A stretch of 31,656 nt of DNA from contig JAFVCR010000213.1 of the NCBI GenBank assembly GCA_017479035.1, forward strand, positions 1 through 31,656, in the 5' to 3' direction. Made by a program: the position numbers and the translations under genes. This document shows positions 1 to 31,656 of the stretch, piece after piece. Under the pieces are notes generated by a model, which had not been told where the DNA came from, did not search any database, and saw only the letters and a program-made list of their open reading frames with translations. This DNA comes from Kiritimatiellia bacterium (GTDB lineage Bacteria; Verrucomicrobiota; Kiritimatiellia; RFP12; UBA1067). Every line of letters begins with the position of its first letter. Position 1 is the stretch's first letter.

Positions 1-35
1 GCCGCAAGCGCGGCAACCATCAGTATCTTTTTCAT
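1..35 (-). CDS. N-terminus of a putative secreted protein (signal peptide MKKILMVAALAA...), runs off the left edge
   Basis: Minus strand reads ATG AAA AAG ATA CTG ATG GTT GCC GCG CTT GCG; basic then hydrophobic signal-peptide pattern; AAGGAG Shine-Dalgarno just upstream (plus-strand ctcctt, 44-49). Confidence 0.7.
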   Translation of the reverse strand, partial: MKKILMVAALA

Positions 36-324
36 TTTCGCATCTCCTTGTTGAGATGCGCCGCAGATGAAAACGGCGCATCCCGTTGTGTCTTAGTTGA
101 GGCACTTCCAAGCCCAAATCGAAACACAACAAGAATGCGCCAAATCGTGTATATGGCTTACCCATTATACACTTGACGCGTTCCCATACTTCGCTTCGAT
201 TAGAAATTTGGAAGTTTTCAACTAAAGCCAAATATGTGAACTACGTTCACCTGTCCCATCCGCACACCCGTGCGCCGGAACCATGCCTAGGCAACGTTAC
301 ATCGCCCAAGCGGGAAAGAACACC
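36..324 (-). ncRNA. Candidate structured 5' leader / cis-regulatory RNA (no known family recognised)
   Basis: No convincing ORF; successive inverted repeats at ~251-320, 236-250, 208-231, 147-172, 75-141 and 39-60 between a consensus promoter and the SD/ATG at 35. Confidence 0.4.
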
Positions 325-327
325 TTT

Positions 328-356
328 ATAATATCACATTTCCGCCGCCGGTTCAA
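328..356 (-). promoter_or_regulatory. sigma70-type promoter TTGAAC-17-TATTAT with extended TG
   Basis: Minus strand TTGAAC (356-351), 17-nt spacer ending TGA, TATTAT (333-328); predicted TSS ~321-324. Confidence 0.65.
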
Positions 357-454
357 GCACAATTTCAAAGCATCAAATTCCAACATGCCGGCATGGGCAC
401 CGTCACTGCCGCGTTTTTTTGCAAAAATCGCCTTGTAATGTTTTTTAGACGGGG

Positions 455-1411
455 TTACCGCCAAAAAGAAAGAGAGGTTTTCTTGTATTCTTTCCGGGAA
501 ACGAGCATCACGCCGTTTTCAAGGCCGGAAGCCGCTTGCACACGCAAAAACTTTTCATGCGCTTCTGCCGGCGTTTTTGCATGAACCATTGCGAACAGAT
601 TGAACGGAAAGATCGGAGTAAGCACGCGCTCGTACGCATGGGACACCTCCGCGCAGGCGGCGAGTGCACGCCCTGCGGCCACAGTATCGCCGTCCATCCT
701 CCAGCAGCACATTCCATTGGCCACCCACCCTGCATTGCGGTGCGCAAGAAGGAGTGCGATACGCTTAAGGATGCCTCTTTTGTGCAGAGAGCGCACTGTC
801 TCCAGCGTATTTTCCGCATCGCCGAACTGCGCAAAATAGTCTGCCTGCACAATTGTGTCACCGCAAAGCCGTGCGACAATCGAACGTTCTTCCGCAGACA
901 GCACGGAAGGTTCGTCAGCGTCGCACGAGAACTCCGTTTTTTCATCGGCGATGCGGCTAGACTCCGGGAAAATCACATCTATCTTGTAGCGCTTGAGCGC
1001 AAAAAGAATCTCGAAATTCCACGGACGCAGCAAATTGCGCACATGGTCGGCCAACTCGTCGAAACGGCCATTTCCCTCCGAAAGCGTGAACCAGAGAGCT
1101 GGAGCTGCGATGTTTTCCGCCCGCCGCATATAGCAATGCGTAACGGCGGCGAGTGGAGTTATTTTAGCCGCAGCAGCATCGATTTCGCCATTCGGGACAT
1201 CTGCACAGCAAAGTGCGCTTTTGTAGCCCAAGCGCCTTGTATCGAACACGCCGCCGAACCTACGAACAAGCCTCTTCGCCCTGCTCTCCTCTATCAAGCG
1301 GAGCACATCCCCTTCCCCAGTACCGCACATCGTCGCCAACGCCTCGAAGGGCCTCCGCACAAGCGGGAGCCCCTCCTGCAACAACTGCAAAATGCCGTCA
1401 GGAGATTGCAA
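455..1411 (-). CDS. ahbAB: Siroheme decarboxylase, fused AhbA-AhbB (NirDL-like)
   Basis: Two AsnC/Lrp-like repeats: LQEGLPLVRRPF...RRFGGVFDTRRLGY...VTHCYMR (AhbA-like) and GILKRIALLLAHRNAGWVANGMCCW...VSHAYER...FPFNLFAMVH (AhbB-like). TTG start 5 nt after the lptE stop; start uncertain. Confidence 0.8.
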   Translation of the reverse strand: MQSPDGILQLLQEGLPLVRRPFEALATMCGTGEGDVLRLIEESRAKRLVRRFGGVFDTRRLGYKSALCCADVPNGEIDAAAAKITPLAAVTHCYMRRAENIAAPALWFTLSEGNGRFDELADHVRNLLRPWNFEILFALKRYKIDVIFPESSRIADEKTEFSCDADEPSVLSAEERSIVARLCGDTIVQADYFAQFGDAENTLETVRSLHKRGILKRIALLLAHRNAGWVANGMCCWRMDGDTVAAGRALAACAEVSHAYERVLTPIFPFNLFAMVHAKTPAEAHEKFLRVQAASGLENGVMLVSRKEYKKTSLSFWR

Positions 1412-1416
1412 ACCGT

Positions 1417-1935
1417 TTACTTGCTGTAGGGGAAAGAGACCACGTCGTCCACGATCTGCCGTGCGAGATCGGCGGTGACACGTTCTGCGGCGTTGCGCTG
1501 GCCCATGAGGAGGTCTCCCTGCGTGAAGAACGTGGTTTCTGCGGTATATTTGCGGTTGTCCTGCAACACCTCGCCCGTCTTTTTGTTTATGATGGAGACT
1601 TCCGCCACCACCTCGTAACGGTACTCGCTCGCCCGCATGCCGTATGCACGTTCAAATGTTACGCCGTGGCGGTCTGCCTTGACAATCGCTCCCTGCACTT
1701 CTATTGCGCCATCGCCAGTGCGTTTGAGTTTCATTGTTCCTTCGCGCTCGAACTCGCGGCGGATGAACTGCGTAGCCACCGGCCCGAGTTCGGCAGACAT
1801 GGTGCGGTTCTCGAACACGGGCACCGCCACGGTGCGCAAATCATCGGGGACGGCACCCGACCAACGGTAGGACGCGCACCCGGCTACTGCGGCGGTTACG
1901 AGGGATACAAACAAAATCTTCGGCAAAATTTTCAT
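1417..1935 (-). CDS. lptE: LptE-family (LPS assembly) lipoprotein
   Basis: Lipoprotein signal with lipobox AVAG-C, followed by TVAVPVFENRT and a length (172 aa) typical of the LptE family. Confidence 0.7.
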   Translation of the reverse strand: MKILPKILFVSLVTAAVAGCASYRWSGAVPDDLRTVAVPVFENRTMSAELGPVATQFIRREFEREGTMKLKRTGDGAIEVQGAIVKADRHGVTFERAYGMRASEYRYEVVAEVSIINKKTGEVLQDNRKYTAETTFFTQGDLLMGQRNAAERVTADLARQIVDDVVSFPYSK

Positions 1936-1941
1936 ATCACG

Positions 1942-1970
1942 ATTCTATCAAACTTTGCGTTATAACGCAA
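1942..1970 (-). promoter_or_regulatory. Promoter of lptE-ahbAB, TTGCGT-17-TAGAAT with extended TG; leaderless geometry
   Basis: -10 ends 6 nt before the ATG at 1935; no SD between. Confidence 0.6.
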
Positions 1971-2038
1971 CCGATTTCTCATGCCACGCGGCGCAAGCGC
2001 TTTCATGCGCCGGAAACGATTATTTCGCGCAAAAAATC

Positions 2039-2067
2039 TTCCATTTTCAGGAGGTATGTGGTATAAT
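2039..2067 (+). promoter_or_regulatory. Promoter of ftsH operon, TTCCAT-17-TATAAT with extended TG
   Basis: TGgTATAAT at 2059-2067; ATG at 2076 is 8 nt downstream. Confidence 0.65.
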
Positions 2068-2075
2068 GCCAACCT

Positions 2076-4092
<2,017 letters not shown>

Positions 4093-4100
<8 letters not shown>

Positions 4101-4902
4101 GGTTTGGAAATGTGGCGCGAAGACGCTTGAGCTTGCGAAACCCCTTGTGATGGGAATCGTGAACGTCACTCCCGATTCGTTTTCGGACGGGGGGCGTTTC
4201 CTAACACCGGATGCGGCGGCGGCGCATGCGAAGGAATTGGTGGAACAAGGTGCGCACATAATAGACTTCGGCGCGGAATCTACGAGGCCGGGGCATCTTG
4301 CGGTGTCGCCGCAAGAAGAGATGGCAAGGCTCCTGCCGGCATTAGAGGCGTTCGGCAAGCACGATGGCGTGGCGGTATCCGTAGATACGCGCAACATCGA
4401 AACCGCGCGGGAGGCGTTGCGCTGCGGCGCAGACATATTGAATTGCGTAACGCCACTGACGCGCAAAGGCGCGGAGGCGTTTGCAGAACTGGCTGCGGAA
4501 AGCGGGGCGGGGCTTGTGGCGATGAACTGGAACGAACACGAAAACTCATCCGGCATAAAGCATGTAATGGGCAATCTTGCAAACCAGAAAGCCATTGCGA
4601 TACAAGCGGGTTGCGCACCGGAGCAGATTGTGATCGATCCGGGATTCGGATTTGGGAAGACGCGCGAAGAGGATATTGCAATTTTCAAGGAGATGGATTT
4701 GCTCATGCAGATTGCGCCGGTGCTTGCGGGCATCTCGCGCAAAAGGACGCTAGGGTTTATCACGGGCGAAGAAGACCCCGGGAAAAGGCTTGGCGCGTCG
4801 GTGGCGGCGGCTGTATGCGCCGTGGTGCGCGGCGCGAAAGTAGTGCGCGTGCACGACGTGCGCGAAACGGTGCAGGCAATAAAGACATGGGAGGCGTTAT
4901 GA
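4093..4902 (+). CDS. folP: Dihydropteroate synthase
   Basis: VMGIVNVTPDSFSDGG, GAESTRPG, IDPGFGFGK, GISRK motifs. Start placed at ATG 4093, overlapping the ftsH stop. Confidence 0.96.
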
Positions 4903-5789
4903 TCGATACGCTGGTAAATTTCCTCGATGCGATACCGTTCAACGCCATAGCGCAGATTGCCGTGCTGTATTTTGCCGTATACGGCGTACTGCGAGCTGGA
5001 AGAGGGACAAGATTCGGGCAGGCTCTGATGGGATTCGGGGTGCTGTTTGGTCTATTGGCGGTGCTCTCGCACATATTCGATTTCGATGTAATCTCGCGTT
5101 TGCTGCAGGCGTTGCTGGGGTATGTGGTGATTTCCACCGTGGTGGTGTTCCATCCGGAGATCCGCAGATTTTTGGCATCGTTCGGAGCGATGCTTTTCCG
5201 CGATCGAGACCAGGCGAACACGCAAGGCCAGGTGACACCGGAACAATTTACGCGGGCGATTTTCAAACTGTCCGAAAAACGTCTCGGTGCGCTGTTCGCG
5301 TTTGAAAGAGGAATTTCGCTTAAAGGCTATGAAGAGTCGGGAGTGGTGCTGGACGCGATAATATCGGAGCCGCTGCTCGTGTCGATATTCACGGAGCCGC
5401 TGCCGCTGCACGATGGAGGAGCGGTGGTGAGGCATGGGCGGTTGGCATCGGCACATTGTCTGTTTCCGATTTCAAACCAGGAGAGCCTGTCGGTATCGGG
5501 CATGCGGCACAGGGCGGCGGTGGGGCTTTCCGAAGAAACGGATGCGCTGGTGGTGGTAGTGTCGGAAGAGACAGGGAGAGTGTCGATAGCGCACAACGGC
5601 AAGATAATAAGGTATCCGGATGCGGACGATGCATCGCGGGCGGCGGTCTTGCGCTGGATTTCCAAGGCGATGCCTCGGCGCAAGAGCACACTGGAAAAGA
5701 TCGCGGATTCGGCAAGGAAGATCGTGCACAAGATGCGCAGGCGCGGCAATGCGGCAGACAAAACCGAAAGCGGGGAGGCGGAGCAATGA
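4899..5789 (+). CDS. cdaA: Membrane diadenylate cyclase CdaA/DacA (c-di-AMP synthase)
   Basis: Three N-terminal TM helices, PLHDGG and GMRHRAA motifs, VVSEETG; ATGA overlap with folP; GGAGG SD. Confidence 0.93.
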   Translation: MIDTLVNFLDAIPFNAIAQIAVLYFAVYGVLRAGRGTRFGQALMGFGVLFGLLAVLSHIFDFDVISRLLQALLGYVVISTVVVFHPEIRRFLASFGAMLFRDRDQANTQGQVTPEQFTRAIFKLSEKRLGALFAFERGISLKGYEESGVVLDAIISEPLLVSIFTEPLPLHDGGAVVRHGRLASAHCLFPISNQESLSVSGMRHRAAVGLSEETDALVVVVSEETGRVSIAHNGKIIRYPDADDASRAAVLRWISKAMPRRKSTLEKIADSARKIVHKMRRRGNAADKTESGEAEQ

Positions 5790-6286
5790 AATTCATCACC
5801 AACAATTGGTGGCTCAAGATTTTCGCTTTGGCGATCGCACTCATGGTGTATTACATCATGCGGCAGGACATCAACCGCAGCGAAGGCAAACAGACCACTC
5901 TCAAAAGCATTTTCGGAATCCCGACGAAGCCGGCCACGGAGCGTAAGGAAGATCTGGAAGCGTTCCAGGAAGCGGCAGAAAGGGCCGCGCGCCAGGCGGA
6001 GGAGCGCGAACAGCGCGAAAACGCACGACGCGAACAGCGTCAGCGCGAGCGTTCGCGGCAGACAGGCGGCAACACGCCAAAGCCCAACGTGCAATCGAAT
6101 CCCGGGAACAATGCGCCTAAAACGCAAACGCAAGAGCCGCCAAGGCCAGATCCGACACCGCCACCTCCGCCGCCCGTGAGCGAAGAACAAGAGTCGACCT
6201 TGACGCAGCCGGACGAAGGCCCCGCACCCACGCCGCATTCGATGCCCGTGGACGTGCCGAACAGCAATGGAGCGAAAGATGGCTGA
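5786..6286 (+). CDS. Hypothetical membrane-anchored protein; CdaR/YbbR-like N-terminal TM, then charged helix and Pro-rich tail
   Basis: ATGA overlap with cdaA; MKFITNNWWLKIFALAIALMVYYI resembles CdaR anchors; no YbbR beta-domains recognisable. Confidence 0.75.
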   Translation: MKFITNNWWLKIFALAIALMVYYIMRQDINRSEGKQTTLKSIFGIPTKPATERKEDLEAFQEAAERAARQAEEREQRENARREQRQRERSRQTGGNTPKPNVQSNPGNNAPKTQTQEPPRPDPTPPPPPPVSEEQESTLTQPDEGPAPTPHSMPVDVPNSNGAKDG

Positions 6287-8957
6287 CGGCGAAACATCCA
6301 TCAAATCCGGCGCGGGCAGACCGGCAACGCGCGACATCGAGGAAGAGCGCGCAGTGCGCAGGAGAATGTGGGGGTTCAGCATTCTCCCGCTGACGTTGCT
6401 GCCGCTGCTTGCACTATATACGTACGACTGGCACGACATCGCGGAACTTTGCATCCCACCGAACGAAACGCCTATGAACATGATAGGCATCGCCGGTGCA
6501 AGATTTGCATACGCCGGATACAAACTGGTGGGGCTTGCAGTGTGGGCAGTGCCGCTGTTGATGGCGCTTGCGGGATTCATACTGGCGTGCGGGAGGGCGT
6601 TCAAGCCATCGCGCAGAATGTTTGCAATGCTGCTTTTCATGGTATCGGGCACGTCGCTATTGGAACTGATGAATTTCTCGGATGCATTTAGGCCGTTGCT
6701 GGAAAAGATAAATATCGCGGATGCAGGCGGAAACCTGGGGTATCTTGTAATGAAGCGCGGGCTTGCGGATATGCTATCCCCAATGGGCGCGGCGATATTG
6801 ATGACGACGATTTTCCTCGTGTCGCTAACGATGCTTGCCGGCATAGCGAACATTGCACGGGCGATAGAAGTGCTGTCTGGCCGCAGACATCGCGCCGATG
6901 CCGACGATGGGGATGGAGAAGAGGAGACCCGCCGCGAAGCCGAGGCAGCGGCGGCGCGATTGGCGCGCGAGGCTGCACGGAGACAGCGCGAAGAGGAGAA
7001 ACTGCGCATCGCAGAAGAAAAGCAGCGCAAGCTGGAAGAAAAGGAAGCGTTGCGCGAGGCGGCACGCCGCGAGCGCGAAGCAGAGCGCGCTCGCAAGGAA
7101 GATGCTCAAGCGTCCGCAGAGAAGGAACGCCTTGCGGCGAAAGAACGCATCATGGCATCGAACGGCCAGGGAGCTATACCCAAAGTAGCGGAAAAACCGC
7201 AAGCGGCGGAGGAAGCATCACACGCTGAAGAAGAACAGCCCGCACCCGCCGCGCCGTATGAATTGCCTCCTGTTTCCATACTTGCACCAGTACCAGTTTC
7301 GGAGGCGGACCACGGCGACGTGGACAACATGGCGCAGAGGCTCATAGACACGCTAAAAGTCTATGACATCAACTGCACGCTAGCATTCACCGTAAAAGGG
7401 CCGGTGGTGACGCAATACGCGCTGGAGCCGGAACTTGGCGTGCGCGTGGAACGCATAGCCAGCCTGGCCAAAAACCTGCAAATGGCGTTGCGGGCAAAAT
7501 CTCTGCGCATACAAGCGCCCATTCCGGGCGAGAACGCAGTGGGCATTGAGGTGCCGAATAAGGTTACCGCGCCGGTGATATTCAGAGAGATAATCGAGTC
7601 TAAACTCTGGAAAGACAAAACTACATGGCCCGAAGGTGGCAAACCCAAGTTCTTCCTGCCGCTGTTGCTGGGCAAAGACGTGGCGGGACGCAATTTGATT
7701 GCTGACCTCGCGCAGATACCGCATTTGCTGATTGGCGGTGCCACGAAGCAGGGCAAATCCGTGTGCCTGAATTCGATAATAAACGGATTTTTGATGTGCC
7801 GCACGCCAGATCAGTTGCGCTTGATAATGGTCGATCCGAAGAGAGTGGAATTCAACGATTACGGCAAACTGCCGCATCTGCTGGTGCCGATAGTGAACGA
7901 CACGAATAAAGTCGTTTTCGCGCTGCGGTGGGCGACCAAAGAAATGGATCGGCGCTTGAGAATGTTCTCCGCAACGGCATGCCGCAACATCGAAGAATTC
8001 AACTCGCGCAAGGTAGTGGCGCAACCGGATTTGTTCGGCGACGAGAAGATATTGGGCAATGGCGACATTCCACGAACCCTGCCATACATCGTGGTGGTAA
8101 TCGACGAACTCGCAGACATAATGGACAATGCCGGCAAAGAAGTGGAGCCTGTTCTTGCAAGGCTTCTCGCGCTGGCTCGCGCAGCAGGAATACATCTTAT
8201 AATCGCCACGCAACGGCCCGACACGCGCACCATCGCAGGAACGCTGAAATCAAACATTCCTGGCCGCATAGCATTCAAGACATCGCAAGGCAACGATTCG
8301 CGTACGATTCTCGACACCGTAGGCGCGGAGACGTTGATCGGCAGGGGCGACATGCTGTTCAAGACATCGGACGGACTGCTGCTGCGCGCACAAGGCGCAT
8401 ACATACCCAACAACGACATCTATGCGATACGCGACTTCATAGGCGAGAGGGCTGGCACGAATTTCGACGAGAAATTCGCCGCGCACATGGCGATGATAAA
8501 GGAATCTTCGCCAGACGACACGATCGAATCCGGCGAGGCTGGCACCATGTCCGCACCAGGCGGCGGAGAGTATCAGCCTGGCGGCGGCGAAATACCAATG
8601 AGCGGCGAGATGCCTGCAACCGGCGGCGCGGCGGGAGGGGCTTCAAAAGAAGAAATGCTCTACAATGCCGCGCTCGATGTGATCCGCAGGACAGGCCGCG
8701 CGTCTACGTCGCACCTGCAAAGGCGCATGAACATAGGCTACAACCATGCGGCGCGGGTCATAGATTTGCTGGAAGAGCGGGGAATAATCGGGCCGGCAAA
8801 GGGCGCGGGTCCGCGCGAAATACTTGTGGATCTGGAGAAGATGCTTGCCACCGCCACCGAACGCGAATTCTCCGGCAACGGCAGCACAGGCAACGCGGAT
8901 GCCGCATCGGCAGAAGCCGACATGCCGCAAGATGCAGACGGCGAAGAAGGGTTTTAA
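6279..8957 (+). CDS. ftsK: DNA translocase FtsK/SpoIIIE
   Basis: N-terminal multi-TM domain, motor domain (PHLLIGGATKQGKS, IVVVIDELAD, HLIIATQRP, GAETLIGRGDML), gamma domain LQRRMNIGYNHAARVID. Start 6279 (GGAG SD) preferred over 6267. Confidence 0.96.
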   Translation: MADGETSIKSGAGRPATRDIEEERAVRRRMWGFSILPLTLLPLLALYTYDWHDIAELCIPPNETPMNMIGIAGARFAYAGYKLVGLAVWAVPLLMALAGFILACGRAFKPSRRMFAMLLFMVSGTSLLELMNFSDAFRPLLEKINIADAGGNLGYLVMKRGLADMLSPMGAAILMTTIFLVSLTMLAGIANIARAIEVLSGRRHRADADDGDGEEETRREAEAAAARLAREAARRQREEEKLRIAEEKQRKLEEKEALREAARREREAERARKEDAQASAEKERLAAKERIMASNGQGAIPKVAEKPQAAEEASHAEEEQPAPAAPYELPPVSILAPVPVSEADHGDVDNMAQRLIDTLKVYDINCTLAFTVKGPVVTQYALEPELGVRVERIASLAKNLQMALRAKSLRIQAPIPGENAVGIEVPNKVTAPVIFREIIESKLWKDKTTWPEGGKPKFFLPLLLGKDVAGRNLIADLAQIPHLLIGGATKQGKSVCLNSIINGFLMCRTPDQLRLIMVDPKRVEFNDYGKLPHLLVPIVNDTNKVVFALRWATKEMDRRLRMFSATACRNIEEFNSRKVVAQPDLFGDEKILGNGDIPRTLPYIVVVIDELADIMDNAGKEVEPVLARLLALARAAGIHLIIATQRPDTRTIAGTLKSNIPGRIAFKTSQGNDSRTILDTVGAETLIGRGDMLFKTSDGLLLRAQGAYIPNNDIYAIRDFIGERAGTNFDEKFAAHMAMIKESSPDDTIESGEAGTMSAPGGGEYQPGGGEIPMSGEMPATGGAAGGASKEEMLYNAALDVIRRTGRASTSHLQRRMNIGYNHAARVIDLLEERGIIGPAKGAGPREILVDLEKMLATATEREFSGNGSTGNADAASAEADMPQDADGEEGF

Positions 8958-8971
8958 CAAAGGAGCGAACT

Positions 8972-10084
8972 ATGGCACTCGGAAATATTCTACGCAAAGC
9001 ACGCGAGGCGCGCGGATTGACTTTGACCGACATTGCAACTGAAACCCACATACTGCTGCGATACCTGGAAAACATCGAACAAGAGAAATTCAAGCACATC
9101 CCGGCGGAGATATATGGCTGCGGATTCGTCAGCAAATATGCCAAGTTCATGGGGCTGGACGAAGAGCCGCTGCTGGAAGACTTCTCACGGATATGGGAAC
9201 AGACGCATGACGCATCCGGCAGATACCGTCCACCGAATCCCGTGGAGCAACCTCCGCCGCCTGTCGAGGAACCGCAAACCGTGCAAGAACGCGCACCGGT
9301 CGCTCCAGCAGCTGCACCGCAACCTGCCGCGAAGCAAGAAGAGCCCAAAACCGTTGCCGCCCAAAAACCTTCCGCACCCGCAGAACCGGTCGCATTAGAG
9401 GAGCCAACGAAACCGCCGGCGAAAGCGCAACCGGAAGAGCCGCCTGTCGTTTCGATTTTGAACAAACCCAGAAACGATTTGGCATCCAGCGATCTGCCGC
9501 TGTTCGCAACCGATCTGACTGCACCTGCACCACAGGTACAGCCCAAACCGCAGCCGAAAGCCGAAGAACCGCCGCAGGTGCAGCCTCCGCTCAAACCGCG
9601 TGTAACCGCGCCTCCGTATATACCGCCGCCTAGAAGCACCAACTCGGGAGCGTTCACATCCAAGTGGGCAGAGCCGCCTGCAGATGATGCGGAGGCAAAC
9701 AGCGGAGAATCCATTATCAGCAAAATTACGCGATTCTCCCACTCGCTTTTTGGCAAGTCCAGCGGATGGACACGCGGAATGCGCGAGAGCGGGCGGCCAG
9801 CATGGGCGGTGGGAGCGATCGCATTGGGTATTGTTGTCGTGCTGTGGGGGATGTTCGCTCTGTGCAGGAATCTTTATTCAGAGACGACCGATCTCGACGG
9901 TAAACCGATGCACGAGGTTGCCTCCCACTACGAAAAAGGTGGATTGCAGCCCCCCGGGGATACCGATGCCGCAGCGCAAACCGCCAAAGCGGAAACAGCC
10001 GAACCTGCCGTGGAAGCACAGAAGAAAATTCTGCGTTCGACGGGGGGAGAAAATGTGGGGCTTTATTACGATGGCGTTTTGTGA
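8972..10084 (+). CDS. rodZ: RodZ-like protein: N-terminal XRE/HTH_25 domain, long Pro-rich linker, single TM, short C-tail
   Basis: LGNILRKAREARGLTLTDIA...YLENIE...YGCGFVSKYAKFMGLD; AAGGAG SD; position after ftsK is typical of rodZ. Confidence 0.7.
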   Translation: MALGNILRKAREARGLTLTDIATETHILLRYLENIEQEKFKHIPAEIYGCGFVSKYAKFMGLDEEPLLEDFSRIWEQTHDASGRYRPPNPVEQPPPPVEEPQTVQERAPVAPAAAPQPAAKQEEPKTVAAQKPSAPAEPVALEEPTKPPAKAQPEEPPVVSILNKPRNDLASSDLPLFATDLTAPAPQVQPKPQPKAEEPPQVQPPLKPRVTAPPYIPPPRSTNSGAFTSKWAEPPADDAEANSGESIISKITRFSHSLFGKSSGWTRGMRESGRPAWAVGAIALGIVVVLWGMFALCRNLYSETTDLDGKPMHEVASHYEKGGLQPPGDTDAAAQTAKAETAEPAVEAQKKILRSTGGENVGLYYDGVL

Positions 10085-10093
10085 GGCACGGAC

Positions 10094-10657
10094 ATGAAGT
10101 GCGAAATCTGCCACGAAGCGGAAGCCGAGACGGTTTTCGAGGACGGCGCAGGGCATGAACTTTTCGTGTGCAAGCCGTGCGCGGCGGATGCTATGCACAG
10201 GCAAAACAGTGCGGAACGGAATGCCGAAAAAGATGAACCGCAGGTGACTATCGTAAACGCGTCCGGGGAGGAGCCGCCGCAGGTTGTCAAGGCGTTCTTG
10301 CAGGCTACCGCCGAATTTCTAAAAGGGCTTGCCAGAACCGACCTCAAGAAACAGTCGCTCGGGCAATGCCCGCAATGCGGAATGAAGTGGAAGGATGCAA
10401 AGAAAAACAGGCTCCTAGGCTGCCCGCATTGCTACGAGACATTCGCCGACAGGATAGAAGAGGCCTTCCTCCGGAACTGCGCCGGAAAGCGGCATGTAGA
10501 CCATCCGCCGGAGAAAGTTGCATCGGCAGATGTTTCGCGGGCGTATCTAATAAGGGAACTCAAGGATGCGCTGGCGCGTGAAGACTACCGCAAAGCAGCA
10601 CAACTCAAGCGCGAAATAGATCAACTGGACGGCGGCACGGAGGATTCCAGCAAATGA
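10094..10657 (+). CDS. mcsA: McsA (zinc-finger/UVR activator of protein arginine kinase)
   Basis: Four CxxC motifs (CEIC, CKPC, CPQC, CPHC), LLGCPHCYETF, C-terminal UVR domain (ALAREDYRKAAQLKREI). Confidence 0.9.
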   Translation: MKCEICHEAEAETVFEDGAGHELFVCKPCAADAMHRQNSAERNAEKDEPQVTIVNASGEEPPQVVKAFLQATAEFLKGLARTDLKKQSLGQCPQCGMKWKDAKKNRLLGCPHCYETFADRIEEAFLRNCAGKRHVDHPPEKVASADVSRAYLIRELKDALAREDYRKAAQLKREIDQLDGGTEDSSK

Positions 10658-11496
10658 AACTCCGCGACGATCTTCCTTACGGAGCAATGTTTTTCTGGGG
10701 CGAAGTTAGAGTGTTCCGCAATTCAGCCGGCAGAAAATTCAAAGACGGGGACGAATTCGAGTTCACGGAGAAATGGCACACGCCTGCGCGGATCATGCAG
10801 GCATACGCCAAGGCTGCCAAAAGAGCAAACGAACAAGAGGCGAAAACCGTGTTTGCCTGGAACGAACGATTTGGGTATCTCTCGCCGATGCCGGAACACA
10901 TCGGATGCGGGATAGAAGTAGTCGCATCGTTATTCGCCGCAGGGCTCGGCCTGCTAGGGCATTTCGGGCAAACGGTAAATGCGTTCCAGGCGAGGCGCTT
11001 CACCGTGGCAACGCTTGATGTGGAAGGATGGGACAATGTGGCGCACTACATGGATGTGAGGACGTGTGCGTCGCTCGGCAAGACGTCGGAAAACTTCCTG
11101 ATGGAGACGAAAACGTTTCTGGCGGAAGTGGCGCGCCAGGAGGCGGCGGCGCGGGCAAAACTTTTCGGCACGAACAAAATCATACTGGCGGATGCAGCGG
11201 CACGATCGTTGGCGATTTTGAAAGCGGCGAAAATGATGTCGCCCTGGGAGGCGGTGGATCTGCTCGCACCGCTATATCTGCTGGCACTGGAAAACTCTCT
11301 CTCAGGGATAGCATTTGAAGACGTAATGGACATGATGCTCAAGCCCATTGCAAAGGGCGTATTCCGCAGAGACCCCGAAACGCCAGAGGACGACCGCAGA
11401 CGCGACGAGGAAGATGCGGTATTCGCAAGCGAAATGAACAGGATTTTTGAAAACGTCCGCATAAACAAACGCGGAGAAAGGATGCTTTATGGCTAA
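10654..11496 (+). CDS. mcsB: Degenerate McsB-like ATP:guanido phosphotransferase homolog, probably catalytically inactive
   Basis: Lies between mcsA and clpC; [25 protein letters not shown] and [16 protein letters not shown] align with McsB segments; NEEDH motif and catalytic Cys absent. Confidence 0.75.
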
Positions 11497-13954
11497 CAAC
11501 TATTCACCATCTGCGCAAGAAGCGCTGGACAACGCATCGGATGTGGCAAGCCACTTCAATCACGATCACGTTGGAACCGAACACATACTCTATGCAATCT
11601 GCGCGTTGAAAAAATGCGAAGCCTGCAAGCGTTTCGCGCATCTGGGAATCGACCCGGACGACATACGCGTGCAGATAGAACAGACCATCGGACATGGCGA
11701 TGGTGCGCGGACGCTTGGCGAGAGACCTCTCACGGCTCGCACAAGGAAGATCCTTGAAATGGCGAAACTGCGTTCGAACAAAGGCAAAAAAAATTTCATC
11801 GGCACGGACGATATTGTGGAGGCGATCCTCGAAGAGGGAGAATCCGTTGCCGCGCAGATACTATACGGGCATGAGCTGTCGCTAGAGAAATTCGTGGAAG
11901 CCGCGCATGGTTCGATGGAAGATGCGGACGATGGCGAAGAGGACGATGATGACGAACCGCAAATCAAAAAGCATTCCAACAGGCAAGACAGGGACAAGAA
12001 AGGCGATGACGGCAAAACGCCGTCGCTAAACCATTTCGGGCGCGACCTCACAGATCTTGCACGCAAGGGTGAACTGGATCCGGTGGTCGGCCGCAAAACG
12101 GAGCTTGAGCGCGTGATCCAGATTCTCTCGCGCCGGACGAAAAACAATGCGGTGCTCATCGGCGAGGCCGGCGTGGGCAAAACCGCCGTGGTGGAAGGGC
12201 TTGCGGAGGCGATCACCGCCGGCGAGGTGCCAGAGCGCATGCTGAACAAACGCGTCATAGCACTAGACCTTGCACATGTCGTGGCGGGCACGCAGTATCG
12301 CGGGCAGTTCGAGGAACGCTTGAAGCAAATAATCGAAGAAACCAAGCGCGTGAAGAACGTAATACTCTTCCTAGACGAAATCCACACGATGGTCGGCGCG
12401 GGCGGATCCGAAGGCGCGATGGACGCGGCAAACATCTTGAAGCCCGCGCTCGCCAGGGGAGAGTTGCAATGCGTAGGCGCAACCACACTAAAGGAATACC
12501 ACAAGTCAATCGAAAAAGACGCAGCCCTCGAACGTCGCTTCCAATCAATAATCGTCAACGAGCCATCGCAGGCGGAATGCGTAGAAATACTCAAAGGCAT
12601 CGCACCGAGATACGAGAGCCACCACAATGTAAAATTCACGCCGGAAGCATTGGACGCGGCGGTGAAATTGACTGCACGCTATCTGCCTACGCGTCTGTTG
12701 CCCGACAAGGCAATCGATGCCATCGACGAGACCGGTGCGCGCGTGCGCATGAAAACCACCGTGCGTCCGCCAGATCAAAAAGAGGAGTTGAAGGCCATCA
12801 ATGAAATCCACGCTCGCAAGCAGGAGGCCATCGACCATGCCGACTACGACACCGCCGCAGAATGCCGCGATGCAGAGATAAAGGCACGCGCCGCGCTTGA
12901 GCAGAAACTCAAGAAATGGCGCGAAGAGCATTCGGAAAAGCAACTCACCGTTTCCGAAAGCGACATCGCTGCAACAGTCGCAAGCATTTCAGGCGTGCCT
13001 GTCCAACGCATGAGCGATGAAGACTCCGGCAAACTCCTTTCCATCGAAAAAGAACTTTCCGCAATAGTAGTAGGCCAGCAGGATGCGATCGTTTCCATCG
13101 CACGCGCATTGCGCCGCAGCCGTGCGGCACTGGGCGATCCGAAGCGTCCCATCGGTTCGTTTCTTTTTCTGGGGCCTACGGGCGTGGGCAAAACACTCCT
13201 TGCAAAAATGCTTGCGGAGCGCATCTATGGCGACCCGAAGGCTCTCATATCGCTGGACATGACAGAGTTCTCGTCAGCATTCACATCGTCACGATTGGTG
13301 GGAGCACCGCCCGGATATGTAGGCTACGATGAAGGAAGCCAGTTGACCGAGCGCGTGCGCCGCCGTCCATATTCCGTCGTGTTGTTCGACGAATTTGAAA
13401 AGGCATCGAGCGACGTGATGAACATGATGCTGCAACTTCTCGAAGACGGCCACCTCACCGACGGGCAAGGCCGGCAAGTGGATTTCCGCAACACCATCAT
13501 CATCGCCACCGCCAACCTTGGATTCGATTTTGCCAGAGAAGGCAGGTCGCTTGGTTTCGGCATGAACGATGCTGGCGCATCCTACGAAAATCTAAAAGCA
13601 CGGCTCATGGACGAAGCCAAACGCACGTTCCGCCCGGAACTGCTAAACCGCTTTGACGAAACGGTGGTATTCCGCCAGCTCGAACATGATGACGTTGTCG
13701 TTGTGCTGGATCTTGAACTTGCCAAACTCCGCGCGCGCCTCTCCGAGAAGGACATGACGCTTGCACTGGACGCGGATGCCGTGGAATTCCTTGTCAAGCA
13801 AGGTTTCGATGCTGCCAATGGCGCACGTCCTCTTCGCCGCACCGTCCAGCGGCTTGTGGAGGATCCCATCGCGGAGGAATTGCTGCGCGGCGGTTTCCAT
13901 CCGGGCGAAATAAAGGCGACTCTTGCCGACGGCGCGTTGGTCTTCCGCCAATGA
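11489..13954 (+). CDS. clpC: ATP-dependent Clp protease ATP-binding subunit ClpC
   Basis: Double Clp-N domain, NBD1 [12 protein letters not shown], short UVR-type M domain, NBD2 [14 protein letters not shown], ClpP-binding LGF loop (GRSLGFG). Confidence 0.96.
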
Positions 13955-14496
13955 TGCGGCGCATCGGGATTTTCGGCGGGTCTTTCAACCCGGTTCACAA
14001 CGGGCATATCCGTGTGGCGCTTGCCGCCGCGCGGGATTGCAACCTAGACAAGGTTTTTGCAATCCCCGCGCATGTTTCGCCGTTCAAAACGTCATCTCCG
14101 CCGTGGCCTGACGCATTCCGGCTTGAACTCGTGCGCATTGCATTCGCGCCATTCGCCCCTCTGCTTGAAGTGTCCGCATTTGAAATCGAACGCGCCTGCA
14201 CCAGTTATGCAATCGATACCGTGCGGCACTTCAAAGCCCTTTATCCCGGAGCGGAAATCTTCTTCATCATCGGCGAAGACTCCCTTGCCGGACTGCCGCG
14301 ATGGAAGGACTGGACGGAATTGCAACGCCTGGCACATTTCAAGGCATACCCTCGCACGTTTGAGAGTTCTACCGAAATCCGCCGCCGTCTTGCCTCCGGC
14401 GAAGACATTTCTGGATTCGTTCCTGCCGCAATCATTCCGAAACTAGCGGCGTTTGCCGCTGCTGAACAGGCCAAAGCCGCCCCCGGAAACGGATAA
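13951..14496 (+). CDS. nadD: Nicotinate-nucleotide adenylyltransferase
   Basis: [31 protein letters not shown]; ATGA overlap with clpC. Confidence 0.95.
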
Positions 14497-14533
14497 AGTC
14501 CCCGCACGGCGCAAACGCCTGTGCAGGGGCTTT
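14495..14533. terminator. Probable bidirectional intrinsic terminator between convergent nadD and glnA
   Basis: AAAG-T-CCCC-GCAC-GGCG-(CAAA)-CGCC-T-GTGC-A-GGGG-CTTT stem-loop with short A/T tails on both sides. Confidence 0.65.
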
Positions 14534-14549
14534 CATGCGGCGCACACCA

Positions 14550-16682
14550 TCAGTATACGAAAAGCATCTCGCGGTATTTAGGCAGCGGCCATTTGTCGTC
14601 GGCAATGCGTTTTTCCAGTGTATCCACCGTTGTGCGGAGTGCGGTCATCGCGGATACTATGCCCTCGCTCTTGCCTGGTATCGCATTCGACAGCGCCACA
14701 AGGTTGGAGCGGAGCGCATCGAGCGCGGCACCGAGTTCGATCGCTTCTGCTTTCAACGCCGCAGTGCCTGAAGCGATGCCTGTAGCCTCTGCCTTGGCGT
14801 ACGCATCGAGAGTCTCGGAGTATTCGGCCTTGGCGGCGGGAAGGATCATCGAACCTGCGATGTCCAATGCCATATTCGCTTCTATTGCAAGGCGGCGTGT
14901 GTAGTCCTCCACAGCAATCTCGTAGCGGCTTTCAAGTTCGCGGCGGTTGAGAACTTTGTATTTCTCGTATAGTGCGATGTTCTCCTCTTTGAGGAACGCT
15001 TTTGCCGCCTCCGGAGCCGTGCGGGCGTTGGGTAGACCGCGTTTTGCAGCCTCCAGCGGCCACTCGGCGGTGTAGCCGTCGCCATTGAAAATCACTCTCT
15101 TGTGTGCCTTGATCACCTCGCGCAGGTGATCTTGGAGTTTCGTGTGGAAACTTGCCGCCGGGAATGTTTCCAGAACATCGGCCATTTCGTCGAACGCCTC
15201 CGCCACGATTGTATCTAGCACCGTATTGCAGGACGAGCACGACTGCGACGAACCAGGCGCACGGAACTCGAATTTGTTTCCCGTGAACGCGAACGGCGAA
15301 GTGCGGTTGCGATCGGTGGAGTCCTTCGGCAGCGGCGGCAGCATGTCCACGCCTACCTTCATAACGCCGCCGGATTTCTTTGCGGCCGCCGTCCCCTTCT
15401 CTAGGCTGTCCACTATTGCCGCAAGTTGATCGCCAAGATACATCGAAATAATCGCTGGCGGAGCCTCGTTTGCTCCGAGGCGATGGTCGTTGGCGGCGGA
15501 GGCCACGGAGCAACGCAGAAGGTCGGCATGCTTGTCGATCGCGGCGATTATGGCGGTTAGGACAGTGAGGAACACCGCATTGTCCTGCGGATTGTCTCCG
15601 GGGTTGAGGAGGTTCTTCTTGCCGTAATTTACAGACCAGTTATTGTGCTTGCCGGAGCCGTTGACGCCCGCAAAAGGTTTTTCGTGGAGGAGGCACACGA
15701 GCCCGTGGCGGTCGGCAACCTGCTGCAGAGTTTCCATCACTAGCATATTGTGGTCGCAAGCAACATTCACAGTCTCGAAAAGCGGAGCCAATTCAAACTG
15801 TGCGGGTGCTACCTCGTTGTGACGCGTTTTCGCCGGGATACCCAATTTCCAAAGTTCGATTTCCACATCGTGCATGAAGTCGAGTATGCGCCCGGGTATG
15901 GAGCCGAAATAGTGGTCTTCCAACTGCTGATGCTTGGCCGAGGCCGCACCGAAAAGCGTGCGCCCGCACTGCACAAGGTCGGGACGCGCCAGATAGAACG
16001 CCTTGTCAACAAGGAAGTATTCCTGCTCCACGCCAAGGGTGATGGTTACGTTTTCGTCGGGCATTCCAAAGCATTTCATCAACCGCTTCGTACTGGCGGA
16101 AAGCGCCTGCATTGAGCGCAGCAGCGGTGTTTTCTTGTCCAGTGCCTCGCCCGTGTATGAGCAGAATGCCGTAGGAATGCAGAGCGTGGCGCCGGAACCG
16201 TGGCGCTTGATGAATGCAGGCGAAGTGGGATCCCACGCCGTGTATCCGCGCGCCTCGGCTGTGGAGCGAATGCCGCCGGACGGGAACGACGACGCATCCG
16301 GCTCGCCCACTATGAGATTCTTGCCGCTAAAAGACATAATAGGCTCGCCGTTGTCGAAATCCACAAACGAATCGTGCTTCTCGGCGGTAACCCCCGTCAA
16401 CGGCTGAAACCAATGCGTATAGTGTGTGCATCCGCGGTCGAGCGCCCATTCCTTCATCGCATGGGCCACCTCGCCCGCTATGGAAGCGTCAAGCGGAGTG
16501 TTTCTTGTGATTGTCGCCGCGAGTTTCTTGTACGTATCCTTCGCAAGATACTGCTTCATCATCTTGATGGAAAACACGTCTTCCGCATACGGAATAGTCG
16601 AGACATGTTCCGCTGCCTGCGGAGGCGTTCCCTTCATGGATGCGACTTTTTTTATGCCGGCCAGTCTTGCGCAGTTGCTCAT
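14550..16682 (-). CDS. glnA: Glutamine synthetase type III (GlnN-type)
   Basis: THYTHWFQPLTG, GEPDASSFPSGG, GVEQEYFL, HNEVAPAQFE, HEKPFAGVNGSGKHNNWS, DRNRTSPFAFTGNKFEFR. Start moved to MSNCAR (GGAGA SD), 710 aa. Confidence 0.97.
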   Translation of the reverse strand: MSNCARLAGIKKVASMKGTPPQAAEHVSTIPYAEDVFSIKMMKQYLAKDTYKKLAATITRNTPLDASIAGEVAHAMKEWALDRGCTHYTHWFQPLTGVTAEKHDSFVDFDNGEPIMSFSGKNLIVGEPDASSFPSGGIRSTAEARGYTAWDPTSPAFIKRHGSGATLCIPTAFCSYTGEALDKKTPLLRSMQALSASTKRLMKCFGMPDENVTITLGVEQEYFLVDKAFYLARPDLVQCGRTLFGAASAKHQQLEDHYFGSIPGRILDFMHDVEIELWKLGIPAKTRHNEVAPAQFELAPLFETVNVACDHNMLVMETLQQVADRHGLVCLLHEKPFAGVNGSGKHNNWSVNYGKKNLLNPGDNPQDNAVFLTVLTAIIAAIDKHADLLRCSVASAANDHRLGANEAPPAIISMYLGDQLAAIVDSLEKGTAAAKKSGGVMKVGVDMLPPLPKDSTDRNRTSPFAFTGNKFEFRAPGSSQSCSSCNTVLDTIVAEAFDEMADVLETFPAASFHTKLQDHLREVIKAHKRVIFNGDGYTAEWPLEAAKRGLPNARTAPEAAKAFLKEENIALYEKYKVLNRRELESRYEIAVEDYTRRLAIEANMALDIAGSMILPAAKAEYSETLDAYAKAEATGIASGTAALKAEAIELGAALDALRSNLVALSNAIPGKSEGIVSAMTALRTTVDTLEKRIADDKWPLPKYREMLFVY

Positions 16683-16710
16683 TTTTGTAGTTTCTCCATT
16701 GTTTGCTGCT

Positions 16711-16739
16711 ATTATAGCATACCCCATGCCACTTGTAAA
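16711..16739 (-). promoter_or_regulatory. glnA promoter TTTACA-17-TATAAT with extended TG
   Basis: Near-consensus hexamers with an exact 17-nt spacer, followed by a short leader with GGAGA SD. Confidence 0.8.
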
Positions 16740-16752
16740 ACATTCTTTTACA
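16734..16752. promoter_or_regulatory. Operator-like palindrome TGTAAAA-N5-TTTTACA overlapping the glnA -35
   Basis: Perfect 7-bp inverted repeat; one half-site contains the -35 hexamer. Confidence 0.5.
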
Positions 16753-16914
16753 ATTATTTGCACGCCAAATTTGCGATATTATCCCACAAAACGTAAAATT
16801 GCGGCATTTCAAGCCTTACGTTTTTGTAAACCACGCAATTCAACACTCTTCCAACCCTGCTTTCCCTAACCGCCAAGGAGGTGCGCACATCGTTCATGGC
16901 AAGTGCAATTTTAT

Positions 16915-17068
16915 TTAGGTCGGCCTAATTGTTCAATTAGGTCAACCTAATTACTTGATTAGGTCGGCCTAATTACTTGATTAGGTCAACCTAATTACTC
17001 AATTGGGTCGGCCTAATTACTTGATTGGGTCGACCTAATTACTTGATTAGGTCGGCCTAATGTTTCAA
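16915..17068. repeat. Tandem array of seven 22-bp units, consensus TTAGGTCRRCCTAATTACTTGA, each with a palindromic core
   Basis: Units start at 16915, 16937, 16959, 16981, 17003, 17025 and 17047; core centre alternates CGG/CAA/CGG/CAA/CGG/CGA/CGG. Confidence 0.97.
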
Positions 17069-17157
17069 ACACCGTCAGCCCCGGCAATTTTATTGGAAAT
17101 GCCGGCAATGAATACACTTGCAGCCAGGCAAAATCCCGGCGGTGCAGTTGAGTCTAA

Positions 17158-17805
17158 TCAAGGGAAATCATTTGTGGCGGATTCGTATGCTTGCCACTCA
17201 TGGGTCGACGGATGCAGAAATTCCAGCCTGCAAGAATGCAGCATCAATCGTTTCGCACGGGTGCGTCCATATCGCAAGTCTCCCACTATCGGGAAGCCCA
17301 TGCCGGCAAAGTGGACTCGTATCTGGTGCTTTCTGCCGCTTTTCAAATACACTTCCACAAGCGTAGCGTGTTTGTACCGCTCCAGCACTCTCCATTCTGT
17401 AAGTGCTGCCCGCCCTTCTCCATCTGGCACGATGCGCACGGAAAGTGTTTTGGGATCTTCCGCTAGGCTGCCTCTGCACACGCCCTCGTCCGTTTCCAAT
17501 ACGCCATCCACCAGCGCACGATACGTTTTGCGTGTGAGATTGTTCCAGTCGTTGCGGAAATACTCCTGCACCTCCGGTGTTTTTGCAACCATCATCACGC
17601 CGCTCGTATCGCGATCGAGCCGATGGACGAGATAAACCTGCTTTTTGCTTTTGCGCTGTCCTTTGCGCACATAATCCGTGAGAGCCGCCTCCACGGAATA
17701 TGCATCCATCCCCTGCGAAAGCACTCCCTCGGCCTTGTCCACTACTATTACAGCAGCGTCCTCGTGCAGGATTTCGATGCCGCGAATACGGCGGCGCGGT
17801 TTCAT
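17158..17805 (-). CDS. RluA-family RNA pseudouridine synthase (no S4 domain)
   Basis: VVDKAEG, VHRLDRDTSG (catalytic Asp), GRKHQIRVH, PIVGDLRYG, LMLHS. Confidence 0.95.
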   Translation of the reverse strand: MKPRRRIRGIEILHEDAAVIVVDKAEGVLSQGMDAYSVEAALTDYVRKGQRKSKKQVYLVHRLDRDTSGVMMVAKTPEVQEYFRNDWNNLTRKTYRALVDGVLETDEGVCRGSLAEDPKTLSVRIVPDGEGRAALTEWRVLERYKHATLVEVYLKSGRKHQIRVHFAGMGFPIVGDLRYGRTRAKRLMLHSCRLEFLHPSTHEWQAYESATNDFP

Positions 17806-18749
17806 TCCAGAACCGTCCGCGCCTTACGTATAGTCATGCCGCAGGGATCCAACACTCCGGCGAACACCGCCTCGACGCGATTGTTTACATTGCGCATCTG
17901 GAAAAGTGCGATATACTGGCGGTAAAACTTGCGCAACGGATAGTCCGCATACGGCGCAACCTCTATTCCACCATCGCCCGAACCCACAAGCGAGCACTCC
18001 TGCCCTAACCCGAACGCAAGCAAAGGCCCGCCTAGCGCTCTCACCTCCGCCACGACCGCACTTTCGGAATAGTTGCCGTCGTCCTTCTCGGTGCGCATCA
18101 ATTCTATTCCGCAATCGCGATATATCTGGCGTCCCTCGTTGGTTTTAGGCGTTATCGCCGCCACTACCATGCCGTTCGTAACCATCTGCGCAACGCATGC
18201 GCTCGATTGCGGATCCAGCCCTACCGCCGCATCGTCCGGCAGATACGTGCCATCCTCGCCGCGCTCGCCATATTTTTCCGCCGGCGACTGTTGCGCCGAG
18301 GTCGTGTGGCGCATCAGATACTTCAGCCCGAAACTGTACAGCCCCGTCGCCTCCGCCTTGTTCAGGGAATACGGCACGAGAACCGCACGGAGATTTGGCG
18401 TGAGCCCCGCATTGCGATCCTTTATCGCTTCGTTGCCCGCCGCATCGTCCGGTCCCCAATAGAAATATCCTTCAACGTCCTCGCGCGTAACGGTGTTGAA
18501 ATCGAACCCTCCGCCATTGCCGAGCGGCGTATCCATGTCTACAAGCGCATCGAAACGATTGGGCAGCCGCCCTGTGTTTACCGTCATGTATTCGTCTATG
18601 GCGCGTGCCACCGCCTGCTGGTTCGCAATGGAAACCTTGCGGCTTGCGGTTTTCTTGAGGTTGCCTATTTTCGAGACTGCAAGCGAAGAGACTATCGCAA
18701 TCAACGCCACCACCACCAGAAGTTCTATCAGCGTGAAACCTTTTTTCAT
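17802..18749 (-). CDS. Prepilin-type N-terminal cleavage/methylation domain protein (pilin/pseudopilin-like)
   Basis: MKKG|FTLIELLVVVALIAIVSSLAV class III signal peptide with Glu at +5; C-terminal domain unassigned. Confidence 0.88.
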   Translation of the reverse strand: MKKGFTLIELLVVVALIAIVSSLAVSKIGNLKKTASRKVSIANQQAVARAIDEYMTVNTGRLPNRFDALVDMDTPLGNGGGFDFNTVTREDVEGYFYWGPDDAAGNEAIKDRNAGLTPNLRAVLVPYSLNKAEATGLYSFGLKYLMRHTTSAQQSPAEKYGERGEDGTYLPDDAAVGLDPQSSACVAQMVTNGMVVAAITPKTNEGRQIYRDCGIELMRTEKDDGNYSESAVVAEVRALGGPLLAFGLGQECSLVGSGDGGIEVAPYADYPLRKFYRQYIALFQMRNVNNRVEAVFAGVLDPCGMTIRKARTVLE

Positions 18750-18775
18750 CTTGAGCCCTTTCGTATCCGCGCGGT

Positions 18776-18804
18776 ATTATACCACATCGCGCCTGGCATT
18801 GGAA
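18776..18804 (-). promoter_or_regulatory. Promoter of prepilin-rluA, TTCCAA-17-TATAAT with extended TG
   Basis: TGgTATAAT 26 nt upstream of the ATG at 18749. Confidence 0.65.
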
Positions 18805-18814
18805 GAATTTTGTT

Positions 18815-21800
18815 TCAATCCATTTCCACCACGGCGCGCGTTGCCGTCAACAGCAGCCGGCATGCGATATTCTCCTGCGCGATGCCCGTAAGCGTGGCGA
18901 GTGCCGCGCGATACGCCGCCATTTGCGGAGCGTATGCTGCCTTGATGCGCTTCGTGAACGCCTCCTCCGTTTCGCCGCTCCGCATGGCATTCGTTTTGAA
19001 ATCGTCCACCACAGCCCGCCGCACAGCACCGCCGTAAAACGTCACGCGGTCGAATCTGCCGCTTTCCCACACACCCTTTTCCGCAGCATAGATCTCGTAT
19101 GGCATCTCGCGCCACAATGCCACGGCATCATCATCCCGCACAAACGCCCGTGCAAACGCATCGTGTGCATCTTCCTTGGCGAGCCATTCGATCTTCGCAA
19201 GCCTGGCATGCTCCTCCACGCCCCTTCTCGCCGCTTCGCCGTGCGCAATCTCGAAAAGCCCGTGCAGATCTGTAACGCCATACGATTTGCTGGACGGCCT
19301 CGCTGTCTTTACGTCGCCCGCCTTCGGCACGATACGCACGGCATCATCCGTTGATTCCTTTGCCGGTTGACCTTTCCCCGCTGCTGCAAAAGGTGGCATC
19401 TCGCCCAGACAAAACGGCAGACCTGGCAGTGCCATGCGTATCATGTTCGCCGCCGAGCGCTCCCCCGCCCTGTCCGGCAGCAGAACGTGCAAAGCCTTGC
19501 GCGCACGGGTCAGCGCAACGTAGTAAAGGTGTATCGCCTCTAGCATGCCACCCTCCGCAACATTGCGGTACGCCTTTGCAAGCGGCTCGTTCAAAAGTGA
19601 GATATTTTCGTCGATGCAATCAAGTGCCCACTTCCCTCCAGAGCCGGAAATCATCGCACTGCGTTTCGGCCGTGCGATGTCGGTGTTGCGATTGTCGAAC
19701 ACCGGCACGATTGCGCGATCAAGCGTAAGCCCTTTCGAGCGGTGTATCGTAAGTATGCGTATCGCCTTTGACGTTGCAGCAAGTGTGCGCTCTTTCTGCA
19801 TCGCAAGATATTCACGGAAGTCGCCCGCCGTTGCATCGCTGGCTGCTACATCCTGATACGCCACCGCCGCGCGGACTAGTGCTGCGGCCTTTTCGCGGGA
19901 ATACGCATCCATCGAATCCGCCAGTCTGTCCACGAACGTTCGCAATGTCCGTGCCAATCCCAGACGGCTCAAATCGCGGCGCACGGCAGCGGCGATCTGC
20001 ATTGCATCCGCATCTTCGCCGAATATCTTTTTCGCCACCGTGCCGATTCCAGCCATCCCCGCCGCGAATTTGTCCGCAGGGTTCTCCGCAAGGCGCAGCA
20101 GATCGAGAAGCCTGTGCACCAGTGGCGAATCCAACATCGTTCCCGTGCCTTCCCACACCACCGGCAGCTGCGCCTCTTTGCGCAGATATGCCTCGAGATT
20201 GCGTCCCTGTTCATTTGTGCGCACTAGAATGCCTATCGTCTCTGGCGAATCGCCATGCATACGCCAGAGTTCCTGTAGCAGTTTCTTCAACGCCGGGCCG
20301 AACCGCAACACCTCCGGTGTCACGTCTGGCGAATCCTCGTCCGCCTGCTCTGGCACGTCGTCCGGCGCGGACACTTCCACCACCTCCACGAAATCCGGTG
20401 CTGCCGCCATGTCCGCCTCGTGTCTGCGCCAGCAGGAATTGGTCGCCGCGTCGATCCATTTATCCTCTATAGCCTTTGCAAGATGCTTCTTGAGCAACGA
20501 TGCGAATGCGCCAGACATGTTCTCCGCGCAAAAGACCCTGTTCAGAAACTCGCAAATGTTGCGCCCGTATCTGCGCGACAGGTCGAGATCCACTATCGCT
20601 CCCAGTCTGCGCCCATCGTCCAGTATCGTAGCCTCGCCCTTCTCGTCCAGCCCGGACATCGCCCGCATCGCCATTAATTCCGCAAACGGTGCTTCACTGC
20701 CGCCGCGCCATGCGTATATCGCCTGCTTGAGATCGCCCACCGCCATCACGGTTTTCTCGTCATCCACAGCCGCATTCTCTATCAACGATTTGAGGCATGT
20801 CCATTGCTGCTCACTGGTATCCTGGAACTCATCGAGCGCCCAGTGTGCAAACCGCGAATCGAACCTGTATTCCATGTTCTCCACCGCACCGCTGTTGGCA
20901 CCGCGTGCAAAACGCTCCCGCAATCGCGTCATGTCCGCAAACGTCAGCAGCCCCAGTCGGCGCGAAGCCTTTTCGTATACTCCTTCCACGGCAGCGATGG
21001 CGGCGATCTTCGCTGCTGCATCGCGCAGCCGTTCGCGGACTGCTAGCGTGCGCATCCTCTTGAAATCTCTGCGTATCGCATCTCCCAACTCCGGCGGATA
21101 GACATATTCTATTGTAACTCTCTTCAGCGGCCGCACGAAGGAATTTGACACGTTCTCCGGGTTCGCAAAATGCCCGAAGAACGCTTTGGCATCTACTGAT
21201 TTTGGCTTCCAGAATGCCTTGCCGTCGAACGCATTGCATGCGGCCGCGAACTCCGCAAGCGCATTCGCGGCATTATTGCCTAGTTCGATTTCCGCAAATT
21301 CGTCCGCGCACACCGCAGGCGGCGTTTCCGCGAACGATGCAACCTCGTCCAGCGCAAGCGCGTCGGCCATTTCTTCCTGCGTCGGCAGTCTGCCGTCTAG
21401 CACAAAATCGCGCCACTCCGTGCCCAACAGTTTCTCCACCTCCGCTACGGGATCATACGGCGCCGACGATGCGAAGAGCCGCCGCACTGCTGCGGCAAAT
21501 CCTTCCGCCGCCGTACGCGACCGCGCCATCGCGCGCAGCGAATCCTTCACCGCCACCGCTTCCGAATATCCGTCCAGCACCGCCACATCGCCCATGAATC
21601 CCAACTCGAGCGGAAAGTTCCGCACGAGCCGCAAAATGAAACTGTCCAGCGTTGCAATCGCGCCGGAATGCTGTGCGGACACAAGTTCGCGCAACACCTT
21701 CAAAAACGCATCCTGCAAGCGCGGCATCTCCGCAAGGTCTTTGCGCAACGGCATCGCTCCGCCGTCCGTTATCCGTGCCAGTTCTTTTCGCGCCGCATCC

Positions 21801-22012
21801 TCCGTTCTGCACGCTTCCACCAGCCTCTGCGCAATCTTGGAATAAATCTCCTGCGCCGCCGCGCGCGAAAACGTAAGTGCAAGTATGTCCGCGCAAGGAA
21901 CGCCGCGCACCGCCACCAGATGCAGGTATCTCGTTGCTATAGAATACGTCTTGCCGGTGCCCGCGCTTGCACATATCACGATATTCTTCACCGCTTGCGC
22001 CATATCGTTCAT
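18815..22012 (-). CDS. addA: AddA-like UvrD helicase with C-terminal PD-(D/E)xK nuclease
   Basis: ASAGTGKT, DEFQDTS, VGDLKQAIYAWRG, TIHRSKGL, YVALTRAR, GRFDRV...DDFKT...QMAAY; ATGA overlap with addB. Confidence 0.88.
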   Translation of the reverse strand: MNDMAQAVKNIVICASAGTGKTYSIATRYLHLVAVRGVPCADILALTFSRAAAQEIYSKIAQRLVEACRTEDAARKELARITDGGAMPLRKDLAEMPRLQDAFLKVLRELVSAQHSGAIATLDSFILRLVRNFPLELGFMGDVAVLDGYSEAVAVKDSLRAMARSRTAAEGFAAAVRRLFASSAPYDPVAEVEKLLGTEWRDFVLDGRLPTQEEMADALALDEVASFAETPPAVCADEFAEIELGNNAANALAEFAAACNAFDGKAFWKPKSVDAKAFFGHFANPENVSNSFVRPLKRVTIEYVYPPELGDAIRRDFKRMRTLAVRERLRDAAAKIAAIAAVEGVYEKASRRLGLLTFADMTRLRERFARGANSGAVENMEYRFDSRFAHWALDEFQDTSEQQWTCLKSLIENAAVDDEKTVMAVGDLKQAIYAWRGGSEAPFAELMAMRAMSGLDEKGEATILDDGRRLGAIVDLDLSRRYGRNICEFLNRVFCAENMSGAFASLLKKHLAKAIEDKWIDAATNSCWRRHEADMAAAPDFVEVVEVSAPDDVPEQADEDSPDVTPEVLRFGPALKKLLQELWRMHGDSPETIGILVRTNEQGRNLEAYLRKEAQLPVVWEGTGTMLDSPLVHRLLDLLRLAENPADKFAAGMAGIGTVAKKIFGEDADAMQIAAAVRRDLSRLGLARTLRTFVDRLADSMDAYSREKAAALVRAAVAYQDVAASDATAGDFREYLAMQKERTLAATSKAIRILTIHRSKGLTLDRAIVPVFDNRNTDIARPKRSAMISGSGGKWALDCIDENISLLNEPLAKAYRNVAEGGMLEAIHLYYVALTRARKALHVLLPDRAGERSAANMIRMALPGLPFCLGEMPPFAAAGKGQPAKESTDDAVRIVPKAGDVKTARPSSKSYGVTDLHGLFEIAHGEAARRGVEEHARLAKIEWLAKEDAHDAFARAFVRDDDAVALWREMPYEIYAAEKGVWESGRFDRVTFYGGAVRRAVVDDFKTNAMRSGETEEAFTKRIKAAYAPQMAAYRAALATLTGIAQENIACRLLLTATRAVVEMD

Positions 22013-25000
22013 AAATCGCCGCCTTCCCCGGCAAACGCCGCAAGCCGCGTTTCCTGCGCATCCAGCCACTCTCCTCGCAGATCAACTTTCGGCGAAAACA
22101 CAAACAGCGAAGCAAAATCCCTCTGCCACAAATCTCCAGGTGCCGGCGGCCAGAAGATTCCCTGCGCCATTGCCTCCACGGCACTCTTGGCAGTATCGTA
22201 CGCCTGTTGGGCGAAGTCCATCAAAACTATATTCGACTCCGCCGCAAAGCCGTCCATCCTGTGGCGGCTGCCCCACACGCATACATCGCCGGCGCTCTTG
22301 CCCAGCACGAGATAGCATGCGTCGTTCACTGCCGATACGCCGTCCCGGCAGAACACCTGTGCATTTTTTCTAGCAAGCGCAAGTGCGTACAATGGCACCT
22401 GCACGCTCAAAAACCTCTTCTCTTTCGCCAATGGATGCGCACTCGTTTTGAACAGCGGATATTTATGCATCTTGGCCAATGCCGCATTCTCGTCTCCGCC
22501 AGCGAAAAGATGCCCCTCCAGCGAAACCTTCGCCGCAGAATCCCACGTTTTGTAGTCGATCACCCTGAAACCATGCACAGGATGCCAATCGACTCTGTCT
22601 ATCGAACCCGTCAAATACGGCAAGTCGCGTCCGAACAGGAAAACCTTTTCGTCGTTCTTTTTGGTTCTGTCGTGCAATTTCATCTCCGCCGAATATGGCT
22701 GCCAGCCTTCTCTTGCCCATTGCGCCTGTATCGGCGCGAACGCGAGTATGCGCTTTTTCAACGCTTCCATCTGCAGTGCAACTCTTTGCGTCGCCGGCTC
22801 GAGATGCGCCGTTGCTCGTGCACAACTCTCCTCAAGCATTTCAACGATCTCGCGCTCGTCGCGATGAGCCGTGCCGGTTGAAGCGATATGCTTGATTTCC
22901 GCATTCGCAAAATCCTCCAGCACTCCATGCGCGAGCGTCCCGAAATCCGTCTTTTCCATAGCCTCGCGTGGGTCGTCTTTTCTCAACCCGCACCCGTATG
23001 CCAGAAACCACGTAAACGGGCAACGCAAATAAGAATCTATCGAACTGGGGCTCACCGATCCCGCCTGTTCCGCAGTCTTGTTCGGAAACGAATATCCGCT
23101 TCCTAGCACAAGCCGTGCAGCCGCGCACTGCGCTCTTGCCGGCATTTGCGCTATCTCCACATCGTTGCCGAAGAGCTTTTCCGCCCGTTGAGCCAAATCG
23201 CCATCTTTGCACAGGAACAGCAATCGCGAAGGTTTTATCGCATCCCCTTCAGGCGACGTTTTTGAAACGTGGCATCTCACCGCACCCTTTTCCCTGCAGC
23301 GCAACATCTCGCGCAGCAAAAACGCATCCCGCGCCAATCTTCGTGCATTGTCGCCTATGCCCAACGCGCTGCGCAACGCATCCGGCAAAAACGGATGCCC
23401 CGTGAGCGAATCCGGCACTTTTCCCTCGTGCATTCCTGCTATGGAAATCTCATCGGCGGCACTCCATGCAAGTTCCAGCCATCCTTCCGTTTTTACTACA
23501 TCCGCCGCCGCAGGTTCTAGCGAGTAGAGAGCATTCCCCAACACATCTGCGGCAAAATCGGCAAATGGCTTTTTACCCAGCGCGCGCGCCACAGGATGTT
23601 CCAGTATCTCCATCGCACCCACAAGAGCCTCCGCCGCTACGGCGAATTCCTCCGAATAGGCATTCCGTGCACGATGCCGGCCTTCGTAGACTGCAAGCAG
23701 GAACGACCTCAAAAACCCCGCGAAATTCCCGGGTGCTGCCGCGCGCGCCTCCTCTACCATGTCGACGAACACCACCGCAGCCGCACGCGCCAATGAATGC
23801 CGGCTCTTCGCAAATCCCCTCGAGTCCGGCGCAAGCGTCCCCGCAAACGTCTCCGCGTGGTATTTCTCTACTGCGGCAAGTATCGCTTCCGCAGTTGCTC
23901 CGCTCGCATTGCACTTGCCCGCAATCGCCGCGAGAACATCATCCGCGTGCAGCAATGCGTGGAACACTCTCCACGGCACCTCTGCTCCAGCCTCGCGCAT
24001 CTCCCACACGCGCAACAGATTAATCGCCGCCGCCCCCAGCGAACTTGCCGCCAAACGATGCATTTGCGGATTGTGCAACACCGCCCCGCAATTCAAGAAC
24101 GCCGCTTCAAGTTCCGGGGAGAGGTCTCCATCCGCCAACCCCACGGCCATGCTTCGCGCGGATTTTGCATACTCCTCTGCTACGTTTCTGGCAAGGGCTT
24201 TTGCCGACGATGCCACGTGGATTTCATGCTCCGTTAGGTTCTCCGGAATCGGAGCCTTGCCAAGCGTCCACATGTCCGGCAGCGGTCTCCCCCATTTGTC
24301 GAACAAATCCTTCTCGCTTTCGTCCGCATGCAATGCCACGTTCACGCACAGCCTGGGGTTCGCCTCCATCCATTTTTCCAGTATGCTGTAAAGCCCCTGC
24401 ATAGGGTCTGCAAGTGCCGGCAGCATTATCTCTTCCACTTCCTCTGGCGGTGGAGGCGGTTCGTTCCGTGCCCTGCGTATCGCGGCAGAATCGTGCAATA
24501 TCCCCTTCTCGCCCAGCACCTTGAAAAATTCCTTTTCAAGATCTGCCAGCTCCTGCCATCGCACATCCTCGTCGCCCTGCGCCGCAATGAAAACATCCTG
24601 CACGCGGCCTTTCTGCGCAGCCATTTCCGGCACGTCCTGCATCGTCAGCGAGCCCCCCGCCAACGCTCGCCAAATATCCGAGAGCTGGTCGTAGAACGCG
24701 ATAAGCAGTTTTGCGTCCGGCTGCGGCATTTGCCCGAACAGATGCGGCCATCGCGTCTTTGCATCCACCCTCATGGCAAAATCGACAAATGCGGCCTTTG
24801 CAAGTTCGCTCGGTGAAGGTCTTGTTTCTCCGAACACTACATCCATCGGCTGCATCACTCGCGGTGGCAGCACGGCACCCGCTTTTTTCGCCAATTCTTT
24901 TCGTAAGTTTCGCGCAGCCTGCGCAGTTGGCACCACCACCATAACATGCGCGAGAGACTTGGCAAAAGCGGTTCTCGCATCGCACCTCGTTTTTGCAATC

Positions 25001-25068
25001 AACGCCTCCGCCGTTGCGTCCACGAGTTTCTTTCCCGGATCGAGACAAGTGCGCGTGATATTCATCAT
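22009..25068 (-). CDS. addB: AddB-like inactive-helicase / PD-(D/E)xK nuclease subunit
   Basis: SPSSIDSYLRCPF, FGTLAHGVLE, GSIDRVD...IDYKT...QVPLYA; paired with addA. Confidence 0.82.
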   Translation of the reverse strand: MMNITRTCLDPGKKLVDATAEALIAKTRCDARTAFAKSLAHVMVVVPTAQAARNLRKELAKKAGAVLPPRVMQPMDVVFGETRPSPSELAKAAFVDFAMRVDAKTRWPHLFGQMPQPDAKLLIAFYDQLSDIWRALAGGSLTMQDVPEMAAQKGRVQDVFIAAQGDEDVRWQELADLEKEFFKVLGEKGILHDSAAIRRARNEPPPPPEEVEEIMLPALADPMQGLYSILEKWMEANPRLCVNVALHADESEKDLFDKWGRPLPDMWTLGKAPIPENLTEHEIHVASSAKALARNVAEEYAKSARSMAVGLADGDLSPELEAAFLNCGAVLHNPQMHRLAASSLGAAAINLLRVWEMREAGAEVPWRVFHALLHADDVLAAIAGKCNASGATAEAILAAVEKYHAETFAGTLAPDSRGFAKSRHSLARAAAVVFVDMVEEARAAAPGNFAGFLRSFLLAVYEGRHRARNAYSEEFAVAAEALVGAMEILEHPVARALGKKPFADFAADVLGNALYSLEPAAADVVKTEGWLELAWSAADEISIAGMHEGKVPDSLTGHPFLPDALRSALGIGDNARRLARDAFLLREMLRCREKGAVRCHVSKTSPEGDAIKPSRLLFLCKDGDLAQRAEKLFGNDVEIAQMPARAQCAAARLVLGSGYSFPNKTAEQAGSVSPSSIDSYLRCPFTWFLAYGCGLRKDDPREAMEKTDFGTLAHGVLEDFANAEIKHIASTGTAHRDEREIVEMLEESCARATAHLEPATQRVALQMEALKKRILAFAPIQAQWAREGWQPYSAEMKLHDRTKKNDEKVFLFGRDLPYLTGSIDRVDWHPVHGFRVIDYKTWDSAAKVSLEGHLFAGGDENAALAKMHKYPLFKTSAHPLAKEKRFLSVQVPLYALALARKNAQVFCRDGVSAVNDACYLVLGKSAGDVCVWGSRHRMDGFAAESNIVLMDFAQQAYDTAKSAVEAMAQGIFWPPAPGDLWQRDFASLFVFSPKVDLRGEWLDAQETRLAAFAGEGGDL

Positions 25069-25072
25069 TCCC

Positions 25073-26374
25073 TCACTCGTGGAAATCTCCGTCGGCGATT
25101 TCATCCCCTGGCGGAGCCGAAGCCAGATCGGCAATCGCCGAGGAAATCTTCTCCACCGCTCTCGCGTCCGCCACGAGCGGCGGCATCGTGTATATGTAGT
25201 TGCAGAATGGCCTCAACCACACGCCGTTGTCGCGTATAACCCTTTCGATGTCATCCACTCGCGGCATGCGTTCCACCTCTACGATTCCTACCGCTCCTTT
25301 CACGCGCACGTCCTTGACATTCGCCAACGCCTTCAGCGGCGGCAGCCTCTCTGCCAAAATCTTTTCTATGCCGTTCGCCTTGGCTTCGTAGTCCCCCTCC
25401 GCAAACAGCTCGAGCGATGCATTCGCCGCCGCGCATGCGATAGGGTTCGCCATGAATGTCGGCCCGTGCATAAACGCGCTAGGAGTCCCTTCCGAGATCG
25501 TCCGCGCCACATCTTCGCTTGCAATCGTCGCCGCCAGCGTGCAATGCCCGCCGGTCAATGCCTTGCCCACGCACATTATGTCTGGCGTGACTTTGGCGGC
25601 TCTGTGCGCCCACAGCGGTCCAGTCCTGTGGAATCCCGCCGCGATTTCATCGAACACCAGCGGAATGTCCGCCGCCGCGCACATGCTTTTCATGTACGTC
25701 AAATACACCGGCGAATAGAACCACATCGCATTCGCTGCCTGGAACACGGGCTCGCATATCACGCCTGCGATTTCGTCTCTGTGTTTTTCCAGCGTCTCTG
25801 CGAACATGACGAGTTCTTCGATGTCGAACTTTGCGGAGAATTTTTCCGCAAAAAAATGCTTCGGCATCATCCCCGCGAACAGCGTATGCATCCCGTCCGG
25901 ATCGGAAAGTGCCATAGCACATGCCGTATCTCCATGATAGCCGCCTTTCAGCGCAAGCATTTTCGTGCGTTGCTTTCTCCCCTTTGCATTCTGGTATTGG
26001 AGGCACATTTTCACGGCCACCTCCACCGCTATCGACCCCGAATCTGCCAGAAACACCTTGTTCAGTCCGTCCGGCGCAATCGCCGCTAGTTTCTCTGCAA
26101 GCGTCACAGCCCCTTCGTGCGTGAATCCGCCGAACATGACATGCGAGAGCCTCTCACCCTGCTTGCGCATCGCCTCCACGATTTTAGGATGGTTGTGCCC
26201 GTGCGCCACGCTCCACCAACTCGCCACGGCATCGATAAGGCGCGACCCGTCCGCCAGTGTAATCTCCACACCGTTCGCAGACTTCGCCAGCCGCACCGGT
26301 GGTGGATTCGTCAAACTCGCATACGGATGCCACACAAAGGTTCTGTCGTATTCCAATATCGCATTGTCTTTCAT
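25073..26374 (-). CDS. bioA: Adenosylmethionine-8-amino-7-oxononanoate aminotransferase
   Basis: WHPY, ASWWSVAHG, HVMFGG, SGSIAVEVA, GYHGDT, DEIAAGFHRTG, VGKALTGG (PLP Lys), MHGPTFMANP, WLRPF...YTMPP. Start at MKDNAIL (ATGA overlap, GGAGG SD). Confidence 0.95.
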   Translation of the reverse strand: MKDNAILEYDRTFVWHPYASLTNPPPVRLAKSANGVEITLADGSRLIDAVASWWSVAHGHNHPKIVEAMRKQGERLSHVMFGGFTHEGAVTLAEKLAAIAPDGLNKVFLADSGSIAVEVAVKMCLQYQNAKGRKQRTKMLALKGGYHGDTACAMALSDPDGMHTLFAGMMPKHFFAEKFSAKFDIEELVMFAETLEKHRDEIAGVICEPVFQAANAMWFYSPVYLTYMKSMCAAADIPLVFDEIAAGFHRTGPLWAHRAAKVTPDIMCVGKALTGGHCTLAATIASEDVARTISEGTPSAFMHGPTFMANPIACAAANASLELFAEGDYEAKANGIEKILAERLPPLKALANVKDVRVKGAVGIVEVERMPRVDDIERVIRDNGVWLRPFCNYIYTMPPLVADARAVEKISSAIADLASAPPGDEIADGDFHE

Positions 26375-26943
26375 GCGCCTTCCTCCAATACTCCCATCAA
26401 ACGCGCAAGCATTTCGGATTTCTCGCGGATTTCGCACTGCGCAAGCCCCTCAATCTCGTGCGGGAATACTGTCCATTCCGCAAGTCTCTTCACATGATAC
26501 TCCGGCTCTTTAGCCACCGCCGCCACGCCGGATTTCACATACACTGCCGCCAGACGCATATCGCACACGCCCCCCAAAGTCTCCCGCACGTCCCTGGCGG
26601 TTGCGCCCGTGTCGAAAATATCATCCGCCACAAGCACCCGCGCCCTGCGTCCCAGCCGTCCGCCCACTGCGGCAATTTCATCGAGCACGCACTCCAGCCC
26701 GGTGAAAACCGCCTTGCCTGTAGACTCTCCTATCCCCGCATAACTCTTGCACACCAGCGGAATGTTCGTCGTCTTGCGCCCCTTCGCAGCAAGGAATTCC
26801 TGTATCCCTATGCCTACCGCCGCGCCGCCGCGCCACAGCGATACTATCACATCGGGAGCGAAGGCGGCATCGTCCGCCACCTTCGCCGCCAACGTCCAAA
26901 TATCATGCTGGAAATCCCGCGCATCGATGTAGATTTTTCTCAT
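26371..26943 (-). CDS. Type I phosphoribosyltransferase, probably purine (hypoxanthine/xanthine/guanine) salvage
   Basis: LWRGG, PRPP-binding loop VLVADDIFDTGAT, WTVFPHE; start at MRKIYID. Confidence 0.85.
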   Translation of the reverse strand: MRKIYIDARDFQHDIWTLAAKVADDAAFAPDVIVSLWRGGAAVGIGIQEFLAAKGRKTTNIPLVCKSYAGIGESTGKAVFTGLECVLDEIAAVGGRLGRRARVLVADDIFDTGATARDVRETLGGVCDMRLAAVYVKSGVAAVAKEPEYHVKRLAEWTVFPHEIEGLAQCEIREKSEMLARLMGVLEEGA

Positions 26944-26949
26944 ACCGGG

Positions 26950-26978
26950 ATTATACCACAAATCCCCGCCTCTTGCAA
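26950..26978 (-). promoter_or_regulatory. Promoter TTGCAA-17-TATAAT with extended TG; leaderless geometry
   Basis: -10 ends 6 nt before the ATG at 26943; no room for an SD. Confidence 0.75.
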
Positions 26979-26997
26979 ATTTGCACTTCGCGCGGCG

Positions 26998-29508
26998 CTA
27001 TTGCAAATCAAGCGCGTCTCCGGCCACTTTTATCGTGCTGCCGGGCGGATACTTCCCTGCTATTATCGCACGCGCCGCAGGTGTCTCCACAAAACGCTGT
27101 ATCGCGCGCTTCACCGGGCGTGCGCCGTAGGCTGGGTCCCATCCTTCTTTGGCAAGCCGCTCCAGCGCGGCATCGTCCACTTCCAGTGCCACGCCTCCCT
27201 CCGCAAGGCGTTTTTTCAAATGCTCCAGCTGCAAACGCACTATATCCTTTATCTGCGCCTCCGTCAGGCTCTTGAACACGAGTATCTCATCCAGTCTGTT
27301 GAGGAATTCTGGACGGAAATGCGCCTTCAGATGCTCTTCGGCAAGGTTCGATGTCATTATTATCACGGTATTCTTGAAACTCACCGTTCTGCCGTGCGAA
27401 TCCGTCAGCCGCCCATCGTCCAGCACCTGCAACAGCAGATTGAACACATCCGGATGCGCCTTTTCTATCTCGTCCAGCAGCACCACCGCATACGGCTTGC
27501 GCCGCACCGCCTCGGTAAGTTGCCCGCCGTCCTCGAACCCCACATATCCGGGCGGCGCGCCCACCAACCGCGACACTGCGAACTTCTCCATGTACTCGCT
27601 CATATCGAGCCGCACCATTGCGTTTTCGTCGTCGAAAAGTTCCGCCGCCAGCGTCTTTGCAAGTTCCGTCTTCCCCACACCCGTCGGCCCGAGGAAAAGA
27701 AACGCACCCGCCGGCCGTGCGGGATTTTTTATCCCGGCACGCGCCCGCAATACCGCATCCGCCACCGCATCCACCGCCTCGTCCTGCCCTATCACCCGCT
27801 TGTGCAATGCCTCCGGCAGCCGCAGCAGTTTCTCGCGCTCGCCTTCTAGAAGTTTCGTTACAGGCACCCCTGCCCAACGGCTCACCACTTGTGCTATTTC
27901 ATCCGCCGTCACCTCCTCGCGCAGCAGCGTATGGCCGTCCGTATTGCCGGCATGCGCTTGCAGTTCCTTTTCGAGCGCGGGGATTATCCCGTATTTCAAC
28001 TCCGCCGCTTTTTCGTTGTCGCGGCGTGCGAACGCATGCTCCAATTCAAGTTTGGCTCCATCCAGTTTTACGCGCAGTTCTTTTGCTTTTTCAAGGTTTT
28101 TCTTCTCGTTCTGCCACCTCGCCATCATCGCGTCAGCCTTTTGCTTCAGCTCTGCAAGTTCCTTATGCAGATCCTCCAATCGTTTCCCGGACGCATCGTC
28201 TTTTTCCTTCTTGAGTGCCGCTTCTTCTATCTCAAGCCGCCTAACGTGCCTCGACACCTCATCCAGCTCCGCCGGCATAGAATCCATCTCAGTCCTTATC
28301 GACGCGCACGCCTCGTCCAGCAGATCTATCGCCTTGTCTGGCAGGAACCTGTCCTGTATGTACCTGTCCGCCAGCACCACTGCGTTCACCAACGCCTCGT
28401 CGCGTATATGCACGTTGTGGTATTTCTCGAACCGCTCCTTCAACCCGCGCAGTATCGAAATCGCATCCTCCTCGCTCGGCGCATTCACCGTCACAGGCTG
28501 GAACCTGCGCTCCAGCGCGGCATCTTTCTCCATGTACTTGCGGTATTCGTCCAGCGTCGTGGCTCCCACGCAATGCAGCTCGCCGCGTGCAAGCATCGGC
28601 TTGAGCATATTGCCTGCATCTGTAGAACCCTCCGTCTTGCCCGCGCCCACTATCGTGTGTATCTCGTCTATGAAAAGTATTATCCGCCCGTTTGCGCTCT
28701 TCACCTCGTTGAGCACCGCCTTCAGCCTCTCCTCGAACTGACCGCGATACTGCGCACCCGCCATCAAGGCAGTCATGTCCAGCGAGAATATCGTCCTGTC
28801 CTTCAACCCTTCCGGCACGTCCCCACTCACGATTCGCTGCGCAAGCCCTTCCACAATGGCCGTCTTGCCCACGCCTGGCTCGCCGATCAATACCGGATTG
28901 TTCTTCGTCTTGCGCGAGAGTATGCGTATCACATCGCGGATTTCCGTGTCGCGCCCTATTACGGGATCGAGTTTGCCGCTACGCGCCGCCTCCACCAAGT
29001 CGCTTCCGTATTTCTTCAACGCCTCGTATTGCCCTTCCGGATCGTCGCTCGTCACGCGCTGGTTCCCCCTTACAGCCCTCAACGCTTCCAGAAAATTCTT
29101 TTCCGTCACCCCTGCATCCGCAAGAATCTTTGCCGATGGCGTATTGCCAAGCCTCAATGTTGCAAGGACTATATGCTCTACGGACAAATACTCGTCTTTC
29201 ATCTCCCCCGCCAGATCGCCCGCCTTCACTAGCACCTGCTGCAACTCGGCCGTGATATATATCTTCCCCTCCTCTATCGCCCCTGTTATGCGCGGCTTGC
29301 GCGCCAACTCCTCTTCCAGACGCGCCGCCACCTGCGCAGTTCCCGCGCCTATCTTCACCAGAAGATTCGGCATCAGCCCCTGCGAATCTTTCATCAACGC
29401 CCACAAGACATGTTCCACATCTATATTCTGCTGCCCATGCCTTGTTGCTACATTCTTTGCCGCCGCCAACGCTTCGCGGACTTTGCTCGTGTATTTTTCG
29501 GTATCCAT
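26998..29508 (-). CDS. clpB: Chaperone/disaggregase ClpB
   Basis: Two AAA+ domains ([16 protein letters not shown]), long coiled-coil M domain with AAELKYG, no LGF loop. Start MDTEKYT with GGAGG SD. Confidence 0.97.
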
Positions 29509-29639
29509 AAATTCATTCCTCCACATGAAAGCAAGCAAATCCATGCCACCGCTGCAAACTTTCAAGATTGCGCCATAATGTCACAATTCCCTCTATCTTT
29601 GTGTCATTTATAAACAACACCTCCCCACTCCACTTGCAC

Positions 29640-29666
29640 AAAAAAAGTGGCGGCTCGCGCCGCCAC
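29640..29666 (-). terminator. Rho-independent terminator of uxaB
   Basis: Minus strand GTGGCGGC-GCGA-GCCGCCAC followed by seven T. Confidence 0.9.
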
Positions 29667-29706
29667 AGGAGGTAACATGTCAAACTATATATATAACGTA
29701 TGGAAA

Positions 29707-31002
29707 TTAGCGTGCCGCAGCCTCCACGAGTTCCGTCATGCCGGGGATCTCATTGAGATCCCTTCCCCAGAACGCCTCGTTTGCAAGGACTTCTTTCACG
29801 GACGGCTTTGCGGCGAAGAATGCCGCCACCTCCGCCGTATCTGCAATCTGGTCTGTCAGCGAAAATTTCACAAGCTTGCCCAGGCTCGCAGTCAACGCCG
29901 GCGGCAAACGATTGTACATTCTGTAGAAATCAAGCACTGTCGGCAACACGCGCACCTTCCACTTCGATACGCTGTTCAGCGCAATAGATGCAAGGCGGTG
30001 ATGCGCGAACGGATTTGCAAAACGCTCCAGTATCGACTCCGCATACGCTTTTTTATTGTCGAACGGCAAATCGACCGTTGGGAATATCTCGTCGAAGAGA
30101 ATCGTGCGGAAATGCTTGTTGTATTTTGCATCCGCCACTAGTTGATCCACAAACTCGAACCCATCCAGCAATCCTGCGGGAATCGTTGCGGTATGCGCCC
30201 CGTTCAAAAAGCGCACTTTGCGCGTGCGGTATGGCTGCATGTCAGGCGTATAGACCACGTTTATGCCGGCCTTTTGCAGCGGCAACTCGCTCTCAAGCCA
30301 ATCCGGCCCTTCTATCACGAAGAAATGGAACGGCTCGCCGCACACCAGCAACTCGTCCTTTTCGCCAAGTTGCGCCGCATAACGCTCTGCGGATTCCGCA
30401 TCCGGCCTGCCCGCCACTATGCGATCCACAAGCGTAGAACAGAACGTGCATTCGTCCTTCACGTACTTTGCCGTGGCCGCGTCCCCCCAATCGGCAAGAT
30501 ACTGCAATATGTATTTCGCAAGCGTATCGCCGTTGTGTTCTATCAACTCGCATGGAATGAACACAAGCCCCTTCTTGCCGGCCTTTGCACGCGCCTGGAG
30601 AAGTTTCGCAACCTTCGCGGGGAACGTGGCAGCATTGCCCGCCTTGTATTCAATTCCCGCCTCTGTCGTGTTTGACACCACAAACCGCAACTCGTCCGAA
30701 ATCGCCACCTTCTCTATCGCATCCCATTCCTTCGATGCCAACAGCACGCCAGTCGTTGCCGTATTTTCCTCCAGTATTTCCACTTGCTTGCCGTCTATGA
30801 ACCCTCGCAGACAGGTGTGGTAGCGTCCCTTGGCCTCGTTGAGCAGCATGGAAGGAACGGAGTATTCATCGCCGATGGTCTGGACGATCTGCACCGCGCC
30901 GTCGAACGCTGCTTTGTCGTTCATCTTCTGCACCATCCAGTCGATGAAGCAGCGCAGGAAATTGCCCTCGCCGAACTGGAGTATTTTCACTGGTCTTGCC
31001 AT
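29707..31002 (-). CDS. uxaB: Tagaturonate reductase (altronate oxidoreductase)
   Basis: KILQFGEGNFLR, VSNTTEAGI, FPAKV, PCELIEHNG, STLVDRIV, RKVRFLNGAHT, ERFANPF; start MARPVK. Confidence 0.93.
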   Translation of the reverse strand: MARPVKILQFGEGNFLRCFIDWMVQKMNDKAAFDGAVQIVQTIGDEYSVPSMLLNEAKGRYHTCLRGFIDGKQVEILEENTATTGVLLASKEWDAIEKVAISDELRFVVSNTTEAGIEYKAGNAATFPAKVAKLLQARAKAGKKGLVFIPCELIEHNGDTLAKYILQYLADWGDAATAKYVKDECTFCSTLVDRIVAGRPDAESAERYAAQLGEKDELLVCGEPFHFFVIEGPDWLESELPLQKAGINVVYTPDMQPYRTRKVRFLNGAHTATIPAGLLDGFEFVDQLVADAKYNKHFRTILFDEIFPTVDLPFDNKKAYAESILERFANPFAHHRLASIALNSVSKWKVRVLPTVLDFYRMYNRLPPALTASLGKLVKFSLTDQIADTAEVAAFFAAKPSVKEVLANEAFWGRDLNEIPGMTELVEAAAR

Positions 31003-31031
31003 GATAGTCTTTCCCTTTTGTTTCTGCAAGC

Positions 31032-31060
31032 ATAATATCACACTATCATGTTCCGTGCAA
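31032..31060 (-). promoter_or_regulatory. uxaB promoter TTGCAC-17-TATTAT with extended TG
   Basis: Exact 17-nt spacer; short leader with AAGGGAAAG purine tract. Confidence 0.65.
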
Positions 31061-31097
31061 CAGTAAAAACTGCAACACAGCATTGCAAATCCGCAAC

Positions 31098-31656
31098 CTA
31101 CTTGCGGAATCTGTGCGTTGCCGAACGGCGCACTTTTTCCAGCGCATCCGCATCGCGGGCGTTTTCCGCCTCGAGGCGTTTGTATGCCTCGTATCGCTCC
31201 ACAGGTAGTTCGCCTGCTTCTATCGCGGCCAGCACCGCGCATCCAGGTTCCGTCTCGTGGCGGCAATCGGAATAGCGGCATCTGCCGAAATATCGTGTAA
31301 CGTCCGCAAACGTCTCTCGCAAGCCTTCATGCGCTTCCCACAACCCGATCTCGCGCATTCCGGGAGTATCGATAACAAGCGCCCCGCACGGCAGCATCGC
31401 AAGTTCGCGCTCGGTTGTGGTGTGCCGTCCTTTGTGGTCCCATTCGCGCACTTCTCCGGTAGGCATCACGTCCTCGCCCGCAAGCGTATTCACCAATGTG
31501 GATTTTCCCACTCCGCTCGACCCCACGAACGCAAGTGTGCGGCGCGGTGCTGCATATTCGCGCACCACATCGATGTTCTTCCCCGTGTACGCGCTTATGC
31601 CCAATACTTTCGTCCCCGGCGCATGCTCCGCCGCAAGTGCGCAAAACTTCTCTCCC
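31098..31656 (-). CDS. rsgA: Ribosome small subunit-dependent GTPase RsgA, C-terminal part (5' end beyond the window)
   Basis: GSSGVGKST, GRHTTT, IDTPG, zinc finger CRYSDCRHETEPGC; frame stays open to the window edge. Confidence 0.93.
   Translation of the reverse strand, partial: GEKFCALAAEHAPGTKVLGISAYTGKNIDVVREYAAPRRTLAFVGSSGVGKSTLVNTLAGEDVMPTGEVREWDHKGRHTTTERELAMLPCGALVIDTPGMREIGLWEAHEGLRETFADVTRYFGRCRYSDCRHETEPGCAVLAAIEAGELPVERYEAYKRLEAENARDADALEKVRRSATHRFRK

What the first reader, a model, noticed from the sequence alone, without database searches (positions are those of the whole stretch)
36..324. ~290-nt hairpin-tiled leader with no ORF: candidate new riboswitch or cis-regulatory RNA
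Seen: a near-consensus promoter (TTGAAC-17-TATTAT, 356-328) points left, but the next real start codon is about 290 nt away at 35. The intervening minus-strand RNA is almost continuously foldable. It has a 5' multi-branch domain (UGGGCGAUG/CGUUGCCUA and CGCAC/GUGCG, closed by UCCC/GGGA), GUGAAC/GUUCAC (250-236), a UUGG...CCAA stem (231-208), a 10-bp stem with one bulge (172-147), and a ~19-bp stem extended to a GGAA-capped tip (141-75). Knowledge: I could not match it to the TPP, cobalamin, SAM, FMN, ZTP, THF, fluoride, guanidine, c-di-AMP, c-di-GMP, T-box or SRP consensus as I remember them. Inference: an uncharacterised leader RNA controlling a secreted protein, or a stand-alone sRNA.
Basis: partly seen in the sequence, partly recalled or inferred. 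Interest (0 to 1): 0.6.

Follow-up and report, generated by a model that had tools for sequence, protein, structure and literature searches.

The report
Widespread self-kissing RNA attenuator switch
The stretch is one copy of a widespread RNA leader that is not in Rfam. It carries both halves of an antisense-like kissing pair and is predicted to fold either into a transcription terminator (gene off) or into a long rod that breaks it (gene on), in front of surface, defence and prophage accessory genes in gut bacteria.

Summary
The leader is real (folding z -7.6) and has no Rfam match. It is not unique: there are at least 21 copies in this Kiritimatiellia genome, matches in 61 of 101 relatives, and copies in Bacteroidota and gut prophages. 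The ~200-nt core has two mutually exclusive folds, both covarying. One is hairpin X plus hairpin Y with a U-tract (terminator; here it also hides the ribosome site). The other is a long rod that breaks Y. The X and Y loops are complementary, often CGCCAA/UUGGCG, the plasmid antisense kissing motif, and are flanked by hypervariable, copy-specific paired segments. A boxA-like motif often precedes the core. The Bacteroides thetaiotaomicron RNA BTnc042 looks like a member (by eye) and its published 3' end falls at the U-tract, which fits termination there. Best reading: a kissing-loop-driven attenuator for accessory genes; the trigger is unknown. Ligand-binding riboswitch is unlikely. This scan found the family before on other DNA (e1-3336040); its visible summary does not mention the kissing loops, variable segments, boxA, prophage context or BTnc042.

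The parts
328..356 (-). sigma70-type promoter (-35 at 356-351, extended -10 at 336-328)
   Evidence: Homology between own-genome copies begins at the -35 box.
315..323 (-). boxA-like motif near the 5' end of the predicted transcript
   Evidence: Motif upstream of the core in 42 of 78 homologs vs shuffle mean 8.3, max 16. Same motif in 16S leaders of relatives.
285..311 (-). hairpin P1 (clade-specific accessory)
   Evidence: Differs in distant homologs.
253..281 (-). hairpin P2 (clade-specific accessory)
236..250 (-). hairpin P3; competes with the base of hairpin X
174..248 (-). hairpin X (anti-antiterminator), fold XY; loop 215-207
   Evidence: -23.3 kcal/mol; one tree-aware significant pair
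207..215 (-). X loop (variable segment v2), complementary to the Y loop
   Evidence: 8 of 8 pairs change on both sides
84..231 (-). rod Z (antiterminator fold): v1 226-218 with 100-92, v2 215-208 with 111-104, v3 201-192 with 126-117
   Evidence: (15 significant pairs)
147..172 (-). middle hairpin capping the rod; variable length
75..141 (-). hairpin Y (terminator-like), fold XY; loop 111-104
   Evidence: -35.1 kcal/mol; loop-closing pair significant
104..111 (-). Y loop starting with a YUNR U-turn motif
   Evidence: A YUNR match lies in the Y-loop window of 72 of 79 homologs, UUGGCG in 38 of 79
65..73 (-). U-rich tract after Y (5 U in 8 here, weaker than typical)
   Evidence: At least 6 U in 8 nt in 68 of 79 homologs
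53..84 (-). hairpin P5; forms with rod Z and blocks P6
39..60 (-). hairpin P6; hides the ribosome site in fold XY
44..49 (-). Shine-Dalgarno site
   Evidence: conserved in paralogs
1..35 (-). first 11 codons (signal peptide) of a secreted FGE-sulfatase/CLec-fold paralog; runs off the contig
   Evidence: Identical start in 370-398 aa paralogs with PF03781. Contig-end overlap with C171 or C211.

Best explanation
A cis-acting two-state transcription attenuator in which the leader carries both partners of an antisense-type kissing interaction. Hairpin X folds first (predicted). As hairpin Y emerges, its U-turn loop can kiss the complementary X loop, and pairing spreads through the copy-specific segments v1 and v3 into the long rod Z. 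Z takes the 5' arm of Y, so the terminator cannot close and RNA polymerase reads on (inferred). If the exchange is too slow or is blocked, Y closes in front of the U-tract and a ~250-nt terminated leader RNA is released. In this clade, a transcript left in fold XY also hides its ribosome site in P6. Shown by comparative data: both folds, the loop complementarity, the U-tract, the orientation between promoter and gene. Inferred: termination, kissing as the first step, order of folding. My best guess for the input is a kinetic race set by elongation rate and pausing, modulated in Kiritimatiellia by boxA-recruited NusB/NusE (about 40% of this explanation). A cognate leader RNA acting in trans comes next (about 30%), then an unknown RNA-binding protein (about 30%).
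For: On an alignment fitted to neither fold, both folds are 84% paired, with 25 of 37 and 26 of 37 pairs changed on both sides; 0 of 500 shuffles reach this, and slid controls fall to 38-61%. A tree-aware test keeps 15 rod pairs plus one X and one Y pair. At the U-tract the two folds are within 1 kcal/mol in this copy, and the folding series runs X, rod, XY, rod+P5. U-tract of at least 6 in 8 nt in 68 of 79. G-U pairs are 26-35% vs A-C up to 2% in scaffold helices, which points to RNA on this strand. A same-strand ORF follows in 76 of 79 and a promoter-like site precedes most copies. B. thetaiotaomicron BTnc042 has its own TSS, is 233 nt long, shows both loops and all helices by eye, and its listed 3' end falls at the U-rich tract after Y (PMC7366714 supplement). 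Ribosome site closed in XY (0.0 unpaired), about 0.5 open in Z, about 0.94 open in Z when boxA is occupied.
Against: No RNA data for this organism. The U-tract in this copy is weak (5 of 8). Equilibrium folding favours the rod in 65 of 79 homologs, so termination needs kinetic trapping or a factor. Only two XY pairs pass the tree-aware test, on an alignment fitted to the rod and with a home-made null. BTnc042 membership is by eye only, and that study lists no terminator for it. No boxA-like motif was seen in the Bacteroidota copies, so Nus input cannot be universal. No trigger was identified.
Confidence: 0.7

Rival explanations
1. The functional product is the ~230-250-nt RNA itself, a trans-acting small RNA. 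The terminator simply ends it and the downstream gene is incidental or uses another promoter.
For: BTnc042 is listed as a discrete intergenic sRNA with an 'orphan' TSS, and a second orphan TSS lies about 180 nt beyond its end.
Against: A same-strand gene starts within about 80 nt in most copies. An antiterminator fold is conserved with covariation. In this clade the element is duplicated together with promoter, ribosome site and signal peptide.
Confidence: 0.1
2. A ligand-binding riboswitch with a new aptamer.
For: Long, structured 5' leader with a terminator/antiterminator platform; no Rfam match.
Against: Conserved letters sit in helices needed by both folds and no conserved pocket-like junction was seen. 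The 5' domain is unrelated between clades and shrinks to one short hairpin in prophage copies. Downstream genes include methylases, FRG, SNF2, Sel1, LRR, glycosyltransferases and lipoproteins.
Confidence: 0.07
3. A DNA-level palindromic element (MITE, cruciform or recombination site) that spreads or captures cargo genes; RNA folding is a by-product.
For: Up to 23-26 copies per genome. Diverse foreign-looking cargo. The variable segments are 93-97% strict Watson-Crick, as DNA template switching would give.
Against: Scaffold helices use G-U, not A-C, so they work on one strand as RNA. Fixed orientation between promoter and gene. U-tract on one side only. The repeat unit starts at the -35 box and runs into the gene.
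Confidence: 0.07
4. The rod is an RNase III processing or mRNA-stability element and XY is only a folding intermediate.
For: The long, irregular rod is the most stable full-length fold in most copies.
Against: Does not explain the conserved Y base with U-tract, the U-turn loop or covariation in X and Y.
Confidence: 0.06

Closest known systems
Antisense-RNA transcription attenuators of pT181/pIP501-type plasmids (PMC3753616)
   Same: Leader with alternative terminator and antiterminator folds; the decision is nucleated by a hairpin-hairpin kiss; specificity is set by loop and upper-stem sequence.
   Different: Both kissing partners lie in cis on one strand. The kiss is predicted to turn the gene on rather than off. 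No counter-transcript promoter was found in this window. Downstream genes are not rep genes.
I-complex plasmid replication control (ColIb-P9, IncB/O, IncK: RNAI/Inc RNA with stem-loop I)
   Same: The commonest Y loop carries the same UUGGCG loop motif named for ColIb-P9 (reference titles in PMC10724649). [quoted passage not shown] An activating in-cis pairing exists there too (pseudoknot; from titles and my own knowledge).
   Different: Those systems control translation of a rep gene through a leader peptide and a separate antisense RNA. Here there is a terminator output, no conserved leader peptide, a full mirror hairpin in cis, and many chromosomal and prophage copies.
boxA/NusB-NusE leaders (rRNA, suhB; PMC5725501)
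   Same: boxA-like motif enriched upstream of the core and matching the 16S-leader motif of relatives. NusB-family domain in 100 of 101 relatives and Rho in this genome.
   Different: Present in only about half of the verrucomicrobial copies and not seen in Bacteroidota copies. It is an accessory to the switch, not the switch.
B. thetaiotaomicron BTnc042 (PMC7366714 supplement)
   Same: Same loops, helices and U-rich end, judged by eye from the printed sequence.
   Different: Listed only as an uncharacterised intergenic sRNA; no paper in the library names it in its main text.
Earlier scan finding e1-3336040 (two-state leader RNA)
   Same: Same family by description and shared words.
   Different: An unpublished AI note. 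Its visible summary does not mention the kissing motif, variable segments, boxA, prophage morons or BTnc042.

Membership tests
Any Rfam 15 family | Covariance-model score at the gathering threshold | tested here: not met
   Window; 20 homolog loci; 12 loci at E up to 0.5
pT181-type antisense attenuator | Mutually exclusive terminator and antiterminator in the leader | tested here: met
   Met by comparative evidence and folding; not shown experimentally
pT181-type antisense attenuator | Counter-transcribed antisense RNA from an opposite-strand promoter | tested here: inconclusive
   No plus-strand promoter-like site in window 1-1500; no RNA data
pT181-type antisense attenuator | Controls a plasmid replication gene | tested here: not met
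   Downstream genes are accessory, surface or defence genes
I-complex plasmid RNAI/SLI system | UUGGCG U-turn target loop | tested here: met
   38 of 79 homologs; YUNR in 72 of 79. The window copy has a variant loop.
I-complex plasmid RNAI/SLI system | Leader peptide coupled to a rep gene | tested here: not met
   No conserved short ORF; no rep gene
Riboswitch | Sequence-conserved aptamer tied to one metabolic theme | tested here: not met
Riboswitch | Direct ligand binding | not testable with these tools
   Needs in-line probing
boxA/Nus leader | boxA motif matching the lineage's rRNA boxA | tested here: met
   (clear in 16S leaders of two of three genomes; a variant in the third)
boxA/Nus leader | NusB/NusE binding | not testable with these tools
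   Needs ChIP or gel shift
NusG-paralog (RfaH/UpxY/LoaP) or ProQ-dependent leader | Co-occurring specialised factor | tested here: not met
   Near-complete genomes rich in copies (G044, G053, G058, G074) have one NusG-domain gene; ProQ in 0 of 101
MITE or other palindromic DNA repeat | Strand-symmetric palindrome, random orientation to genes | tested here: not met
   G-U far exceeds A-C; fixed orientation
MITE or other palindromic DNA repeat | Target-site duplications and empty sites | not tested
   No close strain pairs examined

The most novel reading that the evidence does not exclude
The hypervariable segments are an address code. Terminated leader RNAs act in trans on nascent leaders with the same code and not on others. 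Each accessory cassette or prophage moron would then sense its own copy number or a superinfecting relative through RNA alone, and dozens of paralogous switches would run orthogonally in one cell. Support: among close paralogs v1 differs at 67-73% of sites against 3.5% for the terminator base to ribosome-site stretch. Cognate X-Y duplexes average -33.6 vs -13.7 kcal/mol for non-cognate pairs. Not excluded: the variation is neutral and made by template switching between the arms.
Probability: 0.2. Interest if true: 0.9.

Novelty: new variant of a known kind. Interest (0 to 1): 0.72.

Why it matters
A structured RNA family missing from Rfam spans two phyla and gut prophages, reaches more than 20 copies per genome, and sits in front of surface, restriction-modification and other accessory genes. 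It may be a general on/off platform for foreign and surface genes in gut bacteria. Its design, an antisense-type kissing pair built into one leader with naturally diversified specificity segments, was not found described in the papers searched and is a ready library of orthogonal RNA switches. A likely member in B. thetaiotaomicron (BTnc042) makes it directly testable.

Tried and rejected
Rfam: no family.

Sequencing runs: no RNA holder listed; this is not evidence either way.

blastn in relatives found only signal-peptide hits; the covariance model was needed.

Phage and plasmid record collections gave no match with four homolog queries.

Papers: no description of the motif found. The first 200 of 408 supplements of PMC8040213 had no motif hit, and PMC10690425 has no supplements held, so overlap with those candidate lists is not excluded.

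Other systems considered: leader peptide rejected; NusG paralog and ProQ dependence not supported; retron or DGR link not supported, as no reverse transcriptase was found in this 67% complete genome; integron attC rejected by reasoning (own promoter, housekeeping gene upstream, no arrays); bridge-RNA-like guide not supported, since the variable segments pair with each other in cis (no systematic transposase search).

v1 and v3 pair with each other in hairpin X at chance level.

A Bacteroidota-tuned model could not be calibrated. The XY ribosome-site calculation used off-register constraints and was redone.

Full report
Observation. The window is a whole contig (G000:C89). Named records carrying the same motif are mostly Kiritimatiellia and Bacteroidota; the gene content and relatives place the host in Kiritimatiellia (inference). 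The promoter at 356-328, ribosome site at 49-44 and start at 35 are as described. The strand 325-30 folds at -125.7 kcal/mol, z -7.56. Rfam has no match. Upstream lies a siroheme decarboxylase-like gene, 455-1411.

Copies. The leader recurs in its own genome at 83-92% identity, starting at the -35 box and running into the signal peptide. A covariance model R1 gives 17 full copies, with four more cut by contig ends. Twelve precede secreted FGE-sulfatase-domain paralogs of about 340-400 aa. One is cut off by a contig end. Four precede a GT2 glycosyltransferase, a BspA-like protein, an EcoRI-type methylase and an unknown secreted protein. R1 hits 61 of 101 relatives, with 385 matches, and 48 of 151 genomes across the phylum. 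A loop pattern finds more than 119 genome stretches, including Prevotella, Bacteroides, Odoribacter and Epilithonimonas, and 65 IMG/VR stretches. R1 gave 58 matches over 60 tested loci, and Odoribacter lunatus has 26 copies. None matches Rfam.

Anatomy. The conserved core is about 200 nt with two folds. Fold XY has hairpin X (248-174, loop 215-207) and hairpin Y (141-75, loop 111-104) followed by a U-rich tract (73-65). Fold Z is a rod (231-84) in which v1, v2 (the two loops) and v3 pair across, taking the 5' arm of Y; P3 and P5 accompany it. On a MAFFT alignment fitted to neither fold, both are 84% paired with about 25 of 37 pairs changed on both sides, above all shuffles and slid controls. 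With 78 sequences and a tree-based null, 15 rod pairs, one X pair and one Y pair pass E 0.05; that alignment was fitted to the rod and the null is home-made. Scaffold helices hold 26-35% G-U and up to 2% A-C, so the element works as RNA on this strand. A U-tract of at least 6 in 8 nt follows Y in 68 of 79 copies. The Y loop carries a YUNR match in 72 of 79 and UUGGCG in 38 of 79. YUNR loops are common in RNA-RNA recognition (PMC4737173), and UUGGCG is the named loop motif of the ColIb-P9 antisense target (reference title in PMC10724649). A four-letter degenerate motif also arises easily by chance, so the hexamer is the stronger sign.

Variable segments. v1, v2 and v3 are 95-98% paired in the rod and 93-97% strictly Watson-Crick, yet v1 and v3 are near random in sequence. 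Among close paralogs v1 differs at 0.67-0.73 of sites and v3 at 0.42-0.47. P3 differs at 0.05, the Y base to ribosome-site stretch at 0.035, and fourfold sites of the first 45 codons at 0.22; later codons reach 0.57, so only v1 clearly outruns them. Ten per cent of columns hold 28% of the differences, and cognate X-Y duplexes average -33.6 against -13.7 kcal/mol for non-cognate ones. This fits either selection against cross-talk or arm-to-arm template switching; I could not separate them.

Energetics. For the nascent RNA up to the U-tract the window copy gives -102.1 (Z) and -101.1 (XY), and the series of growing transcripts passes X, rod, XY, rod+P5. Across homologs the rod is favoured by a median 6 kcal/mol, partly inflated by alignment errors in the constraints. 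In full-length RNA the ribosome site is closed by P6 in XY, half open in Z, and about 94% open in Z if the 5' boxA region is occupied. This clade therefore has a translational layer on top of a rather weak terminator.

5' region. The stretch between promoter and core is 40-250 nt of unrelated hairpins. A boxA-like motif occurs in 42 of 78 copies against 8.3 in shuffles (20 on the reverse strand). It matches the motif in 16S leaders of relatives and resembles the E. coli consensus (PMC5725501). In the window it is 323-315. Bacteroidota copies have a Bacteroidota-type -7 promoter box about 50-130 nt before the X loop in most cases and no boxA, so the core alone is the unit.

Context. Downstream genes are unrelated accessory genes: restriction-modification, FRG, SNF2 helicases, Sel1, LRR, glycosyltransferases, lipoproteins. 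In a group of gut prophages the element heads a cassette inserted against the head-gene cluster at a fixed site with different cargo. No co-occurring NusG paralog or ProQ was found.

Expression evidence from the literature. The dRNA-seq supplement of PMC7366714 prints a B. thetaiotaomicron sequence with both loops. By eye it also has the X stem, v1, v3, the antiterminator pairing and the Y base. It is BTnc042 (NC_004663.1 1155106-1154873, minus strand, 233 nt, own TSS). Counting back from the printed coordinates, the listed 3' end falls at the end of the U-rich tract after Y. This is what termination in fold XY predicts. I could not score that sequence with R1.

Verdict. A kissing-loop-nucleated attenuator is the best reading (0.7). 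Shown: two conserved exclusive folds, complementary loops, U-tract, position. Inferred: termination, the kinetic race, the role of boxA. It works like pT181-type and I-complex plasmid antisense controls but fails their membership tests. It is a new variant of a known kind, absent from Rfam and from the papers searched, and was seen once before by this scan on other DNA (e1-3336040). Interest 0.72.

Noticed in passing
G000 C21, C23, C20, C143, C187, C171, C211, C12, C172, C128, C200, C79, C146 and others: About 20 secreted FGE-sulfatase/CLec-fold paralogs with a near-identical N-terminal 150 aa and divergent C-terminal domains, resembling DGR-type target proteins. No reverse transcriptase was found in this 67% complete genome.
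   Followed up: partly
L024:7972-7974 (G000 C187): One paralog has ATT in place of the ATG start, with an otherwise intact leader and ORF.
   Followed up: no
L061:6421-7443: An EcoRI-type adenine methylase frame begins with a signal-peptide-like stretch right behind a leader copy, as if cargo had replaced a secreted gene.
   Followed up: no
L276, L283, L292, L298, L300, L316: Gut prophages with a moron cassette in opposite orientation between the head genes and a minor head protein that matches the Bxa ADP-ribosyltransferase family. Cargo lipoproteins differ between phages.
   Followed up: partly
   Followed up: no
L149, L152, L154: Near-identical promoter plus leader blocks in three genomes of another class, in front of different zinc-ribbon-start genes, suggesting recent spread of the cassette.
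   Followed up: no
G000 (whole genome): No NusG-domain gene and no tmRNA were found in the assembly, most likely from incompleteness.
   Followed up: no
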